DNA of 64,000 nucleotides from Alphaproteobacteria bacterium (GTDB lineage: Bacteria; Pseudomonadota; Alphaproteobacteria; MPNO01): contig CBDBCV010000012.1 of assembly GCA_965203455.1 (NCBI GenBank), positions 175,911-239,910 on the forward strand. Direction: 5' to 3'. Made by a program: the position numbers and the translations under genes. Below the pieces are notes generated by a model. The model was not told where the DNA came from, ran no database searches, and worked only from the letters and a program-made list of their open reading frames with translations. Shown in pieces: positions 1-64,000 of this stretch; position 1 is the stretch's first letter; the number at the start of each line of letters is the position of its first letter.

Positions 1-7
1 CGACCGG

Positions 8-955
8 GTGCGCCCGCTGGCGGACGGCACGGTGACGATCGAGGGCTGCGACGCGGTCCATTTCGCGCTCGACATCCACGACATCTTCTTCCGCGCGATC
101 CGCAACCATGAGTTCGACGTGACCGAGCTCTCGTTCTCCTCCTACATGATGATGGTCGACCGGGGCGATGCGCCCTATGTCGCGATCCCGGTGTTCCTGT
201 CGCGCATGTGGCGCTATTCGGCGATCTACATCCGCACCGACCGCGGCATCCAGGCGCCGGAGGACCTCAAGGGGCGCGAGGTCGGCGTGCCGGAATACCA
301 GGTCACCGCCGCGCTCGCCGCCCGCGGCATGCTGTCGGACGAGTACGGGGTGAAGGCGTCCGACATCGTCTGGCGCACCGGCGGGATCGAGGACCCGGGC
401 CGGCCCGAGAAGGTGAGCCTCGACCTGCCGGCGGACATCGTCTGCACGCCCATCCCGGCCGACAGGAGCCTGAGCGGCATGATAGTCGCGGGCGAGCTCG
501 ACGCGATGGTCTCGCCGCTGCCGCCGTCCTGCTTCACCGGCGGGCACCCCGATATCGGCCGCCTGCTGCCGGATTACCGCGCGCTGGAGAAGGCCTATTG
601 GAACAAGACCGGCGTGCATCCGATCATGCACGTCGCGGCGATCCGCCGCGAGTTGGTGGAAGAGCACAGATGGCTCGCCAACAACGTGTTCGAGGCGTTC
701 GAGAAGGCCAAGAAGCTGACGATGCCGGGGCTGCGCAATTTCGGCGCGGTCAAGGCCACCGTGCCGTGGCTCGCCGCCGAGGTCGAGGAGACGATCGCGC
801 TGATGGGCGAGGACTACTGGCCCTACGGTATCGAGCGCAACCTAAAGTCGATCTCGACCATGACGCGCTGGTCCCGCGAGCAGGGGCTGTCGAAGCGCCT
901 GCTGACGCCGGAAGACCTGTTCGCGCCGGAGACGCTGGAGCAGTCGAAGAGCTAG
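8..955 (+). CDS. 4,5-dihydroxyphthalate decarboxylase-like / periplasmic-binding-fold protein (probably 5'-truncated by window edge)
   Basis: Motifs FDVTELSFSSY, IPVFLSR, VGVPEYQVTA, HPIMH, DYWPYG typical of this family; frame is open to the window start. Confidence 0.75.
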   Translation: MRPLADGTVTIEGCDAVHFALDIHDIFFRAIRNHEFDVTELSFSSYMMMVDRGDAPYVAIPVFLSRMWRYSAIYIRTDRGIQAPEDLKGREVGVPEYQVTAALAARGMLSDEYGVKASDIVWRTGGIEDPGRPEKVSLDLPADIVCTPIPADRSLSGMIVAGELDAMVSPLPPSCFTGGHPDIGRLLPDYRALEKAYWNKTGVHPIMHVAAIRRELVEEHRWLANNVFEAFEKAKKLTMPGLRNFGAVKATVPWLAAEVEETIALMGEDYWPYGIERNLKSISTMTRWSREQGLSKRLLTPEDLFAPETLEQSKS

Positions 956-1264
956 GGTGCGTCCTTCGATACGCCCCGGATCAAGTCCGGGGTGACAGCG
1001 CGGGGCGGAGCCCGTGTCGAAAGTCTAAACCGGACAGCAATGGACTCGTTCCGGGCATCCACGCCCCTCCGCCAGCCCGCTAACCGGCCTTATTCGTGTC
1101 ATCTTGTGACACGAATAATTCGCCGGGCCCGGCGCCGGACGGCCGTTTCCGTCCCCCGGGGACGCGGACTCGGGCGCGCCGCGAAATGAAATTGCGCGAA
1201 ACGCCCGTTTTTGTGACTTACGGCAAGTTCTTAAGAGATTGGATAGGTCAATAAGGTTGACCTT

Positions 1265-1280
1265 TGTTTCACGTGAAACA
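1265..1280. promoter_or_regulatory. parS site (perfect)
   Basis: TGTTTCACGTGAAACA, exact chromosomal parS consensus palindrome. Confidence 0.85.
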
Positions 1281-1288
1281 TTAGCGTT

Positions 1289-2098
1289 TCACGGCAGCCG
1301 CACCTGCACCTTCGACGACTTGCCGCCGTCGTCGACGAAGCGCCTGAGCGCGTCGTGGAAATAGGGGTGCTCGACCGAGACCATGACGTTCCTGATCTCG
1401 TACTCGGTCGCCTCCTCGATCGAGCGCCGCCAGCCCTGGTGGAAGCTCTCCTTGGCCATCGCCTGGAGGTGGGTCGGCGCGGCGGCGAGGTCGCGGGCGA
1501 TGGCGTCCACGTTGGCGGCGAACGCGTCCCCGGGGTAGACCCGGTTGGCGATGCCCCAGTCGAGCGCCTCCCGCGCGTCGAGGGTACGGTTGGTGATCAT
1601 CATCTCCTGCGCACGCCGAAACCCCACGATCTTCGCGAGCGAATACGAGGTGGTCGCGTCGTTGGCGAGCCCGATGGTGTGCCAGGCGCAGAGGAAGCGG
1701 GCCTGCTCGGAGCACACCACGAGGTCGGAGCAGAGCGCCATGCCGAGCCCGGAGCCCGCCGCCGCCCCGTTCACCGCCGACATCACCGGCTTCGGGATAT
1801 GGACGATCTTGTGCAGCACCAGGTGCCACCACATCGCGAGGTCGCGGAAATGGGCCGAGACCGCCGCGATTCCGTCCTCCAGCGGCGGGATCTCCCTGAG
1901 GTTGAACCCGGCGCAGAAGGCACGGCCCTCGCCGGTCAGCACGACCGCGCCGATATCGGAGTCCGCCTCGCAGGCGTTGAGCGCATCGAGCAGTTCCCTG
2001 ACGCCCTGCCCGGTGAGCGCGTTGGCGGCCTCGGGCATCGCGAAGACGATGCGCCCGACCCCATCGGCTTTCTCGAGGCGGAGGCATTCGTAGGTCAT
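1289..2098 (-). CDS. fcbB: 4-chlorobenzoyl-CoA dehalogenase (crotonase family)
   Basis: 269 aa; FCAGFNLREIP, WWH (catalytic His), CAWHTIGLANDATTSYSLA (Trp and nucleophile Asp), AAAPTHLQAMAKE match Pseudomonas CBS3-type dehalogenase as recalled. Confidence 0.9.
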   Translation of the reverse strand: MTYECLRLEKADGVGRIVFAMPEAANALTGQGVRELLDALNACEADSDIGAVVLTGEGRAFCAGFNLREIPPLEDGIAAVSAHFRDLAMWWHLVLHKIVHIPKPVMSAVNGAAAGSGLGMALCSDLVVCSEQARFLCAWHTIGLANDATTSYSLAKIVGFRRAQEMMITNRTLDAREALDWGIANRVYPGDAFAANVDAIARDLAAAPTHLQAMAKESFHQGWRRSIEEATEYEIRNVMVSVEHPYFHDALRRFVDDGGKSSKVQVRLP

Positions 2099-2121
2099 GC
2101 GATCCCCTCTCCTTGCATCCC

Positions 2122-2213
2122 GTCCCTCGATACGGCGCTGGCGCGCCTACTCGGGATGAGGGTTTCCTTTTCCCTCACCCTGAGTAGCGGCCGCAGGCCG
2201 CGTATCGAAGGGC
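2122..2213. repeat. REP-like inverted doublet, family A
   Basis: CCTCGATACG-stemloop-CTACTCGGGATGAGG followed by an inverted unit; overlaps 3' end of the hydrolase. Confidence 0.9.
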
Positions 2214-3052
2214 GCCCCCAGCCGCCGTTCGAGGAAGCCGAGGAAGGCGGCGGCGAGCTCGTCCTCGCGCGCGTCCCAGATCTCCAGCGGGTACATCTCG
2301 ACTTCGTGTTGCACGTGAAACATCTCGAACAGCTCGGCGTCGGGCATCAGGCGCTGGGCGCGGCGGCCGGTCTCCATCGGGTGGATCCAGTCGCAGCCGG
2401 GGATGACGACGACCGGCACGCCGATCGAGGCGAGGTCCGCGTCGGTCGCGCCGATCACCGGCAGGTCCGCGCCTTCGAGGAAGTAGCGCCGCCAGCGCTC
2501 CATGGCCGCGACGAAGGTTTCGACCTCCATCGCCATCAGCCGGCCGCGGTTGGCCGGGTTGGCGTCGATGACCTCGGCGAAATGCTCGGTCTCCGCGACC
2601 GCCGCCATGCCGCCCGCCCGCGCGGCCTCGATGAACTGGGTGTAGTAGTTGAAGGCGAGCCGTTCCGACGCGTAGCCGCCGCCGGTGACCCGCCAGAGCA
2701 GGAGCGCGCGCACGCTCTCGGGATGACGCAGATAGAACAGGATCGAGGTCCGGCAGCCCGACGACGAGCCGCCGAGTATCACCGGCAGCGCGCCGAGCGC
2801 GCCCAGCAGCGCATGCAGGTCGTCGGCCCACTGCTCGTATTCCGAGTTGGCGCCGTCGATGGCGAGCGCCGACGCGCCGCAGTTCCGCCGGTCGTGGATG
2901 ACCACCCGGTAGCCCGCCTCCGCCATGCGCCCGGCGAGCGAGCGCACCGCCGCCATCGAGCGCCGCCCGCCCGGCATCAGCGCGACCCACGGGCCGGAAT
3001 CGCCGACGATCTCGTAGTTGATGTCGACGCCCCGGACCGTCATGCGCGGCAT
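2147..3052 (-). CDS. alpha/beta hydrolase
   Basis: Start MPRMTVRG coupled to hcrB stop (TGATG); HDRRNCG and GGSSSG nucleophile-elbow-like motifs. Confidence 0.85.
   Translation of the reverse strand: MPRMTVRGVDINYEIVGDSGPWVALMPGGRRSMAAVRSLAGRMAEAGYRVVIHDRRNCGASALAIDGANSEYEQWADDLHALLGALGALPVILGGSSSGCRTSILFYLRHPESVRALLLWRVTGGGYASERLAFNYYTQFIEAARAGGMAAVAETEHFAEVIDANPANRGRLMAMEVETFVAAMERWRRYFLEGADLPVIGATDADLASIGVPVVVIPGCDWIHPMETGRRAQRLMPDAELFEMFHVQHEVEMYPLEIWDAREDELAAAFLGFLERRLGAPFDTRPAAATQGEGKGNPHPE
2307..2322. promoter_or_regulatory. parS site inside hydrolase CDS
   Basis: TGTTGCACGTGAAACA fits TGTTNCACGTGAAACA. Confidence 0.7.
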
Positions 3053-4032
3053 CAAGCGCCCTCCCCGGTGAGGTCCGAAACGAGCCTGCGCGCCATCGCG
3101 CCGACCACCCGGCGGCGGTACCAGGGCTGGACCGTGGTGGTCCGCATCGGCTTCGCTTGCGTCCGCACCGTGTCGCGCAGCGTGTCGAGCTCGTCGTCGC
3201 CGAGCGGGCCGCCGACGAAAGACTCGATCTTCCCGACCCGGTGCGGATAGGGGTTGACCGCGGTCAGCGCGATGTCGAGCGAGGCGACCCTGCCGCCCTC
3301 CATCGCGAGCGCAACTGCGACGCCCGCCAGCGGGAAGTCGATCGAGCCCCGGATGCGCGACTTGCGGTAGCCCGACGGGATCCCCGCGCCCGCCTTCGGC
3401 AAATGGAGCGCCACCAGCAGCTCGCCGTCTTCGAGCGCGAGATGGTCCATCCCGTCGTTGCGGTAGAGCGCGTCGAGCTTCACCCGGCGCCGTCCCTCGG
3501 CGGAGGCGAGCGTGACCTCGGCGCCGTGCACCAGCGCCGCCGGCGCGAGGTCGCCCGAGAAGGCGGCGAAGCAGCGCTTGCCGCCCGGCGCGACGTGGCA
3601 CACCTCGCCCCGGTGCTTGAGGCAGTAGTCGTTCGACTTCCGCCACCATTCGCTCTGGTTGTAGAACAGGCAGCGCGTGTCGAGGCAGAGATTGCCGCCC
3701 ACCGTGCCGTAGTTGCGGTGGGTGGGTCCCGCGACCTCGGCGGCGGCCTCGGCGACCGCGCGGTAGCCCCGCCCGACCGCCTCGTGCGCCGCGACGGCCG
3801 ACAGCGGCACCGCGGCGCCGATATCGATCCCGTCCGGCCCGGCGGCGATCTCGTTGAGCTCCTCGATTCCTGTCAGATCGACCAGCGCGGCGGGCTGCTC
3901 GATGCCGCGGCGGATGTTGACCACCATGTCGGTGCCGCCGGCGAGGTACTTCGCGCCCTCTTCCGCGCGCAGCCGGACCGCGTCCTCGACCGTATCCGGC
4001 CGCTCCAGGGTCATCGCGGGCATCAGCTCCAT
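3052..4032 (-). CDS. hcrB: 4-hydroxybenzoyl-CoA reductase beta subunit (FAD, [4Fe-4S])
   Basis: AGGTD and TVGGNLCLDTRC..WWR..CLK..CH..C Cys-rich insert diagnostic of HcrB/HbaD. Confidence 0.9.
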   Translation of the reverse strand: MELMPAMTLERPDTVEDAVRLRAEEGAKYLAGGTDMVVNIRRGIEQPAALVDLTGIEELNEIAAGPDGIDIGAAVPLSAVAAHEAVGRGYRAVAEAAAEVAGPTHRNYGTVGGNLCLDTRCLFYNQSEWWRKSNDYCLKHRGEVCHVAPGGKRCFAAFSGDLAPAALVHGAEVTLASAEGRRRVKLDALYRNDGMDHLALEDGELLVALHLPKAGAGIPSGYRKSRIRGSIDFPLAGVAVALAMEGGRVASLDIALTAVNPYPHRVGKIESFVGGPLGDDELDTLRDTVRTQAKPMRTTTVQPWYRRRVVGAMARRLVSDLTGEGA

Positions 4033-6380
4033 CAGGCGTCTCCCCCGCCCGCGCGCGCCGCGACCCGGCGGTCGGTCTCCTGCTTCTCCAGGAGCGCCAT
4101 CAGCCGGTCCGGCGTCAGCGGCAGCTCGGTCGCGCGGACCCCGACGGCGTCGGCCACCGCGCTCGCCAGCGCCGGCAGGAAGTTGGCGAGCGAGGTCTCG
4201 CCCGCCTCCTTGGCGCCGAACGGGCCGTGGGGATCGGCGCTCTCGACGATATGGGTCTCGATGGGGGGCGACTCGACGATGGTCGGCACGCGATAATCCA
4301 GCATGTTGCCGGTGATGCCGAGCCCGTCATGGTAGCGGGTCTCCTCCGACAGCGCCTGGCCCATCCCCATCCAGACCGAGCCCTCGATCTGGCCCTCGAC
4401 CGAGAGCGGGTTGAGCGCCTTGCCGCAATCGTGCGCGACCCAGACCTTGTCGACCCTGATCTCGCAGGTCTCGGGGTCGACCTCGACCTCGCAGACCAGC
4501 GCCGAATAGGCGAACGCCATGGTGCCGCCGATCGCCGCACCCCGGTATTTCCGCCCGCCCCAGGATTCCGGGATGGTGTCGAAGGTGCCCTTGACGGCGA
4601 GCGTCCCGGTGCCTTCGAGGGCGGCCATCACGACTTCCTTCCAGCTCAGCCCCTCGTCCTGGGTGCCGGCGCGGTAGACGTCGCCCAGGCACTCGACGTC
4701 CTCGGGCCGAACCTCCAGCTTCCGCGCCGCCGCCTCGATCAGCAGCGCCTTCAGGTTGTTCGCCGCGTCGATGGCGGCGTTGCCCACCATGTAGGTGACG
4801 CGCGACGAATACGACCCGTTGTCCTTGGGCGTCAGCGCGCTGTCCGACGCGACGACGTTGATCCGCGAGATATCGATCCCGAGGACCTCTGCGACGCATT
4901 GCGCGAGCACCGTCGATGAGCCCTGGCCGATCTCGGCGGCGCCGGTCAGCAGCGTCACCGAGGCGTCCCAGTCGACCCGGAGGTGGATCGTCGCGTGCGG
5001 CTCGCCGGTCCAGTGCTTGGGCTTCGACGCGCCCGAGATGTAGTGCGAGCACGCCATGCCGAGCCCGCGGTTCGGGCCGAGCCTGCCCTTGCGCGCCTTC
5101 CAGCCGGACGCCTCCTCGACGATGTCGAGGCATTCGGGCAGCCCGTAGGAGTTCACCATCAGATCGTTGGCGGTGAAGCCCGGCGCGGTCATCAGGTTGG
5201 CGCGGCGGACCACGAACGGATCGAGGCCGAGCTCGTCCGCCATCGCGTCCATCAGGCTCTCGAAGGCGAAGCGGATATTGACCGTGCCGTGGCCCCGGAA
5301 CGCGCCCGGCGGCGGCATGTTGGTCAGCACCCGGAAGCCCTTGTACTTGACGTTCTCCAGATCGTAGATCGCGAACAGCATCGAGCCGTTGTAGAGGATG
5401 GTGACGATGCCGTAGCCCGAATAGCCGCCGGCGCGGTGCACCGACTCGCACTCGACGGCGGTGATCCTGCCTTCCCGGGTCATGCCGATCTTCAGCTTGA
5501 CCGCGGTCTCCTGGCGTCCGCGGTGGGTGATGAAGGTCTCCTCCCGGCTCAGCACCAGGCGGACCGTGCCGCGCGCCTTGCGGGCCAAGAGCGCCGCGAC
5601 CAGCTCGACGTGCAGCGCCTCGGTGCGGCAGCCGAACCCGCCGCCGACATGGGGCTTGATCACGCGGATGTCGGACTGCTCCATGCCGAGCGTGCGCGCC
5701 AGCATCAGGTGGACGTAGTAGGGCACCTGGGTCGAGGCGCGGACGGTCATCCTGCCGCGGCCCGAATCGTATTCGGCCTGGGCGGCGTGGGGCTCGCTCT
5801 GGACCTGGCAGACCTCGCCCAGCTGGTAGATGTCCTCGCGCACCAGGTCGGCGGCGGCGAAGCCCGCCCCGGTGTCGCCAATCTCGAAGTCGACCTCGCG
5901 CTCGATATTGCCCGGCCGTTCCTCGTGGAGCTGGACCGCGTCGTCGGCCCGCGCCTCCTCGGCGGTGAAGTAGGCCGGCAATTCCTCGTACGCGACCTCG
6001 ATCAGGTCGAGCGCGCGTTGCGCCGTCGCGGTGTCCTCGGCGGCGACCGCCGCCACCGCCTCGCCGCGGTAGCGCACCCGGTCGCGGGCGAGCGCGTACT
6101 CGTTCATCGCGATGGGGAGGACGCCGAACGTGTCGGCGCAGTCCGCGCCGGTGACCACGGCATGCACGCCCGGCAGCGCCTCCGCCTTCGAGGTGTCGAT
6201 GCCGACGATCCGCGCATGCGCCACCGGGCTCCGCAGGATCCGCCCGGTCAGCTCCTCCTGCGCGATGAAGTCGGCGGTGTAGAGCGCCTTGCCCGAAACC
6301 TTCTCGGGCCCGTCGACCAGCGGCATCGGCACGCCGATCGACTGTACCGGCGCCGGCGCGGCTCCCGTCGCGTCGCTCAT
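4032..6380 (-). CDS. hcrA: 4-hydroxybenzoyl-CoA reductase alpha subunit (molybdopterin)
   Basis: Xanthine oxidase family: [43 protein letters not shown]; ATG at 6380 overlaps hcrC stop. Confidence 0.9.
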
Positions 6381-6862
6381 GCCGCTTCCTCCCGGCCCGC
6401 GATCTCGTCGGCGGCGGCGCGCACCGCCTCGATGATCTTGATGTAGCCCGTGCAGCGGCAGATGTTGGCCGCCATCCCGTCGCGGATCGCGCCCTCGTCC
6501 GGGTCCGGCTCGGCGCGCAGCAGCCCCTCCGCCGCCATGATCATGCCCGGCGTGCAGAACCCGCACTGGGCGCCGAGTTTCACGTGAAACCCCCGCTGGA
6601 TCGCCGACAGCCGCCCCGAGGTTTCCAGCGACTCGATCGTCTCGACCCGCGCATCCTGGCAGGAGTTCGCGAGCGTCAGGCAGGAATGGCGCGGCCGGTC
6701 GTCGACCAGCACCGTGCAGGCGCCGCACTCGCCGCCGTCGCAGCCGATCTTGGTGCCGGTCAGCCCCGCGACCTCGCGCAGATAGTCCACCAGCAGCATG
6801 TTGTCGGCGACCACGTCGTCGCGCCGCCGCCCGTTGAGCGTCAGGGACAGTACGGTCTTCAT
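6377..6862 (-). CDS. hcrC: 4-hydroxybenzoyl-CoA reductase gamma subunit (2x[2Fe-2S])
   Basis: [28 protein letters not shown]. Confidence 0.9.
6576..6591. promoter_or_regulatory. parS-like site inside hcrC
   Basis: aGTTTCACGTGAAACc, perfect 14-bp core. Confidence 0.7.
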
Positions 6863-6907
6863 GCCTCCCCCTTTGCCGGTCGTGGCATTAATGTGACCAC
6901 AGCAATA

Positions 6908-6931
6908 ATTGACTTGAACAACAATGTCAAT
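6908..6931. promoter_or_regulatory. Candidate operator in divergent promoter region
   Basis: ATTGAC-N12-GTCAAT inverted repeat in AT-rich gap between hcrC and GIY-YIG/MarR. Confidence 0.5.
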
Positions 6932-6941
6932 GTAGATTCGG

Positions 6942-7049
6942 GTCCTTCGATACGCCCGCCCGAGGCGGGCTGCTCAGGATGAGGGGAAAGGAAGGCCCTC
7001 ATCCCGAGTAGGCGCGCCAGCGCCGTATCGAGGGACCGTATCGAGGGAC
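6942..7049. repeat. REP-like doublet family A upstream of GIY-YIG, with 13-bp terminal duplication
   Basis: GTCCTTCGATACG...CTCAGGATGAGG / CCTCATCCCGAGTAG...CGTATCGAGGGAC, then CGTATCGAGGGAC repeated. Confidence 0.9.
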
Positions 7050-7053
7050 GCCG

Positions 7054-7890
7054 TTGGAACCCGTATTCGTCTACATCCTGCGCTGCGCCGACGGGAGCTT
7101 CTATTGCGGCACCACCCGCAAGTCTCCGGAGGCCCGCGTCCACGAGCACAACGGCGGCGCGCTCGCGGGTTACACCGCGACCCGGCGGCCGGTCGAACTG
7201 GTCTGGCACGAGACGTTTCAGCGGGTCGAGGATGCCATCGCCATGGAACGGCGGATCAAGGGCTGGTCGCGGCGCAAGAAGATCGCGCTGATCGAAGGCG
7301 ACTGGGACGGGTTGACGAGGGCGGCGCGGAAGCGGTCCTTCGATACGCCCCCTGCGGGGGCTACTCAGGATGAGGGGAGAGGAAGGCCCTCATCCCGAGT
7401 AGGCGCGGAGCGCCGTATCGAGGGACCGGCCGAGGGCAACCCGCCCAGCCTCGGCATCCTGCCCGGCCTGCTGGGCTATCAGCTGCGCCATGCCAACCTG
7501 AAGGTGGTGGGCGGGTTCGCGGAGCGGATCGCGCCGCACAACGTCACCGCGGCGCAGTTCGGCCTGCTGGTCCTGGTCGCCGCCAACCCGGGCGCGACCC
7601 AGGCGGCGCTCGCCCGCGCCTTCGGGACCGACCGCTCGGTGATGGTGCGGCTGATCGACCGGCTGGAGGCCGCCGGGCTGGTCGACCGGCGCGCGCGGGA
7701 GGGCGACCGGCGGTCCAACGCGATCGTGCTCACCGAACGCGGCGCGGCGCTGCTGGAGACGCTGAAGCGCGAGGTCCGCGCCTTCGAGGACCGGGTGACG
7801 GCCTGCCTCACCGCCGGGGAGACCGGGACCCTGCTCGCCCTCCTGCGGCGCATCAACGCCGCGGCCGACGGGCGGGAGAAGCGGGAATGA
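7054..7890 (+). CDS. GIY-YIG (UPF0213-like) nuclease fused through a repeat-encoded linker to a MarR regulator
   Basis: aa 1-94 FVYILRCADGSFYCG..R..EH..E..IKGWSRRKK; C-terminal LLGYQLR..RLIDRLEAAGLV.R..DRRS..LTERG winged helix; TTG start. Confidence 0.8.
   Translation: MEPVFVYILRCADGSFYCGTTRKSPEARVHEHNGGALAGYTATRRPVELVWHETFQRVEDAIAMERRIKGWSRRKKIALIEGDWDGLTRAARKRSFDTPPAGATQDEGRGRPSSRVGAERRIEGPAEGNPPSLGILPGLLGYQLRHANLKVVGGFAERIAPHNVTAAQFGLLVLVAANPGATQAALARAFGTDRSVMVRLIDRLEAAGLVDRRAREGDRRSNAIVLTERGAALLETLKREVRAFEDRVTACLTAGETGTLLALLRRINAAADGREKRE
7335..7426. repeat. REP-like doublet family A downstream of GIY-YIG domain
   Basis: Near-direct repeat of 6942-7036 with different internal stem-loops. 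Confidence 0.9.
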
Positions 7891-7992
7891 GGACCTGGCG
7901 CGCCCGGTTCTTCGCCGCGTGGTCGCAATGCGACGCGGCCGGCATCGTCTTCTATCCGCACGCCTATGTCTGGTTCGACGAGGCGACCGAGA
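7887..7992 (+). pseudogene. 4-hydroxybenzoyl-CoA thioesterase-family gene, 5' fragment cut by IS66
   Basis: MRTWRARFFAAWSQCDAAGIVFYPHAYVWFDEATE has the 4HBT D-x-x-GIV-x-Y motif; followed directly by GTAAGCG IS66 end. Confidence 0.75.
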
Positions 7993-8007
7993 GTAAGCGC
8001 CGCGCGG

Positions 8008-9005
8008 TTACCCTTGTTGACGTGTGAGGCCCGGGATTTTCGGGTCGAAGTTCCAGGGCATGAGTTCGTCGATGCGTGACAGGGGGTGCATGTCGATGAT
8101 CCGGCGCAGGGTGTCGGTCAGGTAGACCTGCGGATTGACGCCGTTGAGCTTGCAGGTGCCGATCAGGCTGGCGCACCGCGCCCAGGTCCTGGCGCCGTCG
8201 TCGCTGCCGGCGAACAGCGCGTTTTTCTTTGTGAGCTTCACCGGACGGATGAGGTTCTCGACAGGGTTGGTGTCCATCTCGATACGTCCGTCATGGAGGA
8301 ACCGGCACAGGCCATCCCAGCGCTTGAGGGCGTAGCGGATGTGCCTGGCGAGTTCGGACGCGCTGGACAGACGGTCGAGCCGGGCCTCGAGCCAGGGCCG
8401 CATGGCCTCGACGATCGGCGCCGACAACTCCTGCCGCGCCTTCAGCCGCAGCTCTGGCGGGTGACCGCGCACCATGGTCTCGATCCGGTAGAGCGCCGCG
8501 ATCCGTGCGAGGATTTCCTCGCACAGGGGCGACTCCGTGGCGCGCTGGAAGTCGACGAAGCGTCTCCGCCAGTGGGTCCAGCAGTAGGCGAGCACCCATG
8601 GGCTGACCGTCTGCTTCGGATCGCCGAGCGCATCGTACACCCTGTAGCCGTCCACATGCAGCGGGCCGCCGCCGGTGTAGCCCCGCATCAACTCCAGAGC
8701 GACCTTCGCACTTCGATGGCGCGAGTGGTGGAACACCACGATCGGCGGGTCGACCCCGCCATAGCCGCGCTGATCGCGGGCGATCGCCCACAGATAGTCG
8801 AGGCGCGTCTTGCCGGTCCCCGGCGCCATCACCGGCACCGTGGTCTCGTCCATGAACAGACCGTCCGACGCCTTGAGGTGCTCGATCATCCGGTCGATCA
8901 CCGGGGCCAGCACCTGCATCCCGCGCCCCGCCCAGTTCCCCAGCATGGTGCGGTCGAGGTCGATCCCCTCGCGCCGGTATGCCTCGCTCTGACGGTAGAA
9001 CGGTT
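8008..9005 (-). CDS. tnpC: IS66 transposase TnpC, 3' exon (variant A)
   Basis: PFYRQSE..MDET..YCWTHWRR..DTNPVENLIRP..KKNALFAGS. Confidence 0.85.
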
Positions 9006-10866
9006 AGCGAGTCGCGCGGGGGAATCTCACCCCCACGCGCTCCCAGAACCGTACGTGAACCTCTCAGCTCATACGGCTCCCAGCGTCCGGCCCTGCCCGT
9101 GCACAAGGGTCCAATGGGCGAACCGCCACGGCTCCGCTTTCGCGATTCTGGCAAGCCAGAGACGAGCCTGACGCGGTCGTTGTCGGAAGCGTTTGAACTT
9201 CCGCATTGCCCATCGCTGCAAGTGGGCGTCTATCAGACGAAGGGTCGGATAGAGCGCCGACTTGTAGAATGCGCCGAAGTAGCCGATCCACCCTGCAATT
9301 TCGCGATGAAACATGCGGGCAAGGTCAAGCAGTGCCTTGTCGCTACGCCGTTGCAAACGCCACTGTCGCACGCGGCGCCGAAACGCCTTGAGCGCAGTCG
9401 GGCTGGCAGCCGGAAGGAACGAGACCCCGAACAACCCGCCGCGCCACGCCGCGAACCTTGGCTGGAAACGGTAGCCCAGGAAGTCGAACGCGACCGTCGG
9501 GTAGTCCGCCTTGCGGTTGGTATCCTTGCAGTAGACCACCTTGGTCTTCTGCGGATGGACCTCCAGGCCGCACTCGGCCAATCGGTCCGCAACCCGCCGC
9601 CAGAGGGTCTTTGCCGCCTCCTCCGTTCGACAATGGCAGATTATATCGTCCGCATACCGTTCGAACGGAACATGCGGCATCGACCTTTTCATCCATTGAT
9701 CGAACGCATAGTGCAGGAACAGGTTGGACAATACTGGCGAAATTACCCCGCCCTGTGGCGTGCCCCTGTCCCGTGCGACAACGGTGCCGTCCTCCTCGAT
9801 CACGGGAGCCTTCAACCAGCGCTCGACATAGAGCAGCACCCACCGGCAGTCCGTATGGTGACGAACGGCCTTCAGCAGCAACTCGTGGTCGATGTTGTCG
9901 AAGAACCCCTTGATGTCCATGTCCAGCACCCAGTCGTAGCGCCAGCATCGCCGACGCGCTGTCCGGATGGCGTCAATGGCGGATCGCTTCGGCCGATATC
10001 CGTATGAGTCCTCATGGAAAATCGGTTCCAACAAGGGCTCCAGATGTCGGCGAACAACCTCCTGAGCGATGCGGTCCGTGACCGTCGGTATGCCCAACGG
10101 GCGCTTCCCGCCGCCCTCCTTGGGGATGTTCACCCTGCGAACCGGAGGCGGCATATAGCTGCCTGAGGACATGCGATTCCAGAGCTTGTAGAGTTCCGGA
10201 CCAAGCCGTTCCTCCAGACTCTCGACCGTCTGCCCATCTACTCCAGCCGCTCCCCGGTTTGCCTTCACATGCTTGAAGGCTTCCCAGACTTCCCTCTTTG
10301 CTATCGGGAACGGCTTTGCCCCTGTCATCCGGCTCCTCCTGTCACCAGTTGGCCGACGGCAGCGGCTGAACACCACAGCCCCTTCGGTCCAGCGCCATTA
10401 CAGCGCCTTCATCCCTACTACGGGCTGTTCTGCCCCTGTGCCCCGCATCGGTACTCTGAGCCTTCCGGGGGCTGCCCGGTTGGCCGTCTCCCTTGGCATC
10501 GGGACGACAGGTTCTCCTGTTCCGCAAGAAAGCCTGTTCCGGGTTCACGCCGCCTTCGAGCCGGATGCCGCGTGGGCCGGACTCCAGGACTCCGCCCATG
10601 CTTGTCCCGGAGTGACCACCACCCCCGGTTCTGACATCGACCATACGCTTTCGGCAGTTCATCGGCGGTTCGCTTTCGCTCGTCTCCCCGGACCTCACCT
10701 GACGAGATCGTCGTCCCGCCGTTTCCACGACGCTCACCACCATCGCTCTTTACGACAGCAGCTCGTGGTGGTTTGAGACCGACGCCTGATCGTCGACCCC
10801 GAGGGGCCTACCCTCATCTCTCTTGCAGTTGCGCACCTCCTTTCATGGCGGTGCTTCAGGACACAC
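9006..10866 (-). mobile_element. Complete group II intron, class D (RmInt1-like)
   Basis: 5' GTGTG at 10866; domain V/VI GAGCCGTATGAG..GGTTCACGTACGGTTC..GGGGTGAGATTCCCC at 3' end; removal restores tnpC frame. Confidence 0.9.
9069..10328 (-). CDS. ltrA: Group II intron reverse transcriptase/maturase without endonuclease domain
   Basis: 419 aa; RPLGIPTVTDR, GTPQGGVISP, RYADD, FDFLGY. Confidence 0.95.
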   Translation of the reverse strand: MTGAKPFPIAKREVWEAFKHVKANRGAAGVDGQTVESLEERLGPELYKLWNRMSSGSYMPPPVRRVNIPKEGGGKRPLGIPTVTDRIAQEVVRRHLEPLLEPIFHEDSYGYRPKRSAIDAIRTARRRCWRYDWVLDMDIKGFFDNIDHELLLKAVRHHTDCRWVLLYVERWLKAPVIEEDGTVVARDRGTPQGGVISPVLSNLFLHYAFDQWMKRSMPHVPFERYADDIICHCRTEEAAKTLWRRVADRLAECGLEVHPQKTKVVYCKDTNRKADYPTVAFDFLGYRFQPRFAAWRGGLFGVSFLPAASPTALKAFRRRVRQWRLQRRSDKALLDLARMFHREIAGWIGYFGAFYKSALYPTLRLIDAHLQRWAMRKFKRFRQRPRQARLWLARIAKAEPWRFAHWTLVHGQGRTLGAV

Positions 10867-11431
10867 GGTGATCGCAATACTTCGAGACCAGCACATGCGC
10901 CAGAAGGCCGGGGCCCGGTCGGCCGCGCTCGATCGGTCGCGGCGGCAGCGGCGCCTGGTGGAACTTCTCGCAGCCGCCGCAGGCCAGGCGCGGACGGACG
11001 ATGCGCTTCACCACGAAGCGGCCGGGGATGTACTCCAGCTCCTCCGTCACATCCTCGCCGAGCCGCTTGAGACGGCCGCCGCAGTCCGCGCAGCGCTCGC
11101 CCGGCGCGAGAACCGTCTCCTCGCGCGGCAGGTGGTCCGGCAGGGGACGGCGCTTCGGCTGCTTCTTCGTGGCGGGCGTCGGCTCGGTCGGCGCCTCGGC
11201 CGCCCGCGCGATCTCCTCGTCCTCCAGCCCGAGATCAAGCTGGTCGAGGGCCTCCGAGGTGACGCCGAAGCGCTGCCGCCGCAGACCCGCAAGCTGGTGC
11301 CTGAGCTTCTCGATCAACAGATCGCGGTTGCGCAGCTCGGCGTCCCGTGCCGCCAGTTCGGCCCGCGAGGCCAGCACCATCGCCTTCAACGCGGCGATGT
11401 CGTCGGGCAGGGAATGGGCCGCTTCGAGCAT
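10867..11431 (-). CDS. tnpC: IS66 transposase TnpC, 5' exon
   Basis: Leucine zipper, RRQRFG, LPDHLPRE, CADCGG zinc finger, ends SKYCDH at intron. Confidence 0.85.
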
Positions 11432-11505
11432 GGCCGCATCCTACCCGAAGGGGCCGACAAAGGGAAGCCCGAATGACAGTCAACCCATTGTTTATAAACG
11501 GTGAA

Positions 11506-11853
11506 TCAGCCCGCGGCCAGCGGTCTCCAGGTGCGAACCGGCGCCCGCCAGTCGATCCCCTCAAGCAGCATCGACAGCTGCGCCGACGTCACCGACACCT
11601 TCCCTTCCGATGCCGACGGCCACACGAAGCGGCCGCGCTCCAGACGCTTCGAGAACAGGCACGCACCCTGGCCGTCCCACCAGATCATCTTGATCAGGTC
11701 GCCCCGGCGGCCGCGGTAGATGAAGAGATGGCCGCAATGCGGATCCGCCTTCAATACCCGCTCCGCCTGCGCCGCGAGACCGGGGAACCCCTTGCGCATG
11801 TCGGTCACGCCGCAGGCCAGCCATACCCGGGTCGAGGAGGGAACCGGGATCAT
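11506..11853 (-). CDS. tnpB: IS66 accessory protein TnpB
   Basis: [27 protein letters not shown]. Confidence 0.9.
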
Positions 11854-13660
11854 CCGCCAAGCGCCCGCACCACCCGGCACAGCGCGTCCGCGTCGAACGA
11901 CCCGAACGCGCTCACCCGGTGGCCGTTCGACAACGCGATCTCGATCCGACCGTCCGATGCCGCGGCCGGCTCCAACGGCGGCGCATCGGGCACCACCTCC
12001 ACCGGCAGGAAGGACGGCGCCTCCCCGGCATCGGCCGCCGGCCTGTAACGGGGATCGCGCCGCCAGGTGAAGATCAGGTTGGCGTTGACGTCATAGCGGC
12101 GCGCCACAACCGACACCGAGACACCGGGAGCGTAGCGGTCGTGCCCCCAGGCGTGGTGTAGGAGCAGGAGCCAGCATCGGTAGCTGTGGGTAAGTGGCCC
12201 GCCGCCGCGACCGTGTGGCGTCTGGCGGCGGCGGGCCACTTATCCATAGCGGATGGCCATCGCGGTGCCGGTTAGGGTTGGGCTTCTACAGTCCATCCGA
12301 CCGGAGGAGTACCACGATGACCACCAAGGACATGATGACCCTGCAGGCGCTTTTGGAGAAGAGTTCGGACGCCGATCTGCTTCGCGAGATGATCGGGTTC
12401 ACGGCCGAGCGTTTGATGGCGCTTGAGGTGGAGGGCCTTGCGGGAGCCGCACACGGCGAGCGTTCGCCGGACCGGCTCACCCATCGCAACGGCTACCGGG
12501 ACCGGGTCTGGGAGACGCGCGCGGGCACGGTGGAGCTGAAGATCCCGAAGCTGCGCAAGGGGAGCTACTTCCCGGGCTTCCTGGAGCCGCGTCGCATGGC
12601 GGAGAAGGCGCTGACGGCGGTGATCCAGGAGGCCTACATCAAGGGCGTGTCGACCCGCTCGGTGGACGACCTGGTGCAGGCCATGGGCATGTCGGGCATC
12701 TCGAAGAGCCAGGTGTCGCGGCTGTGCGGTGAGATCGACGGCAAGATCCGCGACTTCCTCGACCGCCCGCTGGAGGGCGACTGGCCGTATCTGTGGCTGG
12801 ACGCGACCTATGTGAAGATGCGCGAGGCCGGGCGCGTCGTCTCGGTCGCGGTCACGATCGCGGTGGCGGTCAACGACCAGGGCCGCCGCGAGGTGCTCGG
12901 CATGGCGATCGGCGCGTCCGAGGCCGAGACCTTCTGGACCTCCTTCCTGCGCTCCCTGGCCCGCCGCGGCCTGCGCGGCGTCAAGCTGGTCGTCTCCGAT
13001 GACCACAAGGGCCTGAAGGCGGCTGCAACGCGCGTCCTCGGCGCCACATGGCAGCGCTGCCGCGTCCACTTCATGCGCACCCTGCTCGCCCATGCCGGCA
13101 AGCAGGGCCGGCGCGTCGTGTCCGCCTTCGTCACCACCGCCTTCGCCCAGGAGGATGCAGACAGCGCCTCCGCCCAGTGGCGCCAGGTCGCCGACCAGCT
13201 CAGGGCCAAGGCGCCGAAGCTCGCCGCTCTCATGGACGAGGCCGAGCACGACGTTCTCGCCTACATGACCTTCCCGGCCGCGCATCGCCCCAAGCTGCAC
13301 TCGACAAACCCGCTCGAACGACTCCATGGCGAGATCAAGCGGCGTACCAACACCGTCGGCATCTTCCCCAACGAGGACGCCATAACACGGCTGATCGGCG
13401 CCATCCTGCTCGAGCAGAACGACGAATGGGCCGTCCAGAGGGCCAGATACATGACGCTGGAATCAATCGCTCCCGTGAGCGACAATGCAACCGTCAAGCT
13501 GCCCGCCGTGGCAGCCTGAGCCTACCGGCCCTACCCGCCGGATACCGCGACGGCCGCCAGGCTCTTACACCACGGCTCGGGACACGATCCGAGCGTAGCT
13601 CTGCGCCACGATCCGGCGCTTCTCGTCGTCCGACCAGAACCGGCGTACCCGACGTGGCAC
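11850..13660 (-). pseudogene. tnpA: IS66 TnpA (HTH) split by IS256
   Basis: Rejoined frame [42 protein letters not shown]. Confidence 0.8.
12137..13589 (+). mobile_element. IS256-family element copy 1 (transposase 12317-13519)
   Basis: 26-bp imperfect TIRs GGTCGTGCCC../..GGGACACGATC; GAGCGTAGC duplicated; [24 protein letters not shown] motifs. Confidence 0.95.
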
Positions 13661-13830
13661 CGCAGCCCCCTAAGATAGTGTCCATTAGCCGATAATGGAC
13701 ACTATCGACCTCTGGAACCTCACCAGAGACTGCGGCTCCAAGCCGTCTCGCCACAAGGGCGGTCACGCCAGACGCTTACGTTTGACCGCCGGGTCCGGTT
13801 CGCGATACCACGGCCCGGGGGAGGCGGCCC

Positions 13831-15447
13831 ATGACGGAGCCGGCGGGGCTCGGCAGCTTCGACTATGCGATCGTCGGCGCGGGGTCGGCCGGCTGCGTGC
13901 TGGCCAACCGGCTGTCGGAAGACCCGCGCAACCGGGTGTTGCTGCTGGAGGCCGGCGGCCGGGACGATTATTTCTGGATCCGCATCCCGGTCGGCTACCT
14001 CTACACCCAGAACAACCCGCGCACCGACTGGTGCTTCCAAACCGAGCCCGAGGCCGGGCTCAACGGGCGGGCGCTGAATTACGCGCGCGGCCGGGTGCTG
14101 GGCGGCTGCTCGTCGATCAACGGCATGATCTACATGCGCGGCCAGGCGCGCGATTACGACGGCTGGGCGCAGATGGGAAACCGCGGCTGGGGCTGGGACG
14201 ACGTTCTGCCGTGGTTCCGGAAGTCCGAGCACCATTTCGGCCCGGCCGACGAATTCCACGGCACCGGCGGCGAGTGGCGGGTCGAGCGCCAGCGGCTCGG
14301 CTGGGAGATCCTCGATGCCTTCGAGCGCGCCTGCAACGATATCGGCATCGCGCCCACGCCCGACTTCAACGACGGCGACAACGAGGGGACCGGCAAGTTC
14401 GTCGTCAACCAGCGCCGGGGCGCGCGCTGGAGCACGGTTCAGGCGTTCCTGAAGCCGGCGCGGGGGCGGCCCAACCTCACCGTGCTGACCGGCGCCCAGG
14501 CGAAGCGCGTCCTGTTCGACGGCAGGCGGGCGACCGGGCTCGCGTTCTGGCTCAAGGGCGCGGAGACCCGGGTCGACGTGGCGGGCGAGACGATCCTGGC
14601 GGCGGGGTCGATCGGCTCGCCGCACCTCCTCCAGGTCTCCGGCGTCGGGCCGGGCGGCCTCTTGCGCGGGAACGGCGTCGCGGTGCTGCACGACCTCCCC
14701 GGCGTCGGCGGCAATTTGCAGGACCATCTCCAGCTTCGCCTGATCTACCGCGTTTCCAACGTCGTCACCCTCAACCAGCGCGCCAACAGCCTGTGGGGCA
14801 AGGCGGCGATGGGGCTCGAATACGCGCTGTTCCGGCGCGGGCCGCTCTCGATGGCGCCGAGCCAGCTGGGCGTGTTCACCAGATCCGATCCGTCGCGCGA
14901 GACCGCCAATTTGCAATATCACGTCCAGCCGCTGTCGCTCGACCGGTTCGGCGAGCCGCTGCACCGCTTCCCGGCCTTCACCGCCTCGGTCTGCAACCTC
15001 AGGCCGGAAAGCCGGGGGACGGTGACGCTCAAATCGCCCGACCCGAGGGAGCCGCCGGCGATCGCGCCCAACTACCTCTCGACGCCCGCCGACCGGCAAA
15101 CCGCGGTCGACGCGATCCGCCTGACGCGCCGGATCGCCGCCGCGCCGTCGCTCGAATCCTACGCGCCGGAGGAGGTGCTGCCGGGCGCCGAACGCCAGTC
15201 CGACGGGGAGCTCGCCAGCGCCGCCGGCGACATCGGGACGACCATCTTCCACCCGGTCGGCACCTGCCGGATGGGCCGCGACCCCGGGGCCGTGGTGGAC
15301 GATAGGCTGAAGGTGCAGGGCATCGCCAACCTCCGCGTCATCGACGCCTCGGTGATGCCGGCGATCACGTCCGGCAACACCAACAGCCCGACCATCATGA
15401 TCGCCGAAAAGGGCGCGGCGATGATGCTGGAGGACGCGCGGGGGTGA
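13831..15447 (+). CDS. GMC oxidoreductase (choline dehydrogenase-like)
   Basis: GAGSAG, LGGCSSINGMIYMRG, NLQDHLQ, FHPVGTC, SGNTN. Confidence 0.9.
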   Translation: MTEPAGLGSFDYAIVGAGSAGCVLANRLSEDPRNRVLLLEAGGRDDYFWIRIPVGYLYTQNNPRTDWCFQTEPEAGLNGRALNYARGRVLGGCSSINGMIYMRGQARDYDGWAQMGNRGWGWDDVLPWFRKSEHHFGPADEFHGTGGEWRVERQRLGWEILDAFERACNDIGIAPTPDFNDGDNEGTGKFVVNQRRGARWSTVQAFLKPARGRPNLTVLTGAQAKRVLFDGRRATGLAFWLKGAETRVDVAGETILAAGSIGSPHLLQVSGVGPGGLLRGNGVAVLHDLPGVGGNLQDHLQLRLIYRVSNVVTLNQRANSLWGKAAMGLEYALFRRGPLSMAPSQLGVFTRSDPSRETANLQYHVQPLSLDRFGEPLHRFPAFTASVCNLRPESRGTVTLKSPDPREPPAIAPNYLSTPADRQTAVDAIRLTRRIAAAPSLESYAPEEVLPGAERQSDGELASAAGDIGTTIFHPVGTCRMGRDPGAVVDDRLKVQGIANLRVIDASVMPAITSGNTNSPTIMIAEKGAAMMLEDARG

Positions 15448-15614
15448 AGGGAGGCATTGCGGGAACTCTCCGGCGAAACCGTGCGGTCCCGGCAAATCGG
15501 CCGAAAGACGGTGCTCCCCCCGAGCCCCCGGGGCGACTATTCGCTTGAAGGCAGGCCGGAGGTTCGGCAAAGTCTCCGGCGCGGGCGGCGCGATGCCGCC
15601 GAGGAGGGTATCGG

Positions 15615-15878
15615 GTGACCCCTGAACTGATCGCGATATTGGCAGTCGGCGTGGCGTTGGCCGGCCTGATCCTGCAGGGCCAGCGAGGTCTTGGCGCGCG
15701 CATGGACGGTCTGGAAGCCCGCATGGACCGGTTCGAGGCGCGCGTCGAGGCCCGTTTCGACGCCCTCGCCGAGGAGATGAGGGAGGTCCGCGACCGCCTG
15801 AGCCGCCTGGAAGGCAAGATGGACTTCCTCGAAGGCTACATCGTCCGCCGCAACGAACCCGAACCGGCGGCGGAGTAG
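15615..15878 (+). CDS. Small N-terminally membrane-anchored coiled-coil protein
   Basis: GAGGAGG upstream of GTG; hydrophobic aa 5-20 followed by heptad repeats. Confidence 0.7.
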   Translation: MTPELIAILAVGVALAGLILQGQRGLGARMDGLEARMDRFEARVEARFDALAEEMREVRDRLSRLEGKMDFLEGYIVRRNEPEPAAE

Positions 15879-15905
15879 CCGGCCGAGACGCCGCCGCGAC
15901 GGCAT

Positions 15906-16010
15906 CCCCCTCACCCTCACCCTGACCCTCTCCCCGCCGGGGAGAGGGGACGCGCTTGAAGATCCCACCTTGCCTTCTCCCCTCCCGCTTGCGGGAGGGG
16001 CCGGGGGAGG
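15906..16010. repeat. Palindromic repeat pair, family C
   Basis: CCCTCTCCCC-GCC-GGGGAGAGGG plus CCCCTCCCGC-TT-GCGGGAGGGG. Confidence 0.8.
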
Positions 16011-16166
16011 GCGGGCCGCGGCCGGCGCGGTCCGCTTGACCCGGAGGATCGCCGCCGGGGCGCCGTCTGCCGCTCCGCCTCCCTGCGGTCGGCTCCGGCC
16101 GATATGACGGGAGGCGAGGCCTCGACACGTCCCCGGCCGTTGTATTGGCTTTCTATAGAAACATTA

Positions 16167-17876
16167 GGAGCTTATATCGATTACTTGACAGGAGCGGGGC
16201 TGACAGGCGTTCCGGGCAGCGCCGGGGCGCATTCGGGTCCCGGCGGGCCGTTCCTCCCCGTCATGGTCGGCGAAGGCCGACCATCCACGAGTTTTTGCGG
16301 CGCCGGAAACGAAAAACAAATCGTGGATGGTCGGCCTTCGCCGACCATGACGGGGGGAGTCTGGGCGGTTTCCATGCCCGCCGCGACGCGACGGCGTCCC
16401 CGGCCGATCGTGTCCCGAGCCGTGGTGTAAGAGCCTGGCGGCCGTCGCGGTATCCGGCGGGTAGGGCCGGTAGGCTCAGGCTGCCACGGCGGGCAGCTTG
16501 ACGGTTGCATTGTCGCTCACGGGAGCGATTGATTCCAGCGTCATGTATCTGGCCCTCTGGACGGCCCATTCGTCGTTCTGCTCGAGCAGGATGGCGCCGA
16601 TCAGCCGTGTTATGGCGTCCTCGTTGGGGAAGATGCCGACGGTGTTGGTACGCCGCTTGATCTCGCCATGGAGTCGTTCGAGCGGGTTTGTCGAGTGCAG
16701 CTTGGGGCGATGCGCGGCCGGGAAGGTCATGTAGGCGAGAACGTCGTGCTCGGCCTCGTCCATGAGAGCGGCGAGCTTCGGCGCCTTGGCCCTGAGCTGG
16801 TCGGCGACCTGGCGCCACTGGGCGGAGGCGCTGTCTGCATCCTCCTGGGCGAAGGCGGTGGTGACGAAGTCGGACACGACGCGCCGGCCCTGCTTGCCGG
16901 CATGGGCGAGCAGGGTGCGCATGAAGTGGACGCGGCAGCGCTGCCATGTGGCGCCGAGGACGCGCGTTGCAGCCGCCTTCAGGCCCTTGTGGTCATCGGA
17001 GACGACCAGCTTGACGCCGCGCAGGCCGCGGCGGGCCAGGGAGCGCAGGAAGGAGGTCCAGAAGGTCTCGGCCTCGGACGCGCCGATCGCCATGCCGAGC
17101 ACCTCGCGGCGGCCCTGGTCGTTGACCGCCACCGCGATCGTGACCGCGACCGAGACGACGCGCCCGGCCTCGCGCATCTTCACATAGGTCGCGTCCAGCC
17201 ACAGATACGGCCAGTCGCCCTCCAGCGGGCGGTCGAGGAAGTCGCGGATCTTGCCGTCGATCTCACCGCACAGCCGCGACACCTGGCTCTTCGAGATGCC
17301 CGACATGCCCATGGCCTGCACCAGGTCGTCCACCGAGCGGGTCGACACGCCCTTGATGTAGGCCTCCTGGATCACCGCCGTCAGCGCCTTCTCCGCCATG
17401 CGACGCGGCTCCAGGAAGCCCGGGAAGTAGCTCCCCTTGCGCAGCTTCGGGATCTTCAGCTCCACCGTGCCCGCGCGCGTCTCCCAGACCCGGTCCCGGT
17501 AGCCGTTGCGATGGGTGAGCCGGTCCGGCGAACGCTCGCCGTGTGCGGCTCCCGCAAGGCCCTCCACCTCAAGCGCCATCAAACGCTCGGCCGTGAACCC
17601 GATCATCTCGCGAAGCAGATCGGCGTCCGAACTCTTCTCCAAAAGCGCCTGCAGGGTCATCATGTCCTTGGTGGTCATCGTGGTACTCCTCCGGTCGGAT
17701 GGACTGTAGAAGCCCAACCCTAACCGGCACCGCGATGGCCATCCGCTATGGATAAGTGGCCCGCCGCCGCCAGACACCACACGGTCGCGGCGGCGGGCCA
17801 CTTACCCACAGCTACCGATGCTGGCTCCTGCTCCTACACCACGCCTGGGGGCACGACCGTAATCGATATAAGCCCC
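16167..17876. mobile_element. IS1016-like MITE copy interrupted by IS256
   Basis: Starts GGAGCTTATATCGATTACTTGAC; near-identical to 36194-36433; right-end remnant GTAATCGATATAAGCCCC. Confidence 0.8.
16406..17858 (-). mobile_element. IS256-family element copy 2 (transposase 16476-17678)
   Basis: Near-identical to copy 1, inverted; no TSD. Confidence 0.95.
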
Positions 17877-17877
17877 T

Positions 17878-20820
17878 AAGCATGGGCGGAGTCCTGGAGT
17901 CCGGCCCACGCGGCATCCGGCTCGAAGGCGGCGTGAACCCGGAACAGGCTTTCTTGCGGAACAGGAGAACCTGTCGTCCCGATGCCAAGGGAGACGGCCA
18001 ACCGGGCAGCCCCCGGAAGGCTCAGAGTACCGATGCGGGGCACAGGGGCAGAACAGCCCGTAGTAGGGATGAAGGCGCTGTAATGGCGCTGGACCGAAGG
18101 GGCTGTGGTGTTCAGCCGCTGCCGTCGGCCAACTGGTGACAGGAGGAGCCGGATGACAGGGGCAAAGCCGTTCCCGATAGCAAAGAGGGAAGTCTGGGAA
18201 GCCTTCAAGCATGTGAAGGCAAACCGGGGAGCGGCTGGAGTAGATGGGCAGACGGTCGAGAGTCTGGAGGAACGGCTTGGTCCGGAACTCTACAAGCTCT
18301 GGAATCGCATGTCCTCAGGCAGCTATATGCCGCCTCCGGTTCGCAGGGTGAACATCCCCAAGGAGGGCGGCGGGAAGCGCCCGTTGGGCATACCGACGGT
18401 CACGGACCGCATCGCTCAGGAGGTTGTTCGCCGACATCTGGAGCCCTTGTTGGAACCGATTTTCCATGAGGACTCATACGGATATCGGCCGAAGCGATCC
18501 GCCATTGACGCCATCCGGACAGCGCGTCGGCGATGCTGGCGCTACGACTGGGTGCTGGACATGGACATCAAGGGGTTCTTCGACAACATCGACCACGAGT
18601 TGCTGCTGAAGGCCGTTCGTCACCATACGGACTGCCGGTGGGTGCTGCTCTATGTCGAGCGCTGGTTGAAGGCTCCCGTGATCGAGGAGGACGGCACCGT
18701 TGTCGCACGGGACAGGGGCACGCCACAGGGCGGGGTAATTTCGCCAGTATTGTCCAACCTGTTCCTGCACTATGCGTTCGATCAATGGATGAAAAGGTCG
18801 ATGCCGCATGTTCCGTTCGAACGGTATGCGGACGATATAATCTGTCTGAGGTGGCGTCGGTTTGTCGGACAGGCTGACGGCGTTTTCAAGGTGTATTCCG
18901 GTTGAAGTTTGTGCCGCCAGAATCCTCTTGGATCGATCTTTCTGCTGCTGCTGTTGCGCCTGTGGGTATGTGGTCAAGGCGCGAAGCGGCTTGTCCATCA
19001 TATCCACAGGCGTGTCGCCCCGGTAGGCCTCGGCCGGCGTCCGCCCGCCGAGTGCCGAGTGCGGTCTCTCGGTGTTGTAGAAGCCGATCCACTGGCCGAT
19101 GACGCGCCGGGCTGCGAAGCCGTCGGCGATCTCGTGCAGGTAGACCGCCTCGTATTTGAGCGAGCGCCACAGCCGCTCGATGAAGATGTTGTCCATGCAC
19201 CGGCCGCGGCCGTCCATCGAGATGCGGATACCGGCCTCCCGCAGGCGCGCGGTGAAGGCGAAGCCGGTGAACTGGCTGCCCTGGTCGGTGTTGAAGATCT
19301 GCGGGGTGCCATGGCGCGCCAGGGCTTCGTCGAGAGCCTCGACACAGAACCCCGCGTCCAGCGTGTTCGACAGCCGCCAGGCCAGGACGCAGCGGCTCGC
19401 CCAGTCCATGATCGCCACCAGGTAGAGGAAGCCGCGCCGCACCGGGATGTAGGTGATGTCGGCGCACCACACATGGTTCGGCCGCTCGATCGCCAGACCC
19501 CGCAGCAGATATGGATAAACCCGGTGCCCGAGGTGCGGCGCACTGGTCCGCGGCGCCCGATAGACCGCCTGAAGACCAAGCAGGCGCATCAGGCGAGCGG
19601 CCCGCCGCCGCCCGATCCGCACCCCCTCGCGGCGCAGATGCCGAACCATCTGGCGGGCGCCGTAGAACGGATACTTGAGGAACAGCGCGTCGATCCGGCG
19701 CATCAGAGCCAGCGTCTCCGCGCTCTCCCCCTTCGGCCGGTCATAGAGCGACGAGCGCCCGATCGACAGCAGACGGCATTGCCGGGTCAGGCTCAACGAC
19801 GGGTGGCCCCGCACAACCATCGCCCGTCTCCCGGACCGGCTCAGCGACCGGACCCGCGTGACAAAAAATCACGCTCTACGATCAACTCCCCGATCTTGGC
19901 GTGAAGAGCCCGGACCTCGCTCTCGTGATCCCGCGCCCGGCGCTCACCTCCACCGGAAAAGACCTCCCCCAGACCCTCCATCGCCTGGCGCTTCCACACA
20001 CCCACCTGGTTCGGATGCACCTGGTGCTTCGAGGCAATCTCCTGAAGCGTCCGATCACCCCGTAGCGCCTCCAAGGCTATCTTCGCCTTCAGCTCCCCCG
20101 AAAACCTGCGTCGCTTGCTCATCCGCATTCCTCCGTCACACGGCAGAATACACCTTGACGACATGTCCGATTTTGCGACGCCACCTCAGCCATTGTCGAA
20201 CGGAGGAGGCGGCAAAGACCCTCTGGCGGCGGGTTGCGGACCGATTGGCCGAGTGCGGCCTGGAGGTCCATCCGCAGAAGACCAAGGTGGTCTACTGCAA
20301 GGATACCAACCGCAAGGCGGACTACCCGACGGTCGCGTTCGACTTCCTGGGCTACCGTTTCCAGCCAAGGTTCGCGGCGTGGCGCGGCGGGTTGTTCGGG
20401 GTCTCGTTCCTTCCGGCTGCCAGCCCGACTGCGCTCAAGGCGTTTCGGCGCCGCGTGCGACAGTGGCGTTTGCAACGGCGTAGCGACAAGGCACTGCTTG
20501 ACCTTGCCCGCATGTTTCATCGCGAAATTGCAGGGTGGATCGGCTACTTCGGCGCATTCTACAAGTCGGCGCTCTATCCGACCCTTCGTCTGATAGACGC
20601 CCACTTGCAGCGATGGGCAATGCGGAAGTTCAAACGCTTCCGACAACGACCGCGTCAGGCTCGTCTCTGGCTTGCCAGAATCGCGAAAGCGGAGCCGTGG
20701 CGGTTCGCCCATTGGACCCTTGTGCACGGGCAGGGCCGGACGCTGGGAGCCGTATGAGCTGAGAGGTTCACGTACGGTTCTGGGAGCGCGTGGGGGTGAG
20801 ATTCCCCCGCGCGACTCGCT
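17878..20820 (+). mobile_element. Second group II intron copy, 5'-truncated and RT disrupted by IS3
   Basis: Matches copy 1 but lacks about 260 nt of 5' end; RT 18153-20757 broken just after YADD. Confidence 0.9.
18847..20188 (-). mobile_element. IS3-family element copy 1
   Basis: TGAGGTGGCGTC...GACGCCACCTCA ends; orfA HTH and orfB with WCADITY, NTDQGSQF, IERLWRSLKYE. Confidence 0.95.
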
Positions 20821-21822
20821 TGCCGCTCTACCGCCAGTCCCGCATCTTCGCCCGCGACGGCGTCGAGCTCGACCGCTCGACGCTCGCCGGCTGGGTCGGC
20901 AAGGCGACGGCGCTGCTGGAGCCCCTGGCCGATGCGATCGGGCGCCATGTGCTGGAAGGACAAGCCCTGTTCGCCGACGACACCCCGGTCAAGCTGCTGG
21001 CGCCGGGAACCGGCAAAACGGCGACCGGCCGGGCCTGGACCTACGTGCGGGACGAGCGGCCCTGGGCTGGCGAGGCGCCGCCGGCGGCCTGGTACCGCTT
21101 CTCGGCCGACCGCAAGGCGGCGCATCCGAAGGCGCATCTTGAAGGCTTCGCCGGCTGGATGCACTCGGACGGCTATGCCGGGTTCGGTGCGCTGGCGCGC
21201 GCCGGGCCGGTCCGCGAGGTGGCCTGTCTGGCGCATGTGCGACGCAAGTTCTTCGACGTCCATGCCGCCCAGGGCTCGGCGATCGCCGCCGAGGCGCTGG
21301 AACGGATCGCCGCCCTCTACGCTATCGAGAAGGAGGCCCGCGGGCAGCCGCCCGAGAACCGCGCGGCCATCCGCCAGGCCAAGGCCGCGCCGTGCCTCGA
21401 CGAGCTGGAGCGGTGGCTGCAATCGCAGCTGCCCAGAATCTCCGCCAAGACCCCGCTGGCAGCGGCGATCCGTCATGCCCTGACCCGGATGAAGCGCCTT
21501 CGACCCTATCTCGAGCACGGCTTCCTCGAGATCGACAACAACCCCGCCGAACGCGCAATGAGGCCGATCGCGCTCGGCCGCAAGAACTATCTCTTCATGG
21601 GCTCGGCCAGCGGCGGCAGGGCCGCCGCCATCGCCTACACCCTGATCGAGACCGCCAGGCTCAACGATGTCGATCCGCAGGCCTGGCTTGCTCAGGTCCT
21701 CGAACGCATCCCCGACTACAGGATCAACCGCATCGACGATCTGCTGCCGTGGAACACCGCGCCCGCAGAAGATCGGGAAGCCGCCGACTGACCACGCAGG
21801 GGCGGTCACGCCGGACGCTTAC
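20821..21822 (+). mobile_element. tnpC: 3' half of IS66 (tnpC 3' exon variant B to 21791, plus right IR)
   Basis: LPLYRQS..FADDT..ACLAHVRRKF..IDNNPAER..GRKNYLF; IR GGCGGTCACGCCGGACGCTTAC matches the 13779 end. Confidence 0.85.
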
Positions 21823-22078
21823 GATGCGTCCATAGAGGTATGCAAGCCACCGGACCCAAAAAAACACCATGCCACGGCGTGCAGGGAGAGCTGGCGAAAT
21901 TTACGAAGAGGTGCACGGTCTCGATACCGAACTTGCGGAATCCCAGGTCCCTTCTTCGTCGAATCGGGAGCGGCCTCACGATCGAGACATAGGTTCGCGC
22001 ATCGGCCGGTTTTAGGCCAGAATCGGCCGAACCGTCGTTTCGCGCCAATGCCGACGCAGCCGAAGGCGGCAATTGCCC

Positions 22079-24462
22079 ATGAACGAAATTCCTCCTGTAT
22101 TCGTATTCAGCACCGGGCGGTGTGGATCCACAGTGATTTCACAAATGCTCAACAAGCACCCCGACATCCTCAGCTTGTCGGAGTTTTTTTCGGTGCTGGG
22201 CCTGAGGGCGTTCGTCGGCAAGAAAGTCTCCGGCGATTGGATGTGGCGCTTATACAGCGAGCCCGCGCAGCGAACGAGCATTGAGGTGGCGTCGCAAAAT
22301 CGGACAGGTCGTCAAGGTGTATTCCGCCGTGTGACGGAGGAATGCGGATGAGCAAGCGACGCAGGTTTTCGGGGGAGCTGAAGGCGAAGATAGCCTTGGA
22401 GGCGCTACGGGGTGATCGGACGCTTCAGGAGATTGCCTCGAAGCACCAGGTGCATCCGAACCAGGTGGGTGTGTGGAAGCGCCAGGCGATGGAGGGTCTG
22501 GGGGAGGTCTTTTCCGGTGGAGGTGAGCGCCGGGCGCGGGATCACGAGAGCGAGGTCCGGGCTCTTCACGCCAAGATCGGGGAGTTGATCGTAGAGCGTG
22601 ATTTTTTGTCACGCGGGTCCGGTCGCTGAGCCGGTCCGGGAGACGGGCGATGGTTGTGCGGGGCCACCCGTCGTTGAGCCTGACCCGGCAATGCCGTCTG
22701 CTGTCGATCGGGCGCTCGTCGCTCTATGACCGGCCGAAGGGGGAGAGCGCGGAGACGCTGGCTCTGATGCGCCGGATCGACGCGCTGTTCCTCAAGTATC
22801 CGTTCTACGGCGCCCGCCAGATGGTTCGGCATCTGCGCCGCGAGGGGGTGCGGATCGGGCGGCGGCGGGCCGCTCGCCTGATGCGCCTGCTTGGTCTTCA
22901 GGCGGTCTATCGGGCGCCGCGGACCAGTGCGCCGCACCTCGGGCACCGGGTTTATCCATATCTGCTGCGGGGTCTGGCGATCGAGCGGCCGAACCATGTG
23001 TGGTGCGCCGACATCACCTACATCCCGGTGCGGCGCGGCTTCCTCTACCTGGTGGCGATCATGGACTGGGCGAGCCGCTGCGTCCTGGCCTGGCGGCTGT
23101 CGAACACGCTGGACGCGGGGTTCTGTGTCGAGGCTCTCGACGAAGCCCTGGCGCGCCATGGCACCCCGCAGATCTTCAACACCGACCAGGGCAGCCAGTT
23201 CACCGGCTTCGCCTTCACCGCGCGCCTGCGGGAGGCCGGTATCCGCATCTCGATGGACGGCCGCGGCCGGTGCATGGACAACATCTTCATCGAGCGGCTG
23301 TGGCGCTCGCTCAAATACGAGGCGGTCTACCTGCACGAGATCGCCGACGGCTTCGCAGCCCGGCGCGTCATCGGCCAGTGGATCGGCTTCTACAACACCG
23401 AGAGACCGCACTCGGCACTCGGCGGGCGGACGCCGGCCGAGGCCTACCGGGGCGACACGCCTGTGGATATGATGGACAAGCCGCTTCGCGCCTTGACCAC
23501 ATACCCACAGGCGCAACAGCAGCAGCAGAAAGATCGATCCAAGAGGATTCTGGCGGCACAAACTTCAACCGGAATACACCTTGAAAACGCCGTCAGCCTG
23601 TCCGACAAACCGACGCCACCTCACATCACCGCACGGGAATATCCCGGCGGATTGCTTTATCCCTTCGACGATCCCAAAGCGCGCTTCGACGCCACCACGT
23701 TGCCGCCCATCATGGCGGTAGCGCTGCCGCACGTCACCGATCGTTACGAGGACCTCTACGACGAAGTTGAGCGGTTCGTGCGCGCGCAACCGAAGGCGCT
23801 GCCCGGCGACCATTTCCGCGCACTGTTCAACTGGCTCACCGCGCGTCTCGGAAAGAAATTGTGGATCGAGCGTAGTGGCGGGTCCCTTTTTATGGCTTCT
23901 CGTCTGCTACGTCATTTTCCCGAGGCACGGGTCGTGCACTTGTTTCGCGTTTCGCGACGGGCGTGAAACGACGCTCTCGATGAGCAATCATCCGCCCACC
24001 CGCATGGGGCTCGCATTGACGCGCAGGGCCAGAAGGCGGGGCATCGACCTATACCGATTGGTGGAAAGGCTTGAGCGCAGCGATCGTCTGACCTACATGC
24101 TGGTGACATGGAGACGACAGCGGACCAGTGTCGACAAACTGCTATCCGAGCAGATACCTCTGCCCGAGGTTGCCGAACTCTGGGCAAACATGATCGAAAC
24201 CGGTGACCGGGTGTTCGGTCATTTCGGTCCTGACCGCTTGTTCAACCTACGGTTCGAGGACATGCAGGCGAATGCGGAACGGGAAGCGCGTCGCCTCGTC
24301 AGATTCATTTCGCCCGAGTTGGAAAACGAGGCTTGGATTGATGAAGTTGCCAGTATTCCACGTCAGACCCATTCCAAGTTCGCGAGCCTCGACTCCGATA
24401 TGCAGCGTGCGATCACCGAGGTGTGTCGCCCGGGACTGGAGCGCCTTGGCTATCATGCTTGA
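22079..24462 (+). pseudogene. Sulfotransferase family gene, IS3-interrupted and frameshifted
   Basis: STGRCGST 5'-PAPS loop; VVHLFR-DGRE 3'-motif broken by tandem GTTTCGC; LRFEDM. Confidence 0.8.
22282..23623 (+). mobile_element. IS3-family element copy 2
   Basis: Same TIRs; CAT target duplication. Confidence 0.95.
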
Positions 24463-24622
24463 GCCTGAGGTCTGATCCGCGTGCACTGAAGCACCGTGCC
24501 CGGACCGTGCCCTCAACTGTGCGCCCAAGGTTCTTGCGGTTACCCTTTCTCGCTTGTAACCGTTTCACCAAGAAGAAGTGATAACCCTAATGGCCCGACC
24601 TGGCGCTGTTCCGCGATAACCG

Positions 24623-27600
24623 ATGTTCGGCAAAGGCTTGATCCGCCTATTCGTGCGGCACCGCAACGCCGCCAACCTGCTGATGGTCCTGATCTTCGTC
24701 GCGGGCGCGTTTTCGCTGTCGAAGCTGAACACACAGATCTTTCCCGATTTCGGCGTTGACGTGATCTCGATCCAGGTGAACTGGCCGGGCGCGAGCGCCG
24801 GCGACGTCGAAGCCAACCTCCTGGAAGCGATCGAGCCGGAAGTGCGGTTCCTGGACGGCGTCGACCGGGTGACGTCCTACGCCACGGAAGGCGTGGGGCG
24901 GGTGGTCGTCGAATACGCGGCGGGCACCGACATGCAGTCGGCGCTGTCCGAAGCCGAGGCGGCGCTGCAGCAGATAACCATCCTGCCGGAGGACAGCGAA
25001 CGGCCGGTGGTCCGCCGCATCGTCCGCTACGACACGATCGTGCGTCTGGTCCTCTCGGGTCCGTATTCCGAAGCCGTGCTGAAACGCCAGGCGAAGCGGA
25101 TGCGCGACGGCTTGCTGGCGGCCGGGATCGACCGGGTGGAGTTTTTCGGCGCGCGCGACGAGGAAATTCTGGTCGAGATCGAGCCCAGGGTTCTGCGCCA
25201 GCTCGATCTGACTCCGGCGGCGGTGGCCGCGCGCATCGGAGCCAGCAACCGGGATATTCCATCGGGCAACCTCGAAGGCTCCATGGAAAAGCAGTTGCGG
25301 AGCGTCGGCCTGCAGACCACGTCGCGCGATCTCGGAAGCATCGAGATCAGGTCGCTCGATGACGGCCAGAAGATCTTCCTGCGCGATATCGCGGCCCTTT
25401 CGGAGACGTTCGATGAAGGGGCGCCGATCGGGTTGCGAAACGGCCAGCCCGCGATCGAACTGCACGTGCAGCGGTCACCGACCGCCGATGCTCTCGAAGT
25501 GGGCGGAATCGTGGACCGCTACCTCGTCGAGGCACGCGGCAACTATCCGCCGGAGCTCCGTATCGAGCAGTACGACGCCCAGGCCGACCTGATCGGGCAG
25601 CGCGTCGACGTCCTCCTCGACAATGGGCTGACCGGACTGGTCCTGGTAATGGCGGTGCTCCTGGTGTTTCTCAACGCCCGCACCGCGTTCTGGGTGGCGG
25701 TCGGCATTCCCACCGCGTTCATGGCCGCGCTGGCGACGATGATGGCGCTCGGGGAGAGCATCAACATGCTCACCCTGTTCGCGCTGATCATGACCCTTGG
25801 CCTCATCGTCGACGACACGATCGTCGTCGGCGAACACGCGGCGGCGCAACGCGAGGCCGGCCTCGGTGCGCGCCAGGCGGCGGAAGCGGGTGCCCTTCGC
25901 ATGCTGGCGCCGGTGATGGCCGCCTCGCTGACGACGGTCGCCGCGTTTCTCCCGCTGGTCGCGATGGGCGGCATCATCGGCCAGATCGTCGGCGCCATCC
26001 CGCTAGTCGTGGTCGCGGTCATTCTCGCCAGCCTTGTCGAGTGCTTTCTGGTGTTGCCGGGCCATTTGCGCGAGTCGCTGAAGAAGCACGGCGGACAGCG
26101 CAACTTCGTGATGCGTCGGTTCGATGCGGGCTTCGACCGGTTTCGCGCCGGCCTGTTCCAGCGGGCGGTCCGGTTCTGCGTGCGCTGGCGCTACGCGACG
26201 GTCGCCACGGCCCTGGCGTTCTTCCTGGTGTCGGCCGGACTGGTGCTGGGCGGCCGGGTGGGATTCCATTTCTTCCCCTCTCCGGAGGCCGACGTTGTGG
26301 TGGGGAACGTCGTGATGGCGCCCGGCACGCCGCGCCTGGACACTGCCGCGATGGTCCAGGAACTGTCGGAAGCAGTTGACAGGACAGTTGCCCGGCTAAC
26401 CGGAGAAAGCACCGGGCTCGTCGCCATGAGTTTCGGCAGCGTGGGGCGCAGCGGGGGCAGGCGCTTCGCGCGGATCACGGGCGATCAATACGGCGGTTTG
26501 ACCGTGGAACTGGTGCCCTCCGACGAGCGCTCGGTCCGCACCGACGAGTTTATCGAGGCATGGCGCGAGGAAATCCGACCGCTGCCCAATGTCGAACAGA
26601 TCAACATCAACGCGCGCGCGGTCGGCCCCCCGGGCCGCGAAATCGACATTCGCCTGCGCGGCGGCGGCGCCGCCGACCTCAAGGCCGCGGCCACGGAAGT
26701 CAGGAACCTGTTGGGACGCTTTCCGGGCGTCAGTTCGCTCGACGACGATCTTCCCTACGGCAAGCAGGAGCTGATCCTGGAGGTGACACCGCGCGGCCAG
26801 GCGCTCGGCTTTACTACCCAGAGCGCCGGGCTGCAGGTAAGGAACGCGTTCCAGGGCGCCATCGCCCAGCGCTTCGCGCGCGGCGACGAGGAGGTCGCGA
26901 TCAAGGTGCGCTATCCGCGCCGGCGCTCGGACAGCGCCTCGTTCCTCAACCTCTTCCTGCGCGCTCCGGACGGGACGGAAGTGCCCTTGAGCGAAGTCGT
27001 CACGCTCCGTCAGGAGCGCGGGTTCTCCCGCCTTCGCCGGGAGGACGGGGCGCGGGAAGTCGCCATCACCGGGGAAATCGACGAGACGGTCACCAGTCTC
27101 GGCGCCCTGCTCCCGGCGATCGTCGAAGGCGGACTCGCGGACATCGCAAACCGCTACGGCCTCAGCTACAAGTTCAAGGGAAAGGCCGAGGAACAATCGG
27201 AGTCCGCCACCGACATGCTCGCCGGCGCGACCGTCGGCCTTCTCGCCATCTACATCGTGCTGGCCTGGGTGTTCGCCAACTTCACCCGGCCGGTCATCGT
27301 GATGGCGATCATCCCGTTCGGCTTCGTGGGGGCGGTGCTGGGACACCTCGCGCTGGGCTTCGACCTGACGATCCTCAGCATCTTCGGCCTGCTGGGCCTG
27401 GCCGGGATCCTGGTCAACAACTCCATCATCCTGGTGCGCACCGTCGACCAGCACATCGACGACGAAACGCCGCTCCGCGATGCCATCGTCATGGGATGCC
27501 GCGAACGTCTGCGCCCTGTGCTGCTGACCTCGTTGACCACGATCGGCGGCCTCGTGCCTCTGCTGTTCGAGCGCAGCTTTCAGGCCCAGTTCCTGATCCC

Positions 27601-27718
27601 GATGGCGATCACGATCGTGTTCGGTCTGACCCCCTCCCTTCTCGTCATCGACGAGGACATCCGCTCGATTTTCCGGCGTCTCCGGCGGCGGCGGAGCGAT
27701 GCTCCGGCGGAGGCCTGA
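24623..27718 (+). CDS. RND efflux transporter permease (AcrB/AcrD/AcrF family)
   Basis: 1031 aa; GLIVDDTIVVGE, GILVNNSIILV, RLRPVLLTSLTT. Confidence 0.9.
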   Translation: MFGKGLIRLFVRHRNAANLLMVLIFVAGAFSLSKLNTQIFPDFGVDVISIQVNWPGASAGDVEANLLEAIEPEVRFLDGVDRVTSYATEGVGRVVVEYAAGTDMQSALSEAEAALQQITILPEDSERPVVRRIVRYDTIVRLVLSGPYSEAVLKRQAKRMRDGLLAAGIDRVEFFGARDEEILVEIEPRVLRQLDLTPAAVAARIGASNRDIPSGNLEGSMEKQLRSVGLQTTSRDLGSIEIRSLDDGQKIFLRDIAALSETFDEGAPIGLRNGQPAIELHVQRSPTADALEVGGIVDRYLVEARGNYPPELRIEQYDAQADLIGQRVDVLLDNGLTGLVLVMAVLLVFLNARTAFWVAVGIPTAFMAALATMMALGESINMLTLFALIMTLGLIVDDTIVVGEHAAAQREAGLGARQAAEAGALRMLAPVMAASLTTVAAFLPLVAMGGIIGQIVGAIPLVVVAVILASLVECFLVLPGHLRESLKKHGGQRNFVMRRFDAGFDRFRAGLFQRAVRFCVRWRYATVATALAFFLVSAGLVLGGRVGFHFFPSPEADVVVGNVVMAPGTPRLDTAAMVQELSEAVDRTVARLTGESTGLVAMSFGSVGRSGGRRFARITGDQYGGLTVELVPSDERSVRTDEFIEAWREEIRPLPNVEQININARAVGPPGREIDIRLRGGGAADLKAAATEVRNLLGRFPGVSSLDDDLPYGKQELILEVTPRGQALGFTTQSAGLQVRNAFQGAIAQRFARGDEEVAIKVRYPRRRSDSASFLNLFLRAPDGTEVPLSEVVTLRQERGFSRLRREDGAREVAITGEIDETVTSLGALLPAIVEGGLADIANRYGLSYKFKGKAEEQSESATDMLAGATVGLLAIYIVLAWVFANFTRPVIVMAIIPFGFVGAVLGHLALGFDLTILSIFGLLGLAGILVNNSIILVRTVDQHIDDETPLRDAIVMGCRERLRPVLLTSLTTIGGLVPLLFERSFQAQFLIPMAITIVFGLTPSLLVIDEDIRSIFRRLRRRRSDAPAEA

Positions 27719-27846
27719 CGGAGACACGTCTCTCCTCGACGCCCCACCGCCCTCCCCGCCGCTGTTGCCAAGGCCGGGCCGGAGAGTCACGCTGCGCACC
27801 CGGATCGCAACCGGGAACGCAGGGGAACGAATTGGAGGGGAGCATC

Positions 27847-28872
27847 ATGATCAGGACGTTCGTCACCGCGGGATTTGCCGCGCTCGCGACCGTCGCCGCC
27901 CCGGCGGCGATTTCCGCCGATCCCATCGCCGATTTCTTCAAGGGCAGGACCGTCAAGCTGATCTCGGGCGGCAGCGCGGGCGGCGGATTCTCCACCGCCG
28001 CGAGGGTGCTGGCGGAAACCTGGGAGAAACATATCCCGGGCAATCCGACGCTGATCGTGGACGCCAAGCCGGGCGCGGGCGGCGCCAAGCTGATGAGCTA
28101 CATGGCGAATGCCGCCAAGCGCGACGGAACCGAGATCGGCGCGGCGCTCCCGATCGCGGTGAACGCTCCGCTGCTCAGGAAGGTCAAGTTCGACCCGTCC
28201 AAATTCCACTGGCTCGGCTCGATCACGCCGATGACCGAGGTCTCGACCGTCTGGCACACCGCGCCCGCCAGGTCGATCGAGGAGGCGAAGAAGGTCGAGG
28301 TCATCATGGCGACCTCGAGCAAGCTGTCCTCGGCCTATCTGATTCCGGCCTTCATGAACGCGGTCGCCGGCACGAAGTTCAAGGTGGTGCCGGGCTACCG
28401 GGGCGCCGGCCCGATGAACAAGGCGATGGAGACCGGCGAGGTGCACGGAAGGGGCAGTTTCTACAACTCCTACGTCACCACCAAGCCGCACTGGATCAAG
28501 GAGGGGAAGATCGTCCAGCTGGTCCAGGTCGGACCCAGCCTGCCGGACCTCAAGGGCGTTCCCAACATGCGCGATCTGGTGACCACCGACGAGCAGCGCC
28601 GGATGGTCGATTTCATGGAGGCGCCGGCCTATGTCGGGCATGGTTTCTTCGCGCCCGATGGAACGCCGGCCGACCGGGTGGCGGCGCTCCGCAAGTCCTT
28701 CTGGGCGGCGGTCAACGACCCCGCCTTCCGCGCCGACGCGAAGAAGCGGGGGATGGTGGTGAACCCGCTGAAAGCGGACAAGATCCAGCAGGTGATCGGA
28801 ACCGCGATGGCGACCCCCGAACCCATCCTCGCCAAGTTCCGCGAGATGGTGAAGCTGAAGCCCAGGAAGTAG
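27847..28872 (+). CDS. Bug/TctC-like tripartite tricarboxylate transporter substrate-binding protein
   Basis: Signal peptide; GGSAGGG, KPGAGG, VPGYRG, AMETGEVHG. Confidence 0.8.
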   Translation: MIRTFVTAGFAALATVAAPAAISADPIADFFKGRTVKLISGGSAGGGFSTAARVLAETWEKHIPGNPTLIVDAKPGAGGAKLMSYMANAAKRDGTEIGAALPIAVNAPLLRKVKFDPSKFHWLGSITPMTEVSTVWHTAPARSIEEAKKVEVIMATSSKLSSAYLIPAFMNAVAGTKFKVVPGYRGAGPMNKAMETGEVHGRGSFYNSYVTTKPHWIKEGKIVQLVQVGPSLPDLKGVPNMRDLVTTDEQRRMVDFMEAPAYVGHGFFAPDGTPADRVAALRKSFWAAVNDPAFRADAKKRGMVVNPLKADKIQQVIGTAMATPEPILAKFREMVKLKPRK

Positions 28873-28903
28873 CGCCGCGGATGGCCGGACCGGAGCCGCG
28901 CGG

Positions 28904-29932
28904 ATGAAGTTCGGCATCTTCGACCATGTCGACCGCGGCCGGGAGGTCCCGCTGTCGGACCTCTACGAGGACCGCCTCCGGATGGTCGAGCGGTACGAGG
29001 CGGCGGGCATCCACTGCTATCACGTGGCGGAGCACCACGCGACGCCGCTCGGGATGGCGCCCGCCCCCGGCATTTTCCTCGCCGCCGTTGCCCAGCGGAC
29101 GCGGACGATGCTGTTCGGCCCGCTGGTCTACATCCTGCCGCTCTACGACCCGGTCCGGCTGGCGGAGGAAATCTGCATGCTGGACCATCTCGGGCGGGGA
29201 CGGTTCCAGCTCGGCGTCGGGCGCGGCATCTCGTTCCTCGAGCTCGGCCATTTCGGCATCGCCCATCCGGAGGTGCGGGAGATCTACGAGGAGTCGCTCG
29301 AGATCGTCCTCGCCGCGCTCGGAAACGAGACCCTCGACCACGCGGGCAAGCGGTTCCGCTATACGGGCTTTCCGATGGAATTGCGCCCGTTCCAGGCGCC
29401 GCACCCGCCGCTCTGGTACGGGCCGGGGACGCGCGCTTCCGCCGAATGGTCGGCGCGGATGAAGGCCAATATCGTCATCAACGCCCCGGCCGGGGCCGCC
29501 GCCCCGCTGATCGAGGCCTTCCGGGAGACCTGGGCCGAAACCCACGGCGCGGCGCCGCCGCCGCTGATGGGGATCACGCGCCAGACCTATGTGGCGGAGA
29601 CCGACGCGGAGGCCGAGAAGCGCGGCCGGCCGGCCTTCGATTCATGGTTCGCGAGTTTCGCCAGGCTGTGGCGCGACTTCGGCGCCAACCCGACCCGATA
29701 CCCCGACGATTTCGACGAGGCGCGCCGGATCGGGGTGATCACGGTGGGCTCGCCCGAGACCGTGCGCGCGGAAATCGCCGAGCAGCGGGAGCGGAGCGGC
29801 TGCACCTATTTCGTGTCGCGGTTCGCCTACGGAGACCTCACATTCGAGGAGTCGGCCCGCTCGCTCGACCTCTTCGCCGCCGAGGTGATGCCGCATTTCC
29901 AGGACGAGGCGGCGCGGCCGGCCGCGGAGTAG
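28904..29932 (+). CDS. LLM-class flavin-dependent oxidoreductase
   Basis: MKFGIF, AEHH, PVRLAEE..LDHL..GR..LGVGRG. Confidence 0.9.
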   Translation: MKFGIFDHVDRGREVPLSDLYEDRLRMVERYEAAGIHCYHVAEHHATPLGMAPAPGIFLAAVAQRTRTMLFGPLVYILPLYDPVRLAEEICMLDHLGRGRFQLGVGRGISFLELGHFGIAHPEVREIYEESLEIVLAALGNETLDHAGKRFRYTGFPMELRPFQAPHPPLWYGPGTRASAEWSARMKANIVINAPAGAAAPLIEAFRETWAETHGAAPPPLMGITRQTYVAETDAEAEKRGRPAFDSWFASFARLWRDFGANPTRYPDDFDEARRIGVITVGSPETVRAEIAEQRERSGCTYFVSRFAYGDLTFEESARSLDLFAAEVMPHFQDEAARPAAE

Positions 29933-29935
29933 GCG

Positions 29936-30469
29936 TCACACGGCGGGCTTCGCGTCGATCAGGACGAAGGCGATCCGGCACGGCTCGGCGCCGTTGTTGA
30001 CCCAGGCGTGGTTGGTCCCGCGCTGGATCACCACGTCGCCCGCCTTGAGGTGCACGTCGTCCTTCTCGTCGTCGAGCCAGAGATCGATCTCGCCGGAGAT
30101 CACGATCGCGTAGTCGACGCTGTCAGTGCGGTGCGAGCCGGGATGGCGCAGCGCGGCGCCCTCGGGCTCGTGCGCGCCGAGCGCGCTCGCCAGCGTGCCG
30201 GCGTCGTCCGACCGGGAAATCGCCGACTCGGGCGCGAACTCGACGACCCGGAACACCGATCCGCCCGCCGGCGGCTTGAGCGGGATGTCGCCCGTGACGG
30301 CGTCGTCCGACCCCGAATTGTCGGCCGGCGTCGCGGCCGTGCGCCACAGCTGGGTCGAGCCGGTGCCGTGCTCGCGCACCCGCACGTTGGGCGCGTCGCC
30401 GTCCAGAATGACGACCGCCATGCCGTTTTCGTCATGCCCCGTGACGACCCGCCTTACCGGTGCGACCAT
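29936..30469 (-). CDS. Cupin domain protein
   Basis: RRVVTGHD, HRTDSVDY, QRGTNHAW. Confidence 0.85.
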   Translation of the reverse strand: MVAPVRRVVTGHDENGMAVVILDGDAPNVRVREHGTGSTQLWRTAATPADNSGSDDAVTGDIPLKPPAGGSVFRVVEFAPESAISRSDDAGTLASALGAHEPEGAALRHPGSHRTDSVDYAIVISGEIDLWLDDEKDDVHLKAGDVVIQRGTNHAWVNNGAEPCRIAFVLIDAKPAV

Positions 30470-30608
30470 TTGCCGTCTCCCGATGTCGTTTCCATGCCGA
30501 CTCCGAGTATCCCCTCGGCAAATGTCTAGCGGCAAATGCCTACTTGTCGCCGGAAACGAAACGCGGCATAAGGGGGCGCCATTTCAACAACGGAAAGGAG
30601 GTGATCCA

Positions 30609-30680
30609 GTGTCTCATTGTCGCCAACCGCGGACGCGGGTGAACTGGGTCTCCGCCTCTCGGGGGTCCTGGGTCGCCTAG
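30609..30680 (+). CDS. Candidate 23-aa small ORF (or sRNA) with extreme Shine-Dalgarno
   Basis: GAAAGGAGGTGATCCA-GTG; upstream TTGTCG-N17-CATAAG promoter-like; downstream hairpin. Confidence 0.5.
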   Translation: MSHCRQPRTRVNWVSASRGSWVA

Positions 30681-30721
30681 AGCGACGCTCGCGGCCACAC
30701 TCCGGCCGCGGTTAGACAATG

Positions 30722-30752
30722 GAAGGGCCGTCCTCCGGGGCGGCCCTTCTTC
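30722..30752 (+). terminator. Probable intrinsic terminator
   Basis: GAAGGGCCGTCC-TCCG-GGGCGGCCCTTC-TTC; weak U-tract. Confidence 0.55.
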
Positions 30753-30802
30753 ATGGGCGGAGCGGACTGTAATGTCGCGCGGCGCTTGAGGGGACGGGCG
30801 GG

Positions 30803-32431
30803 ATGGCGGAAACCTACGACTACATCGTCGTCGGCGCGGGATCGGCGGGGTGCGTGCTCGCCGGCAGGCTGACCGAGGACCCGGATTGCCGGGTGCTGCT
30901 GCTGGAGGCCGGGCCGCGCGACCGCGATCCGCTGATCTCGATCCCCATCGGCATCGGCAAGATGCATGCCGACCGGCTGCACGACTGGGGATACGACTCC
31001 GAGCCCGAGGACGGGCTCGACGGGCGTTCCGTCGAAGCGCTGCGCGGCAAGGTGATCGGCGGCTCGTCCTCGATCAACGTCATGGCCTATGTGCGCGGCC
31101 ACCGGGGCGATTACGACCGCTGGGCGCAGAAGGGCTGCGCCGGCTGGTCCTATGCCGACGTGCTGCCCTACTTCAAGCGCTGCGAGAGCTGGGAGGAGGG
31201 CGGCGACACGTGGCGCGGCACGGAGGGTCCGCTCGGCGTGGTGCGCTCGAAGTCCCGCGATCCGCTGTTCGACGCCTGGATGCAGGCAGGCGAGGAATCG
31301 GGCTTCGGCGTCACGCCCGACTATAACGGCGAACGGCAGGAAGGGTTCGGCCGCAGCCAGTGGACCATCCGCGGCGGCAGGCGTTGCAGCGCCGCGGTCG
31401 CGTATCTCAGGCCCGCGATGCAGAGGCCGAACCTCACGGTCCTGACCGAGGCCTTGGCGACGCGCGTCGTCCTGGACGGCACGCGGGCGCGCGGCGTCGC
31501 CTGGCTGAAAGGCGGGCGGGAGCGTATCGCCCATGCCGAGCGCGAGGTCCTGCTGTCGGGCGGGGTGTTCAACTCGCCCCAGCTCCTGATGCTGTCCGGC
31601 ATCGGCCCGGCCGAGCACCTGCGCGAGATCGGGATCGGGGTCGCGGTCGACCTGCCGGGCGTCGGGCGGAACCTGCAGGACCATCTCGCGGTCCAGCTGA
31701 TGAACGCGCGCAGCGGCAACGGACATTTCCACGGCGAGCTTCGCATGGACCGCCTCGCGGTCAACATAACGCGCGCCTGGGCCTTCGGAACCGGACCGGC
31801 GACCTGGCTCCCCAACGGGATGCACGGCTTCGTCAGGACCCGGCCGGAGCTCGCCGTGCCGGACATCCAGTTCCTCACCCGCGGCGCGGGGCTCGACGCG
31901 CGGCCGTGGCTGCCGGGCGTCCGGCCCGCGCCGCCCGACCAGTACGGCATGCGCCCCGTGGTCCTTCACCCCGAGAGCGCGGGCGAGGTCAGGCTGCACT
32001 CCTCCGATCCGGCGGCGCCGGTCCGCATCCGCCCCAATTTCCTGGCGAGCCGGGCGGATCTGGAGACGCTCCGCGCCGGCGTCAAGGCCGCCCGCGAGGT
32101 GTTCTCGCAGCCCGCGCTCGCCCCATACCACAAGGCGGAGACCGAGCCGGGGCCGGGCGTCAGGACCGACGCCGAGATCGATGCCTGGATCCGCGAGACC
32201 GCGATCACCGCGCACCACCCCTCCTGCACCTGCCGGATGGGGATCGACGGGGACGCGGTCCTCGATCCTGAGCTGAGGGTCCGGGGCGCCGAGGGTCTCC
32301 GCGTGGTCGACGCCGCGGCGATGCCCGACCTCGTCTCCGGCAACATCAACGCCTGCGTCCTGATGATGGCGGAAAAGGCGTCCGACATGATCCGCGGCCG
32401 TCCGCCCTTGCCGCGGGAAGAGGGGGCGTAG
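30803..32431 (+). CDS. GMC oxidoreductase (choline dehydrogenase-like)
   Basis: GAGSAG, GGSSSINVMAYVRG, NLQDH, HHPSCTC, SGNIN. Confidence 0.9.
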   Translation: MAETYDYIVVGAGSAGCVLAGRLTEDPDCRVLLLEAGPRDRDPLISIPIGIGKMHADRLHDWGYDSEPEDGLDGRSVEALRGKVIGGSSSINVMAYVRGHRGDYDRWAQKGCAGWSYADVLPYFKRCESWEEGGDTWRGTEGPLGVVRSKSRDPLFDAWMQAGEESGFGVTPDYNGERQEGFGRSQWTIRGGRRCSAAVAYLRPAMQRPNLTVLTEALATRVVLDGTRARGVAWLKGGRERIAHAEREVLLSGGVFNSPQLLMLSGIGPAEHLREIGIGVAVDLPGVGRNLQDHLAVQLMNARSGNGHFHGELRMDRLAVNITRAWAFGTGPATWLPNGMHGFVRTRPELAVPDIQFLTRGAGLDARPWLPGVRPAPPDQYGMRPVVLHPESAGEVRLHSSDPAAPVRIRPNFLASRADLETLRAGVKAAREVFSQPALAPYHKAETEPGPGVRTDAEIDAWIRETAITAHHPSCTCRMGIDGDAVLDPELRVRGAEGLRVVDAAAMPDLVSGNINACVLMMAEKASDMIRGRPPLPREEGA

Positions 32432-32529
32432 CCAGGCGGCGGCAATTTTGTTGCGCGTAGGTGCCCCCCAAGGACCTGTCCGGATAGAATCGCGCGACTA
32501 TCAAGCATCACATGCACAAGGGTTCAGTT

Positions 32530-32652
32530 ATGGGTAAAGGCGGAAAAGGCGGTGGCGGCGGCTCGAAGGGCGGCAAGGGTCAAGGAGGCTGGCCCTCCAG
32601 GACCGGCAATCCCTCGGGCGGCGGACGAACCAACGCGCCACCCAAGAAATAG
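32530..32652 (+). CDS. Candidate 40-aa Gly/Lys-rich peptide
   Basis: MGKGGKGGGGGSKGGKGQGGWPSRTGNPSGGGRTNAPPKK; below ORF-track cutoff. Confidence 0.55.
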   Translation: MGKGGKGGGGGSKGGKGQGGWPSRTGNPSGGGRTNAPPKK

Positions 32653-32707
32653 GTCTGCAATTCCGGCATTTCGGCCGCTACAGCATTCTCCGACCTGACG
32701 GGGTCGC

Positions 32708-32806
32708 CACCCTCCCCCGGCCCCTCCCGCAAGCGGGAGGGGAGAAGGCAACGAGGAGTCGGCGCGCGAATCCCCCTCTCCCCCGCGGGGAGAGGGTCGG
32801 GGTGAG
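32708..32806. repeat. Palindromic repeat pair, family C (reverse orientation)
   Basis: CCCCTCCCGCAAGCGGGAGGGG and CCCTCTCCCCCGCGGGGAGAGGG. Confidence 0.8.
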
Positions 32807-32887
32807 GCGGCCTCCCGGACGACAGCCGGCCGCGATCGTGCCCGGTCGGAAAAATGCTATAGCAAGAATGCAGGGATAGCTGCGGCC

Positions 32888-33463
32888 TCAGAGCACGCGC
32901 ACCGCGTAGCGGTGGACGAGGCGGCGCGACAGGCGGCGATCTTCGAAGGTGACGGTGACGCTCGCCGGTCCCGGCAGGGCGTCGGCGCCGGCATGGGCGA
33001 AGATGACGGCGGCCCCGGGCACCGCCCCGTCGGCGGGCAGGGCGGCGATGTCGGCCAGCGCGGTCTCGGCCGCGTGCGACCGACCGGCGGCGTCGACCGC
33101 TTCGGTCCGAAGGAAGACTTCGTCGAGGTGGCCGGCGATCTCGGCGAAGCGCCAGGTGGCGCGCGCGAGCGGCTTGGCGCAGAGCTGCCGCGCCCGCGCG
33201 GGGTCGTCGGCCAGCGCGCCGTCGACATGGTCCGAACCGATCCCGACGAGCGAACCCGCGCTCGCCGCGACGAGGGCGACCGCCCCCTGAGCGCGGGTCT
33301 CGGCGCCGACGACCTCGATCGCGGCGTCGCCGGTCAGCCGTTCGACCGAGACCGGGTAACGCGCGTTACCCACCGCGACCGTCAGACCGTCGAGCACGAT
33401 GTCGGGCGTGAACACGCCCTCGGCGGTCTCGACATGGGGACGGTAGACGAAACCCGCGCACAT
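32888..33463 (-). CDS. DUF2848-like protein (divergent)
   Basis: GIGSDH.D..RQLCAKP..W.F.EIAGHLD motif. Confidence 0.55.
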   Translation of the reverse strand: MCAGFVYRPHVETAEGVFTPDIVLDGLTVAVGNARYPVSVERLTGDAAIEVVGAETRAQGAVALVAASAGSLVGIGSDHVDGALADDPARARQLCAKPLARATWRFAEIAGHLDEVFLRTEAVDAAGRSHAAETALADIAALPADGAVPGAAVIFAHAGADALPGPASVTVTFEDRRLSRRLVHRYAVRVL

Positions 33464-33499
33464 GTGGCGCTTCCTCCCTGCCTCCGATAGCATCGCGGC

Positions 33500-34366
33500 A
33501 TGGCGAGCCGTCCCCACTACAGCGCCGAGGCGCTCGAAAGGCAATACGACGTCACCATCGGCGTCGACGACGTGGACGCGATCCAGGACGGGTACCGCCG
33601 GGCGTCGGACGAGGTCGCCGCCTCGGGACACGGAGTCCTCGACCTCGAATACGGCCCCGACCCGCTGCAACGCCTCGACCTGTTCCCCGCGCAGAACGGC
33701 GGGCCGGCCCCGCTCATGGTCTATATCCACGGCGGCTACTGGAAGGGCGGCGAGAAGGCCGGGCGCCGTTTCCCCGCGCCGTTCTACAACGACGCCGGGA
33801 TCGCCTGGGCGCCGATAAACTACCGCCTGTCCCCGTCGTGCACGATGGACGGGATCGTGGCCGACGTTCGCGCCGCGCTCGCATGGCTCTACCGCAACAC
33901 GGCGGATTACGGGATCGACCGCGACCGGATCCACGTCGCGGGACATTCGGCCGGCGGTCACCTGACGGGAATGGCGCTCGCGCCCGGCTGGCACGCGGAA
34001 TACGGCGTGCCGGGAGACATCGTGAAGGGCGCCTGCGCGACGAGCGGGGTTTTCGACCTCGAACCGATGCGGCGCACCAGTCACCAGGACAACCTCGCCC
34101 TCGACGACGACGCGACGGCGCGCAACTCGCCCGTCGGACACCCGCCGGCGGCGCCGGTTCCCGCGGTCGTCGCCTGGGGCACAAGGGAGTCGGACGAATT
34201 CCGGCGCCAATCCGAGGACTACGCCGCAGCGCTCGAGGCGGCGGGCTGCGACGTCACCCTGATCGGCGCCGAGGGGCACGATCATTTCTCGATCATGGGC
34301 GACATGGCGCGCCCGGACACCCCGCTCGGAAGCGCGATGCTGAACCTCGTGCGGCGGGCGGTTTAG
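33500..34366 (+). CDS. alpha/beta hydrolase, kynurenine formamidase/arylformamidase-like
   Basis: HGGYW, GHSAGGHL, SGVFDL, DHF. Confidence 0.8.
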   Translation: MASRPHYSAEALERQYDVTIGVDDVDAIQDGYRRASDEVAASGHGVLDLEYGPDPLQRLDLFPAQNGGPAPLMVYIHGGYWKGGEKAGRRFPAPFYNDAGIAWAPINYRLSPSCTMDGIVADVRAALAWLYRNTADYGIDRDRIHVAGHSAGGHLTGMALAPGWHAEYGVPGDIVKGACATSGVFDLEPMRRTSHQDNLALDDDATARNSPVGHPPAAPVPAVVAWGTRESDEFRRQSEDYAAALEAAGCDVTLIGAEGHDHFSIMGDMARPDTPLGSAMLNLVRRAV

Positions 34367-34384
34367 AGGCGCAGTATTCACCCT

Positions 34385-34480
34385 GTCATGGTCGGCGAAG
34401 GCCGGCCATCCACGAGTTTTTCTCTATCGATCGAAGAAGAAAAAACAAATCGTGGATGGCCGGCCTTCGCCGACCATGAC
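34385..34480. repeat. REP-like inverted doublet, family B'
   Basis: GTCATGGTCGGCGAAGGCCGGCCATCCACGA ... exact reverse complement. Confidence 0.9.
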
Positions 34481-34504
34481 AAGAAAACGAGAGGGGTCGG
34501 GACG

Positions 34505-36103
34505 ATGCCGTACAGGGACCTCCGGGATTACATCGACGCGCTGGAGAGGCGCGGCCTGCTGCACGTCGTCGACGGGCGGGTCTGCAAGGACACCGAGCTG
34601 GTGCCGCTGGTCCGGCTCCAGTTCCGCGGGCTGCCGGAGGCCGAGCGCAAGGCGTTCTGGTTCCGCGACGTGACGGATGCGCGCGGGCGCGACTATCCGG
34701 GCTCCGTGGTGCTCGGATCGCTCGGCAGCTCGCGCGAAATCTACGGCGCGGCGCTCGGCGTCGACGCGGACGGGATCGCCGCCCATTGGGCCGGGGTCGA
34801 GGGCAATCACCTGCCGCCGGTCGAGGTTTCGGCCGATGCCGCGCCGGTCAGGGAAACCGTCATCCGGGCGCCCGATCTCGGCGCCGGCGTCGACCTGTTC
34901 CCGCACCTGATCTCGACCCCGGGATTCGATCCGGCACCGTTCGTCACCGCCGGGGTCTGGGTGACGCGCGATCCGGAGACCGGATCGTACAATCTCGGCA
35001 TCTATCGCGGGATGATCAAGGCGCCCGACCGGGTGGGCTGCGCGACCGACGTCTCGACCCAGCATCTGGCGATCCAGTGGGAGAAGGCGCGGCGCCTCGG
35101 ACGGCATCTCGAGGTGGCGGTGTTCATCGGCGGCCCGCCGACGCTGCTGTTCGCCGCCGCCAGCAAGGTGCCCTACGGGGTCGACGAGTACGGCATCGCG
35201 GGCGCGCTCAACGGCGCCCCGATCGAGACCGTCGCCGCCGAGACGGTGGACTGCCAGGTGCCGGCCACGGCCGAGATCGTCATCGAGGGACGCATCCGCA
35301 CCGACTTCCTCGAACCCGAGGCGCCGTTCGGCGAGGCGTCCGGCTATCTCGGCCCGCGCAAGATGGAAAAGGTGCTGGAGGTGAGCGCCATCACCCACCG
35401 CGAGGCGCCGGTCTATCAGGGCATCATCAGCGAGTTCCCGCCGAGCGAGAGCACGGTGATCCGCAAGGCGGCGTTCGACGCGGTCTATCTCAACCACCTC
35501 CGGGGGGCGTGCAACATCCCCTCGGTCACCAGGGTCGCGTGCCACGAGATGGCGAGCTGCAACATGATGTTCGTGATCCAACTCGACCGGCCCGAGCTCG
35601 GCCAGCCCTGGCAGGCGCTGCGCGCGGCGGCGGCGTTCGACCCCTCGCTCGGCAAGATCTTCATCGCGGTCGATTCCGACGTCGACCCCGATTCGATGGA
35701 CGCGGTACTGTGGGCGCTCTCCTATTCGATGCAGCCGCACCGCGACACCGAGGTCATCCGCGGCAAGGTGCCCCGGCTCGACCCGTCGATCACGCCTTCA
35801 GAGGACGCGCGCCAGTTCGCCTACCCGGACGGCGCGGGCGCCTCGTCGATCCTGATCAACGCCTGCCGGGAGCACCCCTATCTGCCGGTGTCGCTGCCGC
35901 GCCGCGACTTCATGGAGAAGGCGCTGGAACGCTGGCGGGCGCTGTCGCTGCCGGAGCTCGACCTGCGGGCGCCGTGGCACGGCTACCCGCTCGACGGCTG
36001 GACGGCGGAGAACGAGGAAGAGGCCGATCTCGCCGTGACCGGACGCTATTTCGAGACCGGAGAGAAGCTCGCCGGACGCCGCCGCGAGCAGGGAGATGGG
36101 TGA
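34505..36103 (+). CDS. UbiD family (de)carboxylase
   Basis: DLRDYI, NLGIYR, PATAEIVIEG, EAPFGE. Confidence 0.9.
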   Translation: MPYRDLRDYIDALERRGLLHVVDGRVCKDTELVPLVRLQFRGLPEAERKAFWFRDVTDARGRDYPGSVVLGSLGSSREIYGAALGVDADGIAAHWAGVEGNHLPPVEVSADAAPVRETVIRAPDLGAGVDLFPHLISTPGFDPAPFVTAGVWVTRDPETGSYNLGIYRGMIKAPDRVGCATDVSTQHLAIQWEKARRLGRHLEVAVFIGGPPTLLFAAASKVPYGVDEYGIAGALNGAPIETVAAETVDCQVPATAEIVIEGRIRTDFLEPEAPFGEASGYLGPRKMEKVLEVSAITHREAPVYQGIISEFPPSESTVIRKAAFDAVYLNHLRGACNIPSVTRVACHEMASCNMMFVIQLDRPELGQPWQALRAAAAFDPSLGKIFIAVDSDVDPDSMDAVLWALSYSMQPHRDTEVIRGKVPRLDPSITPSEDARQFAYPDGAGASSILINACREHPYLPVSLPRRDFMEKALERWRALSLPELDLRAPWHGYPLDGWTAENEEEADLAVTGRYFETGEKLAGRRREQGDG

Positions 36104-36111
36104 GCGCCAAA

Positions 36112-36184
36112 TTATCCACCCCTTCTCCACCGACTTATCCAAAAACATCGATAATTCAACTGTTTATCCCCCGAACTATCCCCA
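36112..36184 (+). promoter_or_regulatory. Cluster of five co-oriented DnaA-box-like 9-mers
   Basis: TTATCCACC, TTCTCCACC, TTATCCAAA, TTATCCCCC, CTATCCCCA versus TTATCCACA. Confidence 0.45.
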
Positions 36185-36193
36185 GAAAAAATT

Positions 36194-36480
36194 GGAGCTT
36201 ATATCGATTACTTGACAGGAGCGGGGCTGACAGGCGTTCCGGGCAGCGCCGGGGCGCATTCGGGTCCCGGCGGGCCGTTCCTCCCCGTCATGGTCGGCGA
36301 AGGCCGACCATCCACGAGTTTTTGCGGCGCCGGAAACGAAAAACAAATCGTGGATGGTCGGCCTTCGCCGACCATGACGGGGGGGAGTCTGGGCGGTTTC
36401 CATGCCCGCCGCGACGCGACGGCGTCCCCGGCCCCGATCCGCGCCCGACAGCCGGCCGTCAAGTAATCGATATAAGCCCC
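36194..36480. mobile_element. 287-bp MITE with IS1016-like ends carrying a REP doublet
   Basis: 23-bp TIRs GGRGCTTATATCGATTACTTGAC; AAAAATT duplicated; no credible ORF. Confidence 0.85.
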
Positions 36481-36729
36481 AAAAATTGGTCCGATATGGG
36501 ACTATTTTCGCGTCCCCCGGGGACGGGAAAGCGCCGCGCAACGCGCCCGCGAAGAGGCCGGAAGGCAGCGGCGAATACCGGTTCGGACAGCCGCGCCAGC
36601 GGCTTGCGGGGATACGTCGCCGGGAAGGTGGAAGAGCGGCGCCGGGGACGCCCGGATGGCGGGACGCGCCGAATATTCACTACCGAAGGGTAACGAATTA
36701 GCGCGTATCCGCTTTCGTTAGAGCGGCAG

Positions 36730-39700
36730 GGTCGTGCCCCCAGGCGTGGTGTGGTGTAGGAGCAGGAGCCAGCATCGGTAGCTGTGGGTAAGTGGCCCGC
36801 CGCCGCGACCGTGTGGCGTCTGGCGGCGGCGGGCCACTTATCCATAGCGGATGGCCATCGCGGTGCCGGTTAGGGTTGGGCTTCTACAGTCCATCCGACC
36901 GGAGGAGTACCACGATGACCACCAAGGACATGATGACCCTGCAGGCGCTTTTGGAGAAGAGTTCGGACGCCGATCTGCTTCGCGAGATGATCGGGTTCAC
37001 GGCCGAGCGTTTGATGGCGCTTGAGGTGGAGGGCCTTGCGGGAGCCGCACACGGCGAGCGTTCGCCGGACCGGCTCACCCATCGCAACGGCTACCGGGAC
37101 CGGGTCTGGGAGACGCGCGCGGGCACGGTGGAGCTGAAGATCCCGAAGCTGCGCAAGGGGAGCTACTTCCCGGGCTTCCTGGAGCCGCGTCGCATGGCGG
37201 AGAAGGCGCTGACGGCGGTGATCCAGGAGGCCTACATCAAGGGCGTGTCGACCCGCTCGGTGGACGACCTGGTGCAGGCCATGGGCATGTCGGGCATCTC
37301 GAAGAGCCAGGTGTCGCGGCTGTGCGGTGAGATCGACGGCAAGATCCGCGACTTCCTCGACCGCCCGCTGGAGGGCGACTGGCCGTATCTGTGGCTGGAC
37401 GCGACCTATGTGAAGATGCGCGAGGCCGGGCGCGTCGTCTCGGTCGCGGTCACGATCGCGGTGGCGGTCAACGACCAGGGCCGCCGCGAGGTGCTCGGCA
37501 TGGCGATCGGCGCGTCCGAGGCCGAGACCTTCTGGACCTCCTTCCTGCGCTCCCTGGCCCGCCGCGGCCTGCGCGGCGTCAAGCTGGTCGTCTCCGATGA
37601 CCACAAGGGCCTGAAGGCGGCTGCAACGCGCGTCCTCGGCGCCACATGGCAGCGCTGCCGCGTCCACTTCATGCGCACCCTGCTCGCCCATGCCGGCAAG
37701 CAGGGCCGGCGCGTCGTGTCCGCCTTCGTCACCACCGCCTTCGCCCAGGAGGATGCAGACAGCGCCTCCGCCCAGTGGCGCCAGGTCGCCGACCAGCTCA
37801 GGGCCAAGGCGCCGAAGCTCGCCGCTCTCATGGACGAGGCCGAGCACGACGTTCTCGCCTACATGACCTTCCCGGCCGCGCATCGCCCCAAGCTGCACTC
37901 GACAAACCCGCTCGAACGACTCCATGGCGAGATCAAGCGGCGTACCAACACCGTCGGCATCTTCCCCAACGAGGACGCCATAACACGGCTGATCGGCGCC
38001 ATCCTGCTCGAGCAGAACGACGAATGGGCCGTCCAGAGGGCCAGATACGAGGCGTTTGCGCTGTCGGGGACGGGTTGATTTACAAGGCGTTCACGGAGGT
38101 GCGAGATTTTTGATACCCCGTGGTGGTCGTTGATATCCGGGGTTTCAGTTTCGCTGCGGCGGTCGTTTTGGCGATTTTCACCCCACGCCGCTGGTCGCGG
38201 CGTCTTGGCAGCGAGGTTTTCCTGCGGCGGCCTCGCGCGCCCTGATCGTGCGCATGAGATAGAAGGTGTCGCCATCGGGCCCTGGGGCCCTTGTTCCACC
38301 ACCACCCCTGGTCGGGAGAACAGCGATGGCGACGGCGGCGAAGCTACCCTTTTCGTGGCGCGATGTCGAAGTCCTGCCGGACCTTGAACGGCTGCGCCTG
38401 GTTCTGGCGGTGCTTCCCGACGAGGAGATCGTGACGGCGCTTGAAGTGTGTCGCGGTCGGGGCCGTAACGACTACCCGGTGCGGGCGATGTGGCGGGCGC
38501 TGATCGCGGGGGTGGTGTTGCAACACGCCTCGATGCAGTCGCTGTTGCGGGAGCTGGGGCGCAACCCGGCGTTGCTGGAGATCTGCGGGTTCGACCCTCT
38601 GCCGTATCAGAGCGGGCCGGTGACGGTGCTTCACGACGGGCATGCGGTAACGCGCCCGGCGCGGGTTCGTTCGACGGCGCCGAGCCACTGGAACTTCTCG
38701 CGGTTTCTGGGGCGTGTTGTGCAGCTTGAGGACGAGCAGGGGCTGGTGTCCGCCATGATCGAGAGCCTGCGCGCCGCGCTGTTCGCCGCGTTGCCGGACT
38801 TCGGGCGTCATCTCGGCTACGACGGCAAGGCGATCGCGAGCCACTCGACGGGCCGGGTCGGCAAGGACGAGGACAAGACCTCGGACCCCGACGCCGACTG
38901 GGGCAAGCACGAGACGGGCGGGGTGGACGCCAGGACCGGCGCGGTGTGGAAGAAGGTGAAGTCGTGGTTCGGCTACGGGCTGCACCTGATCGCCGACACC
39001 GATTACGAGGTTCCGGTGGCCTTCGAGGTGACGCGCGCTTCGGCCTCGGAACCCAAGGTGCTGTCCGGGATGCTGGAGGAGCTGTTCGCAAGGGCGCCGG
39101 AGATCGCCGGGCGCTGCGCCGACTTCAGCGCCGACCGCGGTCTCGACGATGCCCGCCTGAAGGCGCGGCTGTGGGACCGGTGGACCGCCCGCCCGCTGAT
39201 CGATACACGGCTGATGTGGCGGGTGGAGAAGCAGGAGCCGAGATACGATCCGGCGCAGCCGATCACGCGGCCGCTGTTCCCCGACCGCGCCGATGTCATC
39301 GTTCACGACGAGCGCGGCCGGGTGTCCTGCGTCTGTCCCGGGACCGGCGAGGTCCGCGCTATGGCGTTTCAGGGGTTCGAGGCTGATCGGGGCCGCTGCG
39401 GCACGCTCAAATACCGCTGCCCGGCAGCCGCCTTCGGCTTCGCCTGCGCCGGCAGCCGGGCCTGCCACCGGGCCGGCGGGGTCAAGCCCGGAGACTATGG
39501 CCGCATCCTGCGCATCGACCTCGACAGCCACGACCGGCGCATCTTCACCCCCACGCCCTGGGGCAGTCCGTCATGGCGGCGCGGCTACAACCGCCGCTCG
39601 GCCATGGAGCGGATCAACAGCCGCCTCGACAACAGCTTCAACTTCGAGACCCACTACATCCGAGGCCGCGCCAAGATGAAGACCCGCCTCGGCCTCGCCC

Positions 39701-40155
39701 TGGCGGTGATGATGGCGATGGCTCTCGCCCAGGCCCGCGCCGGCCGCCCCGAGCGCATGCGCTCCCTGGTCGGCGCCGTGCCGTATCTCGACACCGGCTG
39801 ACCGCTCGTCTGCCTCCCGACAATCCTGCCCGATCCCGCCGCCCGACGGCAGAGGGGAAGCCACGCCCGCACGCCAGACAATCTTCCGGTAATCGTATTT
39901 GTCAGGCCCCGGAAGCCCGTATCCTGCCCGGTGGGGAAGCGGGCCGGACGATATTCAACCGCCAAAATCGAACCGGCGACAGCCAAAAATCACCACAGCG
40001 CACATTTCTCAGATACATGACGCTGGAATCAATCGCTCCCGTGAGCGACAATGCAACCGTCAAGCTGCCCGCCGTGGCAGCCTGAGCCTACCGGCCCTAC
40101 CCGCCGGATACCGCGACGGCCGCCAGGCTCTTACACCACGGCTCGGGACACGATC
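36730..40155 (+). mobile_element. IS256-family copy 3, interrupted near transposase C-terminus
   Basis: 8-bp TSD AGCGGCAG; CDS 36915-38048 resumes to 40085. Confidence 0.95.
38049..40010 (+). mobile_element. IS1182/IS4-like DDE element copy 1 (transposase 38326-39801)
   Basis: Ends GAGGCGTTTGCGC/GCGCACATTTCTC; AGATAC TSD; YDGK, WFGYGLHL, ADRG, Y.RR..MER.N motifs; exact family uncertain. Confidence 0.85.
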
Positions 40156-40198
40156 AGCGGCAGCGGTCCCCGTGCCCGGCTCGCACCGCGATGCCCCA

Positions 40199-40232
40199 GA
40201 CGTGGATGCCCGGAACAAGTCCGGGCATGACG
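40199..40232. repeat. CGTC-tagged REP-like unit, family B
   Basis: GACGTGGATGCCCGGAACAAGTCCGGGCATGACG, same as 44064-44097. Confidence 0.85.
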
Positions 40233-40354
40233 ATATGGGGGCAGGGCAGGACATCGGCAATGACGGGCGGCGGGGCAGATGTGCGCCCGCCGCGGCGGGC
40301 GTCGTTCCCTCCTCGCCCCGCCCGGCACAGCGGCTTTCTTGCGCAACGAATAGA

Positions 40355-40368
40355 AATGTTATAACATT
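40355..40368. promoter_or_regulatory. Zur box
   Basis: AATGTTATAACATT palindrome directly upstream of Zur/zinc ABC operon. Confidence 0.75.
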
Positions 40369-40374
40369 GTGTTC

Positions 40375-40911
40375 ATGCCCCGCAAGGCGACACAGGCGAT
40401 GGCGGAACCGCCGGCCCGGCCACGGCCACGGCCCTGCACCGATCCGGATTGCCGCGGACGGCACGCGCCGCGCGAGCGGGTCGCGCTCGCGGTATCGATC
40501 TGCGAGGGGCGCGGCGAACGGATGACGGCGTTTCGCAGGCGCATCCTGGAGCTGCTCTGGGCGAGCGGCCGGCCGACGGGCGCCTACGAGCTGATCGAGG
40601 CGATCGAGCGCAGGGAGTCGCGCCGGGTCGGACCGCCGACCGTGTACCGGGCGCTCGAGTTCCTGATGGCGCAAGGCCTCGTTTCCAGGATCGAAAGCCT
40701 GAACGCCTACGTCCCGTGCGCCCATCCCGAGCGCGACCACGATTGCCTGTTCTTCATCTGCAGCGGCTGCCGGACATCGGTCGAGCTCGAGGATCCGCGG
40801 ATCGGAGGGCTGCTGGCCGAGGATGCCGCCCTCCTCGGGTTCGTCGCGACGCGCCGCACGGTCGAGGTCGAGGGCATGTGCGCGCGGTGCGCGGACGCCG
40901 GCGCGGCATGA
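40375..40911 (+). CDS. zur: Fur-family zinc uptake regulator (start uncertain)
   Basis: GAYEL, PPTVYRALEFL, SRIESLNAY, two CxxC. Confidence 0.85.
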   Translation: MPRKATQAMAEPPARPRPRPCTDPDCRGRHAPRERVALAVSICEGRGERMTAFRRRILELLWASGRPTGAYELIEAIERRESRRVGPPTVYRALEFLMAQGLVSRIESLNAYVPCAHPERDHDCLFFICSGCRTSVELEDPRIGGLLAEDAALLGFVATRRTVEVEGMCARCADAGAA

Positions 40912-41039
40912 GACCGCGCGCCCCTTCGATCCGGCTGCTGCCGCTCGGCGCCGGGCCCCGGCTGGCCGGCGCGGCCCTGATCGCCGCCGTGCTCTGGGCC
41001 GCGTTCTTCTGGGCGACGTCCACGCCGGGGGGGGCATGA
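40908..41039 (+). CDS. 43-aa single-TM protein coupled to zur and the ATPase
   Basis: ATGA overlaps on both sides; RLAGAALIAAVLWAAFFWA. Confidence 0.65.
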   Translation: MRPRAPSIRLLPLGAGPRLAGAALIAAVLWAAFFWATSTPGGA

Positions 41040-41779
41040 CCTACGCGCTTCAGTTTCAGGACCTGACCCTCGGCTACGACCGGCATCCAGCCGTGCATCG
41101 CCTGCGGGGCGAGATCGCCGAGGGCAGCCTGACGGCCATCGTCGGACCCAACGGGGCCGGCAAGTCCACGATGCTGAAGGGGGTGACCGGCGCGCTCCGC
41201 CCGCTCGAGGGCCGGATCGTCTTCGGCGGGATCGCTCGGGACGACATCGCCTACCTGCCGCAGCAATCGGACGTCGACCGGTCCTTCCCGATCGCGGTCG
41301 CCGACCTCGTGGCGATGGGGCTCTGGCAAGAGATCGGCGGTTTCGCCGGCTTGCGGTCCGGTCACCGGGCCCGCGTCGCCGAAGCGATTTCCGCGGTCGG
41401 GCTCGAAGGGTTCGAGAAGCGGCCGATCGGGTCGCTGTCGGGCGGTCAGATGCAGCGCGCGCTCTTCGCGCGGCTTCTGTTGCAGGACGCGGCGCTCGTC
41501 CTGCTCGACGAGCCCTTCACCGCGGTCGACGCGAGAACCATGGCGGACCTGATCGGCGTGGTGCGGCGCTGGCACGGCGAAGGCCGCACGGTGCTCGCCG
41601 TCCTGCACGACCACGACACGGTGCGGGCCCACTTCCCCCGCACGCTGATGCTGGCGCGCGAGCTCGTCGCCCACGGACCCACGGCGCAGGTGCTGACCGC
41701 CGAGAACCAGTTCCGCGCGCGTCAGATGTGCGAGGCCTGCGCCGGCCCGCCGCACGTCTGCGGGCGCAGCGCCGCGTGA
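41036..41779 (+). CDS. Zn/Mn ABC transporter ATPase (ZnuC/AztA-like)
   Basis: GPNGAGKST, LSGGQ, LLDEP. Confidence 0.9.
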   Translation: MTYALQFQDLTLGYDRHPAVHRLRGEIAEGSLTAIVGPNGAGKSTMLKGVTGALRPLEGRIVFGGIARDDIAYLPQQSDVDRSFPIAVADLVAMGLWQEIGGFAGLRSGHRARVAEAISAVGLEGFEKRPIGSLSGGQMQRALFARLLLQDAALVLLDEPFTAVDARTMADLIGVVRRWHGEGRTVLAVLHDHDTVRAHFPRTLMLARELVAHGPTAQVLTAENQFRARQMCEACAGPPHVCGRSAA

Positions 41780-41809
41780 TGTCGCTGCGGCCAGCCGTCG
41801 CCCGGGAGG

Positions 41810-41910
41810 CCCCCTCACCCCGACCCTCTCCCCGCGGGGGAGAGGGGGAGCCGTGCGCCGCCTCCTCCCTGCCTTCTCCCCTCCCGCTCGCGGGAGGGGT
41901 CGGGGGAGGG
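41810..41910. repeat. Palindromic repeat pair, family C, inside zinc operon
   Basis: Same two hairpins as 43860-43961. Confidence 0.8.
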
Positions 41911-41930
41911 CCGGACGGCGCGGAGGCGGC

Positions 41931-42800
41931 ATGATGTGGGAGCTCCTCGTCCAGCCCTTCGCCGATTTCGGCTTCATGCGGCGCGCGCTGATCGGATGCA
42001 TCGCGGTCTCGGTCGGCGCGACGCCGGTCGGGGTGTTCCTGATGCTGCGCCGCATGAGCCTGACGGGCGACGCGATGGCCTGCGCGATCTTGCCGGGCGC
42101 GGCCGTCGGCTATCTCGTCGCGGGCCTCTCGCTCGGGGCGATGACCGTCGGCGGGCTGCTCGCGGGCATGGCCGTGGCGCTGCTCGCGGGCTTCGTGGCC
42201 CGCGTCACGGCGCTGCGCGAGGACGCGAGCCTGGCGGCGTTCTACCTGATCTCGCTGGCGCTGGGCGTGCTGATCGTGTCCACGAGGGGCAGCAATATCG
42301 ACCTGATGCACGTGCTGTTCGGGACCGTGCTGGCGCTCGACGACGCCGCGCTCACTCTGCTCTGCTCCTTCGCGAGCGTCTCGGTCTTCGCGCTCGCGGT
42401 CCTGTTCCGGCCGCTCGTGCTCGAATGCGCGGATCCGCAGTTCCTGCGTTCGGTGAGCGGGCTCAGCGCCGTGACGCATTTCGCGTTTCTCGCCCTCGTC
42501 GTGCTGAACCTCGTGGCCGGCTTTCACGCGCTCGGCACGCTGATGGCCGTCGGCATCATGATCCTTCCCGCCGCCGCCGCGCGGTTCTGGGCCGTCGGCA
42601 TCGGCGCGCTGATCGCCGCCGCGGTCTCGGTCGCGACGCTCTCGAGCCTGTGCGGCCTTCTTCTCTCCTACCATTTCAGCCTGCCCTCCGGGCCGGCGAT
42701 CATCCTCGTCGCGGGTCTCGCCTACGCGCTGTCGCTGGTCTTCGGACCGGTGGGCGGTCTCGCCCGGCGGGCGTCCCCGCGCCGCTATCTCGAAGCCTGA
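41931..42800 (+). CDS. Zn/Mn ABC transporter permease (ZnuB/AztB-like)
   Basis: LRRMSLTGDAM, DLMHVLFG, LPSGPAI. Confidence 0.9.
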   Translation: MMWELLVQPFADFGFMRRALIGCIAVSVGATPVGVFLMLRRMSLTGDAMACAILPGAAVGYLVAGLSLGAMTVGGLLAGMAVALLAGFVARVTALREDASLAAFYLISLALGVLIVSTRGSNIDLMHVLFGTVLALDDAALTLLCSFASVSVFALAVLFRPLVLECADPQFLRSVSGLSAVTHFAFLALVVLNLVAGFHALGTLMAVGIMILPAAAARFWAVGIGALIAAAVSVATLSSLCGLLLSYHFSLPSGPAIILVAGLAYALSLVFGPVGGLARRASPRRYLEA

Positions 42801-42811
42801 AAGGAGTTCCG

Positions 42812-43858
42812 ATGCCCGCCCGCAGAGCGTTCCTGACGTCCGCCGCCGTCCTCGCTTTGTCGTTCGCCCTGGCGCCCGCCGCGCCGGCGACCGCGCAATC
42901 CGGCAAGCCGATCCCGGTGGTCGCCACCTTCTCGATCCTCGGCGACATGGTGAAACGGATCGGCGGAGAGCATGTCGCCCTCACGACGCTCGTCGGCCCC
43001 GACGGGGATACGCATGTCTACCGGCCGACCCCGGCCGACGCGCGGGCCGTCAGCGAAGCGAAGATCCTGGTGGTCAACGGGCTGCAATTCGAGGGCTGGC
43101 TGGACCGCCTGATCGACGCTTCGAACTTCCGCGGCGTCCGGGTGGTGGCGACCCACGGCATCGAGCCGATCGCATTCGAGGACGACCACGACAAGCGCGA
43201 CGACCACGGCAAGCACGCCGAGGACAGCGATCGCAAAGGCCATGGCCATGCCGAGCACGACAAGCACGACGACCGCGGCAAACACGACAAGCACGCCGAG
43301 GCCGACCGTCACGACGGCCACGGCCACGGCGCCTTCGACCCCCATGCCTGGCAAAGCCTCCGCAACGCGGCGGTCTACGCGGACAACATCGCCGCGGCGC
43401 TGGCCGAGGCCGATCCCGCGAACGCCGGCGCGTTCCGGCGCAACCGCGCGGCCTATGCGGCCGAGATCGAAGCGCTCGATTCGGAAATCCGCAAGCTCGT
43501 CGCCGGGCTTCCCGCGGCGAGCCGGACCGTCGTCACCTCGCACGACGCGTTCCAGTATTTCGGCCGCGACTACGGGCTGACCTTCGTCGCGCCGCAGGGG
43601 CTCAGCACCGAGTCCGAGGCGTCCGCGAAGGACGTCGTCCGCCTGATCCGGCAGATCCGCGACGAGGGCATTCGCGCCGTCTTCGTCGAGAACGTCGCGG
43701 ACCCCCGCCTCCTGAAGCGCATCGCCGACGAGACCGGAGCCGTCATCGGCGGCACGCTCTATCCCGGCGCGCTGTCCGGCCCGGACGGTCCGGCGCCGAC
43801 CTATCTCGACATGATGCGGCACAACGCAATGACGCTCGCGCGGGCGCTGACGTCGTAA
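42812..43858 (+). CDS. Zn ABC substrate-binding protein with His-rich loop (ZnuA/AztC-like)
   Basis: DTHVY, DPHAW, TSHDAF, His/Asp-rich insert. Confidence 0.9.
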   Translation: MPARRAFLTSAAVLALSFALAPAAPATAQSGKPIPVVATFSILGDMVKRIGGEHVALTTLVGPDGDTHVYRPTPADARAVSEAKILVVNGLQFEGWLDRLIDASNFRGVRVVATHGIEPIAFEDDHDKRDDHGKHAEDSDRKGHGHAEHDKHDDRGKHDKHAEADRHDGHGHGAFDPHAWQSLRNAAVYADNIAAALAEADPANAGAFRRNRAAYAAEIEALDSEIRKLVAGLPAASRTVVTSHDAFQYFGRDYGLTFVAPQGLSTESEASAKDVVRLIRQIRDEGIRAVFVENVADPRLLKRIADETGAVIGGTLYPGALSGPDGPAPTYLDMMRHNAMTLARALTS

Positions 43859-43859
43859 G

Positions 43860-44097
43860 GCCCCCTCACCCCGACCCTCTCCCCGCGGGGGAGAGGGGGA
43901 TTCGCTCGCCGACCTCTCCTTATCTTCTCCCCTCCCGCTTGCGGGAGGGGTTGGGGGAGGGTGGCCCGCCGCCACCCCTTTTGTCGTCATGCCCGGACTT
44001 GTTCCGGGCATCCACGTCTTGCGGCATCGCGGTGCGAGCCGGGAGCGGGCGAGGCGGCGAAGGGACGTGGATGCCCGGAACAAGTCCGGGCATGACG
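43860..44097. repeat. Family C pair followed by CGTC-tagged family B inverted doublet (43985-44097)
   Basis: Four hairpin units in tandem after the operon stop. Confidence 0.85.
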
Positions 44098-44262
44098 TGT
44101 GGGGGAAGCGGCGTGACAGGCTTGGGGCCGGCCCTCGGCGAGAAGTCCGCCTCGCGCCGACGACCGTAACGCACTGTTACAAATCCCCGTCCGCCCTGAA
44201 ATACGCGGGCAACGAAGCGCCCTTATGTTGGCCGTGCGATGCGCGGGCGGCGAGGTTTTGCC

Positions 44263-44763
44263 ATGGCGGAAACGAGGCTCGGCTACTCCGGGGCGCAGGT
44301 CGCGCTGCACTGGACCGTCGCGGTGCTGGTGGTCGCGCAGATCGTCCTGCATGACGGCATCGTCGCCGCCTACGCGGCCGGGCGGGGGGTCGGGACGGCG
44401 ACGGAGTCCGAGATGTTCCTCGCCGACCTTCACGTCGCGTTCGGCGTCGCGGTCTTCGGGCTTGCCCTGTTGCGCGTGGCGCTCCGCGTGCGCCGCGGCG
44501 CCCCGCCGCCGCCGCAGGACGAGCACCCGGCGCTGCGATTGGCCGCCCGGGCCACGCATTTCGCCCTCTATGCGCTGATCCTCGGGATGCCCGTGACCGG
44601 CGGCCTCGCCTGGTTCGGCGGGGTCGAGGCGATGGCCGGGCTGCACGGCGCCGGCAAGGCGGCGATCCTCGTCCTGGTGGGCCTGCACGTCCTCGGCGCG
44701 CTCTATCAGCACTTTTATCTCAGGACCGACGTGCTGCGCCGGATGCTGCGGCCCGAACGGTGA
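44263..44763 (+). CDS. Cytochrome b561 family protein
   Basis: YS..Q..LHW, four TM segments with heme His, LHVLGALYQH..D.LRRM. Confidence 0.85.
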   Translation: MAETRLGYSGAQVALHWTVAVLVVAQIVLHDGIVAAYAAGRGVGTATESEMFLADLHVAFGVAVFGLALLRVALRVRRGAPPPPQDEHPALRLAARATHFALYALILGMPVTGGLAWFGGVEAMAGLHGAGKAAILVLVGLHVLGALYQHFYLRTDVLRRMLRPER

Positions 44764-44797
44764 GATAATAAAGTCCGGAGACCGACCGGAGGACCGC

Positions 44798-47080
44798 ATG
44801 CCCGCCCGTTCACGCGCCGCCGCCGCCGGGATCGCCAGCGCCGCGGCGGGACTCGTCCTCTCCGCCTGCGCGCTGCTCGCGCCGCTGCCCGAGCGCAAGG
44901 ACATCGCCGGGCGCCTCGCGGCGTTCCCGACGCGCGGCCTGCCGCTGGAGGGGCGGGCGACGGTCTACTGGAGCGACCGGCAGATCCCCTTCGTCGAGGC
45001 GGAGACGGACGCGGACGCGGCGTTCGTGCTCGGCCTCGCGCACGCGCATCTGCGGCTGGGCCAGATGGCGACGGCGCGGATGCTGGCGCGCGGACGGCTG
45101 TCGGAGATGATCGGACCGCTCGGCGTCGACATCGACCGGGGCCTCCGCACCCTCTCCTATGCCCGCGCCGCGGCGGAGATCGAGCGCGGCATGGACAAGG
45201 CGGCGCTCGCCTGGGTCCGCCGTTTCGTCGACGGGGTCAACCACTACCAGGACACCGCCGCCGAGCTGCCGCACGACTTCCGCGTCCTCGGCCTCGATCC
45301 CGAGCCCTGGACGGTCGCCGACGTGCTCGCCATCGGACGCCTCGGCGGGACGGACGTGAACTGGCTGGTGTGGGCCGGCCTGTTGAAGCTGCGCGCGCGG
45401 GAGGACTGGCCCGAGCTCTGGGCGCGGATGGTGAAACGGGGCCGGACATCGTTCGCCAGCTTCGACGGCGGCGCGCGAATCGCCGCCATGCAACGATTGC
45501 TGGCCGGGACCTCCAAGTCGGGCAGCAACAGCGTCGCCGTGGCGGGGCATCGCAGCGCGACGGGCGGCGCGCTGATGGCCAACGACCCCCATCTCGGCAT
45601 CTTCATTCCCAACGTCTGGCTGATCGCCGGCGTCAAGTCGCCCTCCTACCACGCGGTGGGGCTGATGGCGCCGGGGCTGCCCATCTTCGCCATCGGCCGC
45701 AACCCGCATATCGCCTGGGGCGGCACCAACATGCGCGCCGCCTCCAGCGATCTCGTCGATGTCGGCGACCTGCCGGAGTCGGAGATAGAGGAGCGGCGCG
45801 AACGCATCGGCGTGCGCTGGTGGTTCGACAGCGAAGTGACCGTCCGCGAGACGGGCTGGGGGCCGATCGTGACCGACACGCCGCTGCTCGCGGATCTCGA
45901 CCTGCCGCCGCTCGCGCTGAAATGGACCGGCCACGGGGCGAGCGACGAGATCGGCGCCATGCTGGCGGTGAGCCGGGCGCGCGACTTCGCCGGGTTCCGC
46001 GCCGCGTTCGACCGCTTCGCCGTGCCGGGGCAGAACATGCTCTATGCGGACGCCGACGGGAATATCGGCCAGACGATGGCGGTAAGGCTGCCGGCGCGAA
46101 GCGGCGCGCCGGCCGACATCGTCGTCGACAGGGACGCGCACGACGCCGCCTGGGGGGACATGCGGAGCGGCGCGGATCTGCCCTTCGGCCTCAACCCGGA
46201 GCGGGGCTTCCTGGTGTCGGCCAACAACCGGCCGGCGGAGACGGACGTGCCGGTGAGCTTCTTCTTCTCGCCCGACGACCGGGTGCGCCGCATGACCGCG
46301 CTGCTGGAGGGCGAGGCGAAAGTGCCCGTCGAGGCCCTGAAGACGCTACAGCGGGACGTCTACATGGCGTCCTCGGCGGCGCTGCGCGATCTGTTCGTCG
46401 CCCGGCTGGACGCGCTCGGGATGACGGCGGCGGCCGACGCAAGGGGCGCCGAGGCGATCGGCCGCCTGCGCGGCTGGGACGGGCACTATCGGCGCGACTC
46501 GGTGGGCGCGGTCGCCTTCGAGCGGTTCCGCGCCGGATTCGTCACCCGCTTCTACACGCTCCGCTACGGCGAGGCGCACGGCGGGTCGTTCGCCTCGATG
46601 CGCCGGGGCACGGCGCTGATCGAGGAGGACATCGCCGCCGCCGACGAAGACACGCTGCGCGACGCGCTCGCCGCCGGGCTGCGCGTCGCCGCCGAAGGCC
46701 TGGACGAATTCGCCGGCTGGGGCGACATGCACCGGCTCAGGCTCGCCCATCCGCTGTCCCGGCTCCCGCTGATCGGCGGGCGCTACCGCTTCGCCGAGGC
46801 GGGGGTCGGGGGCAGCTCGGAGACCGTGATGAAGACCGCGCACGACACCACCGCCGACCGCCATACCGCAACCTACGGCTCCAACGCGCGCCACGTCTCC
46901 GACATGTCCGACCCGGACGCGAACTGGTTCGTGCTGCTGGGCGGGCAGGACGGAAGGTTCAACTCGTCGACGGCGCTCGATCAGTGGGATTTGTGGCGCC
47001 GGGGCGCGTACGTTCGCGTGCCGCTGACGCTGCCGGAGGTCCGTGGGACCTTCCCGCACGCGCTGGCGCTGGAGAACTGA
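44798..47080 (+). CDS. Penicillin acylase family Ntn-hydrolase, probable lipoprotein
   Basis: LSAC lipobox; GSNS..ANDPHL beta-chain start; QNMLYAD; SANN. Confidence 0.85.
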
Positions 47081-47094
47081 CCCGGCGGCGGGCC

Positions 47095-48645
47095 ATGCAC
47101 GACGCGACCTGGCTTCTGAGGCTCTACGCCCGAAAGCGGCTCCGGCGTCTCGCGCGGATGGACCCGCAAGCGGTCCAGCGCGGCGTGCTGTCGTCGCTGG
47201 TCCGCCGCGCGCGCGGCACGAGGTTCGGGCGGGACCACGATTTCGCCGCCGTCCGGTCGCTCGACGACTACCGTTCGCGGGTTCCGCTCAGGGACTACGA
47301 CGCGTTCTGGGACGCCTACTGGCGCGTGCCGTTCCCCCACCTGTACGGCTGCACCTGGCCCGGCCCCATCCCGTGGTTCGCCGTGTCGTCGGGAACGTCG
47401 ACCGGCACCACGAAATACATCCCCGTCAGCCGGGAGATGCGCCGGTCGAACGTGCGCGCGGGCGCCGAGCTGCTGGTCCGCCATGTTGCCGGCCGGCCGA
47501 ACAGCCGGCTGCTCGCCGGGCGCGTCTTCATGCTCGGCGGCTCGACCGGGCTGGTGCGCCGCGCGCCGGGAGTCCTGAGCGGCGATCTGAGCGGCATCGC
47601 GGCGGCGGAAATGCCGGCCTGGGCGAGGCTGCGCTATTTCCCGCCGCGCGATCTGGAGGGCATCGCCGACTGGGAGACGAAGATCGAATGCTTCGCCGAA
47701 CGCTCGCTGGAGACCGGGATCACGGCGGTGGCGGGCACGCCGAGCTGGCTGCTGATCTTCTTCGAGCGCCTCGCCGAGATCGCCGGCGGGAAGCGCATCG
47801 CCGACATCTGGCCCGGGCTCGAGCTGCTGTCGCACGGCGGCGTCGCCTGGGCGCCCTATCGCGACCGCTTCGCCGCCCTGCTCGAAGGGAGCCGCGCGGA
47901 GACGCGCGAGGTCTACCCGGCCAGCGAGGGGTTCTTCGCCGTCGCCGACCGCGCCGACGGCGAGGGGCTCCGGCTGCTGCTCGATACCGGGATCTTCTAC
48001 GAGTTCGTCCCCCTCGACCAACTGGACAGCGCGAACCCGGACTGCCGCTGGATCGGCGACGCGGAGCCGGGCGTCAACTACGCGCTGGCGGTAACCACCT
48101 GCGCCGGGCTGTGGCGCTACCTCGTGGGCGACACGGTGACGCTGGTCGACCGCGACCCGCCGCGCGTCCTGGTCACCGGGCGGACGAGCTACATGCTGTC
48201 CGCCTTCGGCGAGCACGTGATCGGCGCCGAGGTCGAGCGGGCCGTGGCGGAGGCGGCGCGCGCGATCGGCGCGACGGTCACCGACTTCGCCGCCGGAAGC
48301 CTGTTCCCCGGGGAGAGCGGCGCGCGCGGCGGGCATCTCTACATCGTCGAGCCGGGCGCCGAAGCCGGCGGGTCCGGCCCCGACGCCGGCCGCCAAGCGC
48401 GCTTCGCCGAACGGCTCGACGCAACGCTCTGCCGCCTCAACTACGACTACGCCGCCCACCGCGCCGGCGGCTACGGCATGGACGCGGCGAAGGTCCAGTT
48501 CCTCCCTCCGGGTGCCTTCGCGGCCTGGATGAAGAGCCGCGGCAAGCTCGGCGGCCAGAACAAGGTGCCCCGCATCGTCAACGACCCGGAGCTCTTCGCC
48601 GCGCTGCGGGCGTTCGCGGACGGGTACGGCGGGACGGTGGAGTGA
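47095..48645 (+). CDS. GH3-family acyl acid-amido synthetase-like protein
   Basis: [41 protein letters not shown]. Confidence 0.85.
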
Positions 48646-48749
48646 GGGCGGGGACAAGGTCGTGCGGCGCGCGCGGCGGCGGTTCCGTCCAGGCGGACGA
48701 CCCTCTAGACTCGGCCCGGCAACCGAGGGGGCGGGAGGCGCCCGGGACG

Positions 48750-49286
48750 ATGACGCTGACCGACGGGCTGCCCGAGCTCCGGGACCATATCCGCCAGATC
48801 CCGGATTTTCCGAAGCCGGGGATCCTGTTCTACGACATCTCGACGCTGCTGCAGCACGCGGAGGCGTGGCGCAAGACGGTCGACGCGCTGGCCGAGGCGG
48901 TCGCGCGCCACGAACCGGACCGGCTGATCGGGATCGAGTCGCGCGGCTTCCTCGTTGCCGCGCCGCTGGCGCTGAGGCTCGGGCTCGGCTTCACCATGGT
49001 GCGCAAGAAGGACAAGCTGCCCGGCGCCACCATCGGGCACGAATACGCGCTCGAATACGGCACCGACACGGTCGAGATCCAGGCCGATGCGATTACCCCG
49101 GGCCAGCGCGTCGTGGTGCTCGACGATCTGCTGGCGACCGGGGGCACGATGAACGCCGCGATCGAGCTCTTGCGCGAGGTCGGCGCGGACGTGCGCGGGG
49201 CGGCCTGCATCGTCGAGCTCGCGTTCCTCGACGGGCGCGCCCGGCTCGACGTGCCGGTCGACACACTGGTCGCCTACGACTCCTGA
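48750..49286 (+). CDS. apt: Adenine phosphoribosyltransferase
   Basis: [37 protein letters not shown]. Confidence 0.95.
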
Positions 49287-50110
49287 ACCACCCGGTTGGC
49301 GAGCGTGCCGATGCGCTCGATCTCGACCTCGATCGTGTCGCCCGGCTTCATGTAGAGCCTGGGCGTCCGCCCGTGGCCGACGCCGTGCGGGGTGCCGGTC
49401 GAGATGACGTCGCCCGGCGCGAGCGGGGTGAAGCCCGAGACGTAAGCGATGAGCCGCGGGATGCCGAAGATGAAGTCCGCCGTGTTGCCGTCCTGCACGG
49501 TCTCGCCGTTGAGCCGGGTGCGGACGGCGAGCGCATGGGGGTCGGGGATCCCGTCGGCGGTGACGAGGCAGGGGCCGAACCCGCTAGTCTGCGGGAAGTT
49601 CTTGCCGGCCGAGACGTTCTCCTCCTGCCAGTCGCGGATCGAGCCGTCGTTGAGGATCGTGTAGCCCGCGACGTGGCCGAGCGCGTCTTCCTCGGCGATG
49701 TAGCGCCCGGCGCGGCCGATCACGACGGCGAGCTCGCCCTCGAAATCGAACGCCTCCGAGACCCTGGGCCGCACGACGTCTCGCCCATGGCCGACCAGCG
49801 CGTCGTGGTATTTGAGGAACAGGCTCGGCACCGTCGGCACCTTCCGGTTCATCTCACGCACATGCACCATGTAGTTGAGGCCGATGCAGACCAGCTTGGC
49901 CGGGGGGCCGAGCACCGGCAGGAATGCAATCTCCGAGAGCGATACCTTCGGGGCGTCGCCGACCGCCGCCGCGAGTTCGTTTAGCGCGCCGGCCCTGAGC
50001 GCCTCCACGATGCCGGCATGGCCCGTCGCCGCGCCGAGATCGGCGACGGCGTCCCCCGCCAGCGCGCCCCAGCTCGCGGAACCGCCTCGCTCGAAGGTCA
50101 GGAGCTTCAC
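49274..50110 (-). CDS. Fumarylacetoacetate hydrolase family protein
   Basis: CIGLNY, DFEGELA, NDGSIRD, GKNF, STGTP. Confidence 0.9.
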
Positions 50111-51717
50111 GAACCGCTCCGCCGCGCGGCGGGCGGGCTCGCGGCGAAGCGCGAGTCCTTGAGGCAGTGCCGCCCCTCGGCGTCCTGCCACAGGATTTCG
50201 TCGGCGTGCAGCCTGCCGAGCGCGCGGGCGACCGCCTGGAACCCGTCTTCGGCGTAGCGTTCGGCGAGCTCGGCGAAATAGGCCGGCGCGTCGGCGATAT
50301 CGGCGCGGATGCGCCCGGCGAGGCCGTCGATGTCGGCGTCCGGTCCGGCCTCCGGCGCCGCCCCGTTGGCCGGACCGAGATAGTCCTCGAGGCGCACGCT
50401 GTCGGCATAGGCGTAGGCGATCCGGTGGAAGCGCGCGCGCGGCACGTCGTCGGCGATGGTGGCGTCGATCCCCATCTTGGCGGTCGTCGGCACCTTGCCG
50501 GGCTCGATCCTGAGACTGGGGTCGAGCGGCTTGGAGCGCGCGTTGGAGATTATCAGCACGTCGCGGTCGGCCTGCACCCGGGTCGCCACCGCCCATTCGA
50601 CGTCCACGGGATCGAACACATCGATATCGTCCTCGACCACGGTGACGTGCTTCATGTCGGCGACCGAGAGCGCGGCGGTGATCGCGTTCTTGCCGTCGCC
50701 CGGGTGCGGCTTGATGGCGATCACCGCGTGCCAGTGGCAGCACCCGCCGGGCGTGATGTTGACCGCCGTGACCTGCACGCCCGCCTCGTGGCAAACCCGG
50801 CGGACGGCGGCCTCGTAGATCGGCCCCGACGGCCAGATGTTCTCCCACGGCATGTGGAGCGCGTAGTAGACCGCGTCCCGGCGCATGGCGATCGCGTTGA
50901 CGCGGACCAGCGGGTTCCAGTGCAGCCCGCCCATCAGCCGGGTGAACTCGCCGAACCGCCCCTCCGGGCGGGTCCAGCCGGTCGGCAGGATCTCGGCCTC
51001 CAGCACGATCTCGGCGTCGGCGATGCACTCGATGTCGACCGTCTTGCAGGGGGTGAGTGCGAGCCCCTCGCCCCGCATCCCGCCGGCGATGGCGACCTCG
51101 CTCACCCCGATCGGCGCCTTGTAGGTGGCGGCGATGACCTCGATCGGGTGGGTGCCGATATTGATCGAGATCGGCAGCGGCTCGCCCCTCGCGAATGCTT
51201 TCTCGGCGAAGCGTCGGAGATTGTTGGGCGTGACGATGTCGATGCCGGTGAGCGCGGGCTCCTTGACGAGATAGCGGTAGACCCCGGCGTTGAGCCCGTG
51301 CTCGCCGTCGGGGTCGCGGGCGAGCGTCACGCCGGCGGTGATCATCGGCCCGCCGTCGAGCACCGAGAACAGCGGGATCGGCAGGCGGTAGAGGTCGATG
51401 TCGCCGCCTTCCAGCAGGATCTCGCGGGCCGGCCCGGCATTGACCGAGCGCGGCGCGACGGGGCGGTCGAGGCCGGCGCGGACCTTCGCTTCGATCCCGC
51501 CGAAATCGCACCCCATGGCGACGGCGAGCCGGTCGCGGTGGTTGATCACGCCCGAGACCACCGGCATGTCGTAGCCCGCGACGTTCGTGAAGAGCAGCGC
51601 CTTGTCCGACTGGTCGACCAGCGCCGCGATGTGGCGGATATCGACCGGCCGCGAAATCTCGACCAGCTGGTCCGCCGCGCGCAACTCGCCCAGCAGCTCG
51701 CGAAAATTCTCCGCCAT
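50107..51717 (-). CDS. UbiD family (de)carboxylase with C-terminal extension
   Basis: NAGVYR, ADAEIVLEA, EGRFGEF, VEWAVATR, LDPS. Confidence 0.9.
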   Translation of the reverse strand: MAENFRELLGELRAADQLVEISRPVDIRHIAALVDQSDKALLFTNVAGYDMPVVSGVINHRDRLAVAMGCDFGGIEAKVRAGLDRPVAPRSVNAGPAREILLEGGDIDLYRLPIPLFSVLDGGPMITAGVTLARDPDGEHGLNAGVYRYLVKEPALTGIDIVTPNNLRRFAEKAFARGEPLPISINIGTHPIEVIAATYKAPIGVSEVAIAGGMRGEGLALTPCKTVDIECIADAEIVLEAEILPTGWTRPEGRFGEFTRLMGGLHWNPLVRVNAIAMRRDAVYYALHMPWENIWPSGPIYEAAVRRVCHEAGVQVTAVNITPGGCCHWHAVIAIKPHPGDGKNAITAALSVADMKHVTVVEDDIDVFDPVDVEWAVATRVQADRDVLIISNARSKPLDPSLRIEPGKVPTTAKMGIDATIADDVPRARFHRIAYAYADSVRLEDYLGPANGAAPEAGPDADIDGLAGRIRADIADAPAYFAELAERYAEDGFQAVARALGRLHADEILWQDAEGRHCLKDSRFAASPPAARRSGS

Positions 51718-51779
51718 GCGCCCGTTCCATCCTGTGTGCGGGCGGACGGTATCACCGGGGCGAGGGCGATGCCAACGCG

Positions 51780-51873
51780 GCCCTTCGATACGCGCCCTTC
51801 AGGCGCTACTCAGGGTGAGGGTTTCTTTCTCCATCCTCATCCCGAGTAGGCCCGAAGGGCCGTATCGAGGGAC
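51780..51873. repeat. REP-like doublet family A
   Basis: CCTTCGATACG..CTACTCAGGGTGAGG / CCTCATCCCGAGTAG..CGTATCGAGGG. Confidence 0.9.
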
Positions 51874-51879
51874 GCGCCC

Positions 51880-52260
51880 CTACCCCCGCGGCGCCTCGGG
51901 CCGCGTGGCGACGAACACGGCCGCGCCGCAGATCGTCGCAACCAGCGCCGCCGTCGCGATCCAGTGGAAGCCCGCGAAGAACACCAGCACCACCACCGCG
52001 AGCGTCATGAACCCGAGCGCCGCCACCTTGGCGCGGCGGCGGATCACCCCGTGATTCTGCCAGTCGACCACCGGCGGGCCGAAGCGCGGATGGGCGAGCA
52101 GCCAGCGGTGGAACCGCTCGGAACTCCGCGCGAACGCCCACACCGCGACCAGCAGGAACACCACCGTCGGCATCCCCGGCACCACCACGCCGATAGCGCC
52201 GAGTCCGACGCAGACCCAGCCGAGCGCGAGATAGGCGTAGCGGACGAGGGGGGCGCGCAT
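51880..52260 (-). CDS. YbaN/DUF454 membrane protein
   Basis: GAIGVVVPGMPTVVFLL..FARSS.RF..WL..HPRFGP. Confidence 0.85.
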   Translation of the reverse strand: MRAPLVRYAYLALGWVCVGLGAIGVVVPGMPTVVFLLVAVWAFARSSERFHRWLLAHPRFGPPVVDWQNHGVIRRRAKVAALGFMTLAVVVLVFFAGFHWIATAALVATICGAAVFVATRPEAPRG

Positions 52261-52356
52261 GGCGGGACTATAGCGGAATGTTCGCGAAGCTCCCGCCGGT
52301 CGCCATTGCTCGGGCCGCCTTACCAGATTACAATAAAGGAAAGGAGGTCGCGAACC

Positions 52357-52599
52357 ATGATCGTCAGGATCACGTCGAAACGCCAGGTCACCTTTCCGGC
52401 GCGCGTGCTCGACGCGCTGGGCGTCGGCCCCGGAGACCGGCTCGAGCTCGACGAGGGGCCCGACGGGTTCGTCCTTCGTCCGAGACGCGTCGACCTGTCC
52501 CGCCTGGGCACGTTGAAGGACAAGATCCCGCCCGGACATCCACCGTTCGATCTCGGGGCCTTCCGCGACCAACCTCATGACCCGGCGCTTCGGGATTGA
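52357..52599 (+). CDS. AbrB/MazE-type antitoxin
   Basis: RITSKRQVTFP..LDALG..PGD. Confidence 0.8.
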   Translation: MIVRITSKRQVTFPARVLDALGVGPGDRLELDEGPDGFVLRPRRVDLSRLGTLKDKIPPGHPPFDLGAFRDQPHDPALRD

Positions 52600-52972
52600 C
52601 ACCTCGATCCTCGTGCGGCTCGTCACCGGCGATCCCGAGGCCGGATTCCAACACTGCGTGCGCCGGATCGGCGCCCTGATCGACGAGGGGCACGAGGTGT
52701 TCGCGTCGAACCAGGTGATCGGCGAAGCCTATGTCGCGGTGCAGCACCATTACGGCATATCGAAAACCGACGCGCGTTCGGCGTTGCACGCGGCGCTGCG
52801 GAGCGGCTTCGTCGCGCCACTGAACGGCCGGACGGCGATCGCGGCGCTCGAAGCCTCCGACGGGGCGGGCCTGCTCGACCGCCTGATCGCGGACGACTAT
52901 GCGCAAGCGGGCCTGGAGACGCTGACGCTCGACCGCAAGATGGCCCGCCTCGCCGATACGCGCCGCCTGTAG
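52577..52972 (+). CDS. PIN-domain toxin (VapC-like)
   Basis: IDTSIL, VIGE, LLDRLI, TLD acidic residues; overlaps antitoxin. Confidence 0.85.
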   Translation: MTRRFGIDTSILVRLVTGDPEAGFQHCVRRIGALIDEGHEVFASNQVIGEAYVAVQHHYGISKTDARSALHAALRSGFVAPLNGRTAIAALEASDGAGLLDRLIADDYAQAGLETLTLDRKMARLADTRRL

Positions 52973-52987
52973 GCCGGGCGGCGCGGC

Positions 52988-53485
52988 CTAAGCGCCAGCG
53001 AACAGCCGGCCGTCCTTCCGCCGGAACGGGATCCAGCCGCCCAGCCGGACGGCGCCGTAGATCAGGTTGCGCTGGAACCAGCCGACCTGCGCTTCCTTCA
53101 TGGCGGCGGGGAACACGTCGTCGGCGAACCGCCTCATCCGGGCGGTTCCCTCGCGCCCCTCGAACTGCCAGGCGACGTAGAGCCAGTCGTGGACGATGCT
53201 GGCTTCGAGATGCGGGCCGACGCGGCTCACCGCCCAGCGACCCGGGCGCGGCACCGAGGAGAGGTCGGTCAGGAAACCGGCGGGAATGGAAATCCGGAGG
53301 CGCGAAACCCGGCCGGTGCCCTCTTCCCTGACCGTCACCCAGGCCCGGTAGCGCTGCGCGAGCACGTACTCGGCATCCTCCCCCCGACGGCCCCGCACCG
53401 CCTCGATCCCGCGGGTGAGGTGCAGGTCGCTTTCGTAGCGGAAGCCGACGATCTCGACCGGCTCGTCCGGGTAGGCGCGCGTCAT
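52988..53485 (-). CDS. DUF1353 domain protein
   Basis: IPAGFLTDLSSVP..ASIVHDWLY..AD..F..AM..YGAVRLGG. Confidence 0.8.
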   Translation of the reverse strand: MTRAYPDEPVEIVGFRYESDLHLTRGIEAVRGRRGEDAEYVLAQRYRAWVTVREEGTGRVSRLRISIPAGFLTDLSSVPRPGRWAVSRVGPHLEASIVHDWLYVAWQFEGREGTARMRRFADDVFPAAMKEAQVGWFQRNLIYGAVRLGGWIPFRRKDGRLFAGA

Positions 53486-53675
53486 CCGCCGGTCGGCTCC
53501 GGCCTTGCCGGGTTCCGGGATGTGCCGCAGGCCGTCGTCCGTGTCGGCGCATGGCGTCGCGGCCGAATACTCGCGGATGTTCGTCGATGTTTTAGTATCG
53601 TATCAAACAAGGTATATCCCCAATATTGGGGTAATTTGGCCTTATATTTCGTTTTTTCATACATTATTACTCAAA

Positions 53676-55637
53676 GAGAAATGTGCGCTGTGGTGATTTT
53701 TGGCTGTCGCCGGTTCGATTTTGGCGGTTGAATATCGTCCGGCCCGCTTCCCCACCGGGCAGGATACGGGCTTCCGGGGCCTGACAAATACGATTACCGG
53801 AAGATTGTCTGGCGTGCGGGCGTGGCTTCCCCTCTGCCGTCGGGCGGCGGGATCGGGCAGGATTGTCGGGAGGCAGACGAGCGGTCAGCCGGTGTCGAGA
53901 TACGGCACGGCGCCGACCAGGGAGCGCATGCGCTCGGGGCGGCCGGCGCGGGCCTGGGCGAGAGCCATCGCCATCATCACCGCCAGGGCGAGGCCGAGGC
54001 GGGTCTTCATCTTGGCGCGGCCTCGGATGTAGTGGGTCTCGAAGTTGAAGCTGTTGTCGAGGCGGCTGTTGATCCGCTCCATGGCCGAGCGGCGGTTGTA
54101 GCCGCGCCGCCATGACGGACTGCCCCAGGGCGTGGGGGTGAAGATGCGCCGGTCGTGGCTGTCGAGGTCGATGCGCAGGATGCGGCCATAGTCTCCGGGC
54201 TTGACCCCGCCGGCCCGGTGGCAGGCCCGGCTGCCGGCGCAGGCGAAGCCGAAGGCGGCTGCCGGGCAGCGGTATTTGAGCGTGCCGCAGCGGCCCCGAT
54301 CAGCCTCGAACCCCTGAAACGCCATAGCGCGGACCTCGCCGGTCCCGGGACAGACGCAGGACACCCGGCCGCGCTCGTCGTGAACGATGACATCGGCGCG
54401 GTCGGGGAACAGCGGCCGCGTGATCGGCTGCGCCGGATCGTATCTCGGCTCCTGCTTCTCCACCCGCCACATCAGCCGTGTATCGATCAGCGGGCGGGCG
54501 GTCCACCGGTCCCACAGCCGCGCCTTCAGGCGGGCATCGTCGAGACCGCGGTCGGCGCTGAAGTCGGCGCAGCGCCCGGCGATCTCCGGCGCCCTTGCGA
54601 ACAGCTCCTCCAGCATCCCGGACAGCACCTTGGGTTCCGAGGCCGAAGCGCGCGTCACCTCGAAGGCCACCGGAACCTCGTAATCGGTGTCGGCGATCAG
54701 GTGCAGCCCGTAGCCGAACCACGACTTCACCTTCTTCCACACCGCGCCGGTCCTGGCGTCCACCCCGCCCGTCTCGTGCTTGCCCCAGTCGGCGTCGGGG
54801 TCCGAGGTCTTGTCCTCGTCCTTGCCGACCCGGCCCGTCGAGTGGCTCGCGATCGCCTTGCCGTCGTAGCCGAGATGACGCCCGAAGTCCGGCAACGCGG
54901 CGAACAGCGCGGCGCGCAGGCTCTCGATCATGGCGGACACCAGCCCCTGCTCGTCCTCAAGCTGCACAACACGCCCCAGAAACCGCGAGAAGTTCCAGTG
55001 GCTCGGCGCCGTCGAACGAACCCGCGCCGGGCGCGTTACCGCATGCCCGTCGTGAAGCACCGTCACCGGCCCGCTCTGATACGGCAGAGGGTCGAACCCG
55101 CAGATCTCCAGCAACGCCGGGTTGCGCCCCAGCTCCCGCAACAGCGACTGCATCGAGGCGTGTTGCAACACCACCCCCGCGATCAGCGCCCGCCACATCG
55201 CCCGCACCGGGTAGTCGTTACGGCCCCGACCGCGACACACTTCAAGCGCCGTCACGATCTCCTCGTCGGGAAGCACCGCCAGAACCAGGCGCAGCCGTTC
55301 AAGGTCCGGCAGGACTTCGACATCGCGCCACGAAAAGGGTAGCTTCGCCGCCGTCGCCATCGCTGTTCTCCCGACCAGGGGTGGTGGTGGAACAAGGGCC
55401 CCAGGGCCCGATGGCGACACCTTCTATCTCATGCGCACGATCAGGGCGCGCGAGGCCGCCGCAGGAAAACCTCGCTGCCAAGACGCCGCGACCAGCGGCG
55501 TGGGGTGAAAATCGCCAAAACGACCGCCGCAGCGAAACTGAAACCCCGGATATCAACGACCACCACGGGGTATCAAAAATCTCGCACCTCCGTGAACGCC
55601 TTGTAAATCAACCCGTCCCCGACAGCGCAAACGCCTC
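53676..55637 (-). mobile_element. IS1182/IS4-like element copy 2 (transposase 53885-55360)
   Basis: Same 1962-bp element inverted; TCAAA duplicated. Confidence 0.85.
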
Positions 55638-56515
55638 TCAAAATAATGCAAATCTACCTTGCCTTCGTATAAAACATATATTCAATTATTGGGTGAAAAA
55701 GGACCGCAGGAGGGGTCCCAGGGCATGTTCGCGTCCAGGCATCGGTCACCCGTGCGTCGGAGGCTCCGGAAGCAGCCGGGGTCAGGGACGGTGCCGTTTG
55801 CCGGGTTTCCGCTGCAGCGCGAAGCAGCGAGGCAAAACGGGAGTCGGCCAAACAAGACCGACAGCCGGGGACCGTCGCGGGGCGATGTGGGGTCCGGACC
55901 CGCAGAGGATTGCCCCCACCAGGAGCGTTGCCGAGCCGTTGTAGGGAACCTCGACAGGGCTCGCGGATTACCGGTGGAAGACAACCGGAGTCCGAATGCA
56001 TTGCGGCTTCTCCGACCGTCGCGGCGAAACGACACACTGCGACAACCGACAGTCCAGAGACACGGTTCGGTGTCTGGTCTGCGCGAATCCAGAAGCACCC
56101 GGACCAGCCGTCGCAAACGAACGCCGCGGAGGTAACGAAAAGTGCTTAAGCGCGCCAGGAATAAATTCAGGCAACGCGTACTCGTGCTGAAGTCACGAGC
56201 GCGCCGTATGTATCGGGCATTATCGAAAGCGCTTGAGAAAAAAATCCTGATTTTCGTGGCGTACGTGTATTTCGTGTCTGTAGCGTTGATATATCTGTGG
56301 CGCCACTACAATCATTATGGGCTAGATCTGTTCAAGTATCTTGCATTCGAAGACATCGTCATCCTTACGATTGCGGCGTGGTTCGGTCCGTTTATCGCCG
56401 TACCCGTATTGTGTATTCTCTTTGCTGTCTTCCTTTTCGTGGCGTCTTTCCTCGTCGATTTTATTCGCGAAGACGACACGATTCCCAAGTGGGACAAGTT
56501 GCTTCCAGAGATTAA

Positions 56516-58145
56516 CCTGATGTATTCGCCAAGGTCTGAGGACAAGGTGGCGGACGTGGCGTAACCCGTTGGTTTCGGGTAGAAATTCGTTTCCGAGCGA
56601 AATTCCCCCGAAGCAACGAAAGCGCCACGCCGCCATGACCGAAGATACCCTTCTCCCGTTCGATCTTCCAGCCGTAAGCCGCAAGAAGGTGACCGCCGAT
56701 TTCGCCGGCGGTTCGATCTCGTCGGACGGCGGGCTTGTGCTGCTGCGCGGGGCCGAGCGCCGGCTTCGTCTGGCCGAGACGCTGGCCGGCTGCATCCGGG
56801 AGTGGCGCGACCCGGCGCGGACGGTCCACACGCTGCCTGCGATGCTGCGGTTCCGCATGTTCGCGATCGCCTGCGGCTACGAGGACGCCGACGCCCTTCG
56901 ACAAGCTCAGGAGCGACACGCTGCGCGCCGATCCGCTGTTCAAGCTGGCGGTGGGCCGGGCGCCGGAGAGCGGCCGCGATCTCTGTTCGCAACCGACCAT
57001 GAGCCGGCTCGAGAACGCGCCTTCGCGCAGCGAGGTGGGGCGCCTGACGGCCGCGCTGGTCGACATCTTCTGCCGTTCCTTCGATGCCCCGCCGGCGGCG
57101 ATCACGCTCGACATCGACGAGACCTGCGACGCGGTGCACGGCCATCAGCAGCTGTCGCTGTTCCACGGCTTCTACGACACCCGGTGCTTCCTCCCGGTCC
57201 ACGTCTACCATGTCGAGAGCGGCAAGCCGGTGGCGGTTCTCCTGCGCCCCGGCAAGACGCCCTCCGGGGTCGAGGTCCGCACCATGCTCAGGCACCTGAC
57301 GCGGCACATCCGCCGGCACTGGCCGCGCACCCGGCTCACCTTCCGGGGCGACAGCCATTACGGCCGGACCGAGGCGATGGCGTGGTGCGAGGACAACGGC
57401 GTCGACTACATCTTCGGCCTGGCGGGGAACGCGGTGCTGCACGCCCTCGCCGACGAGACCGCCGACGATGTCGAGCTGCGCCACGCCGAGACCGGCGCCG
57501 ACAAGGTCCGCGGCTTCGCCAGCTTCGATTACGCCGCCGGCTCGTGCGACCGCGAGCGCCGCGTGGTCGCCCGGCTCGAGGCCACGGCCCGCGGCTTCGA
57601 CGCGCGCTACATCGTCACCTCGCTCACCGGCGAGCCGCGCCATCTCTACGAAGGGGTGTATTGCGCGCGGGGACAGGCGGAAAATCTGATAAAGCAGCAC
57701 AAGTCCCAGCTCGCCTCCGACCGCACCTCCTGCCAGAGCCCGCTCGCCAACCAGTTCCGCCGGGTGCTCCACACCGCCGCCTACTGGCTGATGCTCGCGC
57801 TCCGCGACGCCGTGCCGCGCAGGATGGATCTCGCCTGGGCCGAGTTCGCCACCATCCGCCGGAGGCTGCTCAAGATCGGCGCCCGGGTGGTGGAGAAGGC
57901 CGCCCGCGTCCGCATCCACCTCGCCTCGGCCTGCCCCGACGCCGCCCTGTTCCGCCTCTTGGCGGGCCGGTTCGCGACCTCCGGACCCTGACCGCCGGGG
58001 CGGCGTGCCCCGCGAACCCGAGCCCGTTCAACCCTCAACCCCGAGTTCAAAAACGCCAAATCCCGGCACCGTAAAGGCGCCGAACACAAGCCCCTGCGCA
58101 CTGGAAAACCGACCAATTTAATCGAACTGTCACGAATAGATGCGG
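56516..58145 (+). mobile_element. IS1380-family element with frameshifted transposase (56635-57991)
   Basis: CCTGATGTATTCG/CGAATAGATGCGG ends, TTAA TSD; SSDGG, GYED, SQPTMSRLEN, RGDS, YCARGQAEN. Confidence 0.9.
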
Positions 58146-58170
58146 TTAAGTATTTGCCACCGCAGGTGCG

Positions 58171-59512
58171 TGAGGTGGCGTCGGTTTGTCGGACAGGCTG
58201 ACGGCGTTTTCAAGGTGTATTCCGGTTGAAGTTTGTGCCGCCAGAATCCTCTTGGATCGATCTTTCTGCTGCTGCTGTTGCGCCTGTGGGTATGTGGTCA
58301 AGGCGCGAAGCGGCTTGTCCATCATATCCACAGGCGTGTCGCCCCGGTAGGCCTCGGCCGGCGTCCGCCCGCCGAGTGCCGAGTGCGGTCTCTCGGTGTT
58401 GTAGAAGCCGATCCACTGGCCGATGACGCGCCGGGCTGCGAAGCCGTCGGCGATCTCGTGCAGGTAGACCGCCTCGTATTTGAGCGAGCGCCACAGCCGC
58501 TCGATGAAGATGTTGTCCATGCACCGGCCGCGGCCGTCCATCGAGATGCGGATACCGGCCTCCCGCAGGCGCGCGGTGAAGGCGAAGCCGGTGAACTGGC
58601 TGCCCTGGTCGGTGTTGAAGATCTGCGGGGTGCCATGGCGCGCCAGGGCTTCGTCGAGAGCCTCGACACAGAACCCCGCGTCCAGCGTGTTCGACAGCCG
58701 CCAGGCCAGGACGCAGCGGCTCGCCCAGTCCATGATCGCCACCAGGTAGAGGAAGCCGCGCCGCACCGGGATGTAGGTGATGTCGGCGCACCACACATGG
58801 TTCGGCCGCTCGATCGCCAGACCCCGCAGCAGATATGGATAAACCCGGTGCCCGAGGTGCGGCGCACTGGTCCGCGGCGCCCGATAGACCGCCTGAAGAC
58901 CAAGCAGGCGCATCAGGCGAGCGGCCCGCCGCCGCCCGATCCGCACCCCCTCGCGGCGCAGATGCCGAACCATCTGGCGGGCGCCGTAGAACGGATACTT
59001 GAGGAACAGCGCGTCGATCCGGCGCATCAGAGCCAGCGTCTCCGCGCTCTCCCCCTTCGGCCGGTCATAGAGCGACGAGCGCCCGATCGACAGCAGACGG
59101 CATTGCCGGGTCAGGCTCAACGACGGGTGGCCCCGCACAACCATCGCCCGTCTCCCGGACCGGCTCAGCGACCGGACCCGCGTGACAAAAAATCACGCTC
59201 TACGATCAACTCCCCGATCTTGGCGTGAAGAGCCCGGACCTCGCTCTCGTGATCCCGCGCCCGGCGCTCACCTCCACCGGAAAAGACCTCCCCCAGACCC
59301 TCCATCGCCTGGCGCTTCCACACACCCACCTGGTTCGGATGCACCTGGTGCTTCGAGGCAATCTCCTGAAGCGTCCGATCACCCCGTAGCGCCTCCAAGG
59401 CTATCTTCGCCTTCAGCTCCCCCGAAAACCTGCGTCGCTTGCTCATCCGCATTCCTCCGTCACACGGCGGAATACACCTTGACGACCTGTCCGATTTTGC
59501 GACGCCACCTCA
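58171..59512 (-). mobile_element. IS3-family element copy 3
   Basis: Same TIRs; GCG TSD. Confidence 0.95.
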
Positions 59513-59712
59513 GCGATCGAGCGGGCCGGACCGTAGAGTCTTCGATCTGGCGGAATACCGGAAGATCGCGGAATTGGCGGTTCGCAACGTCTTTTACACG
59601 TTATGCAACGTTGGGGTGGTATTTGTTCATGGCTTTATAGTTGGCGAGTATCCCCTTGACATACGGTAGCGGCCCGATCACCCTGCCGCCCTGATAGCCG
59701 AGGGGACAGGGC

Positions 59713-59940
59713 ATGAGCGGATGGATCACGGCGGCTACGCTGGCGAGGGATGCCGGGGTTTCGCCCGCACGGTTCCGGCGCGAGCTCCAGCTTGCGGAAG
59801 AGCGAGGCGAGATCACTTGGCATCGGCGGGGAACTCACTGGCAGGCCCGCGTTGGCAGTCCTGAATACGACGATCTGAACCGTGTGCTCACCGACCTCAT
59901 CAACGCCGACACGGCCCGCGAGCGGCTACGCGGCCGCTGA
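59713..59940 (+). CDS. Hypothetical passenger protein, possible HTH
   Basis: RBS-like GAGGGG; ITAATLARDAGVSPARFRRELQ. Confidence 0.5.
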   Translation: MSGWITAATLARDAGVSPARFRRELQLAEERGEITWHRRGTHWQARVGSPEYDDLNRVLTDLINADTARERLRGR

Positions 59941-59964
59941 ACGACGTTCAGCCCGAGACGCGTC

Positions 59965-60312
59965 ATGGAGTGGGTCGTCTGGCTGGGCGCGCTTGTCCTC
60001 TTTGGGATGGTCGCGCGGGTCGCCCTCATCGAGCCACTGGGGCGGCTGCTGTTCAAGAAGGCGCGGCGGGGATCGGTGACGGACGAACAGGTGAAGCAGC
60101 TCGTCCATCTCGCGTTTCTCAGGGAAGTGTCGCCCTGCCCTTTGGCGAGAGAGCTTGCTGAGATGAGCAGCTTCGAGGCGTCTTCCTTGATCGGCAGCCG
60201 GCTGAACAAGCCGAAGCGCGCCATGGTGCCCTCATGGGAAAATCGCGAACGGGGTGCCCTCAAGACGCTGGAAGAGGTCAAGCGCATCCGCGCCCAAGTT
60301 CTGGGCAAGTGA
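59965..60312 (+). CDS. Hypothetical passenger protein with N-terminal TM
   Basis: Hydrophobic N-terminus, co-directional with neighbours. Confidence 0.5.
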   Translation: MEWVVWLGALVLFGMVARVALIEPLGRLLFKKARRGSVTDEQVKQLVHLAFLREVSPCPLARELAEMSSFEASSLIGSRLNKPKRAMVPSWENRERGALKTLEEVKRIRAQVLGK

Positions 60313-60339
60313 CCCGCCCTCCTGTGCTATCGTCCCCCC

Positions 60340-61335
60340 ATGTCCGAGGATCGGCCTATCATGAGCAGTGAAGAGTTCGCCATCGCCTACGATGGCCCAG
60401 CGCTGGCCAGTCACACCATGGATGTCCAGACACTCGGGCCGGCCCTGGTAGCGATAGGTCATCTGTGCGAGGAAGCGAATCGGGTCATCAACGGTTCGGA
60501 CTTTGCCGCCGCGACCGTGCGCGTGAAATCGACCGGGGAAGGATGTTTCGACATCGCCCTTGAGATGGTCCAGCGCGTTTACGACAGCGCGGCCGATCTC
60601 GTTCGAGCAGACGAGACGGCCACGGCCAAGGAAATCATAGAGTGGCTAGGCTTCGGGGCGATCCCACTGCTGGGGCTTCTGGGTTTCCGGAAGTGGAAGC
60701 GGGGCCGGAAGGTCATCAAGCAGGAGACCGCAACGAACGGGGATGGAGCCACCGTCGTCAACGTTACGGTGGAAGGTGACGGAAACAACGTCATCGCGCT
60801 CAGCCCCATCGTTCACAAGTTGGCAAGCGATCCGAAGGTCGTTGCGGCCCTGCGGCGGATATTGGACCCCCTGACGGAAGCTGGCGTTGAAGAGTTCCGA
60901 ATCCGCCGCGGCGGTAAGACCACCGCGTCAGTCAGCGCGAACGAGGTGGACGACGGGTATTTCGATCTCGATCCCGACGAGTTCGGCGGCGAGGAACCGG
61001 CCAACGATCCCCAATCGTTCGATGCCGTGTTGGTGCTTCGAGCCCCGGTTTTCGTGCAGGACAGCAGATGGCAGTTTTTCCTCGGCGATCAAAGAGTATC
61101 CGCGACCCTTAGCGATGCCGAGTTCATCAAGAGCGTGTTCGAGGGAGGTGCCCGGTTCGGCGTGGGAGACAGGTTCCGGGTTCGCCTTTGCCTGATGCAA
61201 GTGCTTCTCTCCACCGGGAAGATCAGGAACGATTACGAGATTCTCAAGGTGATCGAGATCATCCCCGGCCCGAAGCAGTTAGATCTGAGCCTCGACGGCG
61301 GCGACCCGGAGGATGACGATGCCAACTCTTCGTGA
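60340..61335 (+). CDS. Hypothetical 331-aa passenger protein
   Basis: Globular composition, YDGPAL..H.MD..LGPAL N-terminus; no function recognised. Confidence 0.75.
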   Translation: MSEDRPIMSSEEFAIAYDGPALASHTMDVQTLGPALVAIGHLCEEANRVINGSDFAAATVRVKSTGEGCFDIALEMVQRVYDSAADLVRADETATAKEIIEWLGFGAIPLLGLLGFRKWKRGRKVIKQETATNGDGATVVNVTVEGDGNNVIALSPIVHKLASDPKVVAALRRILDPLTEAGVEEFRIRRGGKTTASVSANEVDDGYFDLDPDEFGGEEPANDPQSFDAVLVLRAPVFVQDSRWQFFLGDQRVSATLSDAEFIKSVFEGGARFGVGDRFRVRLCLMQVLLSTGKIRNDYEILKVIEIIPGPKQLDLSLDGGDPEDDDANSS

Positions 61336-61492
61336 AGCGCGGAAGAAGGGCCGGATCGAGGACTTCATCGCCGAGCACGAGGCGGACCCCGCCGGCGACA
61401 TGGACAAGCTTGACGCGGCGCTCAAGCGTCCTGCTGCGGAAACCGGGAAATCAACTCCGGCAGCATCGACTCCGGATTCTGACGACGGTTGA
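61313..61492 (+). CDS. Candidate 59-aa protein overlapping transposase 3' end antisense
   Basis: GGAGG RBS; MTMPTLREARKKGRIEDFIAEHEADPAGDMDKLDAALKRP.. Confidence 0.5.
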   Translation: MTMPTLREARKKGRIEDFIAEHEADPAGDMDKLDAALKRPAAETGKSTPAASTPDSDDG

Positions 61493-62291
61493 AGCGGTAT
61501 TCGCACTCCTTCGCGTATTTGGCCAAGTGCTTCGGAGACACGCTGATGTGCGTCCCCGCGATGGTCCGCTTCAACTGCGAGAAAAACCCTTCCACGGCGT
61601 TCGTCGTCTGGCCGTAGTCGCCGACATACTCCTCGGCCGCATGGATCACCGCCAGCCGCTTGTAGTCGTCCGTCCGATCCAGCGGGTTATAGCCGCCGTG
61701 CTCGTCGGTGTGGATTTCAGTGCCCGGCTCGATGTGGTCGCGGATGTGCTTCATCAATGACTTGCCGGTGCGATCCGGGATGACCTCGGTGATGACCTCG
61801 CCATCCTTCTCCACCATGCCCATGACGATGGCCTTACCCTTGCCGCCCTGTCCGCCCGGCATGTAGCCGCCGATATAGGTCTCGTCGACTTCCACGGTGC
61901 CGCCCAGAACGCCGTCGCCGTCCACCCGCGCCATGTGCTCCCTGATCTTGTGGCCCATCCGCCAAGCGCACTTGTAAGTGACGCCCAACTGGCGCTGTAT
62001 CTCTTTCGCCGCGACGCCGTTCCGCGTCGTGGTGAACATGAAGATCGCATAGAACCAGAGTTGCAACGGCGTCCGCGATCCCTCGAACAGCGTGCCGACC
62101 ATCGGGTGAATGTGGTGGCCGCACCACTGGCAGGTGAACGCCCGCTCCGATTTCAACGGATACCACTTCGCCGACCGCTCGCACTTCGGGCATTCGTGGC
62201 CTTGCCCGAACCGGACCTCGAACAGATGCGCGAGGCAGGTGTCGTCATCGGGGAACTTCTGGAAAAACTGGCGGACGGTGGCAGGCTTCAT
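61422..62291 (-). CDS. IS1595-family (ISXO2-like) transposase
   Basis: CPKC..CQWC zinc ribbon, VEVDETY, IHTDE, TNAVEGFF, ECEYRFN. Confidence 0.9.
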   Translation of the reverse strand: MKPATVRQFFQKFPDDDTCLAHLFEVRFGQGHECPKCERSAKWYPLKSERAFTCQWCGHHIHPMVGTLFEGSRTPLQLWFYAIFMFTTTRNGVAAKEIQRQLGVTYKCAWRMGHKIREHMARVDGDGVLGGTVEVDETYIGGYMPGGQGGKGKAIVMGMVEKDGEVITEVIPDRTGKSLMKHIRDHIEPGTEIHTDEHGGYNPLDRTDDYKRLAVIHAAEEYVGDYGQTTNAVEGFFSQLKRTIAGTHISVSPKHLAKYAKECEYRFNRRQNPESMLPELISRFPQQDA

Positions 62292-62544
62292 CGGCTATCT
62301 CCCTTCACTCTAAGAGATGGTGATTGCCCTACCGTATGTCAAGGGGATACTCGCCTAAAAGAAGAGGCAACGCCCCGCCGACCATTCCGCGCATCGAGAC
62401 GCGGTGCGGTTTGCGGGGCCGAGCCTCCATCGGGAAATATAGTGTTGCGCCTGGCAGGGGGCAAGACGGGTTTTCAGCTGTCCGGGCTGTTGTCCGGCCG
62501 CCCCGCCGTGTATGGAATGGCGCGCGACCACGACGGAGGACGAC

Positions 62545-63330
62545 ATGGATCTGGGTCTCAAGGGACGTAAGGCGGCGATCTCGGGGGCGAGCGACGGGCT
62601 GGGCTACGCGGCGGCGCTGGCGCTGGCGGACGAGGGCTGCGACGTCGCGATCTCGGCGCGCGGACAGGAGCAGCTCGACAGGGCGGCGGCGGCGATCGGG
62701 GCCAGGGGCGTCAACGCCGTCGGGATCGCCTGCGACATGTCGAACGAGGAAGGCTGCGCCGAATTCGTGAACCGGGCCGCCGAAGGGCTGGGCGGGATCG
62801 ACATCCTGATCAACTGCGTCGGCGGCATGACGCCGGGCAACCTCGATTCGCTCACCGCCGACAACTGGGACGAGATCGTCAACCGCAACCTGATGGCCTA
62901 TGTCCACACCACCAAGGCGGCGCTGCCGCATCTGGAAAAATCGGACGCGGGCCGCGTGCTCAACATTTCCGGCATCTCGGGCAAGCAGCTGATGCCGGGC
63001 TCGTTCTCGACCGCGATCCCGAACGCGGGCATCAACGCGTTCACCAAGCTGATGGCGGGCGAGCTCGCGGCCAGGGGGATCCTGGTCAACAATCTCTGCC
63101 CGGGCCTCGTGAACACGCCGCGCTGGACGCCGCGCCGCGAGGCGATGGCGAAAATGCGGGGCGTCACCGCGGACGAGGTCGAGAAGCAGTTCGCGGCCAA
63201 CGCCCTGCTCGGCCGCTGGGGCAAGCCGGAGGAGATCGGCGACGTCGCGGCCTTCATGGTCTCGCCGCGCAACAGCTACATGACCGGGTCGACGGTTGAA
63301 GTCTGCGGCGGCTGGGGCAAGTATTTCTGA
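62545..63330 (+). CDS. Short-chain dehydrogenase/reductase, atypical active site
   Basis: SGASDGLG, IDILIN, VNNLCPG, SYMTG. Confidence 0.85.
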   Translation: MDLGLKGRKAAISGASDGLGYAAALALADEGCDVAISARGQEQLDRAAAAIGARGVNAVGIACDMSNEEGCAEFVNRAAEGLGGIDILINCVGGMTPGNLDSLTADNWDEIVNRNLMAYVHTTKAALPHLEKSDAGRVLNISGISGKQLMPGSFSTAIPNAGINAFTKLMAGELAARGILVNNLCPGLVNTPRWTPRREAMAKMRGVTADEVEKQFAANALLGRWGKPEEIGDVAAFMVSPRNSYMTGSTVEVCGGWGKYF

Positions 63331-63353
63331 GCGGACGAACCAAGGAGGAAACG

Positions 63354-63869
63354 ATGGCGGACCAGGCGGAAATGCCGGCGGTGGAGACCGCCGCCGAGCC
63401 CGCGCTCAGGCTCAACTTCCTGTCGCACGGCACGCTGGAGTCGAAGAACCTCGACCGGGCGCGCGCGTTCTACACCGAGTTCCTCGGGCTCCAGGTGGTG
63501 CGAACCAGCCCGATCTCGCTGCTGATCCGGCTCGGCGGCCCCAACACCATCGCCGTGGTCGAGCAGAAGAACCGCACCGAGGAGATGCCGATGCTCAACC
63601 ACAACGGGCTCGATGTCGAGACCCAGGAAGAGGTCGACGCGGCGCACGGGACGGTGGTGGCGGAAGCGGAGAAATGGGGCCTGCACCGGATCTCGAAGCC
63701 GAAGCTGCAGCACGGCACCTACAGCTTCTTCTTCTGGGACATGGACAACAATTGCTGGGAGATCCTGACCAACCCGCAGGGCGGCTACAGCTGGCTGTTC
63801 GAGAAGGGCGATCTCTCCGGCAAGGGCCATCTCGACCGGAACTTCGAGCGTCCCGGCATGCGGGAGTAG
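63354..63869 (+). CDS. VOC/glyoxalase family protein
   Basis: LSHGTL..FYTEFLGL..HNGLDV..D.DNNCWE. Confidence 0.85.
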   Translation: MADQAEMPAVETAAEPALRLNFLSHGTLESKNLDRARAFYTEFLGLQVVRTSPISLLIRLGGPNTIAVVEQKNRTEEMPMLNHNGLDVETQEEVDAAHGTVVAEAEKWGLHRISKPKLQHGTYSFFFWDMDNNCWEILTNPQGGYSWLFEKGDLSGKGHLDRNFERPGMRE

Positions 63870-63875
63870 GGGCAG

Positions 63876-63972
63876 GTCCCTCGATACGGCGCTTGCGCGC
63901 CTACTCGGGATGAGGGCTCCCTTTCGGATCTCCCCTCACCCTGAGTAGCCGCGAAGCGGCGTATCGAAGGGC
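63876..63972. repeat. REP-like doublet family A
   Basis: Same unit pair as 2122-2213. Confidence 0.9.
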
Positions 63973-64000
63973 GGTCGGCACCGCCGCATTCATCGGGCGA

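Follow-up and report, generated by a model that had tools for sequence, protein, structure and literature searches.

A small GIY-YIG nuclease gene paired with palindromic hairpin repeats in an alphaproteobacterial genome

The locus and its genes

The window analyzed here is a stretch of 64,000 nucleotides from an alphaproteobacterial genome (GenBank assembly GCA_965203455.1, contig CBDBCV010000012.1, positions 175,911 to 239,910). In the region between its CoxS and MarR genes lies an open reading frame on the plus strand (7054–7335), which has 94 codons from a TTG start and encodes a GIY-YIG nuclease domain of a UPF0213/Slx1-like clade, here called clade A, the sister group of Ssn. Residues 5–76 match Pfam PF01541 (E 1.3e-14), and an alignment of 22 homologs from clade A and a second clade, B, described below, shows no variation at Y7, Y17, G19, R28, H32 and E65. 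In size the protein agrees with Ssn, the GIY-YIG domain being the single domain within a 94-codon conserved core. The gene occurs once in the window genome. Among four orthologs of the genus its dN/dS was found to be 0.25–0.43, demonstrating that purifying selection acts on it. A contig from a relative's RNA library spans 7024–7306, although DNA carry-over may account for it.

The reading frame lacks a stop codon of its own and continues in frame into a MarR-family winged-helix domain (7429–7890, plus strand; Pfam MarR_2, E 6.3e-16), ending at 7890 after 278 codons, with the intervening repeat translated as a 31-codon linker. The ortholog in the genus genome G008 has 97 codons followed by a stop. 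The ancestral ATG of the MarR gene is kept in G004 and G010 and is gone in the window genome (G000); the in-frame MarR domain is that of an adjacent host regulator and does not belong to the GIY-YIG family. Upstream of the entire cassette, an inverted repeat, TTGAC-N12-GTCAA (6909–6930), lies where the divergent promoters of CoxS and MarR are found. This repeat is retained at the orthologous site in G004, G005, G006 and G011 and is, from its sequence, a putative MarR operator.

The flanking doublets and the REP-A family

The gene is enclosed by two copies of a palindromic doublet of a family here called REP-A. The left doublet (6941–7038) consists of a (-) unit (6941–6985), a 10-nt spacer and a (+) unit (6996–7038), and is adjoined by 13 nt (7039–7051) that partly duplicate the end of the unit and carry a Shine-Dalgarno-like GAGGGA before the TTG at 7054. 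The right doublet (7334–7428) likewise contains a (-) unit (7335–7376), a spacer and a (+) unit (7387–7426). The two align directly over 98 nt with 91.8% identity (E 4e-28). As ssDNA, each is predicted to fold into an outer stem with three hairpins (left, -37.2 kcal/mol, z -7.2; right, -34.9 kcal/mol, z -6.1), and none of 200 shuffled sequences folded as well as either. The first-pass annotation, which described a 94-residue GIY-YIG domain with intact motif residues between two direct doublets, was right in both coordinates and anatomy.

That annotation also placed nuclease-free doublets at three other positions, and all three are present, at 2122–~2215, 51780–51874 and 63876–63970. As for the two fragments it listed, the one at 961 is a 16-nt piece of REP-A (961–976), whose neighbours are a hairpin of the TGTC type and a small element's right end, this element itself sitting in a REP-B loop (insertion at about 1034); the one at ~56894 did not hold up, this position having a single copy of a related canonical motif (CCTTCGACAAGCTCAGG) and no fragment of the doublet itself. 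Genome-wide, nhmmer detected 265 REP-A units. REP-A is among the commonest palindromic repeats of the window genome, in which REP-B has 314 units. The (-,+) doublet arrangement was found in 96 of 99 adjacent REP-A pairs, with spacers of 4–32 nt, mostly 10–27 nt. Among 200,000 random 282-bp windows, the fraction with REP-A units on either side, no more than 120 bp away, was 1e-5. An Rfam search of positions 6800–7500 (E<=1) returned nothing beyond a chance microRNA match, and no Rfam family reached its gathering score for the hairpins of the window or of three canonical loci.

A conserved hairpin

The clade-A hairpin has the loop GAGCYTGTCGA and an adjoining 5-bp covarying stem; in the window genome it is embedded in the four-way-junction doublet. 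The canonical form is written GAGCTTGTCGA. Since the loop was set by the extraction pattern, covariation was assessed in the adjoining 5-bp stem, where 87.3% of stem cells were paired, compared with 68.7% after shuffling, and 128 cells were changed on both sides, compared with 30; these values were matched by none of 500 shuffles. In the window genome, the inner stems are perfectly Watson-Crick paired in 266 of 286 cases and comprise nine stem sequences. Thus, the structure of the clade-A hairpin is conserved. In five genomes of three lineages, the canonical motif was counted 49, 79, 5, 19 and 27 times, and the reversed-pattern control gave 0. At canonical clade-A loci, the (+) unit ends 20–60 bp 5' of the gene, the (-) unit starts within about 10 bp 3' of it, and the gene-free doublets are of the (+)(-) type.

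A second GIY-YIG type in the same genome

The window genome also contains a clade-B GIY-YIG gene (contig C11, 267936–268160), located between a (+) and a (-) unit of REP-B. The 314 units of this family form 116 doublets, with spacers of 30–45 nt, nearly all 41–45 nt; the clade-B gene occupies the place of the 42-nt spacer, and the doublet consensus resembles the cassette ends. The SRM pattern (HGTCWY...RNCYNB) matches 224 of the 314 REP-B units, and 367 sites genome-wide versus 25 in a reversed-genome control. The clade-B gene with REP-B is the Ssn/SRM system of Chenal et al. (2025). A search of clade B against NCBIfam gave a match below threshold (17.6 bits, cut-off 56).

Clade A is separable from this system at both the protein and repeat levels. 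Its proteins share 37–38% identity with Ssn-like proteins. The L014 protein, used as a proxy for SsnA because its flanks carry the exact NTS consensus, aligned with clade A at 37% identity over 79 aa (pairwise E 2e-14, genome-wide E 2.9e-9). Genome-wide cross searches between clades A and B gave E values of 3e-11 to 5e-6, mostly above 1e-10, when seven A-like matches of 43–87% identity are set aside. For comparison, the homology criterion for Ssn given by Chenal et al. (2025) is an SsnA match of E<1e-10 over >75% of the length. The UPF0213 structures score 78 bits with the clade-A profile versus 44 bits with the clade-B profile.

Association of gene and repeat across bacteria

The first-pass annotation proposed that homologs be examined for flanking repeats, and these were found to be enriched: a repeat common to both flanks occurs in 52 of 72 testable homologous loci versus 2 of 298 control windows of those loci, and is lacking in the remaining 20, the locus samples having been collected by similarity to the window protein and from relatives, and related genomes not being independent. 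In 20 relatives, a flank-shared repeat was detected at E<=1e-5 in 28 of 30 loci. Canonical units are concentrated near the gene, with 108 of the 150 in 684 kb of loci lying within 250 bp of it.

Repeat type was also observed to track the protein clade, in agreement with the co-variation that had been anticipated. When flanks were typed with HMMs, the 84 clade-A loci had GAG...TCGA hairpins in 66 cases, CGTC-like hairpins in 6 and neither in 12, and the 30 clade-B loci had CGTC hairpins in 22 cases, none in 8 and GAG...TCGA hairpins in 0. Along the protein tree, 5 changes of flank class were counted, compared with 22–27 in the ten listed of 200 shuffles. By record title, clade-A loci were carried by a cyanobacterium, a Bacteroidia MAG, Alphaproteobacteria, Betaproteobacteria, Burkholderiales, Dehalococcoidia and Chloroflexota. 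The association of gene and hairpin is therefore specific, matched by clade, and found across phyla. Among 301 genomes of the class, a clade-A gene was found in 13 of the 27 that have at least 5 motif copies, in 5 of 23 with 1–4 copies and in 9 of 251 with none; the 14 motif-rich genomes lacking it include G070 (4 contigs, 98% completeness).

Comparison within the genus

Empty, repeat-only and full sites, which the first-pass annotation suggested comparing among related strains, all exist at the orthologous CoxS-MarR site: it is empty in G004, holds repeats only in G005, and is full in G000, G006 and G011, where the clade-A cassette is syntenic. In G010, the same site is occupied by a clade-B gene and another repeat family. 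In G008, the clade-A cassette is at another locus, again between doublets. Species differ in whether a given orthologous site has a doublet, and the same intergenic sites hold different repeat families in different species. REP-A pattern matches persist in genomes where no clade-A gene was found, numbering 60 in G001, 41 in G002, 46 in G003, 45 in G005 and 52 in G007. Three of these assemblies consist of few contigs (G001, 1; G003, 2; G005, 6), and G002 and G007 are drafts of at least 200 contigs, from which a gene contig of ~355 bp could be lost.

Aligned filled and empty sites yielded no clean junctions marking the exact insertion boundaries, because the intergenic DNA is too diverged. The longest direct repeats flanking 96 REP-A and 116 REP-B doublets were no different from those of shuffled pairs, a comparison sensitive to long target duplications only. 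Excised products had also been proposed as a sign of mobility; no assembled contig of the sequencing runs joins across the gene so as to show excision. In these assemblies, contigs break at repeats, and the gene lies on a 355-bp contig. One contig, from the best holder, links position 7038 with 7335 through 16 unrelated letters, and is most simply another (+)(-) repeat locus.

Relation to known systems

The closest known system is Ssn. Chenal et al. (2025; Nat Commun 16:2388, PMC11893778) described GIY-YIG proteins of ~94 aa (cd10448) that are flanked by CGTC-type SRM hairpins, thereby tying one GIY-YIG family to one hairpin-repeat class. Purified SsnA from four species was reported to cut ssDNA next to its hairpin, in one strand orientation only and upstream of the hairpin. 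In the available portions of that article, the Ssn unit is likened to an insertion sequence and an IS-like hypothesis is raised, with transposase activity not demonstrated. Clade A resembles Ssn in its single domain of ~94 aa, in catalytic residues (Y6, Y17 and E64 of SsnA corresponding to Y7, Y17 and E65), in hairpin repeats on both sides of the gene that are dispersed in tens to hundreds of copies, in the joint variation of protein and repeat, and in its IS-like unit. It differs in its hairpin, which is of the GAG...TCGA type with no CGTC tag, and in the flanks of the window gene, each a ~95-bp doublet folding as a four-way junction; moreover, cleavage has been measured for SsnA, whereas clade A is known here from sequence. 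The SRM pattern was found in 0 of 265 REP-A units and nowhere at positions 6000–8500 of the window, so the Ssn analogy rests on 37–38% protein identity. The notion of a GIY-YIG enzyme as a non-RAYT repeat partner, offered by the first-pass annotation, is already in print for the sister family, with biochemistry. Our literature search for SsnA with GIY-YIG found this article alone; searches for GIY-YIG with REP (repetitive extragenic palindromic) sequences or MITEs by name found none, and those for COG2827, YhbQ and YazA gave unrelated word-start matches only.

The system also resembles REPIN/RAYT. The repeats are short imperfect palindromes that lie between genes, mostly as inverted doublets; they flank a gene of low copy number, and their family matches the gene subfamily; and the gene is patchy among relatives. 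In contrast to REPIN/RAYT, no HUH Y1 transposase was found in the genus genomes searched: RAYT (PF01797) gave 0 matches in the window genome, which is 100% complete by marker genes, and 0 in the 11 other genus genomes, in keeping with the suggestion of a non-RAYT system. As a hydrolytic GIY-YIG nuclease, the clade-A enzyme cannot use the covalent cut-and-rejoin chemistry by which HUH enzymes work. A superfamily of CGTC-tagged REPs, mostly alphaproteobacterial, was described by Di Nocera et al. (2013; BMC Genomics 14:522, PMC3733652), who reported no dedicated transposase for it. REP-B fits this description, having a CGTC tag, a stem of 9 bp that begins with AT, a loop of 5 nt and a CCA tail. 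In contrast, REP-A lacks the CGTC tag; it does contain GAGTAG, and might correspond to one of the GTAG families of that article.

As a minimal stand-alone GIY-YIG domain, clade A is also like the UPF0213/Slx1-like proteins (PDB 1ZG2 and 1YWL), and profile similarity places it with them: the clade-A profile hits 1ZG2 with E 3.7e-21, 1YWL with 1.6e-17 and SLX1 with 4.9e-4. The clade-A protein itself gave zero matches in NCBIfam, PADLOC and PHROGs; proteins like it presumably bear the label cd10456 in NCBI records. The UPF0213/Slx1-like group was described as vertically inherited repair proteins by Dunin-Horkawicz et al. (2006; PMC1564403). Unlike clade A, it is linked to no repeats in that article, as far as a term search of its available text goes ('palindrom', 0 occurrences). 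With GIY-YIG homing endonucleases (I-TevI, Seg), clade A shares the catalytic domain and a free-standing intergenic gene with possible self-spread, but it lacks a DNA-binding domain of its own and lies in neither an intron nor an intein; Pfam recognizes the catalytic domain only, and PHROG and NCBIfam contain no match.

What does the nuclease do with its repeats?

The explanation that we consider probable is that the clade-A ORF is a single-domain GIY-YIG protein of ~94 aa, sister of Ssn, that forms a hairpin-gene-hairpin unit with REP-A and has REP-A as its recognition element, ssDNA binding or nicking being likely. The protein would be a UPF0213/Slx1-like nuclease, and the gene-free REP-A units and doublets, numbering in the hundreds, would be the same recognition element as the flanking doublets. 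By analogy with SsnA, it would bind its cognate hairpin in ssDNA arising in replication, transformation, conjugation or repair, and would nick DNA beside it. From this analogy we infer that clade A binds and cleaves REP-A ssDNA; the genome may be affected through restriction of ssDNA or control of recombination, as in Neisseria, or through the spread of repeats. The TTG start and the stopless ORF were counted against this explanation, as were the mismatch of REP-A with the SRM pattern, the genus and motif-rich class genomes in which no clade-A gene was found, and the 20 loci lacking a flank-shared repeat.

Could the nuclease itself mobilize the repeats, as the first-pass annotation supposed? 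It would then be an autonomous mobilizer, in the manner of RAYT or a minimal IS, and the gene-free doublets its non-autonomous derivatives, made by nuclease-initiated copying. The general architecture of gene between inverted repeats is consistent with this, as are the clade-B gene standing in place of the REP-B spacer with cassette-like doublet ends, the clade-A cassette between doublets at another locus in G008, the presence or absence of doublets at orthologous sites, the lack of RAYT in all 12 genus genomes and the enrichment of the clade-A gene in motif-rich genomes; the same IS-like hypothesis has been raised for Ssn (PMC11893778). Against it, SsnA cuts in one orientation (PMC11893778), and therefore one cut per element would fall on one strand, which is not excision. 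No long target duplication was seen at the 96 REP-A and 116 REP-B doublets, and the varied repeat families at the same sites fit permissive or targeted sites as well as they fit transposition. Moreover, GIY-YIG enzymes hydrolyse DNA, and to our knowledge no strand-transfer activity has been described for them. Repeats also persist without the gene, REP-A being present at 41–60 matches in the five genus genomes where no ortholog was found and the clade-A gene in only 13 of the 27 motif-rich genomes of the class. We regard this mobilizing role as possible but somewhat unlikely.

The persistence of repeats where the clade-A gene is absent would also be expected if only the gene cassette were selfish, homing into pre-existing doublets as cleavage targets, with the repeats spread or kept by something else. 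The (-)(+) gene (-)(+) order in the window is that expected from inserting a (+) gene (-) unit in the spacer of a (-)(+) doublet, and should clade A, like SsnA, cut on the 5' side of its hairpin, cuts on both strands would fall in that spacer. Up to 12 clade-A profile matches per genome were found at E<=1e-6 (in G203, with both GIY-YIG clades counted; G003 is not one of these genomes). However, the flanking doublets are complete and 92% alike including the spacer, more like a duplicated doublet than split target halves; a single gene copy faces 96 potential target doublets; and no other mobilizer is in view. Such homing appears distinctly improbable. Chance, by which an unrelated small gene lies in a CoxS-MarR region that is a repeat hot spot, could draw on the gene-less repeats at this site in G005, on the clade-B gene with another repeat family in G010 and on the different repeat families collected by other sites too. 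The chance rate of 1e-5 speaks against it, and it is contradicted by the 52 of 72 loci versus 2 of 298 controls together with the match of hairpin type to protein clade; coincidence is thus hardly credible.

One may also ask whether small stand-alone GIY-YIG nucleases, Ssn as well as the UPF0213-like clade that is its sister, and each with a hairpin of its own, are the missing partners of the RAYT-less REP superfamilies. The ~360-bp units would then be the smallest autonomous mobile elements known, and gene-less doublets would spread by nuclease-initiated ssDNA repair, without transposase chemistry. We consider this bolder proposal doubtful.

Significance

The pairing of gene and repeat is real and only partly new, the concept having been published for Ssn (PMC11893778). 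With clade A, the nuclease-hairpin principle reaches a second clade, which is separable from the first and whose hairpin is different and conserved in structure. Clade A provides more candidate site-specific ssDNA nucleases, with new specificities, and a partner enzyme for repeat families previously without one. Overall, the empty, repeat-only, full and sister-system states at one orthologous site offer natural material for testing how such repeats spread, and the several genomes of the genus that keep the repeats without the gene offer further material on the same question.

The nuclease locus and its flanking doublets

The GIY-YIG open reading frame (94 codons, TTG start at 7054; PF01541, E = 1.3e-14) lies between a [2Fe-2S] subunit gene (Fer2_2/Fer2; 6377-6862, minus strand) and a MarR-family gene divergent from it. 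It is bracketed, as the first-pass annotation described, by two ~95-bp doublets of the palindromic repeat REP-A (6941-7038 and 7334-7428), which are direct repeats of one another (91.8% identity over 98 nt, E = 4e-28). Each pairs two copies of a ~41-nt unit, CCCTCATCCCGAGTAGGCGCG..CGCCGTATCGAGGGAC, in inverted orientation, and as single-stranded DNA is computed to form a four-way junction in which an outer stem carries three inner hairpins; the two fold at -37.2 and -34.9 kcal/mol (z = -7.2 and -6.1). Further doublets reported at 2122, 51780 and 63876 are real. Two reported fragments fared differently: a 16-nt fragment is present at 961, and the site at 56894 is instead a related canonical motif. 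The gene, of the UPF0213-like type designated clade A, is under purifying selection (dN/dS 0.25-0.43, four orthologs).

Lacking a stop codon, the nuclease frame continues across the right doublet and through the MarR domain to its end at 7890. An in-frame, stop-free GIY-YIG-MarR arrangement was observed in three species, in the window (7054-7890) and in the genus relatives G011 (locus L002) and G006 (L003), with fused frames of 278, 316 and 280 codons; a fourth fusion is protein P0001 (273 aa) of the protein library. The repeat-derived linkers are of unequal length, with the last repeat unit in differing frames. The ancestral MarR ATG is kept in the relatives G004 and G010 and is gone in the fused loci. 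Since MarR is in frame with the nuclease and its ancestral start is gone, the sequence suggests that its product may be a nuclease fusion or may be made from an internal start. Gene calls of clade-A homologs (P0003, P0028, P0042) often extend into repeat-encoded peptides such as PFVLSLSKD and LRQAQDERG and also enter neighbouring genes, twice that of a JAMM/MPN-like protein, so that many clade-A members seem longer than the ~94-aa core.

An IS66-family transposase fragment and RNA domains of group II introns (RF00029 at 9006-9081 and 20745-20820; RF01999 at 10697-10815) occupy 8008-8946 (minus strand), 9006-10815 (minus) and 20745-20820 (plus). The Caulobacter sRNA family CC2171 (RF01867) is matched at 30585-30747 on the plus strand (87.4 bits, gathering score 75).

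The REP-A family in the source genome

The window corresponds to positions 175911-239910 of contig C12 in the source assembly (G000; 6.24 Mb, 17 contigs). A profile search with the unit identified 265 REP-A units in this assembly, and 96 of the 99 adjacent pairs are arranged as (-,+) doublets whose spacers measure 4-32 nt, mostly 10-27. The inner stem is perfectly Watson-Crick paired in 266 of 286 units across nine different stem sequences (for example GGCGC/GCGCC in 114, GCGGC/GCCGC in 56, GCCGC/GCGGC in 50 and GGCCC/GGGCC in 20), indicating that structure and not sequence is maintained. The chance of REP-A units within 120 bp on both sides is 1e-5, as estimated from random 282-bp windows of this genome. 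A cognate RAYT elsewhere, which would have spoken against the non-RAYT system first proposed, was not found: PF01797 proteins (RAYT, IS200-type Y1) are absent from the source genome and the 11 other genus genomes searched.

Pairing of gene and hairpin across genomes

Homologs (E<=1e-5) occur in 20 of 41 genomes (40 relatives and the source), and 28 of 30 loci fetched from the relatives share a repeat between both 300-bp flanks (E<=1e-5), its sequence varying by genome. A contig scan with the window protein yielded 75 loci of 43-87% identity, the nearest in a Defluviicoccus MAG and others titled Bosea, Methylocystis, Methylobacterium, Sphingomonas, Betaproteobacteria and Dehalococcoidia. Among the 72 loci with sufficient flanking sequence, 52 have a repeat shared between the flanks (>=20 nt, E<=1e-5), versus 2 of 298 control windows from the same loci, which bears out the expected enrichment around homologs. 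At E-value limits of 1e-3, 1e-10 and 1e-30, the clade-A profile matches 26,444, 8,445 and 152 of 1.84 billion representative proteins.

The element shared by clade-A flanks is CCGTTCGNCCT-GAGCYTGTCGA-AGGNC. For 139 distinct canonical units, extracted by the 11-nt loop pattern GAGCYTGTCGA, covariation was measured on the adjoining 5-bp stem: 87.3% of cells are paired versus 68.7% after shuffling, and 128 versus 30 are changed on both sides, values reached in 0 of 500 shuffles. In 684 kb of loci, 108 of 150 canonical units lie within 250 bp of the gene, usually with a (+) unit directly upstream and a (-) unit directly downstream. By HMM typing, GAG...TCGA hairpins were found at 66 of 84 clade-A loci and 0 of 30 loci of the Ssn-like type designated clade B, 22 of which carry CGTC-type hairpins. 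The canonical motif is also dispersed (49, 79, 5, 19 and 27 copies in five genomes, none with the pattern reversed). The comparisons show a conserved nuclease gene flanked by a hairpin that matches its clade, keeps its structure and is also scattered through those genomes.

REP-A of the genus is this canonical element, its loop interrupted by an inserted GC hairpin (CCGAG-TAGGCGCG..CGCCGTA-TCGAGG), and a 69%-identical ortholog from another family (G118) has the same elaborated doublets. The canonical motif CTGAGCYTGTCGAAGG occurs ten times in the source genome, once at ~56894, though the clade-A gene there is flanked by elaborated REP-A.

Relation to the Ssn system

A literature search combining GIY-YIG with REP terms returned no paper; a looser search surfaced Chenal et al. 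(2025; PMC11893778). The available portion of that article describes ssnA as encoding a 94-aa GIY-YIG protein (cd10448) flanked by NTS/SRM hairpins (CGTCATTCCCGCGMAVGCGGGAATCYRG). At least one SRM is near 71% of ssnA homologs and SRMs are on both sides of 42%, and 81% of genomes with >200 SRM have an ssnA homolog. Purified proteins from four species bound the hairpin solely as single-stranded DNA and in a single orientation, cutting on its upstream side, and in N. meningitidis this binding and cutting lowered transformation by NTS-bearing DNA. The Discussion calls the NTS-ssnA-NTS layout IS-like and draws the parallel to RAYT and REP.

PF01541 occurs at four places in the source genome: the window gene, UvrC and two clade-B copies. 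The intact clade-B gene (contig C11, 267936-268160) lies between (+) and (-) units of REP-B, a palindrome of the form CGTC-ATGCCCGGA-CTTGT-TCCGGGCAT-CCA. There are 314 REP-B units and 116 (+,-) doublets with spacers of 30-45 nt, nearly all 41-45; the gene stands where the doublet spacer would be, with the units 316 nt apart, and the doublet consensus is similar to the cassette ends. The second copy (C17, 528736-528999, minus strand) has its first catalytic Tyr replaced (TFLIVTN versus WVYIVTN), has lost the upstream REP-B unit, leaving only the downstream one, and is probably decaying. The SRM pattern, as published in the available portion, matches 367 sites in the source genome, compared with 25 when that genome is reversed, and fits 224 of the 314 REP-B units; this identifies clade B with REP-B as an Ssn system. 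REP-B also conforms to the CGTC-tagged REPs; in the available text, Di Nocera et al. (2013; PMC3733652) found no transposase for these.

A ~250-330-bp element was also observed inside REP-B hairpin loops (C2, 65377-65675, ~30 other places, and ~1034 in the window). It has ends CCACTGCTGTCCGGTTTAA...TTAACCGGACAGCAGTGG, seems to duplicate GGACTTGTTCC and includes a TGTC-type hairpin doublet of its own; the counts are 30 for left ends, 24 for right ends and 11 for pairs no more than 2 kb apart.

The window protein is homologous to Ssn yet distinct, being 37% identical to the protein encoded at an NTS-flanked locus; the clade-A profile matches the Ssn-like one at a profile-profile probability of 99.7% and 38% identity, and UPF0213 structures score 78 bits against clade A versus 44 against clade B. 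The same published SRM pattern matches 0 of 265 REP-A units and nothing at 6000-8500 of the window, so the defining repeat feature of the family, as far as that portion gives it, is lacking around the window gene. On these sequence comparisons, clade A is filed as a sister variant of Ssn and not as a member.

Site states among relatives

The orthologous site between CoxS and MarR was found empty in G004, where MarR has its own ATG, occupied by a doublet and one unit without a gene in G005, and occupied by repeats, gene and repeats in the source genome, G006 and G011, providing the comparison of empty, repeat-only and full sites that had been sought. In G010, a clade-B gene lies there between REP-B-like units. 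The clade-A gene of G008 is at a different locus, is 72% identical, has its own stop and is again between doublets. Four source-genome doublet sites within a 15-kb syntenic block are empty in one or two relatives and filled by other repeat families in further ones, indicating that sites are reused. At C3, 17000-27000, and the syntenic loci L136-L139, species differ in the palindromic family that orthologous intergenic sites contain: REP-A, two CGTC/TGTC types, a palindrome of the GGGGAGAGG type, or no such repeat. One REP-B site has a ~30-bp duplicated stretch on its flanks, common to three species with different inserts; no long target duplication was found beside doublets.

Co-occurrence and working model

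Among 301 genomes sampled across the class, clade A, set apart by a profile-score gap (>=106.8 versus <=77.6 bits), is present in 27. It was found in 13 of 27 genomes with five or more CTGAGCYTGTCGAAGG copies, 5 of 23 with one to four and 9 of 251 with none; these tallies take in two unpublished genomes without clade A (G085 and G284), and become 13/26 and 5/22 without them. Related genomes are not independent, and therefore no test statistic is given. Six of the nine motif-free clade-A genomes were examined, three having variant hairpins outside the pattern and three none seen. The 14 of 27 motif-rich genomes without clade A, including G070 (4 contigs), count against strict dependence. Within the genus, the REP-A pattern occurs 130, 85, 58 and 42 times in the four gene-bearing genomes and 60, 52, 46, 45, 41, 4, 3 and 0 times in the eight that lack the gene. 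Since repeats interrupt contigs, the gene may be lost from drafts; the assemblies of G001, G003 and G005 are complete or close to it.

By analogy with the sister family, the clade-A protein would bind its hairpin in single-stranded DNA and nick beside it. If it cuts 5' as SsnA does, cuts on the two strands are predicted to bracket the inner (+)-gene-(-) unit, and in gene-free (-)(+) doublets to fall in the spacers. Such action may spread the repeats, may let the gene invade doublets, or may serve the host through ssDNA restriction or recombination control. The original observation is confirmed, and the proposal of a GIY-YIG enzyme as non-RAYT partner of REP-like repeats is partly supported: the pairing stands, mobilisation is one candidate outcome of three, and the available portion of Chenal et al. 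(2025) already puts forward the general concept for the sister family. New here are a second GIY-YIG clade paired with a different conserved hairpin, the elaboration of that hairpin into a four-way junction within the genus, and sites that naturally form a series from empty through repeat-only to full.
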